In this document: in pieces, positions 1 through 64,000 of the stretch
Layout: every line of letters begins with the position of its first letter
Numbering within the stretch: the stretch's first letter is position 1
Source of the DNA: Rhodoferax sp.
GTDB taxonomy: Bacteria > Pseudomonadota > Gammaproteobacteria > Burkholderiales > Burkholderiaceae_C
NCBI RefSeq assembly: GCF_012927445.1
Contig: NZ_JABBPD010000004.1
Coordinates: 529,039-593,038, forward strand
Direction: 5' to 3'
Length of the DNA stretch: 64,000 nucleotides
Position numbers and translations under genes: made by a program
Notes under the pieces: model-generated
Seen by the model: the letters and a program-made list of their open reading frames with translations, nothing else
Databases searched by the model: none
Told to the model about the DNA's origin: nothing

Positions 1-203
1 TCGGCACCGTGCTGGCGGAGATGACCGCGGGCGACTCGGGCATTGGCTACCTGATGCAATCGGCCGGCTCCGCGCAGCGCATGCCCCTGGCGTTTGCCGG
101 CCTGATCGTGATCGGCGCGATGGCCATGGCGATGTACGAGTTGTTCAGCTTTATCGAAAAAAACACAACGGCCTGGGCGCATCGCGGCACCCAGGGCGAA
201 TAG
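1..203 (+). CDS. ABC transporter permease, SsuC/TauC (NitT/TauT)-like, C-terminal part (5' end outside window)
   Basis: Open frame from the window edge, GTVLAEMTAGDSGIGYLM followed by a hydrophobic helix, resembles the C-terminus of NitT/TauT-family permeases. Confidence 0.7.
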   Translation, partial: GTVLAEMTAGDSGIGYLMQSAGSAQRMPLAFAGLIVIGAMAMAMYELFSFIEKNTTAWAHRGTQGE

Positions 204-224
204 CGGCCCGGCCCCGACCTTGAC

Positions 225-1055
225 ATGAGTTGGCACGCCTCCCTGAAACTCGACTACACCGTGCGGACCGAGCGCACCGTCGCCCATTTTCTCCATGACG
301 GCCCCTTGCGTGTCTTGCAAAGCCTGTACCCCGAGGGCGATGCGGTGTGCCACAACGTGCTGGTGCACCCACCCGGTGGCTTGGTGGGCGGCGACACACT
401 GGACATTCGCATCACCGCCGGCGAGGCGTCCCACGGACTGATCACCACCCCCGGCGCCACCCGTTTTTACCGCTCCAACGGCGAACGCGCCGTGCAACGC
501 ACCCACATCACCTTGACCGGGCAGGCCCGTCTGGAATGGTTGCCGCTGGAGGCGATTTGCTACAACCACGGCCTGGCCGAAAACCACCTCACCCTGGAGC
601 TGGCGCCGCAAGCGGAGTTCATGGGCTGGGACGTGACGGCGCTGGGGTTGCCGCATGCCAGCCAGCCCTTCGAGCAGGGGAGTTTTTTGCAACACATTGA
701 AGTGCCCGGCGTGTGGCTGGAGCGCGGGCGCATCAAGGCCGATGACCTCCGATTGATGAACGGCCCGCTGGGGCTGGCGGGGCACCGCTGCCTGGCCTCG
801 ATTTTTTTTGTCGCTGGCAGCAAGCTGGAAAGAGGACGGCGCCAACGCGCGCTGGACGCCGCCCGAACCGTGATCGACGCACACGCCCTGCGCGCCACCG
901 CAGGCGCCACCAGCCCGGATGGACAGGTCATTGTGGTGCGGGTGCTGGCACCGATGGTGGAGCCGGCCATGGACCTGCTGCGCCAGGTATGGGGCGCGTG
1001 GCGGCAGCACTTCTGGCAGCGGTCAGCAATCAATCCCCGTATCTGGTCAACCTAA
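225..1055 (+). CDS. ureD: Urease accessory protein UreD
   Basis: GPLRVLQSLYPEG, HPPGGLVGGD, TTPGATRFY, LEWLPLE and PRIW motifs of UreD/UreH. Confidence 0.93.
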   Translation: MSWHASLKLDYTVRTERTVAHFLHDGPLRVLQSLYPEGDAVCHNVLVHPPGGLVGGDTLDIRITAGEASHGLITTPGATRFYRSNGERAVQRTHITLTGQARLEWLPLEAICYNHGLAENHLTLELAPQAEFMGWDVTALGLPHASQPFEQGSFLQHIEVPGVWLERGRIKADDLRLMNGPLGLAGHRCLASIFFVAGSKLERGRRQRALDAARTVIDAHALRATAGATSPDGQVIVVRVLAPMVEPAMDLLRQVWGAWRQHFWQRSAINPRIWST

Positions 1056-1142
1056 TGATATTATTTTGAGATAACCAAAATACGAGGTGACCCCCATGTC
1101 CTATCCTGCATCCGGTGCTGCAATGCAGACGGCAGCCTAACA

Positions 1143-2804
1143 ATGGCGCTGCCTGAAGACGACTTGTCCGCTTCGAGTGCCTTGGTAATTGAGAGCAACC
1201 CCACCTCACGTTCGATTCTGGTAGCCCAGTTGCGCGACTTTGGCATGGGTACCGTGCTCCAGTGCGCACGGCTGGTAGATGCCCGCCGCCAGCTGGAGTA
1301 CCGGACCTTTGACGTGGTGCTGTGCGAACATCATTTTGCCAACGAAGTCATGTCCGGCCAGGACTTGCTGGACGATTTGCGCCGCAACCAACTGTTGCCG
1401 TTTTCGACCGTCTTCATCATGGTGACCGCCGAGGCCACCTATGCCAAAGTGGCCGAGGCCGCTGAATCGGCGCTGGATGGCTATTTGCTCAAACCGCACA
1501 AAGCCACCCATTTGGGAGAACGGCTGCGGCAAGCCCGCATCCGCAAAATTTCCCTGGCCGAAATATTTACCGCGATCGAAGCCGAAGACTTTGAACGCGC
1601 GGCCGAGCTTTGCCTGCACCGCTTTGAGTCCCGGGGCCTGTTTTGGCTGTATGCCGCTCGCGTCGGCGCCGAGTTGCTGCTGCGCACCGGCAAATGCGCG
1701 CAGGCCCAGATCTTGTACGAAGCCGTGGTGGCCGCTAAAACCCTGCCCTGGGCCAAACTGGGGGTTGCACGCTCTTTGCTGGATGAAGGCCAGATTTCCA
1801 AGGCCACCAGTACCCTGGAGAACCTGATCAACGAAGACCCCAGCTACGCCGACGCCTACGATGTGATGGGCCGCGCCCAGTTTGAACTCGGCAAGTTTGA
1901 CAAGGCCCTGGCCACCTACAAAATGGCCAGCGAGCTGACGCCCGCGTCCATCACCCGTTTGCAAAATCTGGGCATGATGACCTACTACTCGGGCGACCGT
2001 GCAGAAGCCGAAAAAATACTCGATCGCACCACCCGGCTCGGACTGGACTCCAAAATGTTCGACTGCCAGACGCTGGTGCTGCTGGCGTTTGCCCGTCTGG
2101 ATTGCGGCGACAGCAAAGGCCTGCAACGCTGTCGCGACGACTTTGTCCGCCTGATCGACAGAAACCCGGACAGCAAACGCCATCGTCGACTCGCCAACAT
2201 TGTGGATGCGCTGGCGGCCATTCAGCAGCACCAGTTTGCGCAGGCCGTGGACGCCGTGCGCGCCATGAGCAAAGTCGTGCAATCGCCCGACTTTGATTTC
2301 GAATCCGCCTCCAACCTGCTGGCCCTGATGGCACAACTGGCCAACAAAGCCATTCAGCTGGACGAAGTGGAGTCCGTGGTGGACACCCTGAGCATGCGTT
2401 TTTGCACCAGTCGGCCCTTAACCGAACTCCTCGCCGCTGCCGCTGCCGTCCATGAACCCTATGCCGCCCGCATACGGGACGCACAGGCCCAGATTCTGAA
2501 ACTCACCGAGCACGCCATGTTGCTCAGCATGGAAGGGGACCCCAAGGCGGCGGTCAAAAACCTGATTTTTCACGGCAGCTCCACCCTCAACGGCAAGCTG
2601 ATTGAAACCGCCCACCTGGTGCTGCATCGCTACGCTGAAAAAATTGAGGACGCACAAGGCCTGAACGAGATGGTGCAGGACTTGCGCACCCGCTTCGGCA
2701 CCCCCATCAGCCGACCGGCACTGGGTGAACAAAAACGTCAGGCCGGCGGGCTGACCCTGCGCACCGGCGGCGCGCCCGCCAAGGCCCCCAGCACATTGAC
2801 GTAA
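1143..2804 (+). CDS. Receiver-domain plus TPR-repeat protein (atypical response regulator)
   Basis: N-terminal REC-like fold (LVIESN, VVLCEHHF, MVTAE, LLKP) followed by TPR-like helices (YADAYDVMGRAQFELGKFDKALATY). Confidence 0.8.
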   Translation: MALPEDDLSASSALVIESNPTSRSILVAQLRDFGMGTVLQCARLVDARRQLEYRTFDVVLCEHHFANEVMSGQDLLDDLRRNQLLPFSTVFIMVTAEATYAKVAEAAESALDGYLLKPHKATHLGERLRQARIRKISLAEIFTAIEAEDFERAAELCLHRFESRGLFWLYAARVGAELLLRTGKCAQAQILYEAVVAAKTLPWAKLGVARSLLDEGQISKATSTLENLINEDPSYADAYDVMGRAQFELGKFDKALATYKMASELTPASITRLQNLGMMTYYSGDRAEAEKILDRTTRLGLDSKMFDCQTLVLLAFARLDCGDSKGLQRCRDDFVRLIDRNPDSKRHRRLANIVDALAAIQQHQFAQAVDAVRAMSKVVQSPDFDFESASNLLALMAQLANKAIQLDEVESVVDTLSMRFCTSRPLTELLAAAAAVHEPYAARIRDAQAQILKLTEHAMLLSMEGDPKAAVKNLIFHGSSTLNGKLIETAHLVLHRYAEKIEDAQGLNEMVQDLRTRFGTPISRPALGEQKRQAGGLTLRTGGAPAKAPSTLT

Positions 2805-2824
2805 CAACCGGGGGTGCGGCCCCG

Positions 2825-3010
2825 TCACATGGCGACCAGTTGCCGCACGCGGTCAATCGCCATGTTGCAGCCCTTGCCGCGGGCCAGCATGCGGATCATG
2901 CGCCCAATGCTCTTGATGATGACAGCGGCATAAGCGGGCAGCGCAGACAGGGTGGCGACGGCAACGGTGAGTACCTTGAGCGTCAAACGTCGTGAATTTG
3001 AACGTTGCAT
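2825..3010 (-). CDS. Small hypothetical protein (61 aa), possible signal peptide
   Basis: GGAG RBS before the ATG at 3010; basic N-terminus, hydrophobic stretch and AYA motif; no family recognised. Confidence 0.35.
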   Translation of the reverse strand: MQRSNSRRLTLKVLTVAVATLSALPAYAAVIIKSIGRMIRMLARGKGCNMAIDRVRQLVAM

Positions 3011-3293
3011 GTTGCTTCTCCGGTGGTGATAAGTTTCCATCTCGCTGCGCGGCGGCCTGTTTTTGAAACAGGCTTTTGCATGGCGATGGGGAGGGACTTT
3101 AGGGAGGAGCGGGAGATTGGGAAATACGCCTTGTGGCGTATGGGGCGAGCGAATCCATAAGGAACCTACTCAAATGTGAAACTCTACTCAACAGAACAAC
3201 ATGGGTTCGTGATTTTCCGCATTGCAGCGGAAGCGGTCATTTAGAAGCTCCGCCCATTTGGGGGATAAGCTTGACGTTTACGAACGATAAGTC

Positions 3294-3605
3294 ATGGGAA
3301 CAAAACTCGCACCCGCTGAAGAAGAGCTTTACCGCAGAACCGACGAAGTTTTGCACTATGTATGGGACCCAATAGGCGTCGCAGGGACACCTCTCGCACG
3401 AGACGAATACTTCGGCTATTTGCCTCAGGTCTTCCGTTTGATTCAGGCTAACGCTTCGGCTGAGCAGATAGCGGCGTACCTAGAAGAAGTCACAACGGTC
3501 GGCATGGGTTTACCAGCCAATTCTGGGCGGGCTTTGAAAGTCGCAAATATATTGCTGCACTGGAAGGAGACTGTCGCTTCCAAGTTCGACTTCCTTCAGC
3601 GTTGA
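3294..3605 (+). CDS. Small hypothetical protein, DUF1871/YugE-like
   Basis: WDPIG...DEY motif; 103 aa; AT-richer than its neighbours. Confidence 0.55.
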   Translation: MGTKLAPAEEELYRRTDEVLHYVWDPIGVAGTPLARDEYFGYLPQVFRLIQANASAEQIAAYLEEVTTVGMGLPANSGRALKVANILLHWKETVASKFDFLQR

Positions 3606-3739
3606 ATGACCGCCTCGGAGCAAGACAAAAGTCTGTTTTGGGTCTCAAACTGCCATCCACGGTCTCAAACTGACCCATCAAACTTATATATACCCGTTCC
3701 AATTCAAGGCGAAACGCATGCCTTAAGGCAATAACACTT

Positions 3740-4375
3740 TCACGGCGTGTGCTCTCCCCGCACCCAAGCGGCCATCTGCGCCACCTCGCTGCCTTGCGCC
3801 ATCAACCCAGCAACCACTCCTTGCTGATCTGCGGCTGGACGGTTTTGGCTGACCTTCCACTTGCCCACCCAGCGCTGCACCGGAATCTCGATGCCGACGA
3901 TGGCGATGAGCATGCTGTTCAGGTAATCAGCGGGCGCATCCGACACCTGCCAGGGTTGGGTTTGCCGGGCTTCGTGTGTCCGGGTCAGGCGGGTGACCAG
4001 ATCAAGCAGCCGGGCCGGGTCGTCAAACGCCTGCGGCACACCGTGGGCGTGAACGGTGGCGTAATTCCAGGTGGGCACGACCTTGCCATGCGCCTGTTTG
4101 CTCGGGTACCAGTTGGGTGACACATAGGCTTGTGGCCCGGTGAACACCGCCACCGATGACGCCGCCGTCAAAGCCTGCCACACCGGGTTGGCGCGGGCAA
4201 CGTGGCCAATCAGCGTGCCGTGCTCTCCGCGTTGGGCATCCAGCAGAAACGGGATGTGGTTTACCAGCAGCTCACCCTGGTGCGGCACCACCCAGGTGGC
4301 CAGCGGGTAGGCGCCGACCAGCGCGTGCAGCGTGGCGGGGTCGGTTTCTTCAAAATGGGCGGGGAGGTAGGTCAT
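3740..4375 (-). CDS. PaiB-family FMN-binding negative transcriptional regulator
   Basis: YLPAHF, NHIPF, GHVARANP, YVSPNWY, VPTWNY and GKWKVSQN motifs. Confidence 0.9.
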   Translation of the reverse strand: MTYLPAHFEETDPATLHALVGAYPLATWVVPHQGELLVNHIPFLLDAQRGEHGTLIGHVARANPVWQALTAASSVAVFTGPQAYVSPNWYPSKQAHGKVVPTWNYATVHAHGVPQAFDDPARLLDLVTRLTRTHEARQTQPWQVSDAPADYLNSMLIAIVGIEIPVQRWVGKWKVSQNRPAADQQGVVAGLMAQGSEVAQMAAWVRGEHTP

Positions 4376-4431
4376 GGGTATTGCGAGGGCCTGGTTTCGA
4401 GCTCAACGTGGCGGGTGGTCGGGAAGCCTAT

Positions 4432-4483
4432 TTGCTACAAAATAAATAGCTATCCACGCTTATTTCACGGGGGCTATAAGCCT
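4432..4483 (+). repeat. Dispersed ~50-bp palindromic repeat, copy 1 (intergenic)
   Basis: TTGCTACAAAATAAATAGCTATCCACGCTTATTTCACGGGGGCTATAAGCC matches five other copies in the window. Confidence 0.8.
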
Positions 4484-4645
4484 AAATAACATCCAAATGT
4501 AACGAACACTGCCAGCGCTTTTTCACGCTGACGCTCAGAGCTTATCCCCCAATTCGGCTAGGCGATGCGGGACTGGTCGCCGTGGCCCGTCAGCGTGAGC
4601 ATTTGGTACGCCCTCTAAAATAACCTAAAACAAATAGGGATATCT

Positions 4646-5311
4646 GTGAATTCAATCCGATTGCTTGCAGCGCTTCTCGCTGGATTGTGTGTGTATGCCG
4701 TTGCGGCGCCTGCCATCGCGCAGTCAACCCGGACTCGGGTGGCCGAGGTCGATCTGCCGGCACGGCTGAAGGAGGTGGAGCACGACGCCAAACTGTCTGA
4801 ATCCGCCTTCAAGACCGGCCGCAAAGTGGCGGCAGTCTGCGCCAACTGCCATGGCGAAGGGGGCAACAGCCTCAAGCCGGAGATCCCCAATCTGGCCGGC
4901 CAAAACCCGGCGTACCTGATCGAACAACTGCGCAAGTTCGCCGATGGACGGCGCCGCAATGAGTTCATGGAAGGCATGATCAAGGCGATGAACAGCGACG
5001 AAAAGATCGGGATGGTGCTGTTCTATGCCAATCAAAAAGTTGTCCGCAAGACCGTGTCAAACCCGGCGCTGGCGGCCAAGGGCAAGGAGCACTACAGCAA
5101 GACTTGCTGGCGTTGCCACGGCGAAGATGGGCGGGGCAACGAGAAATTTGCCCGCATCGCCGGGCAGCAGCCGGATTACCTTCGCGCCACCCTGCGGGGT
5201 TACCGGGCGGGGACCGGCCTGAGAATTGACCCGCTCATGGCGGCCACGACCCAACTGATGACGGACGCCGACATTGATGCCGTCGTCGCGTACGTCATGT
5301 CCATGGAATAA
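4646..5311 (+). CDS. Di-haem cytochrome c4/c553
   Basis: Signal peptide, two CXXCH motifs (CANCH, CWRCH), and PNLAGQ / ARIAGQ motifs. Confidence 0.9.
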   Translation: MNSIRLLAALLAGLCVYAVAAPAIAQSTRTRVAEVDLPARLKEVEHDAKLSESAFKTGRKVAAVCANCHGEGGNSLKPEIPNLAGQNPAYLIEQLRKFADGRRRNEFMEGMIKAMNSDEKIGMVLFYANQKVVRKTVSNPALAAKGKEHYSKTCWRCHGEDGRGNEKFARIAGQQPDYLRATLRGYRAGTGLRIDPLMAATTQLMTDADIDAVVAYVMSME

Positions 5312-5334
5312 AGCGGCCTGGCGGCGCTTCTCTG

Positions 5335-6819
5335 TCAGGCCGTTACAAAATCGATAAAACCGCGTTCCACATTGGTCGAGACCAGTTTGACGTGGACTTT
5401 GTCGCCGACCTTGAGTCCGTCCGCGCCGCTCACCAGCTTGCCATCGGCGGGCGGGGTAAAAATCCGGACCCAGATGCCGTCGGTGGTGCTGCCGGTCACG
5501 ATGGCGTCATAACGCTGGCCAACGTGCGACTCCAGCAACAGCGCCGCCTCGGACTTGCGCATGCGCCGCTCCACTTTCTGGGCAGAGTTTTCTTGCCGGG
5601 TGCAGTGCATGGCCAGCTCGCCCAGCTCGGCGTTCGAGTACGGCGGCGGCTTGTTCGCCAGCACCGCCTTGAGCAGGCGCGAGGTGATCAGGTCGGGGAA
5701 GCGCCGGTTGGGCGCGGTGGAGTGGGTGTAGTCGCGCACGGCCAGGCCAAAGTGACCAATCGGCGGGCCGCCGGGCGTTTCCACCACATACTCGCCCGAG
5801 CCCATGAGCCGCACGATGACGAGCGACAGATCGGGAAAGCGCAGCGGATCGGCCTGGTGGCGTTTGGCCAAAAAGGCTTCCAGCGCTTTGGAATCGGGCT
5901 CCGCCGGCAAGGTTTCGCCGTATTCCTGGGCCACGGCCACGATGCGCAACCAGCGCTCGGGTGAGCGCACCACGCGCCGCAGCGAGGCGCCGCCCTGCGC
6001 GGCCAGATAACGGGCGGTGCAGCCGTTGGTGGCGATCATCACTTCTTCGATCAGCTGGCGGGCGCGGTTTTGCACTTGCTGGCGAATGTCGATCACCTGC
6101 TCGCCTTCAAACACGGCGCGCGGCTGGAAGGTTTCAAACTCCAGTGAGCCTTCAGCATGTCGGCGCAGGCGCAGCTGCTGGGCCAGGGCGTCCTGGGTGC
6201 GCAGCTGGGCATCCATGCCGGGCACGGCCGCGGCGGCGGCCGGCAGCGCGGCCTCGCCGTCAATCCAGGCGCTCACCGCGTCGTAGGCCAGCTTGGCCTT
6301 GTTGCGCACTTTGGCCCGGTAGACGGTGGAGCGAATCAGCGTGGCGTCGGCGCTGAAGTCCATCTCGGTCACCAGCGCCAGCCGGTCCTGGTCAAAGTTG
6401 AGCGAGGTCAAGTCGGTAGACAGGCGCTCGGGCAACATCGGAAAGATGCGGGCCGAGGTGTAAACCGAGGTGGTGTTGGTGCGGGCGTGTTCGTCAATGG
6501 CGCTGCCTTTTTTGACCAGCGCGTCCACATCGGCGATAGCCACCCACATTTTGACGCCGCCTTGCGGCAAACCTTCGCTGGCGGTGAGCTGATCCAGATC
6601 CAGCGAGTCGTCGTTGTCGATAGAGCACCAAAGTAAATGGGTGAGATCGCGGATGGCAGCGTCGCTCTCGCGGCTGGGGCCGGTGATGGCAGCCAGTTGT
6701 TGCTCCACCCCGGCGGAGAACTCGGGTTGCAGGCCGCGCTCGAACATGGCGCTGGTCGCGATGCGGACAAGGTCTGAGCGGTGATGGTGATGATGGTTGT
6801 TGTGGTTATTGGCGTGCAT
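5335..6819 (-). CDS. RNB-domain (RNase II/R family) ribonuclease, short form
   Basis: SIDNDDSLDLDQ, VAIADV, HFGLAVRDYTHSTAPNRRFPDL and a C-terminal S1-like domain; start placed at MHANNHN (6834 also possible). Confidence 0.88.
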   Translation of the reverse strand: MHANNHNNHHHHHRSDLVRIATSAMFERGLQPEFSAGVEQQLAAITGPSRESDAAIRDLTHLLWCSIDNDDSLDLDQLTASEGLPQGGVKMWVAIADVDALVKKGSAIDEHARTNTTSVYTSARIFPMLPERLSTDLTSLNFDQDRLALVTEMDFSADATLIRSTVYRAKVRNKAKLAYDAVSAWIDGEAALPAAAAAVPGMDAQLRTQDALAQQLRLRRHAEGSLEFETFQPRAVFEGEQVIDIRQQVQNRARQLIEEVMIATNGCTARYLAAQGGASLRRVVRSPERWLRIVAVAQEYGETLPAEPDSKALEAFLAKRHQADPLRFPDLSLVIVRLMGSGEYVVETPGGPPIGHFGLAVRDYTHSTAPNRRFPDLITSRLLKAVLANKPPPYSNAELGELAMHCTRQENSAQKVERRMRKSEAALLLESHVGQRYDAIVTGSTTDGIWVRIFTPPADGKLVSGADGLKVGDKVHVKLVSTNVERGFIDFVTA

Positions 6820-7018
6820 GCGGGCAATATACATGCAGCGCCCGCAGCCCAGCCGTGGCGCTGACCGTGCCGGGGGGCGTCTTGGAGGGCCTGAGCCGCT
6901 TACATGCCGACACACTTCAACACAAGTCGACCGCGCACTCTGGATTATTCTGTAGGTTCTCCGTAATGTCAGCAACCCGTTTGATGAAGTGATGAACTTC
7001 AACTAGGAGTGAATTGAT

Positions 7019-7483
7019 ATGAATCCCCAAGATACGCCCGAGGGACAGGCCCCGGGAGAATTGACAGGACAGGTGTCGGAAATCACGATTGCCCAGTTGG
7101 TCGGCGAGGTCTATGAATCCGCGCCGCCGGTAGAGAAAAGTCGTCTGCTTGAGCATTTATTGCGGCCATTGGGGGTGCTTTCGATTGTGGCCGTGGCCAA
7201 TGGTATCTTCGCCAATATCCGGTTTCGAGGCGGCTGGCAGGACATGCACGTTCGCCCCGAAGAAGCCCAGAACGTGCAAGCCAGCGATGTCATCACCCTG
7301 GTCAACCATGTGCAGCAGGTCAGCTTTCACGCCGTCGATGGCTTGGCCAAAATGCTGGCGGCCTCGCCGGTGATGACGGGCTCGGCGGCCGCGGCGCTGC
7401 TGGTCACCGTGCTGATGCAGCGCGCCCGAAGCCGCCGCGCCAGCGACACAGCGGGCATCGATGATTCTTTGGTGCCGGACTGA
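7019..7483 (+). CDS. Hypothetical protein
   Basis: 154-aa ORF with GGAG RBS and typical codon usage; no family recognised. Confidence 0.6.
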   Translation: MNPQDTPEGQAPGELTGQVSEITIAQLVGEVYESAPPVEKSRLLEHLLRPLGVLSIVAVANGIFANIRFRGGWQDMHVRPEEAQNVQASDVITLVNHVQQVSFHAVDGLAKMLAASPVMTGSAAAALLVTVLMQRARSRRASDTAGIDDSLVPD

Positions 7484-7507
7484 CCGCCACACCGAAACGT
7501 CGTCAGA

Positions 7508-8596
7508 TCAGGTAAAGCACTGCATTAGATCGACCGTGGCGCGTCGCCCGACATTGCTGGCATGCTCGGTCAGCCAATTAGTGGCACGCTCGCGGCCCTG
7601 CTCGTTCAGCAGTTCGAGAAAAGGCGGGTGTGCCAGCAGCTTGGTTTCGGTGCGCTGCAGGCTCACCAACTCGCTGGAATCGATCATGTGGAACCGCATC
7701 TTCTGCAGCCGCCGTTCCAGCCGGCCCCAGGTCAGAAAGGTCGGGCTTGAAAACTCAATCGCCTGCGCAAACATCCGCATCTCACGCATGAAGTTGGCGC
7801 TGAACGCCAACTCTGCAATGCGCGCCTCGATTTCTTCCACGGTGTGCGGTGTGCCTTCGCGCTTGAGCGGGCTGAGCAGCACCAACAACACGTCGCGCGA
7901 GTCGCAGTCATAAAACAGCGGAAAGACGGCCGGGTTGGCCGCGTAGCCACCATCCCAATAGGGCTCGCCTTCGATCTCGACTGAATGATGAATTTTGGGC
8001 AGACAGGCGGAAGCCAGCAGCACGTCAACGGTGAGTTCGGTTTCGCGAAATATCCGCAGCTTGCCGGTGTTCGCCTGCGTGGTGCCGATGAACAGCTTGA
8101 AGGGGCACGCTGCGCGCAAGCGGTCGAAGTCGATCTGCCGATTGAGCAGGTCGCGCAGGGGGTTCAAGTCAAAGGGGTTGAGCTGCGAGGGCGAAAAGTT
8201 GCCGGCCCAGTTGGCGAGCAGCTTGCTGGCGGGCGACAGGCTGATGGCATCGCCCTCACCCCGGGTCATGCTCCCCCAAGGCATCTGTTGGCCCACTTCG
8301 GTCCAGAAATCGGTCAATCCCTGGCGAGCCCCGTCGCGGCCGCCCTTCAACCAGCCGTTGGCAAACACCACCGCGTTCATGGCGCCGGCGCTGCTGCCGC
8401 TCAAACCCTCAAACTCCAGCTCCGGGTTGGCCAGCAAGGCGTCCAACACGCCCCAAGTGAAGGCGCCATGGGCGCCGCCGCCTTGCAGCGCCAGGTTGAG
8501 CCGGCGCGGCGCCGGGCGGCTGAAGCGTTGGAGCAAACCAAGGCCCGGCCGGCTGGAGTTGGCTCGGCGGGTGGGGGATGCAGCGCGGTCGGTCAT
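7508..8596 (-). CDS. Patatin-like phospholipase
   Basis: LQGGGAHGAF, GSSAG nucleophile and WDGG motifs. Confidence 0.92.
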   Translation of the reverse strand: MTDRAASPTRRANSSRPGLGLLQRFSRPAPRRLNLALQGGGAHGAFTWGVLDALLANPELEFEGLSGSSAGAMNAVVFANGWLKGGRDGARQGLTDFWTEVGQQMPWGSMTRGEGDAISLSPASKLLANWAGNFSPSQLNPFDLNPLRDLLNRQIDFDRLRAACPFKLFIGTTQANTGKLRIFRETELTVDVLLASACLPKIHHSVEIEGEPYWDGGYAANPAVFPLFYDCDSRDVLLVLLSPLKREGTPHTVEEIEARIAELAFSANFMREMRMFAQAIEFSSPTFLTWGRLERRLQKMRFHMIDSSELVSLQRTETKLLAHPPFLELLNEQGRERATNWLTEHASNVGRRATVDLMQCFT

Positions 8597-8703
8597 AGAA
8601 ACTCCTTATCGGCGCACGCGGCGCCCTGCAAGCTGGGATCAGTATAGGGTTTCCCCTTGCACAGTATCCACGACTCGCGCGTCACAGCATGGCGCAAGAC
8701 GAA

Positions 8704-8754
8704 TTGCTATTAACTTAATAGCTTCTCGCGCATACTGGACGGGGGCTATAGACC
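8704..8754 (+). repeat. Dispersed palindromic repeat, copy 2 (intergenic)
   Basis: TTGCTATTAACTTAATAGCTTCTCGCGCATACTGGACGGGGGCTATAGACC with perfect GCTATTA/TAATAGC arms. Confidence 0.85.
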
Positions 8755-8851
8755 AATAATACGTACAACCTCTCTGAACTGCGGGGGCCATGGCCGGGCA
8801 CGATGGCCAGGATTTGGGCCAGGCCGTTGTTGGGCGCAGGCTGACCGAGCG

Positions 8852-9895
8852 TCAGCGCGAAGGCACTTCGGTACTCTGGTTCGGAATCCCATCGATGGGC
8901 GCTTCGTCCGTGCCGATCGTGGTTCGGGTAAATGACTCCACCTGCCTGCGTGCCGCCTCCGGATCAGCCAGCCAGTTGGCGTAAAAGTCGAACGGGCAGG
9001 CGGCCAGCCCTTTGTCCCCTTCGCCCGAATTGATCACCCCGGTATAACCGCGGTGCAGCAGTTTGAAGAGATGGTTTTCGGACTGGCCGTTGCGACGGAA
9101 GTCGCGAATCAGATTCTTGGACAGGGCCGCGTACTGAATACCCATCTCTTCCTCGCCGCACTCGCCCAGTGTTCGGCCGTCAAACCCGATCAGGGCCGAG
9201 TGTCCAAAATAGGAATAAACGCCATCAAAGCCAGCAGCGTTGGCGACCGCCACATAGGTGTTGTTGGCAAAGGCCATGGCCTTGGAAATCAGTATTTGCT
9301 GCTCCTTGGCCGGGTACATATAACCCTGGCAACGGACAATCAACTCAGCCCCGCGCATCGCACAATCACGCCAGATTTCCGGGTAATTGCCGTCGTCGCA
9401 AATGATCAGGCTGACCTTCATGCCCTTGGGTCCCTCACTGACATAGGTGCGGTCACCGGGGTACCAGCCCTCGATCGGTGTCCACGGCATGATCTTCCGG
9501 TATTTTTGGACAATCTCGCCCTGATCATTCATCAGAATCAGGGTGTTGTACGGCGCTTTGTTCGGATGCTCTTCATGCCGCTCGCCGGTCAGCGAGAACA
9601 CCCCCCACACTTTGGCATTGCGGCAGGCTTCGGCAAAAATATCGGTCTCGGCACCCGGCACCGTGGCCGCGTTCTCGTACATTTCGGCCGTGTCGTACAT
9701 GATGCCGTGCGTGCTGTACTCAGGGAAGATGACCAGGTCCAGCCCGGGCAAGCCCTTCTTCATGCCCTCGACCATGCGGGCAATATTGCGCGCGTTGTCC
9801 AGCACTTCCGCCTTGCTGTGCAGGCGGGGCATTTTGTAGTTGACTACCGCGACGCCGACCGTGTCTTTGCTGCTTGAAATATCACCGTGAATCAT
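8852..9895 (-). CDS. amiE: Aliphatic amidase (nitrilase superfamily)
   Basis: [26 protein letters not shown] closely resembles the AmiE N-terminus; FPEYS, YRKIMPW and VRCQGY catalytic motifs; GAGG RBS upstream of 9895. Confidence 0.95.
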
Positions 9896-9927
9896 ATTGA
9901 CCTCATTCGTTAGTAGGACCGCGTGGG

Positions 9928-10272
9928 TCAGTGGCTGATCATCCAGGGCCGCTTGCCCGGAAAGGCCTTGTTCCCATTCGGTGCTGTCACCGTCGCACCG
10001 CGCTTGCCGGAGGTTGAGCAACAACCGCAGCCGGCGGGGTGTTTCAGCCGCGCATAGTCGCTTGAGCGTTTCGGCTCGTGCCGGGCTCGCTCGTTGGTTT
10101 CCAGCGCGCGGCGCGTGCTGCCCTCCATCAGGGCCAGGCGCGGTGCCGTGACAAAAACACGCGCGGCGTCGGCGCCGCAATCGGGGCATGGAGCGGCCTC
10201 GTTGCGGGCCGCCAGCGGACGCAATGCGTCGAAGCCCCCGCAATCAGGACAGGCGTAGTCATAGGTGGGCAT
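9928..10272 (-). CDS. fmdB: FmdB-family zinc-ribbon regulatory protein
   Basis: [12 protein letters not shown]...CPDCG; lies directly downstream of the formamidase. Confidence 0.9.
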
Positions 10273-10291
10273 GGGCAGACCTCGCTGTGTG

Positions 10292-11524
10292 TCAGATCAA
10301 ATCGTGCGACAGCGGCATGTCGATGCTGCCGTCAAGGTGCTTGATCGGCCCCAATGCGTTCGGGTTGATGTCGAACTCAAAGATCTGCGTCGGCAGCCAC
10401 AAGGTGGCACAGGAGTTCGGCACATCGACCACGCCGCTGATGTGGCCCTGCACCGGGGCCGTGCCCAGGATGGAATAAGCCTGCGCGCCGGAGTAGCCAA
10501 ACTTCTTCAGGTACTCGATGGCGTTCAGGCAGGCCTGGCGGTAAGCGACCTGCACGTCGAGGTAGTGCTGCTTGCCGGCCTCGTCCACCGAGATGCCTTC
10601 GAAGATCAGGTAGTCGTTGTAGTTGGGTGTCATCGGGCTCGGTTTGAAAACCGGATTCTTGATGCCGTACTTGGCCATGCCGTCCTTGATCAGGCTGACC
10701 CTCATGTGCACCCAGCCCGCCATTTCGATCGCGCCGCAGAACGTAATTTCGCCATCGCCCTGGCTGAAATGCAGGTCACCGACGCTCAGGCCTGCGCCGT
10801 CCACGTAGACCGGGAAAAAGACCTTGGAGCCGCGTGACAAATCCTTGATATCGCAATTGCCGCCGTGTTCACGTGGCGGCACCGTGCGCGCCCCCTCCAG
10901 CGCGGCCTTGTCACGGGCAGCGCCCGTCATGCGGCCCATATGCGCCGTGCCGGCCGAAGGCGGGTTAGCCAAACCGGGAACGCGGTCAGGATCAGTGGCA
11001 ATCAAGTCGCCCTCACGCTTGTTCCACAGGTCCAGCATCGCCTTGTCCGGCAGGCAGCCGATCAGCCCGGGGTGGATCAAGCCGGCAAAGTTAACGCCCG
11101 GGATATGCCGCGAGCTTGTGAACATGCCCTTGAAGTCCCAGATCGACTTTTGTGCTTCAGGAAAGTGATCGGTCAGGAAACCGCCGCCATTTTTCTTCGA
11201 GAAGAAACCATTGAAGCCCCACAGGCTGTCCTGCTTGGCGCCGATGTCCAGCAGGTCAACCACCAGCAAATCACCAGGCTCGGCACCCGTTACACCCACG
11301 GGGCCCGACAGGTAGTGCACCGTGGTCAGATCAATGTCGCGCACATCGTCGGCACTGTCGTTGTTTTTGATAAAACCGCCGGTCCAGTCGAAGGTCTCCA
11401 GGATGAAGTCATCGCCCGGCTTGACCCAGCAGGCCATCGGAATATCAGGATGCCAGCGGTTATGGATGTTCTCGTTGTCAGTCGGCGACTTGGTCAGGTC
11501 AACTTTGATCAGGGTGTCTGTCAT
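10292..11524 (-). CDS. fmdA: Formamidase/acetamidase FmdA
   Basis: HNRWHPDIP, HYLSGP, PPREHGGNCDIK and GDLHFSQGDGEITFCGAIE motifs. Confidence 0.95.
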   Translation of the reverse strand: MTDTLIKVDLTKSPTDNENIHNRWHPDIPMACWVKPGDDFILETFDWTGGFIKNNDSADDVRDIDLTTVHYLSGPVGVTGAEPGDLLVVDLLDIGAKQDSLWGFNGFFSKKNGGGFLTDHFPEAQKSIWDFKGMFTSSRHIPGVNFAGLIHPGLIGCLPDKAMLDLWNKREGDLIATDPDRVPGLANPPSAGTAHMGRMTGAARDKAALEGARTVPPREHGGNCDIKDLSRGSKVFFPVYVDGAGLSVGDLHFSQGDGEITFCGAIEMAGWVHMRVSLIKDGMAKYGIKNPVFKPSPMTPNYNDYLIFEGISVDEAGKQHYLDVQVAYRQACLNAIEYLKKFGYSGAQAYSILGTAPVQGHISGVVDVPNSCATLWLPTQIFEFDINPNALGPIKHLDGSIDMPLSHDLI

Positions 11525-11565
11525 GGCATTTCTCCTGGAGAGGTTAGTAAGGAAACAAAATAGGT

Positions 11566-12255
11566 TCAGACCGAAAGGAATTGCTTGATGCGTGCCGTGT
11601 CGGTATCGGCCCGGGTACTCTCATGCACCAGTTGCCCGCCTTCAATGACGAACAGGCGGTCCGCCACCTCCATCGCGAAGCTCAGCACCTGCTCGGACAC
11701 CACAATCGTGATCTCACGCATCTTGCGGATTTCGTTCAACGCCTTGGCAATGTCCTTGATGATCGATGGCTGTATGCCTTCGGTGGGCTCGTCCAGCAGC
11801 AGCACCTTGGGGTTGGTCACCAGCGCGCGGGCAATCGCCAACTGCTGCTGCTGCCCGCCGGACAAGTTGCCGCCTTTGCGCTTGCGCATCTCAAACAGCA
11901 CGGGGAACAAGGCATAAATTTCATCCGGAATCTGCTTGTGGCGCGCGTTTTCCAGTCCGGTCTGGATGTTTTCCTCGACCGTGAGCGTGGGGAAAATCAT
12001 GCGCCCCTGCGGTACGTAGGCCACGCCTTTGGCGACCCGCTGGTAACTCTCGTCTTTGGAGATGTCGTTGCCATCCACATCGATGGTTCCCGACTTGAGC
12101 GGCAGCACGCCGATGAGTGACTTGAACAGCGTGGTCTTGCCCATGCCATTGCGGCCCATGATGGCCACGGTCTCATTTTTGTGGGCGGTGAAGGTCAGGC
12201 CGTGCAGCGCCTCGCTTTGCCCGTAGCTCACATGAAGGTTGTTGACGTTCAGCAT
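11566..12255 (-). CDS. urtE: Urea/amide ABC transporter ATP-binding subunit
   Basis: GRNGMGKT Walker A, LSGGQQQQLAIAR, LLLDEPTEGIQPSII. Confidence 0.9.
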   Translation of the reverse strand: MLNVNNLHVSYGQSEALHGLTFTAHKNETVAIMGRNGMGKTTLFKSLIGVLPLKSGTIDVDGNDISKDESYQRVAKGVAYVPQGRMIFPTLTVEENIQTGLENARHKQIPDEIYALFPVLFEMRKRKGGNLSGGQQQQLAIARALVTNPKVLLLDEPTEGIQPSIIKDIAKALNEIRKMREITIVVSEQVLSFAMEVADRLFVIEGGQLVHESTRADTDTARIKQFLSV

Positions 12256-12266
12256 GGTTTATCTCC

Positions 12267-13010
12267 TCAGTGGCCCAGATACACGTCAATCACACGCGGA
12301 TCAGCCTGAACTTTTTCCATTGAACCTTCGGCCAGGATTTTTCCCTGGTGCATGACGGTCACTTTGTGCGCGATCTGTTTGACGAACTCCATGTCATGCT
12401 CGATCACGATCATGGCGCGCCCCTTGCAGATGCGCTTGAGCAGCTCGGCCGTGAGTTCGCGCTCGCGCACGCTCATGCCGGCAATCGGCTCGTCCAGCAT
12501 CAGCAACTCGGGGTCCTGCATCAGCAGCATGCCGATCTCCAGCCACTGCTTTTGCCCGTGCGACAGCAAGCCGGCTTCAATCTCCAGGTGGCCGTCCAGG
12601 CCAATTTCGGTGGCGATGGCCTGGACCCGGCTCTTGACCTCGTCACTGCACTTGAAGAACAGGGCGCCAAACACGCCACGCCCCTGCGGAAACGACACTT
12701 CCAGATTCTGGAAAACACTCAGGTTCTCGTAGATCGAAGGCGTCTGGAACTTGCGGCCAATCCCGGCGCGAACAATCTGGTACTCGGGCAAGGCCGTCAT
12801 CTCGTCGTTCTTGAACTTGATGCTGCCGGTCGTGGCGCGGGTCTTGCCGCAAATCAGGTCCAGCAGCGTGGTCTTGCCGGCGCCGTTCGGACCAATGATC
12901 ACGCGCAACTCGTTTTGATCGATGTAGAGGTTCAGCTTGTCAATGGCCTTGAAGCCGTCGAACGATACCGTCAGGTCTTCGACCGACAGCACGAAATCAT
13001 TGTTTTTCAT
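12267..13010 (-). CDS. urtD: Urea/amide ABC transporter ATP-binding subunit
   Basis: GPNGAGKT, GIGRKFQTP and LSHGQKQWLEIGM; start at MKNNDF. Confidence 0.9.
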   Translation of the reverse strand: MKNNDFVLSVEDLTVSFDGFKAIDKLNLYIDQNELRVIIGPNGAGKTTLLDLICGKTRATTGSIKFKNDEMTALPEYQIVRAGIGRKFQTPSIYENLSVFQNLEVSFPQGRGVFGALFFKCSDEVKSRVQAIATEIGLDGHLEIEAGLLSHGQKQWLEIGMLLMQDPELLMLDEPIAGMSVRERELTAELLKRICKGRAMIVIEHDMEFVKQIAHKVTVMHQGKILAEGSMEKVQADPRVIDVYLGH

Positions 13011-13027
13011 AGTGGGCCTCCGTAGTT

Positions 13028-14248
13028 TCAGGTTTGTTGACTGATCAGGTCCGCAGGCATCACAGGTGATTCGCTGACAGCGGCATGGGGGGCGGTGGCG
13101 GTGGCGGTGGCGGTGGCGGTGGCGGTGGCGGTGGCCATGACGGGTGGCCGCTCCTCTTTTTGGCGCGCCGCCATGCGCCTGGCCCACCATGGCTTGATGC
13201 GATGGTTGTAAACACCGGCCAGACCATCAGGAAAAGCCAGTACGACACCGAGGAACATGGCGGCCATCAGGAACAGCCACAGGTCCGGGAAAGTCTCTGA
13301 AAAATAGGTCTTGCCAAAATTCACCAGCAAGGCGCCATAGACCGCCCCGACCAGCGACATGCGGCCACCGACAGCGGCAAAAATCACCATCTCGATCGAT
13401 GGCACGATGCCCACCAGCGAGGGGGACATGAAGCCCACCTGCAACGTGAACAGGGCACCGCCAATCGAAGACAGCAAGGCGGCAAAGCAGAACGCAAAGA
13501 CCCGGAACATGGCCACGTCGTAGCCCGAAAAACGGACCCGGTCTTCCTTGTCGCGCATCGCCAGCAGCAGGGTGCCGAGTTTGCTCTGCTGGATCCAGGC
13601 ACACAGCACGATGGCGCCCAGCAGCAGCACCACCGTGAGGTAGTACAGGATGTACTTGGCGCTGTCGGTGCGGGTGTCCCAACCCAGAAGAGTCTTGAGA
13701 TCGGTCATGCCGTTGACGCCACCGGTGAACCCCTGCTGACCCACGATCAGTACCGTCAGGATCAGGGCCACGGCCTGCGTGATGATGGCAAAGTACACCC
13801 CACCAACCCGCCGCTTGAACATGGCGTAGCCAATAATGAAGGCCAGCAAAGTGGGCACCACCAGAATCAGCAACAGCGTCAGGGGAAAAGAACGGAACGG
13901 TTCCCACCACAGCGGCAATGCGGTGATCTGGTTCCAGTCCATGAAGTCGGGGATGCCCGGGGTGGACTGGATCTTGGTCGTGATGACATCGCTGGCCTCC
14001 AGCTTGAGAAACATGGCCATGCCATAGCCACCCAGGCCAAAGAAGACGCCCTGCCCCAGGCTCAACACGCCGCCATAGCCCCATAACATGACCAGGCCGA
14101 GGGCGACGAACGCATAACTCAAATACTTGCCCACCAGGTTCAGGCGGAACAGGTCGAGGGTCAAAGGGAATGCGACCAGCAACACCAGGGCCAGCAACAA
14201 GACGCTGCCCATTTTGTGACGTTCAATCCAATGCTTGATAGGACTCAT
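13028..14248 (-). CDS. urtC: Urea/amide ABC transporter permease
   Basis: WGYGGVLSLGQG, GVYFAIITQA and RDKEDRVRFSGY; Ala-Thr repeat in the C-terminal tail. Confidence 0.9.
   Translation of the reverse strand: MSPIKHWIERHKMGSVLLLALVLLVAFPLTLDLFRLNLVGKYLSYAFVALGLVMLWGYGGVLSLGQGVFFGLGGYGMAMFLKLEASDVITTKIQSTPGIPDFMDWNQITALPLWWEPFRSFPLTLLLILVVPTLLAFIIGYAMFKRRVGGVYFAIITQAVALILTVLIVGQQGFTGGVNGMTDLKTLLGWDTRTDSAKYILYYLTVVLLLGAIVLCAWIQQSKLGTLLLAMRDKEDRVRFSGYDVAMFRVFAFCFAALLSSIGGALFTLQVGFMSPSLVGIVPSIEMVIFAAVGGRMSLVGAVYGALLVNFGKTYFSETFPDLWLFLMAAMFLGVVLAFPDGLAGVYNHRIKPWWARRMAARQKEERPPVMATATATATATATATAPHAAVSESPVMPADLISQQT
13091..13135. repeat. (GGCGGT)7 hexanucleotide tandem repeat in the urtC 3' end
   Basis: Seven exact copies at 13091-13132, encoding (Ala-Thr)n on the minus strand. 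Confidence 0.95.
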
Positions 14249-14285
14249 AAAGACCTCCGGTTGACGAGGGGTTGCAATAGGAATT

Positions 14286-15200
14286 TCAACGGCGCACCTT
14301 GGCGGCAAACAAGCCTTGCGGGCGCAGCATCAAGATGGTCACGATGAGCATCAAGGTGAGGACCTTGGCCATGGAGCCGCTCATGAAGAATTCAGCGAGC
14401 GACTGGGTTTGGGCGATGCCAAAGGCGGACACCACGGTGCCCAACAAGCTGGCCGCACCGCCAAAAGTAACGACCAGGAACGCGTCCACGATGTAGAGGG
14501 AACCGCTGGTGGGACCGGTCGAGCCAATGGTGGTGAAGGCGGCGCCAGCAACGCCGGCAATACCGCAGCCAATGGCAAAGGTGAGCCGGTCCGTCTTGCG
14601 GGTGTTAATACCGATGGCATTGGCCATCACACGATTCGCCACCGTGGCACGGACCCGCAGACCCCAACGCGACTTGTAAAGCGCCAGCAGCACGCCACCG
14701 GTCACCACCAGGGTCAGCGCCATCACGAACATGCCATTGATCGGAATGTCCAGGCCCGGTATCGGCGCCCAAGAACCCATCAACCAGTCCGGCAAGGTCG
14801 GGCTGACTTCCTTGGCGCCAAAAGCCGTGCGAAAAATTTGTTGCATGCCGAGTGACAGACCCCAGGTCGCGAGCAAGGTGTCCAGCGGACGCTTGTACAA
14901 GTGGCGAATGAACAGCCACTCCACCCCCCAGCCGACGGCGAAGGCAAACAGGAAGGCGGCCAGGATGGCAAACGGAAAGTAGATTTGCGCCAACTGCGGC
15001 GCGTAAGTCTCGGCCAGGTGCGAGAACAGGTAAATGGTGTAGGCGCCGATGGTCATGAACTCACCATGCGCCATGTTGATAACACCCATCTGGCCAAAGA
15101 TGATGGCCAGCCCCAGGCCCATCAGCAGCAGGACAGAAAACAGGCTTAAACCTGCAAAGCCTTGCATCAGGCCGATGTTGAGCATTTCGGAAGGTGACAT
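14286..15200 (-). CDS. urtB: Urea/amide ABC transporter permease
   Basis: GLAIIFGQMGVINMAHGEF and RPLDTLLATWG; GGAG RBS before 15200. Confidence 0.9.
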   Translation of the reverse strand: MSPSEMLNIGLMQGFAGLSLFSVLLLMGLGLAIIFGQMGVINMAHGEFMTIGAYTIYLFSHLAETYAPQLAQIYFPFAILAAFLFAFAVGWGVEWLFIRHLYKRPLDTLLATWGLSLGMQQIFRTAFGAKEVSPTLPDWLMGSWAPIPGLDIPINGMFVMALTLVVTGGVLLALYKSRWGLRVRATVANRVMANAIGINTRKTDRLTFAIGCGIAGVAGAAFTTIGSTGPTSGSLYIVDAFLVVTFGGAASLLGTVVSAFGIAQTQSLAEFFMSGSMAKVLTLMLIVTILMLRPQGLFAAKVRR

Positions 15201-15315
15201 GATGAGCTCCAATACAGCTTGCGTGACGTGGGGGCGGTGAAGGTTGGTACGCTTGAACAAGCCTTCCCGGCCCGCCCCGCCTGACGCGGGAACGAGCCGG
15301 GAAGCTGATCAGGCC

Positions 15316-16578
15316 TTACTGATAACCCTTGGGAAACGGGTTCGGTTCGATCAATGCCGACGACTCGGCCACGACCTTGAACTGGCCGTTGGCCTGGGCC
15401 TGGCCGATGCGCGCCTTGCTCCACAGGTGATGGTTTTCATGCAGTTTGACGTAGCCTTCTGGCGCCGTCTTCAGCTCGATACCGGCCGAAGCAGCGGCGA
15501 TTTTGTCCACATCAAAGCTGCCGGCCTTCTCGACCGTGGCTTTCCACAACCAGGGTCCCAGGTAGGCGGCCTGCGTCACGTCGCCGATCACCGCGTCTTT
15601 GCCGTACTTGGCCTTGAAGGCGGACACGAACGCCTTGTTATTGGCGTTGTCCAGCGACTGGAAGTATTTCATCGAGGCATAGAAGCCGTTCATGTTCTCG
15701 CCGCCAATACCCAGCACCTCGTCTTCGGTCACCGAAATGGTCAGCAGAAACTGTGTCTTGGCCGTCACGCCAGCGGCCTTGAGTTGCTTGTAGAACGCGA
15801 CATTGGAGCCGCCAACCACAGCGATGAAAATGCAGTCCGGCTTGGCCACCTTGATCTTGTTGATCAACGAATTGAAACTGGTGCTGCCCAGGGGGTAGTA
15901 CTCTTCGCCCACCACCTTGCTGCCGGCGGGCAGATGCCCTTCAATGTGCTTGCGCCCAATTTTCATGGAGGTGCGCGGCCAGATGTAGTCGGAGCCGACG
16001 AGGAAGAAGGTTTTCGCCTTCTTTTCTTTCGAGGCCCAATCGAGACCGTACAGGATCTGCTGTGTTGCTTCCTGGCCGGTGTAGATCACGTTCTTGCTTT
16101 GCTCCAGGCCTTCGTAAAAGGTCGGGTAGTACAGCATGCCATTTTCTTTTTCAAAAATCGGCAACACCGCCTTGCGCGACGCCGAGGTCCAGCAGCCGAA
16201 CACGGCAGCCACGCGGTCATTGACCAGCAGCTTCTTCGACTTTTCGGCAAACGTAGGCCAATCAGAGGCGCCATCTTCCTTGATGACCTTGATCTTGCGG
16301 CCGAGCACGCCGCCCATGGCATTGATCTGGTCAATCGCAAGCTGTTCAGCCTGGATCGATCCGGTCTCTGAAATCGCCATGGTGCCGGTGGAGGAATGCA
16401 GTTGTCCGACGGTCACCTCGGTATCGGTCACAGCCAGCTTGGTGGTGTTGACCTTGGCGGTCGGGAACTGCTGGGCCCGGGCCCACATGGGCAAACCGGC
16501 CAGCAGAGGCGCAGCGGCCATGCCTTGCACCAGACGGCGGCGGTTGATGAGGGAATTATCTCGATGGTCATGCGACAT
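15316..16578 (-). CDS. urtA: Urea/short-chain amide ABC transporter substrate-binding protein (UrtA/FmdD family), Tat-type leader
   Basis: NRRRLVQG twin-arginine leader, HSSTGTMAISE, DGASDWPTFAEK, FGCWTSASRK, YPTFYEG. Confidence 0.9.
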   Translation of the reverse strand: MSHDHRDNSLINRRRLVQGMAAAPLLAGLPMWARAQQFPTAKVNTTKLAVTDTEVTVGQLHSSTGTMAISETGSIQAEQLAIDQINAMGGVLGRKIKVIKEDGASDWPTFAEKSKKLLVNDRVAAVFGCWTSASRKAVLPIFEKENGMLYYPTFYEGLEQSKNVIYTGQEATQQILYGLDWASKEKKAKTFFLVGSDYIWPRTSMKIGRKHIEGHLPAGSKVVGEEYYPLGSTSFNSLINKIKVAKPDCIFIAVVGGSNVAFYKQLKAAGVTAKTQFLLTISVTEDEVLGIGGENMNGFYASMKYFQSLDNANNKAFVSAFKAKYGKDAVIGDVTQAAYLGPWLWKATVEKAGSFDVDKIAAASAGIELKTAPEGYVKLHENHHLWSKARIGQAQANGQFKVVAESSALIEPNPFPKGYQ

Positions 16579-16664
16579 GGTGAGCTCCTGCGGTTGATAA
16601 AAAAGTAAGGAGAAGGATTTCTCTTGCTGGGATGGATCATCCAAAAAATTGCGCGCTAACCCAA

Positions 16665-16680
16665 TACGTCAATCAACGTA
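16665..16680. promoter_or_regulatory. Palindrome TACGT-N6-ACGTA, candidate regulator site between divergent urtA and kinase genes
   Basis: Perfect 5-bp inverted repeat about 90-100 bp upstream of urtA; function inferred. Confidence 0.4.
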
Positions 16681-16711
16681 GGCCCGTGATCCGGCCGGCC
16701 TCAAAAGCAGC

Positions 16712-16727
16712 AGGCGCGCTTCTTGCT
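16712..16727 (+). promoter_or_regulatory. Sigma-54 (-24/-12) promoter candidate for the sensor kinase operon
   Basis: AGGCGCG-CTTC-TTGCT with GG-N10-GC spacing upstream of GGAG RBS and TTG at 16759. Confidence 0.55.
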
Positions 16728-16758
16728 TTTTAAGTTTTACTGTTCACCGGAGTCGTGC

Positions 16759-19700
16759 TTGACTGCTGCCAACCAAAAAATTTTTCGTATCCGCCGCGAA
16801 TACAACGCCTGGGTTGCTGACGAGTCGCTGGAGGACTACGCGTTGCGTTACACACCGCGTAGTTTTCGCAAGTGGTCGGAATGGCGGGTTGGCAATACGG
16901 CCTTCGGCGCCGTGTCATTTCTTGCACTGGAGGCTATTGGCGGCGCCATTGCATTGAATTACGGCTTCAGCAATGCACTGTGGGCCATCCTGGTGGTGGG
17001 CCTGATCACCTTCTTCACCGGCTTGCCCATCAGCTACTACGCCGCCCGCTATGGGGTGGACATGGACTTGCTCACCCGGGGTGCCGGCTTTGGCTACCTG
17101 GGCTCCACCATCACCTCGCTGATTTACGCCAGCTTCACCTTCATTTTTTTTGCGCTGGAGGCGGCCATCATGGCGCTGGCCTTGCAGATGTACCTGGACA
17201 TCCCGATCGCCTGGTGTTACGTGATCAGCGCCCTGCTGATCGTGCCCGTGGCGGTTCGCGGCATCACCCTGATTTCCAGACTGCAGATGTGGACCCAGCC
17301 GCTGTGGGGCGTGCTGCTGCTGTTGCCCTATCTCGCCGTACTCTGGAAAAATCCACAAGCGTTCTCTGATTTCACAGGGCTGGCCGGCCGCACCTCGGAT
17401 AGCAGCGAGTTCAACCTGTTGATGTTTGGTGCCGCAGCGACCGTGGCGTTCTCGCTGGTGGTCCAGATTGGCGAGCAGGTGGATTTTTTGCGCTTCCTGC
17501 CCGAGAAGACCCAGGCCAACCGCAAACGCTGGTGGGCCGCCGTGCTGATGGCCGGGCCGGGCTGGATCGTGCTGGGCATGCTGAAGATGCTGGGCGGCGC
17601 ATTCCTGGCTTTTCTGGCACTGCAACATGGTTTGTCCGCGTCCAAGGCGGTGGAGCCGACCCAGATGTACCTGGCCGGCTTCTCCTATGTGTTCAGCAAC
17701 CCGGCATGGGTGCTGGCGGCCACGGTGATCTTTGTGGTGGTGTCACAACTCAAGATCAACCTCACCAACGCCTATGCGGGGTCGCTCGCCTGGTCCAATT
17801 TTTTTGCCCGGTTAACCCACAGTCATCCGGGCCGGGTCGTCTGGCTGCTGTTCAATGTGGTGATTGCCCTGCTGCTGATGACACTGGACGTTTTCTCCGC
17901 GCTGGAAAAAGTGCTCGGGCTTTACGGCAATATGGCCACGGCCTGGGTCGGCGCGCTGGTGGCGGACCTGGTGATCAATAAACCATTGGGCCTAAGCCCG
18001 CGCGGGATTGAGTTCAAGCGGGCGCATTTATACGACATCAATCCGGTCGGACTGGGCTCGATGCTGCTGGCGGCCGTGCTCGCCGTGGTCGCCTACACCG
18101 GCGCCATGGGTCCGTACGCGGAGGCCTTTTCGCCCTTCATTGCGCTCGGCACGGCACTGCTTCTGTCGCCTCTGCTGGCCTGGCTCACCCGGGGCCGCTA
18201 CTACATCGCCCGCCAGCCGCAGGCCATGGGCGAACCGGGTCAGATGGTGACTTGCCATGTGTGTGAAAACGCCTTCGAGGCGGAAGACATGGCGCGCTGT
18301 CCTGTTTACAGCGCCCCCATCTGCTCCCTGTGCTGCACACTGGAATCCCGCTGCCATGACCGCTGCAAAACCGGTTCACGGGCGGCCGAACAGGCCGAGA
18401 AACTGCTCGGATTTCTGCTGCCCCGGGCCTTGTCAAACCGGGTGAATTTCCGTGCCGGTCACTATTTTGTCGTCACGCTGTCCCTGTGCGCCCTGCTCGC
18501 CACCGTGATGGGCATGGTGTACATGCAAGAAACCGCGATGCCCCTTCTTGTTGACCCGGTGGGCATGTTGCGCGCTGCGTTCGTCAAGGTATTTGCCATG
18601 CTGTTGCTGATCGTTGCAGTCTGCAGTTGGTGGGTGGTGTTGGGCAGCGAAAGCCGGCGCATGGCGCAAGACGAATCGAACCGCCAGAACCAGCTGCTGT
18701 CCCGCGAGATCGAGGCCCATCAACGCACCGATGCCGCCCTGCAAAACGCCAAAGAGCTGGCCGAGTCGGCCAACCAGGCCAAAACCCGCTACGTGGCGGG
18801 CGTGACGCATGAGCTGCGCACGCCGCTCAACAGTATTCTGGGTTACTCGCAAATCCTGTTGAAAAACGAAACGCTGGCCAACACCCCGCGCGAAGCCGTG
18901 CAGACCATCCAGCGTAGTGGCGAGCACCTGCTGGCCTTGGTAGACGGGCTGCTTGACCTGGCCCGCATTGAAGCCGGTCGACTGCGGCTGGAGCCCATCC
19001 CCCTGCCGCTGCCCGACTTTCTGGCGGGGCTGGTGAGCATGATGCGGCCACAGGCTGAGGCCAAGGATGTGAACTTTATCTACACCCACAGTGGCCGCAT
19101 GCCCACCTGGGTGCAAGCGGATGCCAAGCGGCTGCGCCAGATCATCATCAACCTGTTGAGCAATGCCGTGCGCTTCACCGACGCCGGTAGCGTGACCCTG
19201 CATGTCGACTGTCGCAGTGATGTCATCCGGTTTGACGTGGTGGACACCGGCATCGGTATCGCCCCCCAAGATCAGCAACGTATTTTCTTGCCCTTTGAGC
19301 GCGGGGCTGCCGGCCGTCGCCGGAGCGAACCGGGCACCGGACTGGGTCTGACCATCACGGCCTTGCTGACCTCCCTGATGGGCGGCGACCTGTCCCTGCA
19401 AAGCGCACCAGACAAGGGCAGTACCTTCAGCGTGCGGCTGTACCTGCGCGAGATTGATGACCCGGGCCCGCAGGCTGACCCGCCCTACCAGATTGCAGGG
19501 TTTTTCGGCAAGCGCAGAACCTTGCTGGTGGTCGACGACCAGCCGGTACAACGCCAGATGCTGGCCGGCATGCTGACGCCGCTGGGGTTTGCCATCACGG
19601 AGGCGGCCAGCGGTATGGAATGCATCGACAGCCTGGGCGATGCGCTGCCGGATGCGATCCTGCTCGACATCAGCATGGACGGCCTGGACGGCTGGCAAAC

Positions 19701-20142
19701 CGCACAACAAATACGCAACCTCGGCTATGACGCGGTGCCCATTATTGTGGTCTCCGCCAACGTCATGGAGAACCAGAGCGCCCGGCTGAAGTCCGCCGGA
19801 TGCCAGGCGTTTGTTGCCAAGCCCGTGCTGGAATCAGAACTGATGGACGCCTTGCAGCGCCACCTGGGACTGGAGTGGGTGAATTCAGGGGTGTTGCCGA
19901 TTCCAGCCCCAATCAGTCCGGAGGGTGACACGCTGAGGCTGTCCGATGACGCCCGGGCCGAGCTCATCCGGCTGGTGCGGCTGGGCCATGTGCATGGCTT
20001 GCACCGCGTGCTCGACCGCTTCACGGCGGACGAGCCATCGCTGGCCGCCACTTGTAAAAAACTGCGCGGCTTCGTCAGCCGCTGCGAACTTGAATCTTTG
20101 CTGGACCATTTAACCGAGGATGAAGATGCTTGCGAACCCTGA
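16759..20142 (+). CDS. Hybrid sensor histidine kinase with N-terminal NCS1/APC-permease-like membrane domain
   Basis: Many hydrophobic helices in the first ~500 aa, Cys-rich linker, H-box THELRTPLNSILG, N/G boxes (NLLSNA, DTGIGI, GTGLGL) and C-terminal REC (VVDD, LLDISM, KP). Confidence 0.9.
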   Translation: MTAANQKIFRIRREYNAWVADESLEDYALRYTPRSFRKWSEWRVGNTAFGAVSFLALEAIGGAIALNYGFSNALWAILVVGLITFFTGLPISYYAARYGVDMDLLTRGAGFGYLGSTITSLIYASFTFIFFALEAAIMALALQMYLDIPIAWCYVISALLIVPVAVRGITLISRLQMWTQPLWGVLLLLPYLAVLWKNPQAFSDFTGLAGRTSDSSEFNLLMFGAAATVAFSLVVQIGEQVDFLRFLPEKTQANRKRWWAAVLMAGPGWIVLGMLKMLGGAFLAFLALQHGLSASKAVEPTQMYLAGFSYVFSNPAWVLAATVIFVVVSQLKINLTNAYAGSLAWSNFFARLTHSHPGRVVWLLFNVVIALLLMTLDVFSALEKVLGLYGNMATAWVGALVADLVINKPLGLSPRGIEFKRAHLYDINPVGLGSMLLAAVLAVVAYTGAMGPYAEAFSPFIALGTALLLSPLLAWLTRGRYYIARQPQAMGEPGQMVTCHVCENAFEAEDMARCPVYSAPICSLCCTLESRCHDRCKTGSRAAEQAEKLLGFLLPRALSNRVNFRAGHYFVVTLSLCALLATVMGMVYMQETAMPLLVDPVGMLRAAFVKVFAMLLLIVAVCSWWVVLGSESRRMAQDESNRQNQLLSREIEAHQRTDAALQNAKELAESANQAKTRYVAGVTHELRTPLNSILGYSQILLKNETLANTPREAVQTIQRSGEHLLALVDGLLDLARIEAGRLRLEPIPLPLPDFLAGLVSMMRPQAEAKDVNFIYTHSGRMPTWVQADAKRLRQIIINLLSNAVRFTDAGSVTLHVDCRSDVIRFDVVDTGIGIAPQDQQRIFLPFERGAAGRRRSEPGTGLGLTITALLTSLMGGDLSLQSAPDKGSTFSVRLYLREIDDPGPQADPPYQIAGFFGKRRTLLVVDDQPVQRQMLAGMLTPLGFAITEAASGMECIDSLGDALPDAILLDISMDGLDGWQTAQQIRNLGYDAVPIIVVSANVMENQSARLKSAGCQAFVAKPVLESELMDALQRHLGLEWVNSGVLPIPAPISPEGDTLRLSDDARAELIRLVRLGHVHGLHRVLDRFTADEPSLAATCKKLRGFVSRCELESLLDHLTEDEDACEP

Positions 20143-21019
20143 CCCACAACGCCCCGTCGTGCTGGTGGTGGACGATGACCCCGCCAGCCTGGGTATGTTG
20201 TGCGATACGCTGGAGGGCGAGGGCTATTCCGTGCTGGTGGCCCGGGACGGCGACGCGGCGCTGGAGCGTCTTGAACTGGTGGCGCCTGACGCCATTCTGC
20301 TGGATGCCGTCATGCCGGGCCTGTCCGGCTTTGACACCTGTCGACTCATCAAGGCGAACCCGGTGCTGGCCCACATTCCTGTGATTTTCATGACCGGCCT
20401 GTCTGAAACGCCCCATGTGCTGGAAGGCTTTGCCTGTGGCGGTGTGGACTATGTGGTCAAGCCCTTGCGCGCCCAGGAACTCGTGGCCCGCCTGCACACC
20501 CACACCCGTAACGCCCGCATCACACGGCTGGCGCGTGAGGCGGTTGACGTGGCTGGATTCGGGGTGGTGCTGGTGGATGACCTGGGGCGTGTCGCCTGGC
20601 GCTCACCGCAGGCGGCCTTGTGGCTGCAAACGGTTGACGGCACGACCGCTGACGGGCGATTGTCTGATTCTGTGAACGCGGCACTTGGCGGCGATAGCGA
20701 CCAGGTACGGCTGACGCTGGCCGGCGTGCAGTTGACGGTACGCAACATGGGCCGGGTCGGCATGGGGGAGACCATGCTGCTGCTGGAGCAGCGCAGCGCC
20801 AGCGCAGCGGCGCCCTTCCAGCTGGAAAATGCCGCCTTGACGCCACGCGAAACCGAAGTCTTGTCATGGCTGGCCAAGGGAAAAACCAACCGGGATATTG
20901 GAGACATTCTGGGCATGAGCCACCGAACGGTAAATAAGCACCTGGAACACATTTTTGAGAAGCTGGGGGTCGAAACCCGCGCTGCCGCTGCGGCACTGGC
21001 GACCCGGCATTTGCTTTAA
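20120..21019 (+). CDS. Response regulator, REC plus LuxR-type HTH
   Basis: VVDDD...LLDAVMPG receiver and [31 protein letters not shown]; overlaps the kinase 3' end. Confidence 0.92.
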
Positions 21020-21024
21020 CACGA

Positions 21025-21159
21025 TGCACCAAACAGGGGTTTATTGCCACAAACCGCATCCATCCCGCCACTTTATGGTGCGCCCACCGAGGAACCTGCC
21101 GCCATCGCACCGGCGCAGGGCGTCAAGAATGCGGCCGGTATCACGGCATGGCTATTGCA
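21025..21159 (+). promoter_or_regulatory. NtrC-like boxes and sigma-54 promoter candidate upstream of ureA
   Basis: CGGCATG-GCTA-TTGCA at 21144-21159 (GG-N10-GC); TGCACCAAACAGGGGTT (21025), CGCCACTTTATGGTGCG (21066) and CGCACCGGCGCAGGGCG (21106) partly match TGCACCA-N3-TGGTGCA. Confidence 0.55.
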
Positions 21160-21170
21160 TAGGTAAGTGC

Positions 21171-21473
21171 ATGGAACTCACCCCCCGCGAAAAAGACAAG
21201 CTGCTGATTTTTACCGCCGGTTTGCTGGCCGAGCGCCGCAAGGCGCGCGGCCTGAAACTCAACTACCCGGAGGCGCTGGCCCTGATCAGCGCCGCCGTGA
21301 TGGAAGGCGCCCGCGACGGTAAAACCGTGGCGCAACTGATGAGCCTGGGCCGCACCATCTTGACCCGCGCTGACGTGATGGACGGCATTGCCGAGATGAT
21401 TCCCGACATTCAGGTGGAGGCCACGTTTCCGGATGGCACCAAGCTGGTGACGGTGCATCAGCCGATTGTTTGA
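21171..21473 (+). CDS. ureA: Urease gamma subunit
   Basis: [12 protein letters not shown]...LNYPEA...[16 protein letters not shown], 100 aa. Confidence 0.98.
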
Positions 21474-21511
21474 ATGAATTTCTTTATGGCCATTGCGAGG
21501 AGACAAGCACC

Positions 21512-22108
21512 ATGCATCCCAAGTTACTGAACACTCTTGTTTTGATAACTGCTTGCGCACTGTCCACGGGGGCTAGCGCCCATATTGGCACTGAAGTTGG
21601 CACCCATGCCGAGTTCGGGCTTTTGAACGGCCTGCTGCATCCGTTGACCGGCTTGGACCATCTGGCCGCCATGCTGGCCGTGGGCTTCTGGAGCGCGCTA
21701 ACCGCCCGCCGCGCCTGGACGGCACCACTGGCCTTCGCTGCCATGTTGCTGGTCGGCGCCCAGCTCGGCCTGGCCGGGATGGCGCTGCCGGCGGTCGAGC
21801 CGATGATTGCGGCCTCGCTCTTGGTGCTGGGTTTGCTGGTGGCCTTGCGGGCCCGCCTGCCCGCCCTGCTGGCGGCCGCCTTGGTCGGTGTTTTTGCCAT
21901 TTTTCACGGTGTCGCGCATGGCACCGAACTTGTTGGTGCGGCAACCGTCTGGGCGCCGTTGGCGGGCATGTTGATCACCACCGTGGCACTGCATGCAGCC
22001 GGCCTCGGTTTGGGTCTGACCCTGAGAACGCGCAACCGATGGGGGGCGCGCATAGCAGGCACGGTGGTCACCCTCTTCGGCAGCTTTTTGTTGCTGCAAA
22101 TGGTTTAA
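21512..22108 (+). CDS. ureJ: HupE/UreJ-family nickel transporter
   Basis: HPLTGLDHLAAMLAVG, VEPMIAAS and FHGVAHG motifs. Confidence 0.9.
   Translation: MHPKLLNTLVLITACALSTGASAHIGTEVGTHAEFGLLNGLLHPLTGLDHLAAMLAVGFWSALTARRAWTAPLAFAAMLLVGAQLGLAGMALPAVEPMIAASLLVLGLLVALRARLPALLAAALVGVFAIFHGVAHGTELVGAATVWAPLAGMLITTVALHAAGLGLGLTLRTRNRWGARIAGTVVTLFGSFLLLQMV
21530..21580 (+). repeat. Dispersed palindromic repeat, copy 3 (in-frame in UreJ signal peptide)
   Basis: TTGATAACTGCTTGCGCACTGTCCACGGGGGCTAGCGCC, encoding LITACALSTGASA; left arm degenerate. Confidence 0.7.
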
Positions 22109-22120
22109 CGAGGACACACC

Positions 22121-22449
22121 ATGACACCCGGCGAAATCATCACCGACGGCCCCGATCACTTCCTCAACCCGGGACGACCCACCGTCACGCTGGTGGTGCA
22201 AAACACGGCGGACCGGCCGATCCAGGTCGGCTCGCATTACCACTTTGCTGAAACCAATGGCGCGCTCGGCTTTGACCGCGCCGCTGCCCAGGGTATGCGC
22301 CTGAACATTGCTTCGGGCGCGGCGGTGCGCTTCGAGCCGGGGCAGCAACGCACGGTGGAGCTGGTGGACTACGCAGGGGAGCGGCTGGTGTTTGGTTTTC
22401 GTGGATTGACGAACGGTGCGGTTGACGCCAGCATCAAGGGAACTCTGTA

Positions 22450-22450
<1 letters not shown>
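22121..22450 (+). CDS. ureB: Urease beta subunit
   Basis: [32 protein letters not shown]. Confidence 0.97.
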
Positions 22451-24167
<1,717 letters not shown>

Positions 24168-24168
<1 letters not shown>

Positions 24169-24779
24169 TGCTCCAAATCTCCAAACTCATGCCGCAAGGC
24201 GCCGGCCTCGCCCCGGTGCTGATCAAACGCGCCGCCACCGTCGAACTGGACTGGGACGTGCGCCAGAAAAGCCGTTTTGACGCCACCGATTCACAGGGTC
24301 GCACGCTCGGTATCTTCCTGCCACGTGGCACCGTGGTGCGCGGTGGCGACGTGCTGGTGGCCGAAGACGGCTCGCTGATCCAGGTGATCGCGGCGCCGCA
24401 GCCGGTGCTGGTGATTACCACTTGCAGCGCGCACGGCAGCCCGTTTGACCTGACGCGCGCCGCCTACCACCTGGGCAACCGCCATGTGCCGATCGAACTC
24501 CAACCCGATCACCTGAAAATCGAACCCGACCATGTGCTGGCCGACATGCTGCGCGCCCTGCATTTGACGGTGCGCGAGGCGACCGAGGCGTTCGAGCCCG
24601 AGGGTGGCGCCTATTCCGCCACCGGCCACAGCCACGCCCCCCACGTCCATGGCGCTGCGCACGACCATAGCCCTGCGGCGCCAGCCGCAAAACCCAAGCC
24701 CATCAGCATTCCGATTGCCGCCGCGGCGCCGCACGTCCATGGGCCGGGCTGCAATCACGGGCACGGCCACCACCCCTGA
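24168..24779 (+). CDS. ureE: Urease accessory protein UreE with His-rich tail
   Basis: [33 protein letters not shown]. Confidence 0.95.
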
Positions 24780-25528
24780 TGCGCCCACCCGGCCCCCTCC
24801 CGCGCCATCCGCTCAACGGCATTCGTCGACGCCGGGACCTGCCCGCACCCCGCAGCGGCAACAGCCTGATGCAACTGATGTGGCTCGCCTCGCCGGCCCT
24901 GCCGATTGGTGGATTTTCTTACTCAGAATGCCTTGAAGCCGCTGTCGATACTGCGCGAGTAGCTACAGAATCAGGAGCAACCGAGTGGCTGCTCGACCAG
25001 CTCCACCTGAGTCTGGCGCGAGGCGACTTGGCCGTGCTGGCCAAGGCGGTGCCGGCCTGGCAGCGCGCCGACCACGCCCGCATCGCGGAACTCAACGCCT
25101 GGGTGCTGCAAACCCGGGAGAGCAGCGAACTGCGCGCCCAAGCCGAGCAAATGGGCCGATCCCTGCTGGAGTGGCTGCGCAACCACACCACCGCCCGCAC
25201 CGAACAAATCGACACGCTGGCCCAGTTGCAGCCGACCTACCCGCTGGCCTTCGCCCTCGCCGCCAGCGCCTGCCAGGCCACACTGCGCGACTGCCTGCTG
25301 ACCTTTGCCTTCGGCTGGGCCGAAAACATGGTGCAAGCGGCGATCAAGTCGGTGCCGCTGGGCCAAAGCGCCGGGCAGCGCATTTTGTCGGCCCTGACGG
25401 CCGAAATCCCCCGCGCTGTCGACCACGCCCTCTCGTTGGCTGACAGTGAACGGCAAGCCTTTTCCCCCATGCTGGCGATCCTGAGTGCCCAGCATGAAGT
25501 TCAATACTCCCGCCTCTTTAGATCCTGA
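24779..25528 (+). CDS. ureF: Urease accessory protein UreF (start may be downstream, e.g. 24869)
   Basis: [14 protein letters not shown] and C-terminal [11 protein letters not shown]. Confidence 0.95.
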
Positions 25529-25539
25529 AAGCGTCCGCC

Positions 25540-26199
25540 ATGTCTGCACTGCACCACATCCCGAATCGCACCAAAAAGCTGCCGCCGCTGCGTGTCGGCA
25601 TCGGCGGCCCGGTCGGCTCCGGCAAAACCACGCTGCTGGAAATGCTGTGCAAGGGCATGCGCGACCGCTATGACCTGGTCGCCATCACCAACGACATCTA
25701 CACCAAGGAAGACCAGCGCCTGCTGACCGAGAGCGGCGCATTGGATGCCGAGCGCATCATGGGCGTCGAGACCGGCGGCTGCCCGCACACCGCCATCCGG
25801 GAAGATGCCTCCATCAATCTGGAAGCCATTGACCGCATGCTGGTGGACTTTCCCGACGCCGATATCGTGTTCATCGAGAGCGGCGGCGACAACTTGGCCG
25901 CCACCTTCAGCCCCGAACTGAGCGACCTGACGATCTACGTCATCGACGTCGCCGCCGGCGAGAAGATCCCGCGCAAAGGCGGCCCCGGCATCACCAAGAG
26001 CGATTTTTTCGTCATCAATAAAACCGACCTGGCCCCCTACGTGGGCGCCAATCTGGACGTGATGGCGGCGGATACCACCCGCATGCGCACCGGGCCGAAG
26101 GGCCTCAAACCCTTTGTCATGACCAATTTGAAGACGCTGGCGGGACTGGCCGAAGTAATTGCCTTTATTGAATCCAAAGGCATGCTGCAAGCCCGTTAG
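25540..26199 (+). CDS. ureG: Urease accessory GTPase UreG
   Basis: [27 protein letters not shown]. Confidence 0.98.
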
Positions 26200-26211
26200 A
26201 ATAGGCAGCTT

Positions 26212-26299
26212 GGAAGCGTGGCAGAGTGGCCGATTGCACTAGTCTTGAAAACTAGCAAACCGAAAGGTTTCGTGAGTTCGAATCTCACCGCTTCCGCCA
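26212..26299 (+). tRNA. tRNA-Ser(TGA)
   Basis: GGAAGCG/CGCTTCC acceptor, anticodon arm CTAGT-CTTGAAA-ACTAG, long variable arm, GTTCGAATC T-loop, encoded CCA. Confidence 0.97.
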
Positions 26300-26328
26300 A
26301 ATACTGAGCCCCATGCGGGCTCCCGGTC

Positions 26329-26400
26329 TGTGCTATTAAGCATAAAGTGACCATTTGGACAAGTTATGCCTTATTTCCCAATTGGCCACATTTTGCTTTA
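26329..26400. repeat. tRNA-proximal transposon end with three 17-bp TnsB-like sites
   Basis: TTAAGCATAAAGTGACC (26336-26352, inverted), GGACAAGTTATGCCTTA (26357-26373) and GGCCACATTTTGCTTTA (26384-26400); each 14/17 to GGYCAACTTATGCTTTA. Confidence 0.8.
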
Positions 26401-26469
26401 CTGGAACTTTGTGCTAGGAATCCAATGCGACGCTCAGCCACTGGTAGGCTAATTTCAAAAAAACAATCT

Positions 26470-26505
26470 AAGCTCACCGATACAAAATCGAGTGGGCTTT
26501 TTTTT
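26470..26505 (+). terminator. Intrinsic terminator inside the transposon end region
   Basis: AAGCTCAC-CGAT...ATCG-A-GTGGGCTT stem followed by a T-run. Confidence 0.7.
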
Positions 26506-26613
26506 GCCCAGCCCTGTTGGGGTTCACGCCCAACACACTGTGGGCTTCGCCCGAACTGCACTGGGACTTTGGCTTGTTACTACTGCGCGCAACAACACTC
26601 AGGGACCGCACTC

Positions 26614-26735
26614 ATGCTCACTGGCGAGCTACGCAGCCAAATCGACGCTATCTGGAATTCATTCTGAACCGGCGGCATCTCCAACCCATTGGAGGTGATG
26701 AAGAAAATCACTTACCTGCTTCGACGAACTATGCG
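26614..26735 (+). pseudogene. hsdM: Type I restriction-modification methyltransferase (HsdM) N-terminal relic
   Basis: MLTGELRSQIDAIWNSF*TGGISNPLEVMKKITYLL resembles HsdM N-termini (IDxIWxxFWSGGIxNPLxVIEQITYLL); TGA where Trp is expected, and similarity is lost after about 36 codons. Confidence 0.75.
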
Positions 26736-26875
26736 GACCAGTTGACGGCAGTCATGTGATGCGACATCAACCCAGTCAATGGACTTCGCATCATGCCGCG
26801 CCTTCCAAAAGCTGAAGAGGCTGCCCGAAAAAGGCCACGGGTTCGTCCCTGCTCGCAACACTAGACGTCTTGGAA

Positions 26876-27862
26876 TTACAGGTGGTTATAGAAAACCGGT
26901 TCCTTGAGCGGATTGATTTCGTTTGGAAGAATTCCATCGACAGCCGGCAGCAGCTCATCATCTGCAGAAGTCATCGGCTCGATTCGAGAGCTGTAGTCAA
27001 CTCCTCCGAAAATCTTGTCAATTCCTTTAACGATTGGGGCTAGTCCATCATTGACTTTTACCATCAAACTGCGCTCATTCTCTGGGAGCAGAAACTGCAA
27101 GAGATATGGCTTAACTCCCGCGCCCATCTCGATACCCAGTGCGGTGTTCAGCAACCCTGAAGTCTTAGTCACGAACGTGCTCATTTCATTTTTCTTGGCA
27201 ATCGAGTACGAGCTCAAGGTAATGAGCTTTCCCTCAAGTGGAAATGAGATGGCAAAGACATCTTTTCTCGTCGGAATGGGAGACATGCGTTCAAACATAC
27301 CTCTCTCCTGGTACCAACGGACTTTGACTTTGATTTGACCGCGGAATTCGTAAAGCCCCGCCTGCACAGGGGCCGCGTATCGCTCTTGAAACGCTGCCGC
27401 CACCTTTTCATAGTCCTTGTTATTGGCGCAACCATCACTGCATGGCAATAACACGAGACGAGGGATGGTTCCTATCTTGTCCTTGCGTTGATTGATTCGG
27501 TCCATGGCCTCTTTATCGCCAATACCTTCGAGTACCAATGAGTTGGTAATTTCAGGCATGTTTTCCGACTTTCGGTACCTTAGAAGCAGATGCTTTTTGT
27601 CTGCGTATCTGGCTTGGATACTCGGATTCTGGTTGACGATAGGCTCATTCGCTAATGAGTCAGTTGGCTTTTTTTCACTCAAATTCGTGACTTCTGAAAT
27701 GACCTGGGAGGCTACAGCCGGTTGGTCAATGATGGTGATGCTGGAAGCTACCGCAGCACTGTCCTTTTCGACATCCAACCCAAGAGCTCCTTCATTACCT
27801 ACCGCCCACGCGTTCAGTGCAAAAGCCAAACCCAGAAAACCAAATTTCTTGATGTTTTTCAC
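26876..27862 (-). CDS. Uncharacterised secreted protein A (328 aa), downstream of riboswitch
   Basis: GTG start at 27862 gives VKNIKKFGFLGLAFALNAWA, a Sec-type signal peptide; the longer ORF call runs into the terminator; no family recognised. Confidence 0.75.
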   Translation of the reverse strand: MKNIKKFGFLGLAFALNAWAVGNEGALGLDVEKDSAAVASSITIIDQPAVASQVISEVTNLSEKKPTDSLANEPIVNQNPSIQARYADKKHLLLRYRKSENMPEITNSLVLEGIGDKEAMDRINQRKDKIGTIPRLVLLPCSDGCANNKDYEKVAAAFQERYAAPVQAGLYEFRGQIKVKVRWYQERGMFERMSPIPTRKDVFAISFPLEGKLITLSSYSIAKKNEMSTFVTKTSGLLNTALGIEMGAGVKPYLLQFLLPENERSLMVKVNDGLAPIVKGIDKIFGGVDYSSRIEPMTSADDELLPAVDGILPNEINPLKEPVFYNHL

Positions 27863-27886
27863 GTCTCTAACCTTCAACTCAAATAC

Positions 27887-27920
27887 AAAAAAACCCTCAA
27901 CCAATTGCTTGGTGGAGGGC
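27887..27920 (-). terminator. Intrinsic terminator, expression platform of the minus-strand riboswitch
   Basis: Minus strand GCCCTCCACCAA-GCAA-TTGGTTGAGGGT followed by TTTTTT. Confidence 0.85.
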
Positions 27921-27954
27921 AGATACTGAATCTATCAATGAACCTGCAAATGCA

Positions 27955-28038
27955 AATTCTGCAACCCCGTACCGTAGTTTTTGACCTCAGGCCGGAAGCT
28001 TTGCGTCTCAGCCTTTCGACCGATTTGCCTCGTGGCAG
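27955..28038 (-). promoter_or_regulatory. c-di-GMP-I (GEMM-I) riboswitch aptamer, minus strand
   Basis: GAGGCAAA-UCGGUC-GAAA-GGCUGA-GACGCAAAGCUUCCGG-CCUGAG...UACGG-UACGGGGUUGC: GAAA tetraloop, receptor-like motif, and G20/A47/C92-equivalent positions present. Confidence 0.9.
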
Positions 28039-28320
28039 CGAGTCTATCAACTTAAAGCTGCCTTCTTGGGTTATCCAAGGTAGGTGGGTTGGGTATCTGC
28101 TTCGCTAATCGCTGTTGGCAGCCTGCTGGGGAGACCACCAAGGACGCAAGGTTTTGAGCACTTCGCATGACAGGCCTTGCCAGCCCTCCGGCCAAATGGA
28201 ACGTAGGAACTCTTTTGCCAACGAAAAATGTGACCTGAATTGCCAGGCCTCAACAAATGGCGGCCATCCGACACCTAACTCAGTCCAGATTTTCAGTTCC
28301 ACCTAAAAAGTCATTTATGA

Positions 28321-28404
28321 TTTCGCCTGGGCAAACCCTCTGAAAAGTGGGGACGCAAAGCCACCGACCTACGGAGCAATCTATGGTAGCGGAGCCGCTG
28401 GGAG
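28321..28404 (+). promoter_or_regulatory. c-di-GMP-I (GEMM-I) riboswitch aptamer, plus strand
   Basis: GGGCAAA-CCCUCU-GAAA-AGUGGG-GACGCAAAGCCACCGA-CCUACG-GAGCAAUC-UAUGG-UAGCGGAGCCGC: near-canonical 11-nt receptor; G20 = 28330, A47 = 28357, C92 = 28398 equivalents. Confidence 0.93.
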
Positions 28405-28430
28405 TGAAGACTCTCATCGAGCATTTGCGA

Positions 28431-28463
28431 AAGCCCGTTGCCTGCATGGTCACGGGCTTTTTT
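28431..28463 (+). terminator. Intrinsic terminator, expression platform of the plus-strand riboswitch
   Basis: AAGCCCGT...ACGGGCTT stem followed by TTTT, about 50 nt before the ATG at 28512. Confidence 0.85.
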
Positions 28464-28511
28464 GTTGCTCAGTCGATTGGCCCACGACCAAATAAACACG
28501 GAAAACTCTCA

Positions 28512-29903
28512 ATGTATTTGCCAGAAATTCGTTTTACTAAGCTATCCACGCTTGTGGTATCTCTGGCTATCTCTGGCCTTGCACATGCACATCCCTTGGA
28601 TTTCTTGACCCCCGAGCAGCGGGTGTTCATGATGAACAAGTTTCTGCAGTCTCAAAATGAACTGCTCGTTCAACCAGGGAAATCTGGAGCAGCAGATGGC
28701 AGCGGCGCAACGCCATTGACGCTGGAGCAACGGGTAAAGCTCCTAAACTGGTTCGTGACAGGAAAAACCGGCGATGAGGCACAAGCACCCAATAAATTGG
28801 AAGTCGCTGCGGCCAAGCCTGTTATTGCATCTGCCCCTGCGCTTTCGCAGCCGGCACCTGCTGCCGCCCAAAACAATGAAGCAAGCTTGGCGGCTGAGCT
28901 CGACAAATGGGCTGCTCTTCCATCTGGAGTCAAGTTTGAACGGTTCCGTGACGGCTTTGCCATCAATCAAACCCGATACCTCGACCCAGAGGGACGCATC
29001 GTTTCCTATGGCTTTGACGAACAATCAGGTGACTTTACCTATCTTGTACAGAGCGGAAGTGGGCAATTTCTCTTGAAATCAGGCCGTGCCTCAAGCGGGA
29101 ACGAACCCATTGAAATCGGCAAGGCCGAATTGCGAGGGTCCCTATGGGCGGTGACAACGGTTACCGGTAGAAAATTCACGGGCAGAAGGTTGATTCCGCT
29201 TGCTCGGGGGTTCATCGTCGCTCGCGACAACACTGGGTATCGTTATGTTCCGGGCAAAGGCATGACCTCTTTTGCAGCCCCGGAACAGTTCTCCATCGCG
29301 GCACTCCAAAGCGGAAACGTCTCTGGAACTGGTTACATCCTGCTCGAACGGACGCCAGAAGAACAAGCCATGGCAAATAACAGCGTGAGCGCGCTCTTTA
29401 GTAGCGTGAAAGCACTGGGAAGCACCCTCGGAATAGGTAAGAAAGAGGATTACGCCCTGCTGAATATCGATTCCAAAAAACTTGTTCCCATCAACATCTC
29501 CATGGAGGATAAGCGTGTTCAAGTGATGAGCGTCTGTCGCAGGCAAAACTTCATCATGGCGGAGTGCGAGCGGATGGACTCTTACGAAAGCCTGTTTCAG
29601 CCCAATGGGATGCACAACATGACGCACTACTTCTGGCGCATCAATTGGTTCAATGCCGGTGGTCGTCCGATTCTTGTTTCACAAGAAGGTGGATTGACGA
29701 AAGTTGCAGCAACCGATTTGGGTACGGGGAAAAAAGCCATGATTTTTGAGCGCGTAATGGGTATTGCTTCTTTCAATGCTGACCAGGGTGTGGACGGCAG
29801 AATTTCGGTTTCTGCACAGATGGGGTTCAGTACAGAGAAAAAAGACGATATCGTTTCACTGCTGGACTCATCGACACAGGTCTCTTCAAAAGACCCCGAG
29901 TGA
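28512..29903 (+). CDS. Uncharacterised secreted protein B (463 aa), downstream of riboswitch
   Basis: MYLPEIRFTKLSTLVVSLAISGLAHA signal peptide, Ala/Pro-rich linker, apparently beta-strand-rich C-terminal region; the upstream ORF extension overlaps the riboswitch and is not credible. Confidence 0.8.
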   Translation: MYLPEIRFTKLSTLVVSLAISGLAHAHPLDFLTPEQRVFMMNKFLQSQNELLVQPGKSGAADGSGATPLTLEQRVKLLNWFVTGKTGDEAQAPNKLEVAAAKPVIASAPALSQPAPAAAQNNEASLAAELDKWAALPSGVKFERFRDGFAINQTRYLDPEGRIVSYGFDEQSGDFTYLVQSGSGQFLLKSGRASSGNEPIEIGKAELRGSLWAVTTVTGRKFTGRRLIPLARGFIVARDNTGYRYVPGKGMTSFAAPEQFSIAALQSGNVSGTGYILLERTPEEQAMANNSVSALFSSVKALGSTLGIGKKEDYALLNIDSKKLVPINISMEDKRVQVMSVCRRQNFIMAECERMDSYESLFQPNGMHNMTHYFWRINWFNAGGRPILVSQEGGLTKVAATDLGTGKKAMIFERVMGIASFNADQGVDGRISVSAQMGFSTEKKDDIVSLLDSSTQVSSKDPE

Positions 29904-29932
29904 CCCTCAGAGCAGTCGCTTAGCTCGTTTAC

Positions 29933-29961
29933 GGCCCTCCGCTATTCGGCCGAGGGCTTTT
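29933..29961 (+). terminator. Possible terminator after protein B
   Basis: GCCCTC...GAGGGC stem followed by TTTT. Confidence 0.45.
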
Positions 29962-30064
29962 GCCATACTGGCGAGAGACGCAGCAACATAGACGCAGATG
30001 AGCACTCCCAGACCGAAATCAGTCGACAAAAAAACTGGCAGCGTTTGCGACGAGTTTTTTCTTT

Positions 30065-30195
30065 GGTCAACTTATGCTTTATTTTTCACCGTTAGGCCAA
30101 CTTATGCTTTAACGGTCACGCCGTGATGACCGTTTTGAACAGGGAAACGGTCATCAATTGCTTTATTCTGCGGTCATTTTTCACTTAACGGCACA
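30065..30195. repeat. Distal transposon end with four 17-bp TnsB-like sites ending in ACA
   Basis: GGTCAACTTATGCTTTA (30065), GGCCAACTTATGCTTTA (30095), GGTCATCAATTGCTTTA (30149) and GGTCATTTTTCACTTAA (30172), then CGGCACA. Confidence 0.85.
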
Positions 30196-30469
30196 CGGTC
30201 CTTCAGCACATCTGCCCACGGTTGCCCGTCCTGCGGTAACACTCAAGTGGGACCGTCTTGCCTTCAGGCAGCGGCAGACCAATGCATGTCCCCGTCCAAA
30301 AATCCACTTCTGATAACGCAATGGCCTGTTCATTCCATAGCAGTTCTTTCTAGATATTTTGAGAAAAATCAAGCGTTGACAAGCAGGTCAGCCCAGACTA
30401 CGCCCTAAGCCCAACCCGACGGGATTGGAAGGAAGTCACTGCTTCTTATGAAACAAATGTGGAGGTTTC

Positions 30470-30712
30470 ATGGTCAAGGAAGTCTCTCGGAAATCGCCCG
30501 CGGAACCTAGAGCTTCAGGCATTCATCTCTACTCGGTGCACGATCCGATACCGGTCCCTGAGGTCACCGAGTCTGATAGCGAAGCGGCATGGGCGTTGTG
30601 GGAAGACTCCTTATCGACACCAAGCAGTGGGCCGGCGGCTGACTTCAAAAGTACCGTGCCGGCTGAACTTCCACCTTTTCATTTTTTTGATTCACTCAAA
30701 CGCAACCGCTAA
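30470..30712 (+). CDS. Small hypothetical protein
   Basis: 80-aa ORF with GGAGG RBS; acidic PIPVPEVTESDSEAAWALWEDS segment. Confidence 0.55.
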   Translation: MVKEVSRKSPAEPRASGIHLYSVHDPIPVPEVTESDSEAAWALWEDSLSTPSSGPAADFKSTVPAELPPFHFFDSLKRNR

Positions 30713-31389
30713 CCCCAGAGGTCCAGTGGTGGCTCGGTCACGACCGCGCGCAGGATGTCGGACCGCGACACAAAACCGGTAAGAAGACCCTCCTCATCCA
30801 CCACCGGCAGCCCCGGCAAACCGGTGTCCAGCAGAACGCGTGCCACGTGCCGGATATCGGTCTCTGGCGCCACACTCGGCACCGGCGTCGCCATGATGTC
30901 CGAGACGCTTTGCGCCAGCAAGGCCCGCCACACCAGCGCATTGCTGTCCGGCCCTGGCAGGAGATCGGGGCGCAGCAAATCGGCACGGGACAACAAACCC
31001 ACCAGTGTTGCCGCGTCATTCACGACCGGCGCCTGACCCACACCCTGACTGGCGAGGATTTGCCACGCCTGCAGCACCGTCGCCGTGTGCGGAATGGCGA
31101 TCACGGTGCGGCTCATCAAGGCCGCCACCTGCGTCAGGGGTTGGCGCTCCAGCACCACCTTCTGGGTCTGGGCGTAAGCCGCCAGCGCCGTGCGATGCGC
31201 CTCGTCGCTAGGGGCGGGCTGCGCAGGCCCGGCAAAGGCGCCAGGAAAAGCGGATTGGGCATCGCGCCCATCACGCCCGACGGCCTGAATCGCGTGGTTG
31301 CGGGCAACCGCACTGACACCGCCAACTTGACGCAACTGCTCCAGCGAGCCACGAAACAACTTACCCGCCAAGCTATATACCGAGAACAT
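30709..31389 (-). CDS. CBS-domain protein
   Basis: Two CBS repeats (LMSRTV...APVV...GLLSRADL; IMATPV...LPVV...GFVSRSDIL). Confidence 0.88.
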   Translation of the reverse strand: MFSVYSLAGKLFRGSLEQLRQVGGVSAVARNHAIQAVGRDGRDAQSAFPGAFAGPAQPAPSDEAHRTALAAYAQTQKVVLERQPLTQVAALMSRTVIAIPHTATVLQAWQILASQGVGQAPVVNDAATLVGLLSRADLLRPDLLPGPDSNALVWRALLAQSVSDIMATPVPSVAPETDIRHVARVLLDTGLPGLPVVDEEGLLTGFVSRSDILRAVVTEPPLDLWG

Positions 31390-31451
31390 CGTCCAGCCCT
31401 TCCCTTGTTCGGACAGACTATAGCGCGGCCGCGCCACAGCGTCGGAGAAAC

Positions 31452-32690
31452 TCAGGCGTGCGGTGGCAGGAACAAGGACTGCAAGTCGTTCAGAAAGTCA
31501 AAACCCCGCACGCTCGGTTTGATGCGGGCAAAGTCACGCTCAATCAAGCCTTTGCGCTCCGCTTCCTCCAGCCCTTTTTGAATGGCGGTAATGGCCAAAC
31601 CGGTGCGTTCCGAGAACTGCTGCAAACTAAAACCGTCTTTCAAACGCAAGGCATTCAGCATGAACTCAAACGGCAAGTCCGCCCGGCTGACCTCCTCCTC
31701 TTGCGCCAGACAGTGGCCGGCCAGGGCTTTTTCCATGTAGAGCCGGGGCTCGCGAAAGCGCACTTGCCGCACCACCCGGTGGGCAAAACTGAGCTTGCTG
31801 TGCGCCCCGGCGCCCAAGCCCAGGTAGTCGCCAAACTGCCAGTAATTGAGGTTGTGATGGCAGCGGTGCCCGTCGCGGGCGTAGGCCGACACTTCGTAGC
31901 GGTACAGGCCGGCCTCGCCTGTCATGTCGGTGATGAGATCCAGCATGTCGTAGGCCGTATCTTCCTCGGGGATCACGGGCGGAAACTTGGCGAAATAGGT
32001 GTTGGGCTCGATCGTGAGGTGGTAAATCGAGATGTGCGAGGGTGCCAGCGCCAGTGCCGTGGCCATGTCCTGCTTCAAGTCGGCCAGCGTCTGGCCCGGC
32101 AGGGCGTACATGATGTCCAGATTGAAAGTATCAAAAGCCTGCGCTGCTTCCTCTACCGCCGCCAGCGCTTGCGCGCGGTCATGCACCCGGCCCAGCTTCT
32201 GTAAAAAGTCATCGTTAAAGCTCTGCACCCCCACCGACAGGCGGGTGACGCCGGCGGACCGGAAGGCCCTGAAACGGTCTTTCTCGAACGTGCCGGGATT
32301 GGCTTCCAGCGTGATCTCGCAATCAGGCTCCAGCCGGAGGCGGGCCCGAATGCCGCTCAGCAGGCGATCAATGGCGTCGGGTGAAAATAGGCTGGGCGTG
32401 CCGCCACCGATAAAAATAGTGTGCACCGTGCGGCCCCAGATGAGCGGCAGGGCCGCTTCCAGATCGGCCATCAAGGCATCCAGATAGCGCTGCTCGGGCA
32501 GCTCGGCTGCGCGCATTTCGTGCGAGTTGAAGTCGCAATAAGGGCACTTCTTGAGGCACCAGGGTAGGTGGATGTAGAGCGACAGCGGCGGCAAGGCCGC
32601 AAACTGCAGCGTGCCCGGCCGCATGTAGTGTTGCAGGTCGTGGGGCGCCGGGGCCTCGGCTGCGCTGGCGCTTGAAATAATAGGAATCAT
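31452..32690 (-). CDS. hemW: Radical SAM haem chaperone HemW
   Basis: YIHLPWCLKKCPYCDFNS, GGGTPS, EANPG, HNLNYWQFGDYLGLGAGAH. Confidence 0.93.
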   Translation of the reverse strand: MIPIISSASAAEAPAPHDLQHYMRPGTLQFAALPPLSLYIHLPWCLKKCPYCDFNSHEMRAAELPEQRYLDALMADLEAALPLIWGRTVHTIFIGGGTPSLFSPDAIDRLLSGIRARLRLEPDCEITLEANPGTFEKDRFRAFRSAGVTRLSVGVQSFNDDFLQKLGRVHDRAQALAAVEEAAQAFDTFNLDIMYALPGQTLADLKQDMATALALAPSHISIYHLTIEPNTYFAKFPPVIPEEDTAYDMLDLITDMTGEAGLYRYEVSAYARDGHRCHHNLNYWQFGDYLGLGAGAHSKLSFAHRVVRQVRFREPRLYMEKALAGHCLAQEEEVSRADLPFEFMLNALRLKDGFSLQQFSERTGLAITAIQKGLEEAERKGLIERDFARIKPSVRGFDFLNDLQSLFLPPHA

Positions 32691-32707
32691 GGTCCGTACC
32701 GCCCGTT

Positions 32708-33307
32708 TTACAGCCAACGCTCACGCATCAGTTCCACCATGGCCCGCGCCGCTTGCCCGCGGTGGCTGTTGGCATTTTTGACCGCGGTCGGCAATTGGGC
32801 AAAGGTCTGACCAAACTTAGGGATGTACATCACCGGGTCAAAGCCGAAACCATTACCGCCGACCGGGACCCGCGCAATCTCACCGACGACGCGACCGACC
32901 GCAATCAGCGGCTCGGGGTCTTGCGCTGAGCGCACCGCCACCAAGGTGCTGACCAGCGCGGCGCGCCGATTGTCCACGCCGCGCATTTGCTCCAGCAGGG
33001 CACGCACGTTGTTGTCATCGCCTTTTTCATAGCCAAACTGGGTGGCGTAATAGGCGGTATCGACCCCCGGCAAGCCGCCAAAGGCATCGACGCACAAGCC
33101 GGCATCGTCCGCCACGGCGGGCAAGCCGCTGAGCTGCGCGGCGTGCCGGGCCTTGGCCAGCGCATTCTCGACAAAAGTGTGAAACGGCTCAGCGGCCTCG
33201 GGAATGCCCAAGTCGCCTTGCGCCACCAGCTCAAACCCCAGCGGTGTAAATAGGGCGCGCAGTTCGACCAATTTGCCTTGGTTGTTGGACGCTAGAACAA
33301 TTTTCAT
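32708..33307 (-). CDS. rdgB: Non-canonical purine NTP pyrophosphatase RdgB
   Basis: ASNNQGK, ENALAKARH, ADDAGL, FGFDP, SHRG. Confidence 0.95.
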   Translation of the reverse strand: MKIVLASNNQGKLVELRALFTPLGFELVAQGDLGIPEAAEPFHTFVENALAKARHAAQLSGLPAVADDAGLCVDAFGGLPGVDTAYYATQFGYEKGDDNNVRALLEQMRGVDNRRAALVSTLVAVRSAQDPEPLIAVGRVVGEIARVPVGGNGFGFDPVMYIPKFGQTFAQLPTAVKNANSHRGQAARAMVELMRERWL

Positions 33308-33314
33308 GAAATAA

Positions 33315-33363
33315 GGCTGTAGCCCCCGTCTAATATGCGTAGATAGCTATTAATTTAATAGCG
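33315..33363 (-). repeat. Dispersed palindromic repeat, copy 4 (overlaps the rph stop codon)
   Basis: Minus strand GCTATTAAATTAATAGCTATCTACGCATATTAGACGGGGGCTACAGCC. Confidence 0.85.
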
Positions 33364-34078
33364 AATGTTTCTGCAGCGCGACCAGGTCGCTGATGCCTTT
33401 TTCGGCCAAAGCCAGCAAGGCATCCATTTCCAGGCGTGTAAATGCCGCGCCTTCGGCCGTGCCCTGCACTTCCACGAAATGACCGGCCCCGGTCATCACC
33501 ACATTCATGTCCGTGTCGCAGGCCGCGTCTTCGGTGTATTCCAGGTCCAGCAAAGGAGTGCCTTGCACGATGCCGACCGAGATGGCGGCCACGTGGTCGC
33601 GAATCGGCGATTCCAGCAATTTGCCCTGCGCCATCAGCAGGCTGACGGCATCCTGCGCGGCGACAAAAGCACCGGTGATGGCGGCGGTGCGGGTACCACC
33701 GTCCGCCTGCAGCACATCACAGTCCAGATGGATCGTGCGCTCGCCCAGCTTGCTGAGGTCAAACACGGCACGCATGGAGCGCCCGATCAGGCGCTGAATT
33801 TCCTGGGTGCGGCCGCTTTGCTTGCCACGGGCGGCCTCGCGGTCGTTGCGGCTGTGGGTGGCGCGCGGCAGCATGCCGTATTCGGCTGTCACCCATCCCT
33901 CGCCGCTGCCTTTTTTGTGCCCTGGCACTTTTTCTTCGACCGACGCCGTGCAAAGCACTTTGGTGGCGCCAAATTCGATCAAAACCGAACCTTCGGCATG
34001 GATGGTGTAGCTGCGCGTGATGCGCACCGGTCGCAGTTGGTCTGCGGCACGCGCGCCATCTCTTAAAAATTCACTCAT
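33350..34078 (-). CDS. rph: Ribonuclease PH
   Basis: [53 protein letters not shown]. Confidence 0.97.
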
Positions 34079-34117
34079 GGTTTCTCTCAATCAGTCAGGG
34101 ACAGCGCCCCAGTGGCA

Positions 34118-35032
34118 TCAGCTCTTTTTGGCAGCGGACCGGCGGATCGCCTCGTTGATTTCAGCGATGGAGCGCTCAATGGCGGCGTCGTCCATGTCCT
34201 CGATAGCGGAGTCAAGCCAGCCGGCCTGAACCGTCGAGGCAAAAACACCATCGCTGACGGTGTCGGTTGAAATGTGGTCCCGCGTTGACTCGAACCCGTC
34301 GGGGGTTTCCCACTCCATGGCGATGCAGGTCACGTTGTCACTGTTGTCACCCGCCTTGGCCAGCGCCTTTTCCACCAGATCGGGGACCGCTTCACTCACC
34401 GGTTTATGGCCGAGATGGTAAGTAATGTCCTCATCCGTCAGGCTGCTCCACAGGCCGTCCGAGCACAGCATCAACTTGTCGCCTTGTTGCAATGGAACCG
34501 GTCCGGTAATGTCAAACACCGGCTTGGTTGGTGAACCCAGGCACGTAAACAGAATATTGCGATTGATGTTCGCCGGCAATTTCAGCCCCGCGGCGGCCAC
34601 CTGGCGCTGCTCAAGAAAGGAATGATCCCGGGTGCGCGCCAGCAACTCAACCTGGCGCACCAGATAGAGCCGGGAATCACCACAGTGAATCCAGGTCACG
34701 GCCCCGCCTTGCACGACGGCCGCCACCAAGGTGGTTCGGGGCGTGTCCAGCATGCCCTTTTCCACCGAATAACGCAAGATTTGCCGATGCGCCGTCAACA
34801 ACGCAGACGCCAAAAATGCGGCCACATCCGGCAGCTCTGGCTTGGCCTCTTTTTGAAACAAGGCCGAGATGGTCTGCAAGGCCAACTGGGCGGCCACTTC
34901 ACCCAAAGGGTGCCCCCCCATGCCGTCCGCCAGCAAAAAAATACCCGAGCCACGGGTGTAGCAATACCCCATGCGATCTTCGTTTTTTTCCCGCCCACCT
35001 TTGCGACTGACCTGAAAAACAGAGAATTTCAT
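34118..35032 (-). CDS. PP2C-family Ser/Thr protein phosphatase
   Basis: NEDR, ADGMGGH, HCGDSR, CSDGLW, DNVT. Confidence 0.93.
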   Translation of the reverse strand: MKFSVFQVSRKGGREKNEDRMGYCYTRGSGIFLLADGMGGHPLGEVAAQLALQTISALFQKEAKPELPDVAAFLASALLTAHRQILRYSVEKGMLDTPRTTLVAAVVQGGAVTWIHCGDSRLYLVRQVELLARTRDHSFLEQRQVAAAGLKLPANINRNILFTCLGSPTKPVFDITGPVPLQQGDKLMLCSDGLWSSLTDEDITYHLGHKPVSEAVPDLVEKALAKAGDNSDNVTCIAMEWETPDGFESTRDHISTDTVSDGVFASTVQAGWLDSAIEDMDDAAIERSIAEINEAIRRSAAKKS

Positions 35033-36036
35033 TTTATTTTCCCGCCAACGCCGGTGGCTTTTTGGACGTTCTTTTTGGTGTCTGACACCATCGTGTCGAA
35101 CTGAAGTCGAACTTTTTCACTGACACTCAGTTTGGTGTAGCGCCGCTCACCCTCACGGCTCAACTCTTTTTGCAAGGCGAACACCGACTGCGGCCGAGAG
35201 AGCGGATCAAGCGACATGCACCACTCCACCACCTCAATCAGATTATCGGAATAAACGCCACGCAGACGCGCCAGGGCAATGGCAATACGGTCTTTTTCCA
35301 GCCGTTGCGGTGCCTCATTGGGCGGGTAACCCTGCATGCAGGCATAGATACAGGCGCCGATCGCGTAAATATCGGTCCATGGCCCCATGGAGGCATCGCG
35401 CCGGTACATTTCTGGCGCGGCAAAGCCGGGGGTGTACATCGGACGGATGAAGTTGCCCTCTTTGCTGAGGACTTCACGCGCAGCGCCGAAGTCAATCAGC
35501 ACCGATTTATTGTCATCCGTGATAAAAATATTGGCCGGCTTGATGTCCAAATGCAGCATCTTGTGCTGATGAACGATGCGCAAACCACGCAGGATTTCGT
35601 CGAACAGGGACCGGATCGTGGATTCCCGGAACACTTTGCGCTGCTTGAGATCCCGCGCCGTGATAATGAAATCTTGCAGGGACGCGCCCTCCAGATAATT
35701 CATCACCATGTAAACGGTTTCATTCTCCCGGAAGAAGTTCATCACACTCACCACCGATGGGTGTGAAATCTGGGCCAGGGAGCGGCCCTCTTCAAAAAAA
35801 CTCTTGAGGCCCAGCCGGTACAAGGACAGTTTTTCGGGTTGCACCTGGGGCAGTAGCTCGCCTGGGGCGCGCGTGGCCAGCGATGACGGCAAGTACTCCT
35901 TGATCGCCACCTGCTGCCCCTCGGCATCAACCGCCAGATACACCACGCCAAAGCCACCCGCCGCTACTTTGCGGACAAGGCGGTAACCACCTATCTTGGT
36001 GCCGGGGGGTAACGGTGCGGGTTTGACCTTGGACAT
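35029..36036 (-). CDS. Hanks-type Ser/Thr protein kinase
   Basis: AGGFGVVY, VAIKEY, HLDIKPANI, DFG, TPGFAAPE. Confidence 0.94.
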   Translation of the reverse strand: MSKVKPAPLPPGTKIGGYRLVRKVAAGGFGVVYLAVDAEGQQVAIKEYLPSSLATRAPGELLPQVQPEKLSLYRLGLKSFFEEGRSLAQISHPSVVSVMNFFRENETVYMVMNYLEGASLQDFIITARDLKQRKVFRESTIRSLFDEILRGLRIVHQHKMLHLDIKPANIFITDDNKSVLIDFGAAREVLSKEGNFIRPMYTPGFAAPEMYRRDASMGPWTDIYAIGACIYACMQGYPPNEAPQRLEKDRIAIALARLRGVYSDNLIEVVEWCMSLDPLSRPQSVFALQKELSREGERRYTKLSVSEKVRLQFDTMVSDTKKNVQKATGVGGKIK

Positions 36037-36113
36037 AATTTTCGAGTGAGCTCCCGTGCGGACTGCCAGAACCGGGTTATTCTCAGGCACATTCCATTGA
36101 TCAAAGAGTCGCA

Positions 36114-37031
36114 ATGCCAGTTTACAGCATGACTGGCTATGCCAGTGCCCAGCACAGCACAGCCAATACCAGTACCGAAACCGAGTCCAGAAACACCCCT
36201 CACAGTCAGCTTGGGCTGGAAATCCGGTCAGTCAACAGTCGCTTTCTGGACCTGTCGTTTCGCTTGCCCGAAGAGCTTCGCCAGTACGAGCCCGCGCTGC
36301 GGGAACTGGTTGTCGGCCGCATCAAACGTGGCAAGGTCGAAGTTCGCGTCGCCATTGAAACCGGCACCCAGAACAGCGTTGCGGATCCAACGCCCCGCCT
36401 GCTGCAACGACTCAACGCGGTGCAGGACAGCATCAAAGCCTGGCTGCCGGATGCCAGACCCTTGAGCGTGGCTGACGTCATTCGCCTGTCCGTTGGCGAA
36501 CAAACCTCCACCCGTGACTGGCGTGAAGATATTCTTCCCCTCGCCGAAAAAACCATCAAGGAACTACTGTCAGCACGCGAGCGCGAGGGCGCCCGCCTTG
36601 CCACCATGCTGCTGGAACGCATCGGCCAACTCCGGGCGCTGGCCGCACAAGCCGGGCCATTGGTGCCCCAACTGGTGACACAACAGCGACAACGCTTCCT
36701 GGAGCGCTGGAAAGAGGCCATGGCCTTGACCGATGGCGCTACGCTGCCCGAGGCGGCACAGGATCGGGCCTTGACCGAAGCCACGGCATTTGCCATTCGC
36801 ATTGACGTCGCAGAAGAAATCACCCGCATCCACTCTCATCTGGATGAGCTGGAACGGCTGATCAATAAAGGCGGCGAAATCGGGAAACGACTCGATTTTC
36901 TGATTCAGGAACTGCACCGCGAAGCCAATACCATGGGCTCAAAATCGGCCGCACTGGAACTGACCCATATTTCAGTGGACATGAAAGTGCTGATCGAACA
37001 AATGCGCGAGCAGGTGCAGAACATAGAATAG
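36114..37031 (+). CDS. yicC: YicC/YloC family endoribonuclease
   Basis: SMTGYA, EIRSVNSRFLD, GKRLDFLIQELHREANT, EQVQNIE. Confidence 0.95.
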   Translation: MPVYSMTGYASAQHSTANTSTETESRNTPHSQLGLEIRSVNSRFLDLSFRLPEELRQYEPALRELVVGRIKRGKVEVRVAIETGTQNSVADPTPRLLQRLNAVQDSIKAWLPDARPLSVADVIRLSVGEQTSTRDWREDILPLAEKTIKELLSAREREGARLATMLLERIGQLRALAAQAGPLVPQLVTQQRQRFLERWKEAMALTDGATLPEAAQDRALTEATAFAIRIDVAEEITRIHSHLDELERLINKGGEIGKRLDFLIQELHREANTMGSKSAALELTHISVDMKVLIEQMREQVQNIE

Positions 37032-37070
37032 GGCGACCCTGTCAATCGCTCTCAAAAAGCTGTCTCTTTT

Positions 37071-37691
37071 ATGGATTACCCCGGAAATTTGTTTGTCGTT
37101 GCCGCCCCCAGTGGCGCCGGCAAATCCAGCCTGGTCAAGGCCCTGCTTGAACTTGATTCGCATGTGCAACCGTCGGTTTCGCACACCACGCGTGCCCCCA
37201 GAGGGCAAGAAAAACATGGGCGCGAGTACTTTTTTGTCTCCGAACCCGAATTTGATGCCATGGTGCAAGCGGGTGCCTTTGTGGAATGGGCCAATGTGCA
37301 CAACCACCGGTACGGCACCTCCAGAAAAGCGATAGAAGAGCGCATGGCGCAGGGCGCAGATGTCATTCTTGAAATCGATTTTCAGGGCGCCATCCAGATC
37401 AAGAAGATTTTTGCCAATGCCATCAGCATTTTCATCTTGCCGCCCAGCTGGGAAGAGTTGCGTTCACGGCTGGAGCGCCGCGGTGAAGACTCACCCGAAG
37501 TCATCGAGTTGCGGATGAAAAATGCGGCCATTGAGGTCGCACAGGTCCAGCAATTCGACTTCGTTATAATTAATGAGTTGTTTGACCGGGCGCTTTTTGA
37601 CCTCAAGGCGATCGTTCACTCGCAACGACTCAAGTTCTCGGCGCAACGTCGCGCTAGAGCTGAAACATTTAAAGCACTGAACATCCCTTAG
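37071..37691 (+). CDS. gmk: Guanylate kinase
   Basis: [29 protein letters not shown]. Confidence 0.97.
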
Positions 37692-37720
37692 TGCTTTCCC
37701 CTGGTCTTTCGGAGAATTTC

Positions 37721-37924
37721 ATGGCCCGTATTACCGTCGAAGACTGCCTTGTGCAGATCCCCAACCGCTTCCAGTTGGTATTGGCCGCAACTTACCGTGC
37801 GCGCATGCTGAGCCAAGGCCACGCGCCCAAAGTTGAGTGCAAAAACAAACCTGCTGTCACGGCCTTGCGCGAGATTGCAGCCGGTAAAGTCGGTCTGGAA
37901 ATGTTGAAAAAAGTGCCGCTCTAA
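37721..37924 (+). CDS. rpoZ: RNA polymerase omega subunit
   Basis: MARITVEDC...NRFQLVLAA...ALREIAAG. Confidence 0.97.
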
Positions 37925-37941
37925 CGGCTTTTCAAACTTGT

Positions 37942-37968
37942 AAAAAGCACCGTTCACGGTGCTTTTTT
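37942..37968. terminator. Bidirectional-type intrinsic terminator after rpoZ
   Basis: AAAAAGCACCG-TTCA-CGGTGCTTTTT. Confidence 0.85.
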
Positions 37969-38013
37969 ATTGCTGCCCCGCAAACTATCAGCTGCACGCT
38001 ATATATTTGGGGG

Positions 38014-40290
38014 GTGAGTACACTTCTCAAATCAGCTTTCAGCAAGGTCCCTGCCACTGGTGCAAATAGTCAGCAGGCCATGCCCAGTCCGGCCGCCGCC
38101 AACGCAGCCGCAGCCAGTTTCGCCAGCCTGACGGCGAAACTCGACTACCTGTCCCCCACTGATCTGGAGCAGGTGCGCCTGGCCTACCGGTTTGCCGACC
38201 AAGCCCACTTGGGGCAACTTCGCAATAGCGGCGAACCCTACATCACGCACCCGATTGCCGTGGCCGCCCAGTGTGCGGAATGGAAACTGGATGCCCAAGC
38301 ACTCATGGCCGCGCTTCTTCATGATGCGCTGGAAGACTGCAGCGTCACAAAAGTAGAGTTGATTGAACGCTTTGGTTCCCCGGTGGCCGAACTTGTGGAT
38401 GGCCTGACCAAGCTCGACAAACTGCATTTCAATACCCGGGAAGAAAACCAGGCCGAATCGTTTCGAAAGATGCTGCTGGCCATGGCACGCGATGTGCGCG
38501 TCATTCTGATCAAGCTGGCGGATCGAACCCACAACATGCGGACACTGTCAGACGCGCCGCGCGAAAAATGGGGTCGCATCGCCTCTGAAACCCTGGATAT
38601 TTACGCGCCGATTGCGCACCGTCTGGGTTTGAACCAGACCTACCGGGAACTCCAGAACCTCTCTTTTTCCCATTTGCGACCTTGGCGCTTTGCCATTTTG
38701 TCCAAGGCCGTGGCCAAAGCGCGCAGTCGACGAAGAGACCTGATTCAAAAAGTGCAGCGGGAAGTCGAGTCCGCATTCGCCAGCAGTGGCATGAAAGTCA
38801 GGATCGCCGGACGGGAAAAAACACTGTACTCCATCTATCAAAAGATGGATGAAAAACACTTGAGCTTTGCCCAAGTCACTGACATCTATGGCTTCCGGGT
38901 GCTGGTACCCAGTGTGATCGATTGCTACACGGCACTGGGCACACTGCACCAACTCTACAAACCGGTGCCCGGCAAGTTCAAGGACCACATTGCCCTTGGC
39001 AAGGTCAACGGTTACCAATCGCTTCACACCACACTGGTTGGCCCCTCGGGCGTTAATGTGGAATTCCAGGTACGCACCGAAGCCATGCACATCGTTGCCG
39101 AGTCGGGCATTGCCGCGCACTGGCTTTACAAAGTCAACAACCCGCAAGATACAACGACCAGCGACCGGCTGGGCTCCAAGTGGTTGCAGTCACTTTTAGA
39201 AATTCAGGACGAAACACGGGATGCCGCTGAATTCTGGGACCACGTCAAGGTGGATCTATTCCCGGATGCCGTGTATGTTCTGACGCCAAAAAGCCAAATC
39301 ATGGCCATGCCAAGAGGGGCAACGGTGGTGGACTTTGCCTATGCAATTCACAGCAATATTGGGGACCGAACCCTGGCGGCAAAAATCAATGGCGAACAAG
39401 TGCCCTTGCGTACTGAACTCAAAAACGGTGACGTCATTGAAATCGTCACCGCACCAGTTTCAACACCCAACCCGGCCTGGCTGGGTTTTGTACGGACGGC
39501 GCGTGCGCGTTCAAAAATTCGTCAGCACCTGAAAACACTGGCCCAAGCCGACTCAGAAGGCCTGGGTGAAAAGATGTTGACACAGGCATTGCGAGCTGAA
39601 GGCATTGAAAAATTACCGGACGATACGGAAAAAAATCAGCTTATTTGGGAAAAATTACTGCGTTTTAGCGGCAACAAAAGCAAATCCGAGCTGTTAACGG
39701 ACATTGGCTTGGGCAAAAAAATTGCCACGATCATCGCGAAACGCTTGCTGACCCTGCTAACCGATAGCGGTGAAAAACAAGATGCCTTACTGCTCACACG
39801 CGAACGCTACACAGAGAACGAGACGGTGTCGCAGGGAAGCATCGTACTGGATGGAAGCGAAAATGCCTCGGTCCGGTTTGCACCCTGCTGCAGACCGGTT
39901 CCGGGCGATGGCATTGTGGGCTATCTGGGACGAGGCGAAGGACTGATCGTGCATGCCGACGACTGCGCCGTTGCGGTGAGGCTCAAACACAAGGACAGTG
40001 AGCGGTTTATCGGCGTGGAGTGGTCTGATGAGACTGTTCGCACGTTTGAAACCGAGATTCTGGTTACCGTCACCAATGGCAAGGGTGTGTTGGCCCGGGT
40101 GGCGGTGGCATTGGCGAACGCCGAGGCAGACATCACCCACATCGACATGGAAGATGAAGCCGCGCAAGATGCCACGGATTTACGTTTCATCATTGCTGTG
40201 CGTGACCGCAATCAGTTGGAAATTGCACTGCGTAACCTGCGAAGAACGCCCTCAGTGCTCAAGGCGCAGCGGGCCAAGAGCACGCAATAA
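38014..40290 (+). CDS. spoT: Bifunctional (p)ppGpp synthetase/hydrolase
   Basis: HD hydrolase motif (HPIAVA, LLHDALED), synthetase GYQSLHT/EFQVRT, TGS and C-terminal ACT domains; follows gmk-rpoZ. Confidence 0.96.
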   Translation: MSTLLKSAFSKVPATGANSQQAMPSPAAANAAAASFASLTAKLDYLSPTDLEQVRLAYRFADQAHLGQLRNSGEPYITHPIAVAAQCAEWKLDAQALMAALLHDALEDCSVTKVELIERFGSPVAELVDGLTKLDKLHFNTREENQAESFRKMLLAMARDVRVILIKLADRTHNMRTLSDAPREKWGRIASETLDIYAPIAHRLGLNQTYRELQNLSFSHLRPWRFAILSKAVAKARSRRRDLIQKVQREVESAFASSGMKVRIAGREKTLYSIYQKMDEKHLSFAQVTDIYGFRVLVPSVIDCYTALGTLHQLYKPVPGKFKDHIALGKVNGYQSLHTTLVGPSGVNVEFQVRTEAMHIVAESGIAAHWLYKVNNPQDTTTSDRLGSKWLQSLLEIQDETRDAAEFWDHVKVDLFPDAVYVLTPKSQIMAMPRGATVVDFAYAIHSNIGDRTLAAKINGEQVPLRTELKNGDVIEIVTAPVSTPNPAWLGFVRTARARSKIRQHLKTLAQADSEGLGEKMLTQALRAEGIEKLPDDTEKNQLIWEKLLRFSGNKSKSELLTDIGLGKKIATIIAKRLLTLLTDSGEKQDALLLTRERYTENETVSQGSIVLDGSENASVRFAPCCRPVPGDGIVGYLGRGEGLIVHADDCAVAVRLKHKDSERFIGVEWSDETVRTFETEILVTVTNGKGVLARVAVALANAEADITHIDMEDEAAQDATDLRFIIAVRDRNQLEIALRNLRRTPSVLKAQRAKSTQ

Positions 40291-40291
40291 A

Positions 40292-40852
40292 TTAGCGCAA
40301 CGTTGGCACGGGGTATTGAACGCTAACGACTTCAATCTCCACAATGGCGACAGGTGTCACCAACTGCAGAACGTCGCCAGTTCGGGCTTTCAACAGGGTT
40401 CTGGCAATGGGCGACACCCAGTTGACTTGACCCTGGGAACTGTCCGCCTCATCGATACCCAAAATGGTGACTGTTCGCGCCAAGCCCGTGTTGTCCAGGT
40501 AAGTCACACACGCACCGAAGAATATCTGGTCACTCCCATGATGAACGGCGGGATCGGTGACCTCCATAATTTCAATTCGTCTGGTCAAAAACCGGATCCG
40601 ACGGTCAATCTCGCGCAGACGTTTTTTACCGTAGATGTAATCGCCATTTTCAGAACGGTCGCCGTTGCTGGCCGCCCAATGCACAATTTCGACCACGCGT
40701 GGGCGCTCGTTATCAATCAAATCCAGCAATTCGCTATGAATACGGGCATAGCCTTGCGGAGTGATGTAATTTTTGCCGCCTGTTGGAACTAAGGGCAATT
40801 GCGGCTCATCATCGTCCGCGTCATCTGTTTCTTTGGTAAACGCCTTGTTCAT
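40292..40852 (-). CDS. greB: Transcription elongation factor GreB
   Basis: MNKAFTKE, YITPQG, WAASNGDRSENGDYIYGKKRLREIDRR, SPIARTL. Confidence 0.95.
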   Translation of the reverse strand: MNKAFTKETDDADDDEPQLPLVPTGGKNYITPQGYARIHSELLDLIDNERPRVVEIVHWAASNGDRSENGDYIYGKKRLREIDRRIRFLTRRIEIMEVTDPAVHHGSDQIFFGACVTYLDNTGLARTVTILGIDEADSSQGQVNWVSPIARTLLKARTGDVLQLVTPVAIVEIEVVSVQYPVPTLR

Positions 40853-40904
40853 GACAATTTCTCCGAATAGCGCATGCACTTTTATTTTCGAAGATACAAA
40901 AGAA

Positions 40905-40936
40905 AAAGGTCTGCAACTTTGCAGTTGCAGACCTTT
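40905..40936 (-). terminator. Hairpin/terminator downstream of tRNA-Arg
   Basis: AAAGGTCTGCAACT-TTGC-AGTTGCAGACCTTT perfect stem with adjacent A-run on the plus strand. Confidence 0.75.
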
Positions 40937-40943
40937 ACTTTTT

Positions 40944-41020
40944 TGGTGCGGCTGGCAGGAATTGAACCCACGACCCCTTGGTTCGTAGCCAAGTACTCTA
41001 TCCAACTGAGCTACAGCCGC
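40944..41020 (-). tRNA. tRNA-Arg(ACG)
   Basis: GCGGCTG acceptor, CTTGG-CTACGAA-CCAAG anticodon arm, CCA end. Confidence 0.97.
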
Positions 41021-41048
41021 CAAGAACTAAATTATAACCTACTTTAAT

Positions 41049-41125
41049 TGGTGGGCCGTCACAGACTTGAACTGTGGACCAAAGGATTATGAGTCCTCTG
41101 CTCTAACCAACTGAGCTAACGGCCC
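41049..41125 (-). tRNA. tRNA with CAT anticodon, probably tRNA-Ile2 (lysidine)
   Basis: GAGGA-CTCATAA-TCCTT arm; overall sequence resembles ileX-type rather than initiator or elongator Met. Confidence 0.9.
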
Positions 41126-41149
41126 AACCTCAGTTCAGATTGTAAAGGT

Positions 41150-42154
41150 CTACTTGTGATAACTCAGAGCGTTGCTGACCAATTTTGACGTAATGTCCAC
41201 AATCTGGATCATTCGGTCATAGGCCATGCGCGTGGGGCCAATGACGCCCAAGGTGCCGACCACTTGGCCATCCACCTCGTAAGGGGCACTGACGATGGAC
41301 AGATCTTCGAACGGCACGACCTGGCTTTCACCACCAATAAAAATACGCACGCCTTCCGCCTGGCCGGCAATATCCAGCAAGCGCATAAGTTGTGCTTTTT
41401 GATCAAACAATTCAAAAGCACGCCGCAGGTGACCCATGTCATTGGAAAAGTCGGAAACAGCCAACAGGTTTCGCTCGCCGGAAATAACCACCTCGTCTTG
41501 AGTCTCTGAAATGGCATCCGAGCTGACGGCCACTGCCGCCTGCATCAGACTGGCAATTTCCGAGCGGAGCGATTCAACCTCATTTTTTAACCGTTCGCGA
41601 ACCTGCTCAATCGCCAGGCCAACGTAATGACTATTGAGGTAGTTCGCCGCTTCAACCAGCTGAGCCTGCGAATAATCTACCTCGGTAAAAATCACCCGGT
41701 TTTGCACGTCGCCCTCGGGAGAAACGATGATGACCAGCAAACGTCGCTCCGACAGCCGCAAAAACTCGATGTGCCGGAAAACGGATGAGCGACGCGGGGC
41801 AATGACCACGCCGACAAACTGGGACAAACTGGAGAGCAGATTGGCCGCATTGGAAATCACTTTTTGCGGTTGATCGGGCGCCAGACTGTGCGCGGCAAAC
41901 TGACCTTGCCGCACTGTCAGCATGGTGTCGACGAACAACCGATAGCCGCGCGCCGTTGGAATGCGCCCCGCCGAGGTGTGCGGGCTGGCAATCAGCCCGA
42001 GATCCTCCAGATCAGACATGATGTTTCGGATGGTGGCGGGTGACAAATCCAGCCCCGAGGCTTTGGAGAGCGTGCGCGAGCCCACCGGCTGCCCATCGGC
42101 GATATAGCGCTCGACCAGCGCTTTCAATAACAACTTGGCGCGGTCATCCAACAT
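41150..42154 (-). CDS. hrcA: Heat-inducible transcription repressor HrcA
   Basis: [42 protein letters not shown]. Confidence 0.97.
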
Positions 42155-42176
42155 GGTGGCATTTTAGTGATGTAAT

Positions 42177-43079
42177 TTGTCGATGAAATCGAAATTTCGG
42201 CAGGTTGCGTTAATAGGTAAATACCAGACGGTCGCGTCGGGTGCTTCAGGGGCGCTCTCACGCAGTGCGCTGGAAGACATTGCCCATTTTTTACATGCCC
42301 AGGGTTGTGAGGTGGTTTTGGAGCATGACACGGCGCAAAACATGGGCATTTCCGGTTATCCGGTCTTGACTGTTCCCGAGATTGGCGTGCGATGTGATCT
42401 GGGCCTGGTGGTTGGCGGCGATGGCACCATGCTGGGCATTGGCCGCCAGTTGGCCCACTTTGGCGTGCCATTGATCGGCATCAACCAAGGTCGGCTGGGG
42501 TTCATCACCGACATTCCGTTTGACAGCTTCACGTCCACGCTGGCACCCATGCTGCGGGGCGAGTATGAAGAAGACCATCGCAGCCTGATGCATGCCCGGG
42601 TCATGCGCGATGGCCAATGTGTCTTTGACGCGTTGGCCATGAACGATGTGGTGGTGAATCGTGCCGCCACCTCGGGCATGGTGGAGTTGCGCGTGGAGGT
42701 GGATGGCCATTTTGTGGCGAACCAGCGGGCCGATGGCTTGATCATTGCCACGCCCACCGGCTCGACCGCTTATTCTTTGTCGGCTGGGGGGCCGCTGCTG
42801 CACCCGTCCATTCCAGGCTGGGTGCTGGTGCCCATTGCGCCACATACTTTGTCAAACAGGCCCATTGTCCTCGCCAATGTTTCGGAGATTGCTATTGAAA
42901 TAGTAGCAGGACGGGACGCCAGCGCCAGTTTCGACATGCAATCGCTGGCGTCGCTGCTGCACGGTGACCGCATCGTGGTGACGCGCTCGAAGCATCACGT
43001 CCGGTTTTTACACCCCAAAGGCTGGTCCTACTTTGACACATTGCGCCAGAAATTACATTGGAATGAAGGAGTAGCCTGA
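42177..43079 (+). CDS. nadK: NAD+ kinase
   Basis: [36 protein letters not shown]. Confidence 0.96.
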
Positions 43080-43081
43080 CC

Positions 43082-44731
43082 GTGAGCTTAAAACGTATTG
43101 TCTTGCGCGATTTCGTTATCGTGAGCGAGCTTGATCTTGATCTTGCCAGCGGCTTCACCGTCCTCACAGGCGAAACGGGGGCCGGTAAATCGATCCTGAT
43201 TGATGCGCTGCAACTGGTCACCGGCGGTCGGGCTGATGTCGGCGTGATCCGTGAAGGCAGCCATCGCACCGATGTCAGCGCCGAGTTCGATGCCACGGAA
43301 GCTTTGACCGTCTGGCTGGATGCAGCCGGATTTGACACCGGCGACAGCCTCCTGTTGCGTCGTACGGTAGACACCCAGGGCAAGAGCCGCGGCTGGATCA
43401 ACGGCAGCCCGGCCACGGCCACCCAACTGCGCGAGATCGGCGAGCAACTGCTGGATATTCATGGGCAACACGCCTGGCAAAGCTTGACCCGCCCGGATGC
43501 AGTCCGGGGCCTGCTGGATGCCTACGCTCGAGTCTCGTCCGCCGCACTGGCTCTACTTTGGCAACGCTGGCGGCAAGCGCAACACGACCTGACGCAAGCC
43601 CACGCCGCCCAAGAATCACGGCTGCGTGAGCGTGAACGCCTGGCATGGCAGATTGGTGAAGTTGACAAACTGGCGCCGCAGCCCGACGAGTGGAATGAAC
43701 TCAACACCGAACACGGCCGCCTGTCCAACGCGCAAGCCCTGCTGGATGCGGCACAAGGCGCCGTTCAGACCCTGGACAACGAAGACGGCGGTGCGCTGGG
43801 CACGCTGCACAACGCCTGCCAAATGCTACAACAACAAGAGCACCTGGAACCCTATTTCAGAGGGCTAACCGAGGTTTTAGCATCCAGTCTGGCCCAGGTG
43901 GAGGACACGGCTCATTCACTGAGGGCCTACCTGCGCAAGACCGAACTTGATCCACAGCGCCTGGGTGAACTTGATGGGCGCATGGCCTTGTGGTTATCTC
44001 TGGCCCGACGCTACAAACGAGCGCCTGCGGAATTGCCCGGTTTGTTGACAGCCTGGAGGCAGGAACTGGCAGATCTCGATGCGGCGGCTGATTTGGCAGG
44101 ACTGGAAGCAGCCCAGACCGCCGCGCTGGACGCCTACATGCTGGAGGCCAAGCGGCTTTCGAAGGCGCGCGCCAAAGCGGCACCACTTCTGGGCAAAGCC
44201 ATCACCCAGGCCATGCAGGGTCTGGGCATGCAAGGCGGCCAATTCGAGGTTGCGCTGCAAAAGTCAGCGCAACCGATGCAAAGTGGCCTGGAAGAGGTCA
44301 GCTTTCTGGTGGCCGGGCATGCCGGCAGCACCCCCCGGCCTGTCAACAAGGTGGCATCGGGCGGCGAGCTGTCCCGCATGGCACTGGCCATCGCAGTCAC
44401 GACCAGCCAGCTCGGTACCGCGCAGACGCTGATTTTTGACGAAGTCGACTCCGGCGTGGGTGGCGCGGTGGCCGAGACCGTGGGCCGCCTCATGAAGCAA
44501 TTGGGCGTTGACCGGCAGGTCCTCGCCGTCACCCACCTGCCGCAAGTAGCCGCCTGTGCAGATCACCATTTGGTGGTTGCGAAACAGCTGCAAGGCAAGT
44601 CGACGGTGAGCTCCGTGAACGCGGTGCAGGGCGAACAACGGGTGGCAGAAGTGGCGCGCATGCTGGGTGGCGAGCGCCTCTTGGGCACCACGCTGGCGCA
44701 CGCCAAGGAAATGCTGCAAGCGAGGGAGTAA
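43082..44731 (+). CDS. recN: DNA repair protein RecN
   Basis: [39 protein letters not shown]. Confidence 0.97.
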
Positions 44732-44735
44732 TGCG

Positions 44736-45626
44736 ATGAAAACCGGACCCCTGAATTTGCAGATCGTTCTCATCACAGGCATGTCGGGCTCCGGCAAGTC
44801 GGTGGCATTGCATGCGCTGGAGGATGCCGGCTTTTTCTGCGTCGACAACCTGCCGCCGGAATTGCTGGTGCCCTTTGTGGCACTGGAAAAAGAGCATAAA
44901 GCCACGCGGGTAGCGATTGCGATGGATGTTCGCACCGCAACGTCACTGCCCCTGCTGCCCGAGCAGCTCGCGGTCCTGAAAACACAGGGCATCATGGTGA
45001 AGTCCCTGTTTCTGGATGCCACCACCGGAACGCTGGTACGCCGCTATTCTGAAACCCGGCGCAAGCACCCGCTGTCGCAAGCTGCCTCCGTACATTCGGC
45101 CCAGGACCAGCGACGTGCGCTGGTGGATGCCATTGAACTGGAACGTGAGCTGCTGGCTGATCTGCGGGAAAACGCCCATGTCATCGACACCAGCATCATT
45201 CGGCCCTCGCAGTTGCAGGGCTATGTCAAATCACTGATTACCACTCCCGGCGAGCAACTGACGCTGGTATTCGAGTCGTTTGCCTTCAAGCGCGGGGTGC
45301 CAGGCGACGCCGACTATGTATTTGATGTCCGCATGTTGCCCAACCCGCACTATGAGCCTGAACTGCGTCCGTTGACGGGGCAGGATGAGCCGGTCGCGGC
45401 CTTCCTGCGTGAGCAGGCCGATGTGGCGCAAATGCTTGAACACATCCAGAAGTTTCTGACTTACTGGCTTGACGGGTTGGCGCGCGATCACCGCAGCTAT
45501 GTCACGGTGGCCATTGGCTGCACTGGCGGGCAACACCGATCGGTCTACCTGGTGGAACAACTGGTGAAGTTGTTTGAGGACAAGTGGGTCACGCTGAAGC
45601 GCCACCGGGAACTGGAAACCCGCTGA
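44736..45626 (+). CDS. rapZ: RNase adapter RapZ (YhbJ)
   Basis: [36 protein letters not shown]. Confidence 0.95.
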
Positions 45627-45643
45627 TCAGGCTCCTAACCCGC

Positions 45644-46678
45644 TTATTCCTGCGCTAGCAACTTTCTGACGGGCGCCGGTAGGCCCAAGCGAGGCCACTC
45701 ATCAGCGGCGAGCCAGGCGCCCTCTGACGACCCGATGGCAGAAGGTGGTAATTGCACCTGAACCGGGTGCAGATGCAGGTCTTTGTGGGTCAAGACATGG
45801 GTAAAAACAGACCCGTCTTGCAGCGCCGAACGGTAGCGAGCAGGCACAGCAAGTTCCAGCGCCTCGCGGTTGTCAAACAAGGGAAAGCAATAGAGCCCCG
45901 CCCAGACGCCCGGAGTCGGCCGCTTGCTCAGCCACACGGAAGCATCGCCAGTCTGCGCCCACAGCAACCAGATCGACTGCGCGCTGCGTTTGAGTTTGCG
46001 TGTCTTCACGGGGTATTTTTCGGGCTGCCCCTGCTCCCGTGCCACACAGGACTGAGCGAGCGGGCAAACTCTGCAATCAGGCTTTTTAGTGGTGCAAACC
46101 GTGGCGCCCAAATCCATCACGCCCTGCGTATAACGCGGCATGGCATGCAACAGATCATGCACCGGCAGCAATTTTGAAGCTTCTTCCCACAACAGCCGCT
46201 CGTTGGCCGCGCTGGACAGATCGGCATCAAAGCCCAACACGCGGGTCAGCACGCGTTTGACATTGCCATCCAGAATGGCAACCCGCTCAGCAAAGCACAG
46301 GGAGGCAATCGCCGCCGCTGTGGAGCGCCCGATGCCCGGCAATGTTTGAAGTTGTTCAGCTGACTGCGGAAAAACGCCACCGTGTAAACCCATCACCGCA
46401 ACGGCGCACAAATGCAGGTTGCGGGCGCGGCTGTAGTACCCCAGACCACTCCACAAGCCCAACACGTCATCCAGCGGGGCCGCCGCCAGCGCAGCCACAT
46501 CAGGAAAGCGAGCCAGAAAGCGAGGAAAATAATCCAGCACGGTCGCCACCTGTGTCTGCTGCAGCATGACTTCGGACAGCCAGACGCGGTAGGGATCGCG
46601 CGTGTTCTGCCACGGCAAATCGTTGCGCCCATGCGTTTTCTGCCAAGTCACGACCTGGACGGCCAAATCTATCTGCAC
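45644..46678 (-). CDS. mutY: A/G-specific adenine glycosylase
   Basis: WLSEVMLQQTQV, GLGYYSRARN, LPGIG, DGNVKR, C-X6-C-X2-C-X5-C. Confidence 0.97.
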   Translation of the reverse strand: MQIDLAVQVVTWQKTHGRNDLPWQNTRDPYRVWLSEVMLQQTQVATVLDYFPRFLARFPDVAALAAAPLDDVLGLWSGLGYYSRARNLHLCAVAVMGLHGGVFPQSAEQLQTLPGIGRSTAAAIASLCFAERVAILDGNVKRVLTRVLGFDADLSSAANERLLWEEASKLLPVHDLLHAMPRYTQGVMDLGATVCTTKKPDCRVCPLAQSCVAREQGQPEKYPVKTRKLKRSAQSIWLLWAQTGDASVWLSKRPTPGVWAGLYCFPLFDNREALELAVPARYRSALQDGSVFTHVLTHKDLHLHPVQVQLPPSAIGSSEGAWLAADEWPRLGLPAPVRKLLAQE

Positions 46679-46684
46679 GGTAGG

Positions 46685-48646
46685 TTAGACCCGCTCAAGT
46701 GCGCGGGTCGTCTCGGGACGCACCCGGTCCGTCGCGTTGATCAAATAGTCAGTCAGCTCTGACAATTTGGCCTCCAATTGCTGCAAGGCGTCTCCCCGGG
46801 CTTGAATTTCACTAATTCGGTCGTCCAGTCCACCGGACGCCTGTTGTATGCGGTCAATGGCTTCCAGGCGGCGAGCGAAGTTTCGGCGGCGCTCCCGCAA
46901 CTGCGCATCCAGCTGGGCGGCGGCCGATTTACTCCACAACTCAATATCGGCCAATGCCGCTTCGTGGATGGCGCGAAGACGGGTGGAAAGTGCCCGCACC
47001 AGTCGATCCGCAAACTCGGGTTGCGCCAGCCGGAAGGCGTTGCCAATGCCCAGGTACTGTAAATGGCTGCGCTCCACCAGATCAAGATCGTGCCGGTATC
47101 CGGCCAGAGAAGGTTCGGTCGGAGCCTGCAACGAAAAGCCGTGCTCGGCATTCAATTGCCGGAACGTTGCCGCCAGCATGGATTGAATCTCCTCACTGAT
47201 GGCTTGCACCTTGCGCAGACTCGCGCGCAGCTGCTCAAAGGTGTCGCCATAGGCGCGCTTGACGCCCAGCTTGAGGCCTTTTTGCTGCAAGACCGCCGTG
47301 AGTTGTGCCATTTCTTTTTTGAGCGCAGTTGGCCCCAGCAGGCTGAACACCTCACGCAGCAGCTTCAGGTGGACCGAGCGCACGGCGTGAATTTTTGCCC
47401 CACCCAGATCAAATTCGGTCTGCTCTTGCGAAATCCGGGAGCGCATGCTCTTGATCACCGGCGAATTTTTGCCTTGAAGCCCCTTGAGTTCCAGCATCTG
47501 CTCCGTCAGATCACATCGACGAATATTGATGACCCGTCCCGCCTCGGTGCGCAACTCTGAAATGCCACTGAAGACGGCCGCCCCCAGCATTTTTTGCCGC
47601 TGCCCCATGATGCCCTGGCTCAAGGCCTCTTCAAGCGCAGGCAAGCAACTGAGTTCCAGCAGGGCTGCATCGTCTGTCACCTTGGCAACCAGCCCCTTTT
47701 GCGCAGACACCGGAATGACCTGTTGCACGGGAATGCCCAAAATTTCGGCGGTGGAGGCCCGTTGGCGCTCAATTTGCGCCTGAACCTGCGCCGGGGAACT
47801 CAGGGCATCCCACAAGGTATCAATCTTGTTGAGCACCACCAGTCTGGTACTTATATCGTTCGAATCATTGACCAGATGCTCGCGCCAAATCGAAAGATCC
47901 GATTTGGTCACCCCGGTGTCGGCACCCAAGAGAAAAACGATGGCATGCGCTTGCGGAATCAGGCTGACCGTGAGTTCCGGCTCGGCACCAATGGCGTTCA
48001 GCCCAGGGGTGTCCAGAATCACCAGTCCCTGCTTCAACAGCGGATGCGCAATATTGATCAGTGCATGCCGCCACCGGGGGACTTCGACCAGGCCTTGGGC
48101 GTCGACCATCGGGTTGTCTTCCGGCGCTTCAAGCTGCCAGAAGCCAAGTGACCTCGCATCGTCCTGCGTCACGCGGCGGGTTTCAGCCACCTTTTCAAGC
48201 GCAGCAGACAACTGCTTGGGATCATTCACATCCAGATCAATGCGGGTCCATTTTTCAGGCACCATGCGCCACTCCATCAGCGACTGGGGATGCAGGCGCG
48301 TTTCAATGGGCAAGAGGCGCAGACAAGGCGGTACGTCTGCGTCATAGCCCATCTCGGTCGGGCACATGGTCGTTCGCCCGGCGCTGGCGGGCATGATGCG
48401 ACGACCATATCCGGCAAAGAAAATAGCGTTGATCAACTCGGATTTCCCGCGGGAAAATTCCGCCACAAAAGCCACCATGACTTTGTCGGCGCGCACCCGG
48501 GCTTCCAGTCGTTGCAGGCGCTCCTCCACGGCGGCATCCAGCAGTTCGTGGTCTTTCATCCACTCGGCCAGTAACTTCAGCCGAAGGGCAAACTCACGCC
48601 GCCACGTACCGTGTTGGTCAAACTGTTCGTTGAATGAAGTACCCAA
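46685..48646 (-). CDS. Bacterial dynamin-like GTPase
   Basis: AEFSRGKSEL (G1), GRTTMCP, LDTPG (G3), NKID (G4), helical C-terminus; TTG start with GGAGG RBS. Confidence 0.85.
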   Translation of the reverse strand: MGTSFNEQFDQHGTWRREFALRLKLLAEWMKDHELLDAAVEERLQRLEARVRADKVMVAFVAEFSRGKSELINAIFFAGYGRRIMPASAGRTTMCPTEMGYDADVPPCLRLLPIETRLHPQSLMEWRMVPEKWTRIDLDVNDPKQLSAALEKVAETRRVTQDDARSLGFWQLEAPEDNPMVDAQGLVEVPRWRHALINIAHPLLKQGLVILDTPGLNAIGAEPELTVSLIPQAHAIVFLLGADTGVTKSDLSIWREHLVNDSNDISTRLVVLNKIDTLWDALSSPAQVQAQIERQRASTAEILGIPVQQVIPVSAQKGLVAKVTDDAALLELSCLPALEEALSQGIMGQRQKMLGAAVFSGISELRTEAGRVINIRRCDLTEQMLELKGLQGKNSPVIKSMRSRISQEQTEFDLGGAKIHAVRSVHLKLLREVFSLLGPTALKKEMAQLTAVLQQKGLKLGVKRAYGDTFEQLRASLRKVQAISEEIQSMLAATFRQLNAEHGFSLQAPTEPSLAGYRHDLDLVERSHLQYLGIGNAFRLAQPEFADRLVRALSTRLRAIHEAALADIELWSKSAAAQLDAQLRERRRNFARRLEAIDRIQQASGGLDDRISEIQARGDALQQLEAKLSELTDYLINATDRVRPETTRALERV

Positions 48647-48695
48647 ATATCCTCCGCTTATTGGTTCAATATAGCACCACACATCGTTGTGATGC

Positions 48696-49511
48696 TCAAG
48701 CTTTCTGACAATTGGGACAGTAAAAAGTCGACCGCTGACCTTGCCGCAAAGACTTGATGGGTGTGCCACACACCCGACAGGCCTGCCCTTCCCGTCCGTA
48801 GACCATCGCATCCAACTGGAAATAGCCATTCTCACCGCTGGCACTGGAGAAATCCCGCAGGGTGCTGCCGCCCTTGGCCACCGCGCGTTGGAGCACATCC
48901 TGGATCGCCGCGTGAAGCTTGGCGACGCGCGGTCGGGTTAAGCGCGCCGCACTCAAAGTCGGCCGGATACCGGCCAAAAATAGCGCCTCGGAGGCGTAAA
49001 TATTCCCCACGCCCACCACCACATCACCCGCCAGCAACACTTGTTTGATTGCTGCTTTGCGCCGCTTCAGGCCAGCGTAGAACTGCTTGACCTCAAAATC
49101 ATCGGACAAGGGCTCCATGCCGAGCTTCCCCAGCAGCTTGCGGGCCTCGGGGGCGTCCTCACTGTCGGCATAGACCACCGCCCCAAATCGGCGGGGGTCA
49201 TTGAGCCGCAGTATGCCGTGGGTGGTCAGCATTTCGAAATGGTCATGGACGCCCGCCGGCGGCAACTGCTTGGCAAACCTCACACTCCCGGACATGCCCA
49301 AATGCAGCAGCAGCAAGCCGTGATCAAGATCAATCAGCAAATATTTGCCACGTCGGCGCACGGCCAGCACCGTTCGTCCGACTAATTGAGTCGTAGCGCA
49401 ACCCAACGGCCATCGCAAGGCTTTGCCCAAGCAGACGGACAGCACTTTCGCGCCTGCGATGGCGTCGGCAAAACTCAAGCGCGTCACTTCAACTTCGGGT
49501 AATTCAGGCAT
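48696..49511 (-). CDS. mutM: Formamidopyrimidine-DNA glycosylase
   Basis: [38 protein letters not shown]...CXXC zinc finger. Confidence 0.98.
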
Positions 49512-49531
49512 GACAAAAAAATTGAGCAGAC

Positions 49532-51286
49532 ATGGATTATTATGGTCTGATGTTGCGTTTCAACCGTTTTTCACTCCTTTTCCTGTTTGTTTGCGCGCTA
49601 ACCGCGAACGCTCAAACCCTCAACCGCAAACCGACTGAGCCCATCAGTTCAGCGATGGACAGTGAGCTTTTTTATCAGCTCTTGCTGGGCGAGCTCAATG
49701 CCCGCGAAGGGGAACCCGGCGCTGGCTACTCGCTGATTCTTGATGCGGCGCGAAAAACGAATGACACCAAGCTGTACCAGCGTGCCGTTGATATTGCACT
49801 ACAGGCGCGCTCAGGCGAATCGGCCCTGCTGGCAGCCCGGGCCTGGAAACAAGCCCTGCCTAAATCAAAAGAAGCCAATCGCTATGTGCTGCAGATCTTG
49901 ATCGGACTGAACCGAATTGGCGAAGCCCTGGAGCCGCTCAAACGCGAGATAGCGACAACCGACCCCAAAGACCGCGTGGCGGCCATCATGACCATTCCGC
50001 GCTATTTTTCCCGTGCCAGCGACAAAAAGCTGGCCGCCACCACGGTTGAGCAGGCGCTGACGGGCTACCTGACAGCGCCTGGCGTCGGCGTTGCTGCCTG
50101 GACCGTGATCGGGCGCATGCGATTTGATGCGGGCGATATCAACGGCGCGGTGGAGGCGGCCCGCAAGGCTCAGGCCATCGACGCCCAATCGGATCTCCCC
50201 GCCCTGCTGGCCTTGTCCATGATGAGCCCGAAGGCGCCCCAAGCCGAAGTCATTGTGAAAAAGTACCTGGACGAACAAGCGCAACCCGAAGTGCGCATGG
50301 AATACATCCGCGCCTTGCTGGACGCACAGCGCTACGCCGAAGCGGTCGGCCAATTGCAGATCCTCACGGCGGAAAAACCGGACTATGCCGATGCCTGGCT
50401 GATCCTGGGCGTCCTTGAATTGCAGGACGGCAAAGCATCGGTGGCCGAGCGGTCCCTTAAACGTTACGTGGACCTGGCGCAGGCCAAGCGCACGGAGACA
50501 CCTCGTCCGGAAATGGGCCGTGGCCTGGTGCAGGCCTACCTTTCGCTGGCCCAAATTGCCGAGCAAAAGAAAGACTTCAAACAAGCCGACGCCTGGCTCA
50601 AGCGCATTGACAGTGCCGACGACCTGCTCAACGCCCAACTGCGGCGAGCCGCCATTCTGGCGCGACAGGGCAAGCTCGAGGAAGCCCTTGCATTAATCCG
50701 CAGCCAGCCCGAGAAGTCAGCAGCAGACGCCCGGCTGAAAATCGCCGCTGAAGTTCAACTGCTGCGCGACAGCAAACAGTACAAAGGCGCCTACGACCTT
50801 CTCGCGGATGTCACCTCGCGCAACCCCACCGATTTTGATTTTGTTTACGACATGGCCATGGTGGCCGAAAAATTGGGCAATCTGGAAGAAATGGAACGCC
50901 TGCTGCGCCGTGTCATCGAGAGCAAACCTGACTATCAACATGCTTACAACGCGCTGGGCTACTCGCTGGCCGAACGCAACACCCGTTTACCCGAGGCCAA
51001 ACAGCTTATTTTGAAAGCGCTGGAATATGCACCGGGTGACCCGTTCATTACCGACAGCTTGGGCTGGGTTGAATTTAGAAGCGGCAATCTGGCCGAGGCT
51101 GTGCGCATTCTGCAAGAGGCTTTCAAAGCCAAACCGGATGCAGACATTGCGGCGCATCTGGGGGAGGTCTTATGGACCATGGGACTGCGAGATCAAGCGG
51201 TGAGCACCTGGAAAGAAGGCCTGCAACTCAATGCTGAAAACGAGGCCTTGCTGGAAACACTCAAACGACTGCGTGTGAAGCTGTGA
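49532..51286 (+). CDS. Periplasmic TPR protein (conserved upstream of lolB)
   Basis: Signal peptide and TPR repeats ending [10 protein letters not shown]...DSLGWV...HLGEVLW; start may be 49550. Confidence 0.9.
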
Positions 51287-51795
51287 GCCGGCTAGGGAAG
51301 GTCGCTTGTTCGATCATCATTTTTGCTACTATTTTTATAGCAGGTTGCGCAGCACCGACAAGGGCTATCGTCTCAAACGAGTCTGAGGTTTCGCTGTGGC
51401 GCGGGCGTCTGGCCGTCCGGGTCGAGTCTGAGCAGCCCCAGACTCAGCCCCAAGCCTTTTCTGCCGGATTTGAGCTGACCGGCAACGCACAGGCCGGCGA
51501 ACTGACGCTGTATACGCCGCTGGGTAATACAGCCGCCGCCCTTTCCTGGTCGCCCCAAACGGCCGTCATGCGCTCGAATGGCGATGTCCGCCATTTTGAG
51601 TCCCTCGACGCCTTGATCAAGCAGGCGGTCGGCACCGAGATACCCGTGGTGGCGCTCTTCGCATGGCTGGCGGGTGACAACATGGCGGTCGCGGGCTGGA
51701 GCGCCGACTTGTCGGATCATGCCAATGGCCGAATCACGGCTCGTCGCACGCAACCGGCCCCCCTGGCGGAGTTGCGACTGGTGCTGGAAAAATAG
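51283..51795 (+). CDS. lolB: Outer-membrane lipoprotein insertase LolB
   Basis: Lipobox IAG-C, WRGRLAV, LYTPLG, IPVVALFAWLAG; lies between TPR and ispE. Confidence 0.88.
   Translation: MSRLGKVACSIIIFATIFIAGCAAPTRAIVSNESEVSLWRGRLAVRVESEQPQTQPQAFSAGFELTGNAQAGELTLYTPLGNTAAALSWSPQTAVMRSNGDVRHFESLDALIKQAVGTEIPVVALFAWLAGDNMAVAGWSADLSDHANGRITARRTQPAPLAELRLVLEK
51323..51370 (+). repeat. Dispersed palindromic repeat, copy 5 (in-frame; encodes the LolB lipobox)
   Basis: TTGCTACTATTTTTATAGCAGGTTGCGCAGCACCGACAAGGGCTATCG, encoding ATIFIAGCAAPTRAI. Confidence 0.75.
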
Positions 51796-51853
51796 AACAC
51801 ACGCACATTAGCTGGGGGCAGCGCCAACGGTCTACCCCACAAACTCACAACCT

Positions 51854-52717
51854 ATGAAGTCTCTCTACGACGTTTGCGCCCCGGCCAAACTCAATCTGTT
51901 TCTGCACATCACGGGCCGAAGAAGCGATGGGTATCACCTGCTGCAATCCGTCTTCATGCTGATTGACTGGTGCGACACGCTGCATTTCGACCTTCGCCCA
52001 GATGGAGAAATCAGTCGCGAAGACCTCTGTACGCCTTTGCCTGCGGATGACCTGATCGTGCGTGCCGCACGCGCCCTGCAAGCCGCCAGCAGCAGCCCGC
52101 TTGGTGCGCACATCGGCATTGAAAAACGTATCCCGGCACAAGCCGGAATGGGCGGAGGCTCCTCCGACGCCGCCTCGACCCTGCTGGCCCTGAATCGTCT
52201 GTGGCAACTCAAATTTTCATTGGAAAAACTCACCCAAATCGGACTTGCGCTGGGTGCCGACGTGCCATTTTTTCTGAGCGGACACAATGCTTGGGTCGAA
52301 GGTATCGGGGAAAAAATGACCCCGATTTCCTTGCCCCCAAGCAGGTTTTTGGTGGTTAAACCAATCGACGGATTAGACACAAGATTGATTTTCTCGGATC
52401 CATCTCTAAAAAGGGACAGTGAAACTGCTATAATTTCAGGCTTCGCTGCAGATATATTCGGCTTTGGCCGGAACGACTTGCAGAGTGTTGCCCAAAGACT
52501 GTGTCCTGGTGTTAATCAAGCTTTAGAATGGCTTGCCTCACAGGGACTCAGTGGCCGGATGACAGGCTCTGGAAGTGCTGTGTTTGCACAAATGTTGCCC
52601 GATATTGATTTGCAAAGTGCTCCAAGCGCGTTTCAAATCAGGTTGTGTAACAATTTGAATGTTCACCCCTTAATGGGCTGGGCATCCAGCGAAAGTTTAT
52701 CGGTCGACAGCTTATAG
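51854..52717 (+). CDS. ispE: 4-diphosphocytidyl-2-C-methyl-D-erythritol kinase
   Basis: APAKLNLFLHITG, GYHLLQS, KRIPAQAGMGGGSSDAA, MTGSGS. Confidence 0.97.
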   Translation: MKSLYDVCAPAKLNLFLHITGRRSDGYHLLQSVFMLIDWCDTLHFDLRPDGEISREDLCTPLPADDLIVRAARALQAASSSPLGAHIGIEKRIPAQAGMGGGSSDAASTLLALNRLWQLKFSLEKLTQIGLALGADVPFFLSGHNAWVEGIGEKMTPISLPPSRFLVVKPIDGLDTRLIFSDPSLKRDSETAIISGFAADIFGFGRNDLQSVAQRLCPGVNQALEWLASQGLSGRMTGSGSAVFAQMLPDIDLQSAPSAFQIRLCNNLNVHPLMGWASSESLSVDSL

Positions 52718-52731
52718 CTGCTGACCCGTGT

Positions 52732-52808
52732 AGGGGAGTCGCCAAGTTGGTTAAGGCACTGGATTTTGATTCCAGCATGCGAAGGTTCGAATCCTTCTTC
52801 CCCTGCCA
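52732..52808 (+). tRNA. tRNA-Gln(TTG)
   Basis: CTGGA-TTTTGAT-TCCAG anticodon arm, CCA end, canonical ispE-tRNA-Gln-prs position. Confidence 0.97.
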
Positions 52809-52876
52809 AATTTTTTGTTGTACGTGCCAAGCACTGGCCGTACAAGCGCAAACGTCACTCAATAGCTGGGACACTC

Positions 52877-53854
52877 ATGCAGGCTTCTCCACCCCCTGAT
52901 TTCATGGTTTTTACCGGCAATGCCAATCCTGGCATGGCCGCAGAAATCGCCAGCCACTTGGGTATCAGACTGGGTTCCGCAACGGTTGGTCGCTTCTCCG
53001 ATGGCGAAGTGACTGTCGAAATCAATCAAAACGTACGGGCCCGCGACGTCTTCGTGGTCCAATCCACCTGCGCGCCGACCAATGAAAACCTGATGGAATT
53101 GCTCATCATGGTGGATGCACTCAAACGTGCTTCCGCCGAGCGCATCAGTGCCGTCATTCCTTATTTTGGTTATGCCCGGCAAGACCGTCGTCCGCGCTCA
53201 AGCCGCGTCCCCATTACCGCCAAAGTGGTGGCCAACATGCTGCAGGCTGTCGGTGTCGCCCGCGTCCTGACCATGGACCTGCATGCCGACCAGATTCAGG
53301 GCTTCTTTGATATTCCGGTGGACAACATTTATGCATCCCCCGTGTTGCTGGGTGATCTGCGCCAGAAAAACTACGAAGACCTGATTGTGGTGTCACCCGA
53401 TGTGGGTGGCGTGGTACGTGCCCGCGCACTGGCCAAGCAGCTTCATTGCGACCTCGCCATCATCGACAAGCGTCGGCCCAGAGCCAATGTGAGCGAGGTG
53501 ATGCACGTCATCGGTGAAATCGAAGGCCGCAACTGCGTCATCATGGATGACATGATTGATACCGCCGGCACCCTGGTCAAGGCCGCGGAGGTTTTGAAAG
53601 AGCGCGGCGCCAAGAAGGTTTACGCCTATTGCACGCACCCTATTTTTTCGGGTCCAGCCATTGAACGCATCACCAATGGCGGTGCGCTTGATGAAGTGGT
53701 GGTTACCAATACCATCCCCCTGAGCCAGGCCGCTTTGGCTTGCCAGAAAATTCGGCAACTGTCCGTGGCACCGCTGATCGCAGAAACGATCCAGCGCATT
53801 GCCAAGGGCGAGTCCGTCATGAGTTTGTTCTCGGATCAGGAAAATCTTTTCTGA
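52877..53854 (+). CDS. prs: Ribose-phosphate pyrophosphokinase
   Basis: [41 protein letters not shown]. Confidence 0.98.
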
Positions 53855-53868
53855 TACAGGCAAAAGTG

Positions 53869-53906
53869 GGCTCACGCACGAATCATTACGTGCCGTGAGC
53901 CTTTTT
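53869..53906 (+). terminator. Intrinsic terminator after prs
   Basis: GGCTCACG...CGTGAGCC outer stem with GCACG/CGTGC inner pairing, followed by TTTTT. Confidence 0.75.
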
Positions 53907-53953
53907 AAAATCGGAGTCACACTGGTCGCGGTGGACTCCTTCAGGAGTTACAT

Positions 53954-54634
53954 ATGAAATTCGTCGCTTTTGAGCGCGCCAAGCAGGGCACGGGTGCGAG
54001 CCGCCGTCTCCGCATCACCGGCCGCACGCCCGGTATCGTTTATGGTGGCGCTGCTGAAGCATTGCAGATCGAAATTGATCACAATGCTCTCTGGCACGCC
54101 TTGAAAAAAGAAGCCTTCCATTCCACCGTTCTGGACATGGAAATTGACGGCAAAGACAGCAAGGTTTTGTTGCGTGACGTGCAAATGCACCCATTCAAGC
54201 AACTCATCCTGCACATTGACTTCCAACGCGTCGATGCCACCACCAGATTGCACGCCAAGGTGCCTTTGCACTACAGCGGTGATGAAAACTCAGCCGCGAT
54301 CAAGACCGACGGCTGTGTTGCCAATCACGTGATCACTGAAATTGAAGTGCTGTGTCTGCCAGCCGACTTGCCTGAATTCATCGCGGTGGATTTGAGCGGT
54401 CTGAAAAAGGGTGCTTCACTGCACTTGGCCGACATCACCCTGCCTAAGGGCGTGACAGCTGTTCCGCACGGCGGCAACAAAAACCCGGTCCTGGTGTCCG
54501 TGGTGGCGATTGCAGGCGCTGAACTCCCTGCTGCTGAAGCTGGCGCAGCTGCTGCACCTGCAGCCGGCGGTAAGCCAGCCGCCGGTGGCAAGGCAGCCCC
54601 TGCCGCTAAAGCACCTGCAGCCAAGAAGAAGTAA
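53954..54634 (+). CDS. rplY: 50S ribosomal protein L25/Ctc
   Basis: [39 protein letters not shown]. Confidence 0.97.
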
Positions 54635-54665
54635 TCTTTCCCAGGTTACCGGCTTTCTGCACATT

Positions 54666-54696
54666 AATGGCCCACTTCGGTGGGCCATTTTGTTTT
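54666..54696 (+). terminator. Intrinsic terminator after rplY
   Basis: AATGGCCCAC-TTCG-GTGGGCCATT followed by TTGTTTT. Confidence 0.85.
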
Positions 54697-54721
54697 CGGC
54701 TTTTACCCTGATAATTTGTTC

Positions 54722-55336
54722 ATGATTAGACTTTTTGTTGGCCTTGGTAATCCCGGCCCCGAATACGAATCCACCCGCCATAACGCCGGATTCTGGTGGA
54801 TTGATGCGCTTGCGCGTGAACTCAAGACTCCTCTCGTGATGGATAAAAGCTACCACGGGCTGGTGGGCAGAACCACGGTGAACGGGCAAACGGTCTGGCT
54901 GCTCGAACCTCAAACTTTCATGAACCTGTGCGGCAAGTCGGTCGCGGCACTGGCGCGTTTTTTCAAGATTCAGCCCCAGGAAATCCTGGTCGCGCACGAC
55001 GAACTGGACATCATCCCGGGCGAAGCCAAGCTCAAACTCGGCGGCAGCCACGCTGGACACAATGGTTTGCGTGACATTCACGCCCAACTCGGCACGGACG
55101 ACTACTGGCGCTTGCGCTTGGGCGTGGGTCACCCGGGCGTCAAATCCGAGGTCATCAACTGGGTGCTGAAAAAACCTTCGCTGGACCACCGGATTGCCAT
55201 TGATCAGAGCATTGACCGCGCGCTCAAGGCCCTGCCGCACTTTCTGGCGGGCGACATGGATAAAGCCACCATGCTGGTGCACACCAGCAAGCCGCCCAGG
55301 CCCAAGCCACCGCGTCCTGAAAATCCACCGCTGTAA
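54722..55336 (+). CDS. pth: Peptidyl-tRNA hydrolase
   Basis: [34 protein letters not shown]. Confidence 0.97.
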
Positions 55337-55375
55337 CATCCGCCTGATCCAACCCTATCGAACAGAAAGAACGCC

Positions 55376-55804
55376 ATGCAAAGCACCCCCTTGAATGCTA
55401 TATTTTTAATAGCTTCTTGCGCTTTATCGACGGGGGCTACGGCTCAAAATACTTACAAATGCGGGGATGCCTACAGCCAAGTGCCCTGCCCCGGCGCCAG
55501 GGTTATTGACGCCACGGACAGCCGGACACCCGCACAGAAAACACAGGCCGACTTGGTAACAGGGCGCGTGGCCCGCACGGCTGATGCGATGGAGAAGGCG
55601 CGACTGCAACAGGAAAAAATAGACAGCGCGGCCAACGCGTCACCCGTGCCGCCAGCGCACATGGAGAATGCCAGCGCCGCCGGCACAACGCAAGCCAAGA
55701 AGAAAAAAAGGAAAGCGCCTGATTACTTTACGGCGCAGGCGCCTGGCGAGAAAAAGAAAGCCGCTAAAAAGATAACGGCAAAAAAAGACGCGACCAAATC
55801 CTGA
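55376..55804 (+). CDS. Secreted hypothetical protein (DUF4124-like N-terminus, Lys-rich tail)
   Basis: Signal peptide then YKCG..YSQVPC. Confidence 0.7.
   Translation: MQSTPLNAIFLIASCALSTGATAQNTYKCGDAYSQVPCPGARVIDATDSRTPAQKTQADLVTGRVARTADAMEKARLQQEKIDSAANASPVPPAHMENASAAGTTQAKKKKRKAPDYFTAQAPGEKKKAAKKITAKKDATKS
55395..55444 (+). repeat. Dispersed palindromic repeat, copy 6 (in-frame in signal peptide)
   Basis: ATGCTATATTTTTAATAGCTTCTTGCGCTTTATCGACGGGGGCTACGGCT, encoding AIFLIASCALSTGATA. Confidence 0.85.
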
Positions 55805-55828
55805 GGCAAGCTGGCCTCGCAAGCTGAC

Positions 55829-56119
<291 letters not shown>

Positions 56120-56424
56120 TTAAAAGGAGTCAGACTAAACATCATGGGCGAATTATCCCCGTTCTGGCACAAACCAGGCCAATCACACTGCTGCCAGCAG
56201 GTCGATGGCGCGGCACCGTCCTGTCGCCGCGTTCCACCGCTGGTTCAAGCGCTTTGAAACAGGACGTAAAAGGTGATGTCGAAACGAGCCGGCGCCGCGT
56301 TATAGGTACATAACGAACCGGCGCCACCGACAGGGTTGCGGCCGGCACGCTGGTGCCAGATTCAATTGCGGGACGACCCGATTTATTGAAATGACGCCAC
56401 CCATCTTTTCGGAAGGAATTCGTC

Positions 56425-58806
56425 ATGCCAAGCCAAACCCTGCGCCTTCGGGCTCTTACCTTCGTCGCCGGCGCCGCTTTTTTGCTCTTTAGCGGCTGGG
56501 CAAATGCGGACCCGCCAGCGCGCGTGGCGCGATTGGGCTACGCGAGCGGCGCAGTCAGTTTTTCACCGGCGGGCGATAACGAGTGGGTTCAAGCCCCGAT
56601 CAATCGGCCGCTGTCCAATGGCGACCGCCTTTGGACAGATGCGGGGGCTCGGGCGGAAATCCAGGTGGGCGGCGCCATGATTCGCATGAGCGCCGGGAGC
56701 AGTGTCGCCGTGCTTGGTCTCGACGACCGGATCGCCCAGTTGCAATTGACCCAGGGCACCTTGAATGTCCGCGTGCGCCGGCTGGAACCCAACCAGGTGT
56801 TCGAGGTCGACACGCCCAACTTCGCCTTCACGTTGCGACAACCCGGCGAATACCGGATCGTGGTCGATCCAGACGGCAATGCCTCGGACATCATCGTGCG
56901 CAAAGGTCAGGGGGAGGTGTACGGGGAAGGCGCCTCCTACGTCGTCGATTCACGGCAACCGTATCGCTTCAAAGGCACCGACTTGCGCGATTACGAGTAT
57001 CTCGAGGTGCCGAACCCCGATGAATTCGACCGCTGGGCGGTTGAGCGAGACCGCCGATATGACAACTCGGCCTCCGCCCGTTATGTTTCGCGGGACGTGG
57101 TGGGCTATCAGGACCTCGATGCGAACGGCACCTGGCGCGAAAACGCGACCTACGGCAGCGTCTGGGTTCCGAATCGCGTGGCGGCTGGCTGGGCGCCCTA
57201 CCGTGACGGCCATTGGGCCTGGGTCGACCCCTGGGGCTGGACCTGGGTGGATGACGCCCCCTGGGGCTTCGCCGTCTCCCATTACGGCCGCTGGGCCAAT
57301 ATGGGCGGCACGTGGGGCTGGGTCCCTGGCCCCGTGCGCACGCGGGCCTACTACGCCCCGGCCCTGGTGGCGTTCGTGGGCGGCAACAACTTTCAGTTGA
57401 CGATCTCCAGCGGCAACGTCGGTGGCGTCGCATGGTTTCCGCTGGCGCCGCGCGAGGTCTATCGACCGTCCTACACGGCAAGTCGCCATTACTTCGAGAA
57501 CGTCAACCGCAGTAACACGGTCATCAACAACACCGTTATCAAAAACACCTACAACACGACGAATGTCACCAATGTGGTCTACGCCAACCGGCAAGTGCCC
57601 GGAGCCGTCATCGCCGTGCCGAGGACCGCGTTCGTGCAGTCACAGCCGGTGGCCAGGGCAGCGGTTCGCGTGTCGCAAAAAGTGGTCGCCAGCGCACCGG
57701 TCGCCGTGATCGCCCCGCTGGCACCGACCGAACGAAGCAGCCGCTGGGCCAGCAACCCGGGTGGCAAGCCACCAGCCCGCGTGTTTGAGCGATCAGTGGT
57801 CGCCCGCACGGCCCCCCCGGCAGTGCACTCTGGCTATGTGGCGCAACCCACGCCACCGAGCGAAAAATCGGGCAAACCACGGGACGACGCTGCCCGCAAA
57901 CCATGGAAACCAGCCGTGGCAGCGGCGGCGCCCAGCGTCAAAGTGCTCGACCCGGCACAACTGGCCATCCCGACGGCACGGCCGCCACCCGTGGCGCCGG
58001 CTGCCAAGCCAGGCGAGGCTCGCGACCAGGCCGATTGGAAAAAGCCAAGCGCAGCGCCAGCGGCGTCTGTTGCGCCACCGGCGCCGTCCAAAGCGGCGGT
58101 ACAGCCCCAGCCCAGTAGCTGGCGTACCACGCCGCCAGCAACGCAGGCAGCCGCTGCGCCACGCGGCAAGTGGGAGCAGCGCGACAGTAGCGAACCGCGC
58201 ACACCGGCTGTTGCGCCACCGCCGCCGCCACAACGCGCGGCTGAACCGAAGACCATGCCGCCACAAGTCGCGCCGTCAGTGCCGGCAACACAAGGGCCAC
58301 CGCCATGGTCTGCTCAGTCCAGAATCGCCCCACCCGCGCAAGCCGTTCGACCGGCACCGGCCGCGCCGCAAGCAGTCAAACCCGCGCCGATCCCCGCGCC
58401 AAGACAAGCCGAACCCGATCGGCCGGTCGCGGTACCCCCATCACCGCCGCCTCACCCTGCCGAGCCCAAGCCCGTCGCACCGAAAGTAGCGCCATGGACA
58501 GCGGCGACGCCAGCACAACCGCCGTCTGTGCCACCCAGGTGGAACGCAGCACCGCAAAATGCGGCGCCGGCAGCGCCAGCGACTCGGCCCGCCCCCCCCG
58601 CATGGCATTCGGCACCCCCTGCGAACCCCGAGCCGGCCGCAGCCGCCAGACCCGCCGAGCCGCGTCCGCCGGTGGCAGCGCCCAAAGCGCCTCCGCCGCC
58701 ACCAGCCCAAGCGGCACCCAAATCAGAACACCATGTGCAAAAACCGAAGCCAGACGGCCGCAAGCCGGGGGACGGCAAAAATGACAATGAGGACCCCAAA
58801 CGCTAA
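56425..58806 (+). CDS. Exported FecR-like/DUF6600-like protein with long Pro/Ala-rich tail
   Basis: Signal peptide, DPPARVARL...GDRLWT (FecR-like), WAPYRDGHW...WGWTWVDDAPWGFAVSHYGRW aromatic region, and about 300 aa of low-complexity Pro/Ala. Confidence 0.8.
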   Translation: MPSQTLRLRALTFVAGAAFLLFSGWANADPPARVARLGYASGAVSFSPAGDNEWVQAPINRPLSNGDRLWTDAGARAEIQVGGAMIRMSAGSSVAVLGLDDRIAQLQLTQGTLNVRVRRLEPNQVFEVDTPNFAFTLRQPGEYRIVVDPDGNASDIIVRKGQGEVYGEGASYVVDSRQPYRFKGTDLRDYEYLEVPNPDEFDRWAVERDRRYDNSASARYVSRDVVGYQDLDANGTWRENATYGSVWVPNRVAAGWAPYRDGHWAWVDPWGWTWVDDAPWGFAVSHYGRWANMGGTWGWVPGPVRTRAYYAPALVAFVGGNNFQLTISSGNVGGVAWFPLAPREVYRPSYTASRHYFENVNRSNTVINNTVIKNTYNTTNVTNVVYANRQVPGAVIAVPRTAFVQSQPVARAAVRVSQKVVASAPVAVIAPLAPTERSSRWASNPGGKPPARVFERSVVARTAPPAVHSGYVAQPTPPSEKSGKPRDDAARKPWKPAVAAAAPSVKVLDPAQLAIPTARPPPVAPAAKPGEARDQADWKKPSAAPAASVAPPAPSKAAVQPQPSSWRTTPPATQAAAAPRGKWEQRDSSEPRTPAVAPPPPPQRAAEPKTMPPQVAPSVPATQGPPPWSAQSRIAPPAQAVRPAPAAPQAVKPAPIPAPRQAEPDRPVAVPPSPPPHPAEPKPVAPKVAPWTAATPAQPPSVPPRWNAAPQNAAPAAPATRPAPPAWHSAPPANPEPAAAARPAEPRPPVAAPKAPPPPPAQAAPKSEHHVQKPKPDGRKPGDGKNDNEDPKR

Positions 58807-58845
58807 GCAAAAGCGGCCACCCCAAAGGATGGCTCCATCGGGCGT

Positions 58846-59131
58846 TCACACGTCAAGTGGGGCCAACCGGGTTTGATCGTAAGTTGGCTGCGCCGGCAAG
58901 CCGGCCAGATGTTGCGTATCGGCCCAAGTCAGGATGTCGATTCGATCACCCTCGATGCGCACCCGGTTCAAACCGGCATTGGGAATGGCGCTCTGGCGCG
59001 GTCCCGCCAGGGGCCAGACGCCGCGCCTGTTCATGGCCGACAGCATTGAGCGGCACATCGACCTGACCCTGAAAGCGCAGCTCGCGGTTCCAGTCGGTTT
59101 CGCCATGGCGGATAAGAACGAGTTCGGTCAT
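58846..59131 (-). pseudogene. Histidine phosphatase (phosphoglycerate mutase family) pseudogene with internal deletion and frameshift
   Basis: [25 protein letters not shown] (RHG motif) joined near 59010 to a second frame with [27 protein letters not shown]; the central part is missing. Confidence 0.75.
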
Positions 59132-61788
59132 GGGCGCGATGCTGCAAGGCGCTGCCGCCTGCGGCGCAGCCAGACTTTCTCAATCTCAACGGCGACAAAA
59201 ACGACCGCGGAAGCCCCGAGGCAGAGCAACAACTCGGCCAGACTCAGCGGCTCGGTCTTGAAAATCGGGTTCAGCACCGGCACATAAATCGTCGCCATTT
59301 GCAGCACAAAGGTGAGCAGCACGGCACCCAGCAACGGCCGGTTGGTGCCCAGGCCGAGACGCCACAAGGATTCGGTTTCCGAACGGACCGCCAGCACATG
59401 CGCCATCTGCGACAAGGTCAGCACGGTGAACACCATGGTCTGCCAGTGCGCGTGACCGGTCGACAAGGCCCAGGCCTGCACCAGCAGGCACAGTCCGCCG
59501 ATCAGCAAGCCGACCCACAAAATATGCTGCCATAGGCCGTGGGCGAACAGGCTTTCCTGCGGCGGACGCGGGGGCCGCTGCATGATGCCGCGCTCGGCGG
59601 GCTCGGCCGCCAGCGCCAGCCCCGGCAGACCATCGGTCACCAGGTTGACCCACAAGATGTGAATCGGCAACAGCGGAATCGGCAAACCCAGCATCGGGGC
59701 CAGAAAAATGGTCCAGATCTCGCCCGAATTACCGGTCATCGCATAGCGGACAAACTTGCGGATGTTGTCGTAAATGCGCCGGCCTTCCCGTACCGCCGCC
59801 ACGATGGTGGCAAAGTTGTCGTCGAGCAAGACCAAGCTTGACGCCTCGCGTGCCACGTCGGTACCGCCGCGGCCCATGGCCACGCCGATATCAGCCCGCT
59901 TAAGGGCAGGCGCGTCATTCACGCCGTCACCCGTCATGGCGACAAACTCACCGCGCGCCTGCAAGGCCTCAACAATGCGAATCTTCTGCGCCGGATCGAC
60001 CCGGGCATAGACCCGTACCGATGCCACGCGCTCACGCAGAGCGGACTCAGTCATCGTCGCCAGTTCCCGCCCCGTCAGCACCTCGGCCTCGCCATCCGTC
60101 ACGATGCCCAGCCGCCGCGCAATCGCCAGCGCCGTCGCCGGGTGGTCGCCCGTGATCATCACCGGCGTAATGCCTGCTGTTTGACAGTCGCGCACCGCAA
60201 CGGCAGCCTCCAGACGTGGCGGGTCAATCAATCCGATGAGCCCAATCAGGCTCAGACCAGACTCCAGCGCCTCGACTGATCCAGGGGCGGGCAGCGTCAC
60301 ATGAGTACGACAAGCCAGCGCCAGCACCCGCAAGCCCTGCGCCGCCATGGCCTCGGCAGCGGCCAGCAGCGCCGCCGGCTGCAACGGCACGGAACCGTCC
60401 ACGCGCCATTGGGAACTGCACAAAGGAATCACCGATTCGGGTGCGCCCTTGGTGTAGGCAATGAAGCTGTTTTCGACCCGATGCAAGGTGCTCATGCGCT
60501 TACGTTCCGAATCAAACGGCAGTTCCTGTACCCGTTCAAACTGCCGCTCAAGTTCCGCCTTGTCGAGTCCGGCCTCCAGCGCCACTTGCGTGAGCGCGGT
60601 TTCGGTCGGGTCGCCCTGCCACACCCCGTCGCGGTTGCGATTGGCGTCATTGCACAAGGCGGCCGCACGCAGCAGTTCCAGATGAAGGGGCCCCGCCAGT
60701 CCACTGCCCGGCACCCATTCCTGCCCATCGGCCAGCAACAGTTCGGCGTGCATGCGGTTCTGCGTCAGGGTTCCGGTCTTGTCGGAACAAATGAAGGTGA
60801 CGGAGCCCAGTGTTTCGACCGACGGCAGGCGTCGGATCAGCGCATTGAGCGACACCATGCGGCGTGCGCCCAGCGCCAGCAGCACCGTCACCACGGCAGG
60901 CAGCGCTTCTGGAATGGCGGCCACGGCCAGGCTCACAGCGGTCAGGATCATCAGCACCGGCGCCTCGCCGCGCAGTACCCCGACCAGAAAAATGACGACG
61001 CAAATGGCAATGACCGCCAACGCCAGCCGCTTGCCAAAAGCCGCCAGGCGCAACTGCAGTGGCGTGCTTCGATCCGTGTCACGGTCCAGCAGCCCGGCCA
61101 CCTTGCCCAGCTCGGTCGCCATGCCGGTAGCGACCACCAGACCGCGGCCGCGCCCGTGGGTGGCGGTGGTGCCCTTGAAAGCCATGTTGAGCCGGTCGCC
61201 CAGCGCATGCGCGACGCCGCTCAAGGTCGAGGTGTGTTTGGCCACCGTGACCGACTCACCGGTGAGGGCCGACTCGTCCACCTTGAGTTGGGCAATCTCG
61301 ATCAGCCGCAAATCTGCGGGGATCTGGTTACCGGCTTCCAGCAACACAATGTCACCGGGCACCAGTTCACTGGCGGCAATCACCAGCGTCTGCCCGCCGC
61401 GCAGCACCGTGGCATGGGTGGCGGCCAACTGCTGCAGCGCCGCCATGGCTTTGTCTGCCCGCCAGGCTTGCACAAAACCGATGGCCGCATTGAGCAGCAC
61501 GATCACCAGGATCGCCAGCGTATCGATCAGATCACCGATGACACCCGAAATCACGGCGGCACCCATCAGCACCAGCACCATGAAATCCTTGAACTGGTCA
61601 AGGAACTGACCCCACAAGCTACGGCCCGGCCGCCCCTGGATTTCGTTCGGGCCGTGCTGTTGGGCACGGCGACTGGCCTCGTCCGCCAGCAGACCATGCG
61701 CCGGGTCTACCCCGTGCTGACGCGCCAGTTCATGGGCATCACGCAGGTGCCAATGATCGGAAGCAACCTGGGGTGATTCCTCCGCCAT
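59128..61788 (-). CDS. Cation-transporting P-type ATPase (P2-type, Ca2+/Mg2+-like)
   Basis: [42 protein letters not shown]. Confidence 0.95.
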
Positions 61789-61814
61789 GCCGGGTTTACT
61801 GCCAGGTCAGTTGT

Positions 61815-62279
61815 TCATTCCGCCGCATCAAGCGCATCCAGCTCGGACGGCTCACTCAACTTGATGATCATCACCGGCACGCCAGCGGCGTGCAGCACTT
61901 CATTGGAGACCGAACCCAACAAAGCGCTGCGCAGGGAGCTCATGCCGCTGGCCCCCATGATGACCAGATCGCATTGGTAGTTCTCCAGGATGTCAATGAG
62001 AGTGTGTGCCGGGTCACCCGAGGCCACTTCGCTTTCGTAAGGAATATTGGCATCCTTCACCAAGGCTTCGGCGGCCAGCAGGGTGTGGGCGCCAGCGGCG
62101 GCACTCACCTGCTCAATCACTTCCGGATCGTGCGCCACCACCAGTTCATACAAGGTGGCGGGTTCCTGCACATTCGCCAAAACAAAGCTGGTCTCAAGAC
62201 CCGCCTGGGCCATGCGAATGGCAAAACGAACCGCCTCCAACGAAACAGCAGAACCATCCACGGGCAATAGTATTTTCAT
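61815..62279 (-). CDS. Universal stress protein
   Basis: ILLPVDGS, GDPA, IMGASG..LLGSVS. Confidence 0.92.
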   Translation of the reverse strand: MKILLPVDGSAVSLEAVRFAIRMAQAGLETSFVLANVQEPATLYELVVAHDPEVIEQVSAAAGAHTLLAAEALVKDANIPYESEVASGDPAHTLIDILENYQCDLVIMGASGMSSLRSALLGSVSNEVLHAAGVPVMIIKLSEPSELDALDAAE

Positions 62280-62389
62280 TTTTTCTCCGACTTAAATATT
62301 AGAACGAACCCTGCAAGCGTAGATCACCCGCGCGGGACTCGTCTTGAGTTGGGTCAATATACGCCAGTCTCTGGCGGACCCCAATCAGG

Positions 62390-62890
62390 CTAGGTCCGGG
62401 CCAGACTCTGTACTTTTTCCAGCAAGCGCTGGTTCACCAACGGCGACACAAACTTATCCACCTCACCGCCCAGCGAGACGATTTCGCGCACGAAGGTGCT
62501 GGAGATGAACTGGTATTTGTCACTGGGCGTGAGAAAAACGGTTTCCACGTTGGGCATCAGGCTGCGGTTCATGCCCGCGAGCTGGAACTCGTAGTCAAAG
62601 TCGGTCACGGCGCGCAAACCGCGCACCATCGCCTTGGCGCCGCGCGCCACCACAAAGTCACGCAACAGGCCCGAAAAGCTCTCAACTTGCACCTGCGGAT
62701 AAGCCTTACTGGCCTCACGGGCCATGTCGATGCGCTCCTCCAGCGAAAACATCGCTTTTTTATGATGCCCCGCGGCGACCGCCACGATGACGCGGTCAAA
62801 CAACTGCGTCGCCCTGCGCACCACATCTTCATGGCCGAGGGTTATGGGGTCAAAAGTGCCGGGATAAACAGCAATTACGTCATTGGCCAT
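62390..62890 (-). CDS. coaD: Phosphopantetheine adenylyltransferase
   Basis: [28 protein letters not shown]. Confidence 0.98.
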
Positions 62891-62983
62891 TTTTTGTTTG
62901 TGGGTCAGTTGAGGGGGAAAGCTCGGGGGCTTTTTTGTCTCGGGGCTCGCCTACGCTGCATTATGCAGCGCACCAACAAACGC

Positions 62984-63598
62984 CTAACCCAGGCGCTTGA
63001 GCAAATGGGCATGCACGGCACCGGCCTTCAGGTACCGATGCACCTTCAGCCCGGCGGGCAGCAACTGCTCATCCGTCCACAAGATCGGTGCCTCCAGATA
63101 GACAAAGCCATCCAGTGCCACCACGCGGCCGGCCGCTTGCAGCGCCGCTTCAAACAACACCGAGTCAAAGGGCGGATCGAGAAACACCACATCCATGCTG
63201 GCCGGATCGATCTGTTTGAGCGCAGCCACGCCGTCGCCGCGCACGATTTGCGTCGCGCTGGCCTGCAGCTGCGTCTGAATGCGCTTGAGCTGCACCACCA
63301 GGGCGGTGTCCTGTTCGACCAGCGTCACCTCTTTGGCACCACGCGAAGCGGCTTCAAAGCCGAGCACACCGGTGCCGGCAAAGGCATCGATACAACGCCA
63401 GCCAGTCAGGTCCTGGCCCAGCCAGTTGAACAGGGTCTCGCGCACGCGATCAGGGGTCGGGCGCAGGCCGGGCTTGTCGGCCACCGCCAGCTTGGTGCGC
63501 TTCCATTGGCCGCCGATGATGCGGACTTCATGGCTCTGTGGGGCGGCATGAACGGGGACGCGGGGCTTGCGGGGGAGTTCGGATTTCTTTTGTTTCAT
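62984..63598 (-). CDS. rsmD: 16S rRNA m2G966 methyltransferase
   Basis: RIIGG, LRPTPDRVRETLFNWL, DAFAGTG, FLDPPF. Confidence 0.96.
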   Translation of the reverse strand: MKQKKSELPRKPRVPVHAAPQSHEVRIIGGQWKRTKLAVADKPGLRPTPDRVRETLFNWLGQDLTGWRCIDAFAGTGVLGFEAASRGAKEVTLVEQDTALVVQLKRIQTQLQASATQIVRGDGVAALKQIDPASMDVVFLDPPFDSVLFEAALQAAGRVVALDGFVYLEAPILWTDEQLLPAGLKVHRYLKAGAVHAHLLKRLG

Positions 63599-63713
63599 TG
63601 GTATAGCTTAACGAAGTAGGCCGGTGGCCCTGGCACATCCCAATGAAACCCGATTGCGTCTCGCCCGTCGGATCAGCAAGAGGCAGCCAGCGCTCGGAAA
63701 AGTGCTGCTTCGG

Positions 63714-64000
63714 TCACTTGCCAGCGGCCACACCGCCCAGCACCACCGTCACCATTTTCTCCGGCTGCAGCTTGCGCGCAAACGCGGCTTTCACGTCGGC
63801 GGCACTTACTTTTTCTACCTGCTGTGTCCAGGTGTCCAGGTAGTCCAGCGGCAACTGGTTCCAGGCGATGTTGGCGACGTTGTCGAGCAGCTTGCGGTTG
63901 CTGTCGACGCGCAGGGCAAAGCCGCCGATCAGGTTGTCTTTGGCGGCTTTGAGTTCCTCCTCCAGCGGGCCGTTGGCCACAAACTCGGCCACCACGTCAC
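63714..64000 (-). CDS. M16 (insulinase/pitrilysin) family peptidase, C-terminal part (5' end outside window)
   Basis: EEELKAAKDNLIGGFALRVDSN...GLP-like QLPLDYLDTW...VSAADVKAAF, typical of the M16 C-domain upstream of rsmD. Confidence 0.8.
   Translation of the reverse strand, partial: DVVAEFVANGPLEEELKAAKDNLIGGFALRVDSNRKLLDNVANIAWNQLPLDYLDTWTQQVEKVSAADVKAAFARKLQPEKMVTVVLGGVAAGK

Follow-up and report, generated by a model that had tools for sequence, protein, structure and literature searches.

A probable transposase-less derivative of a TnsAB-fusion Tn7-like transposon downstream of tRNA-Ser(TGA) in Rhodoferax

RESULTS AND DISCUSSION

An insertion 29 nt downstream of tRNA-Ser(TGA)

In the Rhodoferax sp. 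contig studied here (a stretch of 64,000 nucleotides, hereafter the window), a DNA segment with transposon-like ends and no transposase lies just downstream of a tRNA gene, which raises the questions of what kind of element it is and how it came to lack transposition genes. Judging by the sequences of its relatives, it is very probably a transposase-less derivative from the betaproteobacterial branch of the TnsAB-fusion Tn7-like clade, with loss of the tns genes after insertion as its likeliest history. The whole element spans 26329-30195 (+; 3,867 bp) with TGT...ACA termini; its 5′ terminus TGTGCTATTAAGCATAAAGTGACC, starting at 26329, and its 3′ terminus ...GGTCATTTTTCACTTAACGGCACA, ending at 30195, were read directly, and the terminal inverted repeat is imperfect, with 18 of 24 positions matching by our own count. 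The target-site duplication CGGTC is exact over 5 bp, with copies at 26324-26328 and 30196-30200 (+). The tRNA-Ser(TGA) gene at 26212-26299 (+), detected by ARAGORN and by the Rfam tRNA model (56.7 bits), is the presumed attachment-site determinant for the TniQ/TnsD of the family, and a 29-nt spacer (26300-26328, +), whose last 5 nt are the left CGGTC, separates its CCA from the TGT of the element. The ends, repeat, duplication, length, and distance from the CCA had been reported in the initial annotation, and all of them held when re-read and recounted. At tRNA-Ser(TGA), the window copy shows every DNA hallmark of a Tn7-like insertion.

The G+C content drops from ~0.63 in the surroundings to ~0.49 across the element, and a Logan contig from the same organism spans 26283-30225 with 99.95% identity. 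The proposal that relatives would reveal empty sites with a single CGGTC was not borne out: the spacers of species-level relatives were unalignable and the joined flanks had 0 matches in a scan of metagenomes, so no base-precise empty site was recovered and the insertion is argued from comparison with the family. Since tRNA genes are the classical att sites of tyrosine and serine integrases and the G+C content of the island is low, an integrase-borne island may be considered; however, the integrase gene is absent, and the duplication measures 5 bp, lies outside the tRNA, and does not repeat the tRNA 3′ end. Chance pairing of an inverted repeat with a duplication is opposed by seven arrayed sites that are conserved across genera, and we regard either of these origins as extremely improbable.

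Arrays of terminal sites

The ends of the element contain seven copies of a 16-nt AAAGCATAAGTTGRCC-like site, three in the tRNA-proximal (left) end and four in the tRNA-distal (right) end. The left end (26329-26434, +) consists of the terminal TGTGCTAT, followed by site L1 (26337-26352, +) in inward orientation, the inverted sites L2 (26357-26372, −) and L3 (26384-26399, −), and then a conserved CTTTGTGCTAGGAA motif; the sequence from ~26435 on has its homologue in front of hsdM in a congener. In the right end (30065-30195, −; terminus ...GGCACA), sites R4 (30065-30080), R3 (30095-30110), R2 (30149-30164), and R1 (30172-30187), all on the − strand, point inward, and R2 (15.8 bits) and R1 (11.8 bits) deviate from the site consensus and score below the other sites. 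When the 3.94-Mb genome was scanned with a matrix that included the window's own sites, 74 matches of at least 13 bits were obtained, the only cluster being the window element, which also holds five of the six matches of at least 20 bits; a search for the exact core, in which up to 3 mismatches were allowed, agreed with this result.

The left end aligns without gaps with those of 17 other elements, autonomous ones included, and its sites score as high as those of the autonomous elements. The R1-R2/gap/R3-R4 layout recurs in the G066 element, in Ralstonia wenshanensis, and in two Pollutimonas ends; because the right ends of autonomous elements at tRNA-Ser were not found within 20 kb, this comparison comprises one autonomous element (R. 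wenshanensis) and three that are tns-less or unclassed. With its mixed left and uniform right orientation, the set of seven sites fits the published description of the clade (PMC9881144), and we deem the sites candidate TnsAB-binding arrays.

Relatives with homologous ends carry tns genes

Window-type ends are found across Burkholderiales. They lie 28-31 nt after tRNA-Ser(TGA) in 14 loci, the window included, with spacers that are not homologous to one another (13 tRNA-Ser(TGA) loci came from an exact-pattern scan), and one further such locus occurs in Paucimonas. The same ends are also found 28-31 nt from tRNA-Gly, tRNA-Val, a tRNA-like gene, and ssrA. In R. wenshanensis p56D2, the tns genes run toward a left end that is itself 29 nt from the tRNA-like gene, and they encode a 901-aa DDE transposase (TnsA-like_N [PF08722], HTH_Tnp_Mu_2, rve, and Mu-transpos_C domains), a 345-aa TniB/AAA_22 ATPase, and a 432-aa protein with TniQ and HTH domains. 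In six of eight more TnsAB loci, an TGTGCCGTTAAG-type end lies 28-31 nt from its target, which is a tRNA gene or the remaining 3′ part of one: Gly(CCC), Val(CAC), or a tRNA-like gene. A complete tnsAB-tnsC-tniQ set is present at tRNA-Ser(TGA) in Herminiimonas fonticola, three tniQ genes are intact next to tRNA-Ser(TGA), and the TniQ proteins fall into clades that follow the target (92/93 for Ser and 100/100 for Gly). Among solved structures, chain M of PDB 9bw1 is matched by the TnsAB of H. fonticola (E = 4.6e-136) and the TnsD chain of 8v32/9bw1 by the TniQ of the same species (E = 1.8e-22); we take these structures to be the PmcCAST TnsABCD transpososome. Five-base-pair duplications flank all three complete elements (window, CGGTC; G066, AGGTC; R. 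wenshanensis, AAAAC), and rejoining the G066 flanks restores a perfect terminator hairpin.

Tn5053/Tn402, Mu-like elements, Tn552, and IS21 also have TGT/ACA termini, 5-bp duplications, and subterminal repeats, and the ATPase of the relatives matches the Pfam TniB model; an origin in another DDE family of the TG..CA type, with the tRNA nearby by coincidence, might be considered. Against it, the transposase of the relatives combines TnsB and a TnsA-like endonuclease domain in one protein, and this domain is missing from Tn5053, Mu, and IS21; its closest relative of solved structure is a chain of the TnsAB type that was deposited along with a TnsD chain; and the distance of 28-31 nt from a tRNA or ssrA gene is fixed in ~25 independent loci; this origin therefore seems very unlikely. 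Membership in Tn5053/Tn402 in particular was rejected on the PF08722 TnsA-like_N domain of the relatives' transposase and on their targets, which are tRNA or ssrA genes.

A Tn7-like or CAST system targeting tRNA-Ser(TGA) had been predicted for this lineage. The Tn7-like half of that prediction stands, with tniQ at tRNA-Ser(TGA), while the CAST half falls: neither cas genes nor a CRISPR repeat array were found in the window element, which has two ORFs, and no cas gene is among the annotated genes beside the tns module of R. wenshanensis. These two neighborhoods indicate targeting guided by a TniQ/TnsD protein, and both CRISPR guidance and membership among the CASTs were rejected. As for the lineage, carriers of tns genes with homologous ends exist in the same order (Oxalobacteraceae, Ralstonia, and others), and an ssrA-targeting sibling was found within the host's taxonomic family, but the search for such carriers, successful in Burkholderiales relatives such as H. 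fonticola, returned no cognate helper or close TnsAB in the host genome or in 143 congeners.

Comparison with known systems

The class of the window element is already known, and the window copy adds to it a tns-less betaproteobacterial member. The TnsAB-fusion clade of tRNA-targeting Tn7-like transposons was described by Hsieh and Peters in 2022 (PMC9881144) as inserting 29 ± 1 bp after the tRNA, in >99% of cases with the left end toward the target, with left-end sites in both orientations, a feature unique to the clade, and with cut-and-paste transposition by TnsAB. Its members include the cyanobacterial McCAST (type I-D) and PmcCAST (type I-B2) and non-CRISPR relatives, e.g., Tn5469 (PMC9881144; Faure et al. 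2023, PMC10293859). The relatives of the window element likewise encode a TnsA-TnsB fusion, TnsC, and a TnsD-like TniQ, their distance of 28-31 nt compares with the published 29 ± 1 bp and with 30-33 nt in CyCAST, and they share the target-facing left end, the two-orientation left-end sites, and the 5-bp duplication. They differ in their hosts (Betaproteobacteria instead of Cyanobacteria) and targets (tRNA-Ser(TGA), Gly(CCC), Val(CAC), a tRNA-like gene, and ssrA); they have one TniQ each, except for two in Paraburkholderia bryophila, neither cas genes nor a CRISPR array were seen in the window element, nor cas genes beside the R. wenshanensis tns module, and their TGT/ACA termini contrast with the TAC/GTA of McCAST. 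The window copy further differs in having no tns gene at all.

The window-type elements resemble prototypic Tn7 (TnsABC plus TnsD, attTn7 downstream of glmS) in their TGT/ACA ends, 5-bp duplication, and asymmetrically arrayed transposase sites, and like Tn7 they insert in one orientation and at a set distance from a conserved gene that is recognized through a TniQ-domain protein and left intact. In Tn7, however, TnsA and TnsB are separate proteins, all sites of an end have one orientation, and the tns operon starts at the glmS-facing right end and reads inward, whereas in the window-type relatives the two proteins are fused and the operon reads outward to the tRNA-facing left end; the TnsE pathway of Tn7 was not seen in window-type elements. 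Tn5053/Tn402 (TniA-TniB-TniQ-TniR) resembles them in its TniB-type ATPase, TniQ, TGT ends, 5-bp duplications, and multiple terminal repeats but is without a TnsA domain; its transposition is replicative, involves a resolvase, and is directed at the res sites of plasmids and transposons rather than at tRNA genes. In Acinetobacter baumannii, ancestral remnants at the nrdB site and Tn6022 arrays at attachment sites have been described (PMC11014353); there, too, att sites gather elements that lose tns genes or ends, and target immunity does not prevent tandem or internal insertions, although in the window copy, only 3.9 kb long, both ends and the duplication are still recognizable.

On the basis of the family and of published work on the cyanobacterial relatives, a TnsD-like TniQ, with its TniQ and HTH domains, would bind the tRNA gene and recruit the AAA+ ATPase TnsC, and a TnsA-TnsB fusion bound to the arrayed end sites would excise the element and insert it ~29 bp past the tRNA gene with the left end on the tRNA side, duplicating 5 bp and leaving the tRNA intact. 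In the window copy, an internal deletion or replacement would then have taken tniQ-tnsC-tnsAB together with the larger part of a type I R-M system, leaving as cargo two divergent genes for secreted proteins controlled by c-di-GMP riboswitches.

Loss of tns genes in place or arrival without them

The reported lack of a transposase was upheld, as both long ORFs encode secreted proteins and tblastn of the element with TnsAB, TnsC, and TniQ of the family gave nothing better than E = 0.1 and no tns remnant. The TnsA-TnsB fusion, TnsC (TniB-type) ATPase, and TniQ/TnsD are encoded by relatives with homologous ends at the same 28-31 nt, which supports the earlier reading of a Tn7-like element that lost its tns genes; having none, the window copy is filed as a derivative of the family rather than as an autonomous member. 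With no transposition protein encoded and no helper in the genome, it is at present an immobile 3.9-kb cargo island.

Relatives at tRNA-Ser(TGA) form what their sequences indicate to be a decay series with nested loss of tns genes. The UBA4003 and H. aquatilis elements are partly deleted; all that UBA8502, ZZ2, and a Herbaspirillum MAG retain is a tniQ 3′ end, adjoining the left end; G066 retains only the TnsA-domain part of tnsAB, 16 kb inside the element; and Polaromonas OV174 has a solo left end. Copies without tns genes are common in the family (the window, G026, UBA8502, two in Paucimonas, and the inner element of the R. wenshanensis tandem). Such stepwise loss in place would explain the structure of the window copy without an event in trans and makes decay in situ the likelier history; between insertion of a larger element followed by tns loss and arrival as a mini-element, we lean toward the former.

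Alternatively, the element may have arrived tns-less, as a natural mini-transposon moved by the TnsAB, TnsC, and TniQ of a transient autonomous relative, perhaps one brought in by a plasmid or resident in the donor, in which case a new helper could remobilize it. We consider this the less probable course, though one with several observations in its favor. The element has two complete ends and a complete duplication, and its left-end sites score like those of autonomous elements. In addition, the window and G066, and in part OV174, have in common a tns-less left junction (the left end, ~100 bp, and then the hsdM-upstream region, without tniQ) despite nonhomologous spacers and different duplications, so a tns-less ancestor could have moved between sites. 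The R. wenshanensis tandem, in which nothing but the shared 5-bp AAAAC separates an autonomous element from one without tns genes within ~2.7 kb of its left end, indicates that helpers and tns-less copies co-occur. On the other hand, the nested deletions account for tns loss without transposition in trans, the tnsAB fragment still inside G066 suggests that the common ancestor may have been autonomous, and, as stated above, a cognate helper was not found. Moreover, the element is single copy by genome searches, and no second copy of its cargo arrangement was found anywhere searched, so that the many near-identical copies or several sites of a MITE-like element are not seen; homologues of both cargo genes lie in unrelated chromosomal contexts.

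More broadly, and with rather low probability, the tns-less copies of the family, the window copy among them, may be hitch-hiking cargo cassettes mobilized in trans to tRNA sites by autonomous relatives. The window cassette would then spread a pair of secreted proteins under c-di-GMP-riboswitch control, and squatters retaining transposase-binding sites could impose target immunity on the attachment site.

Cargo

The cargo begins with an hsdM pseudogene (26614-26745, +), which corresponds to the initial ~43 codons of a methylase gene of the type I R-M kind and is truncated thereafter. Its translation, MLTGELRSQIDAIWNSF*, has an in-frame TGA at the position of Trp18 of the intact gene, and its DNA is 84-92% identical to hsdM 5′ ends of many congeners; the intact homologue in the congener G014 encodes 531 aa, begins MLTGELRSQIDAIWNSFWTGGISNP, and has HsdM_N and N6_Mtase domains. 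The only long ORFs of the element, genes A and B, are divergently transcribed, and neither protein has a Pfam or NCBIfam match. Gene A (26876-27862, −) encodes 328 aa with a predicted signal peptide and belongs to no known family, its homologues numbering only eight among 5.8 billion clusters; upstream of it lies a c-di-GMP-I riboswitch (27957-28039, −; Rfam RF01051, 61.1 bits with a gathering score of 35, E = 1.2e-10). A c-di-GMP-I-type riboswitch upstream of gene B (28321-28403, +) matches Rfam RF03167 with 54.4 bits, below the cut-off of 59 (E = 3.5e-11), and homologues of gene B elsewhere have RF01051 above threshold. Gene B (28512-29903, +) encodes 463 aa with a signal peptide and a beta-rich, propeller-like predicted fold; its AlphaFold2 model (mean pLDDT, 78.5) matches only generic WD40/Kelch-like structures (TM ≤0.37). 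The gene B family is widespread in Burkholderiales, where its members sit in ordinary chromosomal contexts.

Structure and ends of the element

According to our analysis, the island that follows the tRNA-Ser(TGA) gene (26212-26299, located by tRNA prediction and Rfam) belongs, as a decayed betaproteobacterial member, to the tRNA-homing TnsAB-fusion clade, a known class of Tn7-like elements. It starts at 26329 with the bases TGTGCTATTAAGCATAAAGTGACC and finishes at 30195 with GGTCATTTTTCACTTAACGGCACA, between two copies of CGGTC (26324-26328 and 30196-30200), and G+C falls from about 0.63 outside to about 0.49 within it. When these boundaries were re-read, all that the initial annotation had claimed of them proved to be as stated, namely the TGT/ACA ends, a terminal inverted repeat of 18/24 (by our count), the 5-bp CGGTC duplication, a length of 3,867 bp, and a distance of 29 nt from the tRNA CCA. 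No transposition gene is found among the ORFs of the element, and tblastn with the family's TnsAB (TnsA-TnsB fusion), TnsC (ATPase), and TniQ (TnsD-like target selector) detected no remnant inside it, so that the annotated absence of a transposase holds.

Beyond what the initial annotation listed, a putative transposase site of about 16 nt, resembling AAAGCATAAGTTGRCC, is present in three copies at the tRNA-proximal left end (L1 at 26337, inward; L2 and L3, in inverted orientation, at 26357 and 26384) and in four copies at the distal right end (R1, R2, R3, and R4 at 30172, 30149, 30095, and 30065, all inward), with R1 and R2 scoring weakest. The element has compact, defined ends of about 106 and 131 bp. 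The left ends of 18 elements from various targets and genera align without gaps over about 75 to 95 nt, and that of the window is complete; the right-end layout, in which R1-R2 and R3-R4 are separated by a gap of 40 to 55 nt, is common to the window, genome G066 (MAG MFD03899), Ralstonia wenshanensis, and two Pollutimonas ends.

The window element is the sole cluster of 16-nt sites in the 3.94-Mb assembly. The genome-wide scan, whose scoring matrix was built with the window's own sites included, gave 74 matches scoring 13 bits or more; six of them reach 20 bits, and five of these lie inside the element. An exact-core search had the same outcome. Searches of the host genome for further copies by end sequence, core motif, and site returned the window element alone. 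A lone 28-nt stretch on contig C3 (564331-564358; about 1500-1530 in the extracted locus L010) matches the L1-L2 palindrome (GTGACCATTTGGTCAAGTTATCGCTTATG) at 89%; it has no end structure, no TGT terminus, and no additional sites, and it is either a chance match or a very old scar.

Relatives with homologous ends

An exact-pattern scan for the L1 terminus across 185,579 species genomes gave four loci, two of which, in the congener G026 and in the Oxalobacteraceae genome UBA8502, lie 30 nt past tRNA-Ser(TGA) and have a matching L1/L2/L3 layout. The plasmid search with the window ends led to R. wenshanensis p56D2 (beyond it, the database held just one weak stray match, in Cytobacillus), where three annotated genes point to a homologous left end, 29 nt from a tRNA-like gene. 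They encode a TnsA-TnsB fusion (a 901-aa DDE protein with TnsA-like_N, HTH_Tnp_Mu_2, rve, and Mu-transpos_C), a TnsC (a 345-aa TniB/AAA_22 ATPase), and a TnsD-like TniQ (432 aa, TniQ with HTH domains). This TnsAB has homologues in Ralstonia, Paraburkholderia, Rhodocyclaceae, Uliginosibacterium, and Dechloromonas, and most of those loci have a homologous end about 2.5 kb downstream, 28 to 31 nt from tRNA-Gly(CCC), tRNA-Val(CAC), or a tRNA-like gene; at the Paraburkholderia TnsAB locus, a homologous end was not located. One of 400 genomes sampled from the host's taxonomic family (G300) carries an intact sibling tnsAB-tnsC-tniQ set, with 59% TnsAB identity and a left end matching the window's, 30 nt past the tmRNA gene ssrA (L117 15381-15950, contig C7), so that the TniQ target repertoire includes, besides tRNAs, the tRNA-like end of tmRNA. 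Among 143 congeners no close TnsAB was detected, the best match having 32% identity over the core.

At tRNA-Ser(TGA) itself, the tnsAB (898 aa), tnsC, and tniQ of Herminiimonas fonticola are all intact. In the PDB, chain M of 9bw1 is a full-length match to this TnsAB (E = 4.6e-136), and for the H. fonticola TniQ the match is the TnsD chain of 8v32/9bw1 (E = 1.8e-22); we take these entries to be the PmcCAST TnsABCD transpososome. The search for tns-bearing relatives with matching ends, suggested in the initial annotation, was thus successful, and the reading of the island as a Tn7-like element that lacks tns genes and targets tRNA-Ser(TGA) is supported in substance by the family ends and by these relatives. 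The proposal that a tRNA-Ser(TGA)-targeting Tn7-like or CAST system exists in the lineage stood in its first part, given the homologous ends by TnsAB, TnsC, and TniQ and the full H. fonticola set; the CAST part did not, with no cas genes in the window element or in the annotation beside the R. wenshanensis tns module.

In cyanobacteria, members of the TnsAB-fusion clade are mostly found at tRNA sites read by a TnsD-like TniQ, TnsD-guided insertions lie 29±1 bp past the tRNA, the left end is toward the target in >99%, left-end sites run in both directions, and the fusion transposes by cut-and-paste (Hsieh & Peters 2022; PMC9881144). CyCAST TnsD homing falls 30 to 33 nt past tRNA-Leu (Faure et al. 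2023; PMC10293859), and the PmcCAST TnsABCD transpososome is the subject of a further report (PMC12585508). The window element carries all the DNA-level hallmarks of the clade, its TnsAB-binding sites being putative; it lacks the protein-coding hallmark, whereas relatives with homologous ends have it. Compared with the cyanobacterial clade, the betaproteobacterial branch has other hosts, TGT/ACA termini, and another target set, and, unlike the cyanobacterial CASTs, it is without CRISPR-Cas (as seen in the annotated genes by the R. wenshanensis tns module). None of these results overturns current understanding; they add a Burkholderiales branch, free of CRISPR, to a clade characterised until now in cyanobacteria and cyanobacterial CASTs. 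TniQ variants of this branch track tRNA-Ser(TGA), tRNA-Gly(CCC), tRNA-Val(CAC), a tRNA-like gene, and ssrA. Comparative studies of att-site recognition could make use of these pairs of TniQ and target and of the compact ends, which could also be employed as orthogonal site-specific integration tools.

Several loci have features of their own. Paraburkholderia bryophila (L065 9792-12470) has two tandem tniQ genes after tnsC, about 48% identical to Ralstonia TniQ, which suggests dual target selectors. The Ralstonia attachment gene (L063 38216-38292; also L064 and L070) is a 77-nt tRNA-like gene whose anticodon ARAGORN leaves unassigned ('tRNA-???'). In Pollutimonas nitritireducens (L061 9101-10400), an element 29 nt past tRNA-Val(CAC) has an ISL3-family IS directly after L2, and a second copy of this IS abuts a right-type end from outside on another contig (L059 1-130). 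Conserved ORFs by the Pollutimonas ends were considered as a new transposition module and rejected, since according to Pfam they are ordinary metabolic paralogues; the remaining neighbours of the ends examined are cargo or an ISL3 insertion.

Site-directed insertion

The distance from CCA to TGT is 28 to 31 nt in 14 tRNA-Ser loci whose spacer sequences are unrelated, which leaves the tRNA gene as the conserved landmark. TniQ grouping follows the target (Ser 92/93, Gly 100/100, Ralstonia tRNA-like 96/96), with Val on its own branch. All three elements in which both ends were identified have 5-bp duplications, and when the G066 flanks are rejoined, a perfect terminator hairpin with a T-run behind it is regained. 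A TSD-guided search for right ends in UBA8502, Paucimonas, Pollutimonas, and G026 found nothing, and no right end of the autonomous tRNA-Ser elements was detected within 20 kb. In the mechanism that we envisage, TniQ on the tRNA-Ser gene would recruit TnsC, and TnsAB acting on both ends would excise the element and place it about 29 bp past the tRNA gene, with a 5-bp duplication. The analysis shows the window copy to be the footprint of such an insertion, its machinery now absent, and the low-G+C island beside tRNA-Ser is thereby explained by a defined transposition pathway.

R. wenshanensis has two elements in tandem (L062 2690-2900 and L063 38116-38186; CP076412.1, about 1515748-1591186): next to the tRNA-like gene lies an inserted 75-kb element that bears tns genes, and beyond it an older one with no tns genes in the approximately 2.7 kb covered next to its left end. 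The 5-bp AAAAC is present at every junction; its occurrence on both sides of the 75-kb element implies that identical phosphodiester positions were used twice, and the tandem with AAAAC at all junctions implies that target immunity is not absolute in these elements. A Paucimonas MAG has a tandem arrangement too, and attachment sites that hold decayed Tn7-like remnants or tandem arrays have been documented already (PMC11014353). The 30-nt spacer of H. fonticola (L073 6496-6537; L087 113-140) contains a 14-nt copy of the terminus, TGTGCCGTTAAGCA, right before the real end, which may be the scar of an earlier occupant.

Loss of tns genes at tRNA-Ser loci

A second pattern scan, for the tRNA-Ser 3' end followed after 26 to 32 nt by TGTGCNNTWAAG, gave 13 loci. 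Besides the intact H. fonticola set, the tRNA-Ser loci show losses of various extent. In UBA4003, tniQ and tnsC are present but tnsAB is reduced to its 3' end, and in H. aquatilis tniQ and a tnsC fragment remain. The tniQ 3' end, adjoining the left end, is all that is left in UBA8502, in ZZ2, and in a Herbaspirillum MAG. In G066 only the part of tnsAB that encodes the TnsA domain survives, 16 kb inside a 20-kb element, and Polaromonas OV174 retains a solo left end, with tRNA-Ser on one side and hemW on the other. These loci form a decay series, with the window copy at its far end.

The window element probably arose by in-place decay of a larger element, as argued by the nested deletion series in the relatives, its occurrence as one copy in the host genome, the lack of a helper in the genus, and an hsdM stub that is itself a deletion scar, 84-92% identical to congener hsdM. 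Arrival as a tns-less mini-element mobilised in trans, which we hold to be the less probable history, would be consistent with the complete window ends and with the tniQ-less left junction common to the window, G066, and OV174 despite unrelated spacers and duplications; the argument from the shared junction is weakened by the internal tnsAB fragment of G066. End, core-motif, and site searches of the host genome found no helper matching the window ends. Three resident Tn7-like loci, on contigs C5 (about 555984-563591; TnsA and two TniQ), C7 (about 120642-123629; TnsB and TniQ), and C8 (about 93076-102760; two TniQ and rve), were rejected as helpers because they lie away from tRNAs, have no window-type sites, and share at most 23% identity with TnsB of the relatives. 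In the literature, we found nothing specific on natural non-autonomous Tn7-like elements.

The initial annotation had also called for empty sites with a single CGGTC in relatives. Among 60 relatives, 14 tRNA-Ser flanks were read in 13 genomes, and the spacer diverges directly past the tRNA; the 143 congeners include no closer relative, and the joined flanks had 0 matches in a metagenome scan. The flanks and metagenomes scanned thus yielded no filled/empty pair at base resolution.

Cargo of the element

The hsdM 5' fragment (26614-26745) reaches to about codon 43 of a type I R-M methylase gene, with an in-frame TGA in place of the congener Trp18; the intact congener homologue has 531 aa and HsdM_N and N6_Mtase domains. 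The hsdM 5' DNA (26589-26720) is 84-92% identical in about 20 congeners, well over the flanking-gene identity, which suggests that a type I R-M system has recently been spreading through the genus.

Gene A, on the minus strand at 26876-27862, encodes 328 aa, and gene B, on the plus strand at 28512-29903, encodes 463 aa. The two are divergently transcribed and both encode a signal peptide; Pfam and NCBIfam searches gave no match for either protein. Two c-di-GMP-I-type riboswitches stand back to back, each preceding one predicted secreted-protein gene (27957-28039, minus strand, 61 bits, ahead of A; 28321-28403, plus strand, 54 bits, ahead of B), and it was with the element that the host received these two proteins, predicted to be secreted and regulated by c-di-GMP. 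A homologues number only 8, all located elsewhere, and at the two A-family loci checked a riboswitch did not reach the gathering threshold. The B family is common in Comamonadaceae and Oxalobacteraceae chromosomes, likewise after a c-di-GMP-I riboswitch, as seen in Rhodoferax, Variovorax, and a JGI metagenome. Modelled by AlphaFold2 (pLDDT 78.5), protein B has only generic WD40/Kelch beta-propellers as PDB matches (TM ≤0.37); the model is beta-rich and propeller-like after a disordered Ala/Pro-rich linker, and the protein has two invariant Cys residues, C342 and C352.

Follow-up and report, generated by a model that had tools for sequence, protein, structure and literature searches.

Two divergent c-di-GMP-I riboswitches with predicted OFF logic precede genes for predicted secreted proteins in an islet with Tn7-like ends

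This study analyzed a stretch of 64,000 nucleotides from Rhodoferax sp. (hereafter the window) and identified two c-di-GMP-I riboswitches that diverge from a 280-nt spacer, each followed by its own intrinsic terminator and one gene. The model that we favor, with rather better than even confidence, is that these two class-I riboswitches operate independently, that each terminates transcription of one predicted secreted-protein gene with OFF logic, and that both lie in an islet with Tn7-like ends.

Both RNAs are genuine class-I c-di-GMP aptamers, a conclusion that we regard as virtually certain because their 61-bit scores compare with a gathering score of 35 for RF01051 and because model positions 11 and 83 are occupied by G and C, respectively, in both. 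Searching the whole window with cmscan (Rfam 15) revealed RF01051 matches at 28320-28402 on the plus strand (61.3 bits, E 1.5e-9) and at 27957-28039 on the minus strand (61.1 bits, E 1.7e-9), both covering positions 1-87 of the 87-position model. A whole-genome search found the same two aptamers again and gave 3 matches in total in the 3.94-Mb genome. An earlier sequence-only reading of this DNA had proposed two divergent GEMM-I aptamers and had named an Infernal search against Rfam as the check; both scores lie well over the gathering score, neither is sub-threshold, and the earlier coordinates were 1-2 nt off. The divergent layout held, whereas the gap between the aptamers, given as approximately 285 bp, measured 280 nt (28040-28319).

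The motifs listed in that reading (GCAAA, GAAA, GACGCAAAG, and the receptor motifs) were all found when the covariance-model alignment of the two aptamers was read. GGCAAA, the GAAA tetraloop, and GACGCAAAG were intact in both; the GNRA tetraloop on the first helix was GAAA in each case, and a receptor-type internal loop was present on the second helix, with the receptor-like motif CCUACG/UAUGG in the plus aptamer and CCUGAG/UACGG in the minus aptamer. The A47-bearing ACGCAAAG core was conserved in both. The unpaired G at model position 11 corresponds to nucleotide 28330 in the plus aptamer and 28029 in the minus aptamer. By our own mapping, model positions 11 and 83 would be the equivalents of G20 and C92 in Vc2, the residues that recognize the two ligand guanines (PMC6140456; PMC5888326), and the earlier statement that the G20 equivalent is G and not A agrees with this mapping. 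Both aptamers would therefore be expected to prefer c-di-GMP over cGAMP.

That one of the aptamers is a relic without function, or binds another ligand such as 3',3'-cGAMP, is very improbable. Some class-I aptamers do bind cGAMP: variants of the cGAMP type carry A at position 20, and the G20A mutant is bispecific, so position 20 alone does not set specificity (PMC6140456). The plus aptamer also contains non-canonical pairs, namely A-C and C-A in the second helix and U-U in the first. Nevertheless, both aptamers have G at the mapped G20 position, wild-type Vc2 binds cGAMP only at ~10 uM (PMC6140456), the full-model scores of both far exceed the gathering score, and compensatory changes across genera preserve the plus leader. 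Both RNAs are ordinary examples of a riboswitch class that is already well known, and the knowledge of the class itself is unchanged.

Each aptamer is followed by an intrinsic terminator and then by a gene with a putative signal peptide, as the sequence-only reading had described. The plus terminator (28430-28463, plus strand; -18.3 kcal/mol, followed by U6) has the form AAAGCCCGUUGCC-UGCAU-GGUCACGGGCUUU plus the U-run, and it is kept in 5 orthologous leaders. The minus terminator (27887-27920, minus strand; stem -16.0 kcal/mol) has the form GCCCUCCACCAA-GCAA-UUGGUUGAGGGU followed by U7. The two terminators start 28 nt past the plus aptamer and 33 nt past the minus aptamer, respectively, and both are complete hairpins that do not overlap the aptamer. 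A small hairpin, GGGAGU-GAAG-ACUCUC (28400-28415, plus strand), lies between the plus aptamer and its terminator and shows compensatory changes in orthologous leaders, with 3 pairs altered on both sides. The spacer of 280 nt (28040-28319) must hold both divergent promoters. Our own scan yielded a sole sigma-70-like candidate, for the plus leader (-35 TTCAGT at 28292-28297 and -10 TATGAT at 28316-28321), and no convincing promoter for the minus leader in the 280-nt spacer; an automated promoter scan of 28040-28319 found none. With 53% identity between the two leaders, the possibility that the minus leader is a recent duplicate of the plus leader was ruled out.

Both genes are monocistronic. The gene for protein A (P0001) occupies 26876-27862 on the minus strand, with a GTG start at 27862 and 328 codons plus stop; the sequence used for P0001 comprised 329 residues, including one extra upstream residue. 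The gene for protein B (P0002) occupies 28512-29903 on the plus strand, begins with ATG, encodes 463 aa, and is followed by a terminator-like hairpin (29933-29961, plus strand; -15.8 kcal/mol, then U4). Judged by eye and not by a predictor, the N-termini of the proteins are signal-peptide-like, KNIKKFGFLGLAFALNAWA/V and ...LVVSLAISGLAHA/HP. Protein A has a conserved CxxGC motif, and protein B a predicted Ala/Pro linker and beta-propeller-like core. Neither P0001 nor P0002 matched a family in Pfam, NCBIfam, PADLOC, or a PDB profile search. Apart from its own cluster, P0001 had only 3 clusters of homologues, and its AlphaFold model (pLDDT 45.7) was too poor for a fold search. P0002 had approximately 80 homologue clusters, all annotated as hypothetical; its model (pLDDT 72) gave weak generic matches to Kelch/WD40 propellers (TM 0.3-0.4), suggesting that the protein may be beta-propeller-like.

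In the mechanism that we propose, the decisive strands are an aptamer strand A (GGUAGCGG, 28385-28392, in the plus leader; GGUACGGGGUUGCAGA, 27958-27973, in the minus leader) and a strand T within the terminator 5' arm (GCCCGUUGCC, 28433-28442, plus; UCUGCCCUCCACC, 27911-27923, minus), for which strand A would be the alternative partner. Without ligand, aptamer strands would pair with the terminator 5' arm the moment that arm emerges, through the 3' strand GGUAGCGG in the plus leader and GGUACGGGG..GCAGA in the minus leader, and the 5' junction strand bearing the G20 equivalent could be a transient extra partner of the arm. The resulting short-lived antiterminator would permit read-through by the polymerase. 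When c-di-GMP is bound, the aptamer would be locked and the 5' arm left free, so that the terminator would form and the gene would be silenced. Under this OFF logic, both proteins would therefore be expected to be produced at low c-di-GMP concentrations. No protein regulator is evident at the locus, consistent with the earlier proposal that none is needed, and the c-di-GMP network of the host is rich, with 42 GGDEF genes.

The sequence-only reading had left undecided whether the two switches share the same logic or have opposite logic. To discriminate between ON and OFF, we folded truncated transcripts, calculated duplex energies and ensembles, and followed the fold as transcript length increased. 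Full-length folding was dropped as a discriminator: the minimum free energy (MFE) structure of both leaders contained the terminator both with and without enforcement of the aptamer. Since the terminator is present at equilibrium in both states, the OFF reading rests on kinetic, co-transcriptional reasoning. When the plus RNA was cut before the terminator 3' arm, GGUAGCGG paired with CCGUUGCC in the ligand-free fold, at -43.6 kcal/mol compared with -35.8 kcal/mol for the aptamer-enforced fold; for the minus RNA cut at the equivalent point, the values were -43.9 and -39.2 kcal/mol, respectively. In both leaders, the MFE trajectory ran from the aptamer through the antiterminator (8 bp) to the terminator. 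Across five type-1 leaders (the plus leader and 4 type-1 orthologues, which are orthologous and not independent), the A:T duplexes, at -15.4 to -21.5, were on par with the T:H terminators, at -14.4 to -20.0, with A:T shuffle fractions of 0.005-0.05. The minus A:T duplex calculated with RNAduplex was -14.5 kcal/mol with a marginal shuffle fraction of 0.055, and the related L072 leader had a poor A:T duplex (-6.6 kcal/mol). The ensemble of the plus leader contained 5.4-6.9 expected A:T pairs for every 5' end tried, and A:T pairing in the minus leader dominated the ensemble with the 5' end at 28060 but not at 28039 or 28032.

In the alignment of seven leaders, the second U of CCCGUUGCC (28438 in the plus leader) was mismatched in the terminator in 7/7, and it paired with A in the antiterminator in 5/7. 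The paired fraction of the antiterminator helix was reached by 41 of 500 shuffles, and no two-sided covariation was found in this helix among the seven leaders. The linker segment GCAUUUGCG was considered as a switching strand and rejected; it can pair with the core of the aptamer in both the window and L004 but is not conserved in L005, L006, and L037. Taken together, the modeling suggests that the plus leader is probably an OFF switch of the type represented by Cd1 of Clostridioides difficile, and it narrowly favors the same assignment for the minus leader. The folding thus predicts, with moderate confidence that is lower for the minus leader, that the logic is the same in both leaders, namely OFF. 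In Cd1, the aptamer can be present together with the terminator, and the antiterminator exists only transiently, converting to the terminator over time (PMC9262584), which agrees with the full-length MFE structures of both leaders.

The alternative that one or both leaders are ON switches, in which the ligand blocks termination and the proteins are made at high c-di-GMP concentrations in the biofilm state, is improbable. The ON pattern is common among surface proteins controlled by c-di-GMP. Class-I aptamers work either way, with pilM-type switches being ON and Cd1 being OFF (PMC9262584); moreover, thermodynamic folding placed the terminator in both states and may miss a relay, and the minus antiterminator is weakly supported. 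Our own reading of the plus leader also found a possible 4-bp P1 (CCUG/UGGG) that would compete with the small hairpin, but this putative extension shows no conservation among the orthologous leaders. In class-I ON switches, the terminator is built from aptamer strands, and the two folds are mutually exclusive (PMC9262584), whereas each terminator at this locus is a separate hairpin located past the aptamer by the distances given above and is not built from aptamer strands. Furthermore, the only alternative partners found for the terminator 5' arm were strands of the aptamer, which bound ligand would make inaccessible.

We further compared the riboswitch-gene units with homologous loci; 18-19 JGI contigs and a 3,943-bp Logan contig with the same genes were left out of this comparison. 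Of 11 close orthologues, 6 repeated the plus unit of aptamer, platform, and gene, with the riboswitch upstream (Rhodoferax, Variovorax, and metagenomes), and the arrangement of aptamer, hairpin, terminator, and gene was found in Rhodoferax antarcticus, a Comamonadaceae genome, Variovorax, and two metagenome lineages. Homology of the plus unit was confined to 28316-29918 of the window. In the seven aligned leaders, 88.9% of the cells in the aptamer, hairpin, and terminator were paired and 11 pairs were changed on both sides, a level of pairing and covariation reached by 0 of 500 shuffles; the helices of the aptamer were backed by compensatory changes across the 7 leaders. The plus aptamer, its platform, and the gene are, judged by sequence comparison, a conserved unit. 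The plus aptamer unit was absent from approximately 50 distant homologues, and the sensor has been gained or lost patchily within the P0002 gene family. Elsewhere, the neighbors of the plus unit included McrBC, MmeI/Eco57I-type genes, and an integrase. Among the homologue loci compared, neither the minus riboswitch with its gene nor the pairing of the two genes was found again. The short contigs with P0001 homologues contained no aptamer at the gathering score; one of them (L071) has room for an aptamer, and another (L070) extends only 143 nt upstream of the homologue. The earlier proposal of a portable module with two proteins is therefore supported only in part: the plus riboswitch and its gene recur, whereas the two-gene pairing was seen only here.

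The islet that carries both units spans 3.87 kb and has a GC content of approximately 50%, compared with approximately 63% in the flanks. It starts 29 nt past the 3' end of a tRNA-Ser(TGA) gene, the putative attachment gene (26212-26299, plus strand; ARAGORN, Rfam tRNA 56.7 bits). Direct reading of the left end revealed the 5-bp duplication CGGTC at 26324-26328 followed by the terminal repeat TGTGCTATTAAGCATAAAGTGACC at 26329-26352 (plus strand), which occurs nowhere else in the genome even with up to 4 mismatches allowed. The right end (30065-30200, plus strand), examined by repeat and position weight matrix (PWM) searches, contains four copies of the end motif ATAAAGCATAAGTTGACC, at 30065, 30095, and 30149 and, as the terminal copy, at 30172-30195 (...GGCACA), and CGGTC recurs at 30196-30200. 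The ends therefore read CGGTC-TGTGCTATTAAGCATAAAGTGACC ... GGTCATTTTTCACTTAACGGCACA-CGGTC, that is, CGGTC-TGTGC...GCACA-CGGTC, with a terminal inverted repeat of 18/24. Two more end-motif copies of ~18 nt (26357-26375 and 26384-26402, minus strand; repeat search, PWM 22.9 and 23.3 bits) lie at the left end and are oriented opposite to the left terminal copy, whereas the four copies at the right end are co-oriented. Scanning the whole genome with the PWM located seven sites, each of at least 21 bits, only at the two ends of the islet.

Tn7 has TGT/ACA termini and generates a 5-bp target duplication. Tn7-like elements carry repeated site arrays at their ends and insert at a "safe site" directly after tRNAs (PMC8649781). 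The islet is horizontally acquired, and it is probably a Tn7-like element or a derivative of one. The two reversed left-end sites could reflect an adjacent or nested insertion, as in other elements (PMC8649781). Remnants of a methylase gene at 26590-26720 and 29967-29995 indicate rearrangements.

A decayed integrative element of another kind or a variable hot spot after tRNA-Ser, with motifs that bind another protein and with ordinary island genes, is an unlikely but still credible reading. A Pfam search of the two genes and of the open reading frames at 26347-26667 and 30459-30782, the latter just outside the right end, gave no match, and no transposase was found. No cognate element was found in the genome: the end-motif PWM matched only the islet, and the regions around the other TniQ and rve loci (C8, C5) gave nothing and lack the end motif. 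In 400 genomes of the order, the end motif gave single matches at the control level and no clusters, and the right end of the islet had no match in plasmids. The two genes and their leaders were absent from 24 same-genus genomes sharing the flanks, in which a match to the methylase remnant (3/24) was the only islet DNA. Relatives sharing both flanks yielded no exact empty site because the sequence after tRNA-Ser varies among them; one of these relatives (G002) has a retropepsin-like gene at that position. This variability, the inversion of two left-end sites relative to a canonical Tn7 end, and the rearrangement to which the methylase remnants point all fit the non-transposon reading. By contrast, an exact 5-bp duplication directly outside the TGT/ACA termini of an 18/24 repeat has, by our own calculation, a chance probability of approximately 0.001, and the seven sites are confined to both ends. 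Tn7-like elements typically lie at such a fixed, short distance past a tRNA (PMC8649781), and the repeats included no duplicate of the 3' end of the tRNA, such as an island of a tyrosine integrase would leave.

We retain the Tn7-like origin as the preferred reading. The earlier description of the riboswitches as transposon cargo is partly supported and no more than plausible: the ends argue for it, and the missing transposase, cognate element, related ends, and exact empty site argue against it. From sequence alone, the islet may be mobile; with no transposase inside, it is non-autonomous at best. A more extended scenario is possible rather than probable. The islet would be a transposase-less Tn7-type mini-element with a payload consisting entirely of two predicted secreted proteins, each with its own c-di-GMP sensor that needs no protein, so that on arrival the cargo would be wired to the second-messenger state of any host that uses c-di-GMP, and the P0002-type family would be repressed by c-di-GMP and travel as a riboswitch-gene unit through variable and defense-island regions. 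If this scenario is true, these would be the first described riboswitches acting as functional transposon cargo, and P0002 would define a new, c-di-GMP-repressed family of secreted proteins that are beta-propeller-like.

These findings give two families of predicted secreted proteins a first functional handle, namely expression tied to c-di-GMP, probably to a low level. Proteins A and B may thus be candidate motile- or dispersal-state factors in freshwater and soil bacteria of the Comamonadaceae type. The plus unit shows that a riboswitch and its gene can travel jointly as a 1.6-kb module across very different contexts, and if the Tn7-like reading is true, cis-acting RNA sensors would let acquired genes be regulated without an imported regulator. 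The new element of this study is the Cd1-like OFF logic that folding predicts for both leaders.

Compared with known systems, both aptamers resemble Vc2 of Vibrio cholerae, the structural prototype, in the GNRA tetraloop, the receptor-type docking, the ACGCAAAG core, and the ligand-reading G and C, whereas their receptor motifs deviate from CCUAAG/UAUGG by one base in the plus aptamer and by two in the minus aptamer. Vc2 has been described as an ON element, and to our knowledge it has no comparable terminator platform. The islet resembles Tn7-like transposons in its repeated sites at both ends and its position directly after a tRNA (Benler et al. 2021, PMC8649781), but it lacks tnsA/B/C/tniQ, and two of its three left-end sites are inverted; in that account of Tn7-like cargo, the word riboswitch occurs 0 times. 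The tandems of the Bacillus cereus group (the Bc3-5 triple, and Bc1 with two terminators) similarly combine several class-I aptamers per locus with terminator platforms (PMC4759541, PMC11218506). They are arranged in series on one transcript for one gene, whereas the two switches at this locus are on opposite strands with separate transcripts and genes, and therefore no cooperative or logic-gate behavior is expected. The GEMM-Ib 3',3'-cGAMP riboswitches (Geobacter pilM, Gs1761) share the fold, the Rfam family and clan, and transcription-termination platforms, but they have A at the G20 position, are ON switches, and use aptamer strands in the terminator (PMC6140456, PMC9262584), in contrast to the G and the stand-alone terminators found here. 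Cd1, in the flgB leader of C. difficile, differs in that it controls a flagellar operon, whereas the leaders in this betaproteobacterial host precede monocistronic genes for predicted secreted proteins, their modeled antiterminator encloses two hairpins in the minus leader and, in the plus leader, a single small hairpin that is conserved, and their OFF logic is predicted from folding. Similar to Cd1, each leader has a class-I aptamer followed by a separate terminator, with both able to coexist, and the modeled transient antiterminator consists of the aptamer 3' strand and the terminator 5' arm, giving way to the terminator at equilibrium (PMC9262584).

The whole 64-kb window was searched with cmscan against Rfam 15, in which the gathering score of RF01051 is 35 bits. 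The results revealed two full-length c-di-GMP-I aptamers scoring well above this value, one on the plus strand (28320-28402; 61.3 bits, E 1.5e-9) and one on the minus strand (27957-28039; 61.1 bits, E 1.7e-9). The divergent GEMM-I pair proposed in the sequence-only reading was thereby confirmed, and the distance between the two aptamers, estimated there as about 285 bp, was measured as 280 nt. In the printed alignments, both aptamers contain GGCAAA, a GAAA tetraloop, the GACGCAAAG core, and a receptor-like motif (CCUACG/UAUGG in the plus aptamer and CCUGAG/UACGG in the minus aptamer). In the Vc2 riboswitch, G20 and C92 each read one guanine of the ligand, C92 by pairing, and cGAMP-sensing relatives carry A at position 20 (PMC6140456; PMC5888326). 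From the sequence alignment, these nucleotides appear to correspond to Rfam model positions 11 and 83. Model position 11, a conserved unpaired nucleotide directly 5' of the first G-C pair, is G in both aptamers (28330 and 28029), and position 83 is C in both. The assignment of G rather than A is robust because two adjoining positions are likewise G in both aptamers. The tetraloop, the receptor motifs, and the G20 equivalent had all been named earlier, and each was found in the alignments.

A search of the whole 3.94-Mb genome with RF01051 returned three matches, two of them the window pair. The third lies on contig C5 (C5:107535-107628, plus strand, equivalent to L003:1501-1594 in the extracted locus; 51.8 bits) and precedes an ORF (L003:1646-3094) encoding a long protein with a C-terminal GGDEF diguanylate-cyclase domain; this arrangement might let c-di-GMP regulate, by feedback, one of the enzymes that make it. 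The host, which carries 42 GGDEF-domain genes, clearly uses c-di-GMP. Elsewhere in the window, an Rfam match to the Helicobacter 5' ureB sRNA (RF02514, 99.4 bits; 22613-22898, minus strand) lies antisense within a 572-aa ORF (22450-24168), which is presumably the urease alpha-subunit gene; the match is most probably due to sequence conservation in the urease gene, not to a gene for an sRNA.

As had been claimed, each aptamer is followed by its own intrinsic terminator and then by a single gene whose product, judged by eye, has a signal-peptide-like N-terminus. The plus terminator (28430-28463; stem -18.3 kcal/mol, followed by a U6 run) precedes the P0002 gene (28512-29903, plus strand, ATG start, 463 aa), and the minus terminator (27887-27920; stem -16.0 kcal/mol, followed by U7) precedes the P0001 gene (27862-26876, minus strand, GTG start). 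A weak sigma-70-like promoter candidate for the plus leader, with a -10 element TATGAT at 28316-28321, would place the transcript start right at the aptamer, and promoter scans upstream of the minus aptamer found none. Neither protein matched an entry in Pfam, NCBIfam, PADLOC, or the PDB sequences, and neither has a paralogue in its own genome. The P0002 family comprises about 80 clusters, every one annotated as hypothetical, from Variovorax, Rhodoferax, Pseudoduganella/Duganella, Janthinobacterium, Crenobacter, Marinobacter, Thiomargarita, and metagenomes. The AlphaFold model of P0002 (17 input sequences; pLDDT 72) has a confident beta-rich core that retrieved only generic Kelch/WD40-type propeller matches (TM 0.3-0.4), suggesting a beta-propeller-like protein and nothing finer. 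P0001 has three homologue clusters besides its own, and a CxxGC and a C-terminal motif are conserved in its alignment; its model (pLDDT 45.7) was too poor for use.

We then looked for aptamers around the genes for P0002 relatives; the scan covered 23 loci in genomes, 33 in metagenomes, and another 11 contigs. A single upstream c-di-GMP-I aptamer was identified at the orthologues of Rhodoferax antarcticus (57.9 bits), a Comamonadaceae genome (55.7 bits), a Variovorax sp. (52.3 bits), and two metagenome lineages (51.7 and 74.4 bits). Five other close orthologues (64-70% identical) and approximately 50 more distant, shorter homologues had no aptamer upstream, so that the riboswitch shows patchy gain or loss across the family. 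In translated comparison, homology between the window and the aptamer-bearing loci was limited to 28316-29918, that is, to the aptamer, the platform, and the gene. The neighbours varied at each locus, including McrBC, Abi/MmeI-type methylase/Eco57I, a phage-type integrase, pilins, and ordinary metabolic genes. Because homology is confined to the unit and its neighbours differ everywhere, the plus riboswitch and its gene form a 1.6-kb unit that is mobile or, at the least, itinerant. The suggested portable module with two exported proteins was therefore sustained for the plus unit, which recurs, but not for the two-gene pairing: among the loci compared, back-to-back riboswitches were seen at the window locus only, and P0001 homologues were never seen beside P0002 homologues. 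No aptamer reached the gathering score on the P0001-homologue contigs, which are short. Of 30 further genomes of the genus, 17 carry RF01051 aptamers, and none has them paired. At an identity of 53% overall and 62% in the aptamer, the minus leader is no recent duplicate of the plus one. Genes for c-di-GMP turnover are found close to two P0002 orthologues, one without a riboswitch near a PAS-GGDEF-EAL gene (L080:4844-7003) and one with a riboswitch, from Variovorax, near a response regulator with the HD-type domains PF13487 HD_5 and PF01966 HD (L094:6661-7812); as anecdotes, these cases hint that the family may be more widely linked to c-di-GMP.

Both units reside in a 3,867-bp islet with a GC content of approximately 50%, against approximately 63% for the genome. 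The islet starts 29 nt past a tRNA-Ser gene and is bounded by CGGTC|TGTGCTATTAAGCATAAAGTGACC ... GGTCATTTTTCACTTAACGGCACA|CGGTC; the termini are TGT/ACA, the inverted repeat matches at 18/24 positions, and the 5-bp duplication CGGTC is exact. A weight matrix built from copies of an approximately 18-nt end motif identified seven sites of at least 21 bits in the whole genome, all at the two ends, and nothing above 20.1 bits elsewhere. Such site arrays, and target sites downstream of tRNAs, are known from Tn7-like elements (PMC8649781). In 24 genomes of the genus, both flanks were present and the two genes and their leaders were absent, the only islet sequence matched being a methylase remnant. 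The earlier description as transposon cargo is thus favoured by the Tn7-like ends, the duplication, and the site array, but no transposase gene was found inside the islet, no related ends were found in 400 genomes of the order or in plasmids, and there is no exact empty site because the sequence after the tRNA varies among relatives. On balance, the islet probably is, or derives from, a Tn7-like element of putative mobility. Two of the three left-end sites are in the wrong orientation; the reversed copies (26357-26402) and the terminal copy form a near-palindrome, TTAAGCATAAAGTGACCA TTT GGACAAGTTATGCCTTA, and might have been left behind by a second insertion next to the first. Extra ends from nested or adjacent insertions are known (PMC8649781).

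The end motif of the islet does not accompany the TniQ and rve genes that other parts of the genome carry. Paired TniQ-family genes occur at C8:93076-102760, together with an rve integrase-type gene, and at C5:560981-563591, where the locus runs into the contig end; both loci probably represent autonomous Tn7-like elements. The islet also holds two remnants of a DNA-methylase-like gene, from its 5' end (translation ...LTGELRSQIDAIWNSF*TGGISNPLEVM...): one at 26590-26720, with an approximately 90% match to other genomes of the genus, and one at 29967-29995, the latter a 29-nt direct repeat (83%) of the start of the former, just 3' of the P0002 gene. These remnants suggest that the payload was assembled by recombination in a restriction-modification context. 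The Rhodoferax P0002 orthologue likewise adjoins MmeI/Eco57I-type genes. Both islet proteins also occur, in identical or nearly identical form, on 18-19 JGI metagenome contigs and on a Logan contig whose length, 3,943 bp, is close to that of the element; contig breaks at the element ends, if present, would be a hint that the element occurs in different genomic contexts.

Full-length minimum-free-energy folds contained the terminator in both leaders whether the aptamer was enforced or free, and equilibrium folding therefore cannot settle the ON/OFF logic. We consequently folded truncated transcripts, representing the RNA before the terminator 3' arm is transcribed. In the ligand-free plus leader, the aptamer 3' strand GGUAGCGG (28385-28392) paired with CCGUUGCC of the terminator 5' arm (28433-28442), enclosing a small hairpin (28400-28415), at -43.6 kcal/mol free versus -35.8 kcal/mol with the aptamer enforced. 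In the minus leader, GGU..GGGG..GCAGA (27958-27973) paired with UCUGCCCUCCACC (27911-27923), at -43.9 versus -39.2 kcal/mol. Across five related plus-type leaders, these antiterminator duplexes (-15.4 to -21.5 kcal/mol) were as strong as the terminator stems (-14.4 to -20.0 kcal/mol) and were matched in energy by 0.5-5% of shuffled arms. The minus duplex (-14.5 kcal/mol) was equalled by 5.5% of shuffles, and that of the L072 leader was poor (-6.6 kcal/mol). In ensemble calculations, the plus leader had 5.4-6.9 expected antiterminator pairs with any 5' end, and the minus leader had 5.8 with a 5' end at 28060 and almost none with 28039 or 28032. Length-by-length folding of both leaders proceeded from the aptamer to an 8-bp antiterminator, in which the second aptamer helix was dissolved, and then to the terminator; in the plus leader, the terminator arm earlier paired briefly with the 5' junction strand carrying the G20 equivalent.

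Aligning seven leaders gave good support to the structure of aptamer, hairpin, and terminator, with 88.9% of cells paired and 11 pairs with both-side changes, a conservation reached by 0 of 500 shuffles. The antiterminator helix was 90% paired with zero both-side changes, as expected because the aptamer fixes one strand; covariation is thus no independent proof of this helix. A point in favour of the antiterminator is that none of the seven leaders pairs the second U of CCCGUUGCC in the terminator, where it forms a mismatch, whereas in five of them this U finds a partner in the antiterminator, the A of GGUAGCGG. The antiterminator pairing explains the conserved mismatch only in part. This mid-stem mismatch (alignment columns 142/157; window 28438 and 28451) occurs in both terminator sequence types and may in addition set how strong the terminator is.

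The aptamers, the terminator platforms, and c-di-GMP control of secreted or surface proteins are all well known; mildly new are the predicted OFF logic shared by both switches, the itinerant riboswitch-gene unit, and the possible Tn7-type carriage. Because the switches lie on separate transcripts, co-regulation is the sole mechanistic consequence of the divergent layout. High c-di-GMP would terminate transcription in both leaders, and low c-di-GMP would allow P0001 and P0002 to be made. In the Clostridioides difficile OFF switch Cd1, formation of the aptamer does not exclude that of the terminator; the antiterminator, formed by the aptamer 3' strand and a switching strand, is only transiently stable and refolds to the terminator over time (PMC9262584). 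The window leaders, as modelled here, resemble Cd1 in having a separate terminator and a predicted antiterminator built from an aptamer strand and the terminator 5' arm, and they differ from the ON-type pilM switch, the terminator of which includes aptamer strands (PMC9262584). This Cd1-like architecture leads us to predict OFF switching for both leaders, a likely assignment for the plus leader on the folding models and one only slightly favoured for the minus leader.
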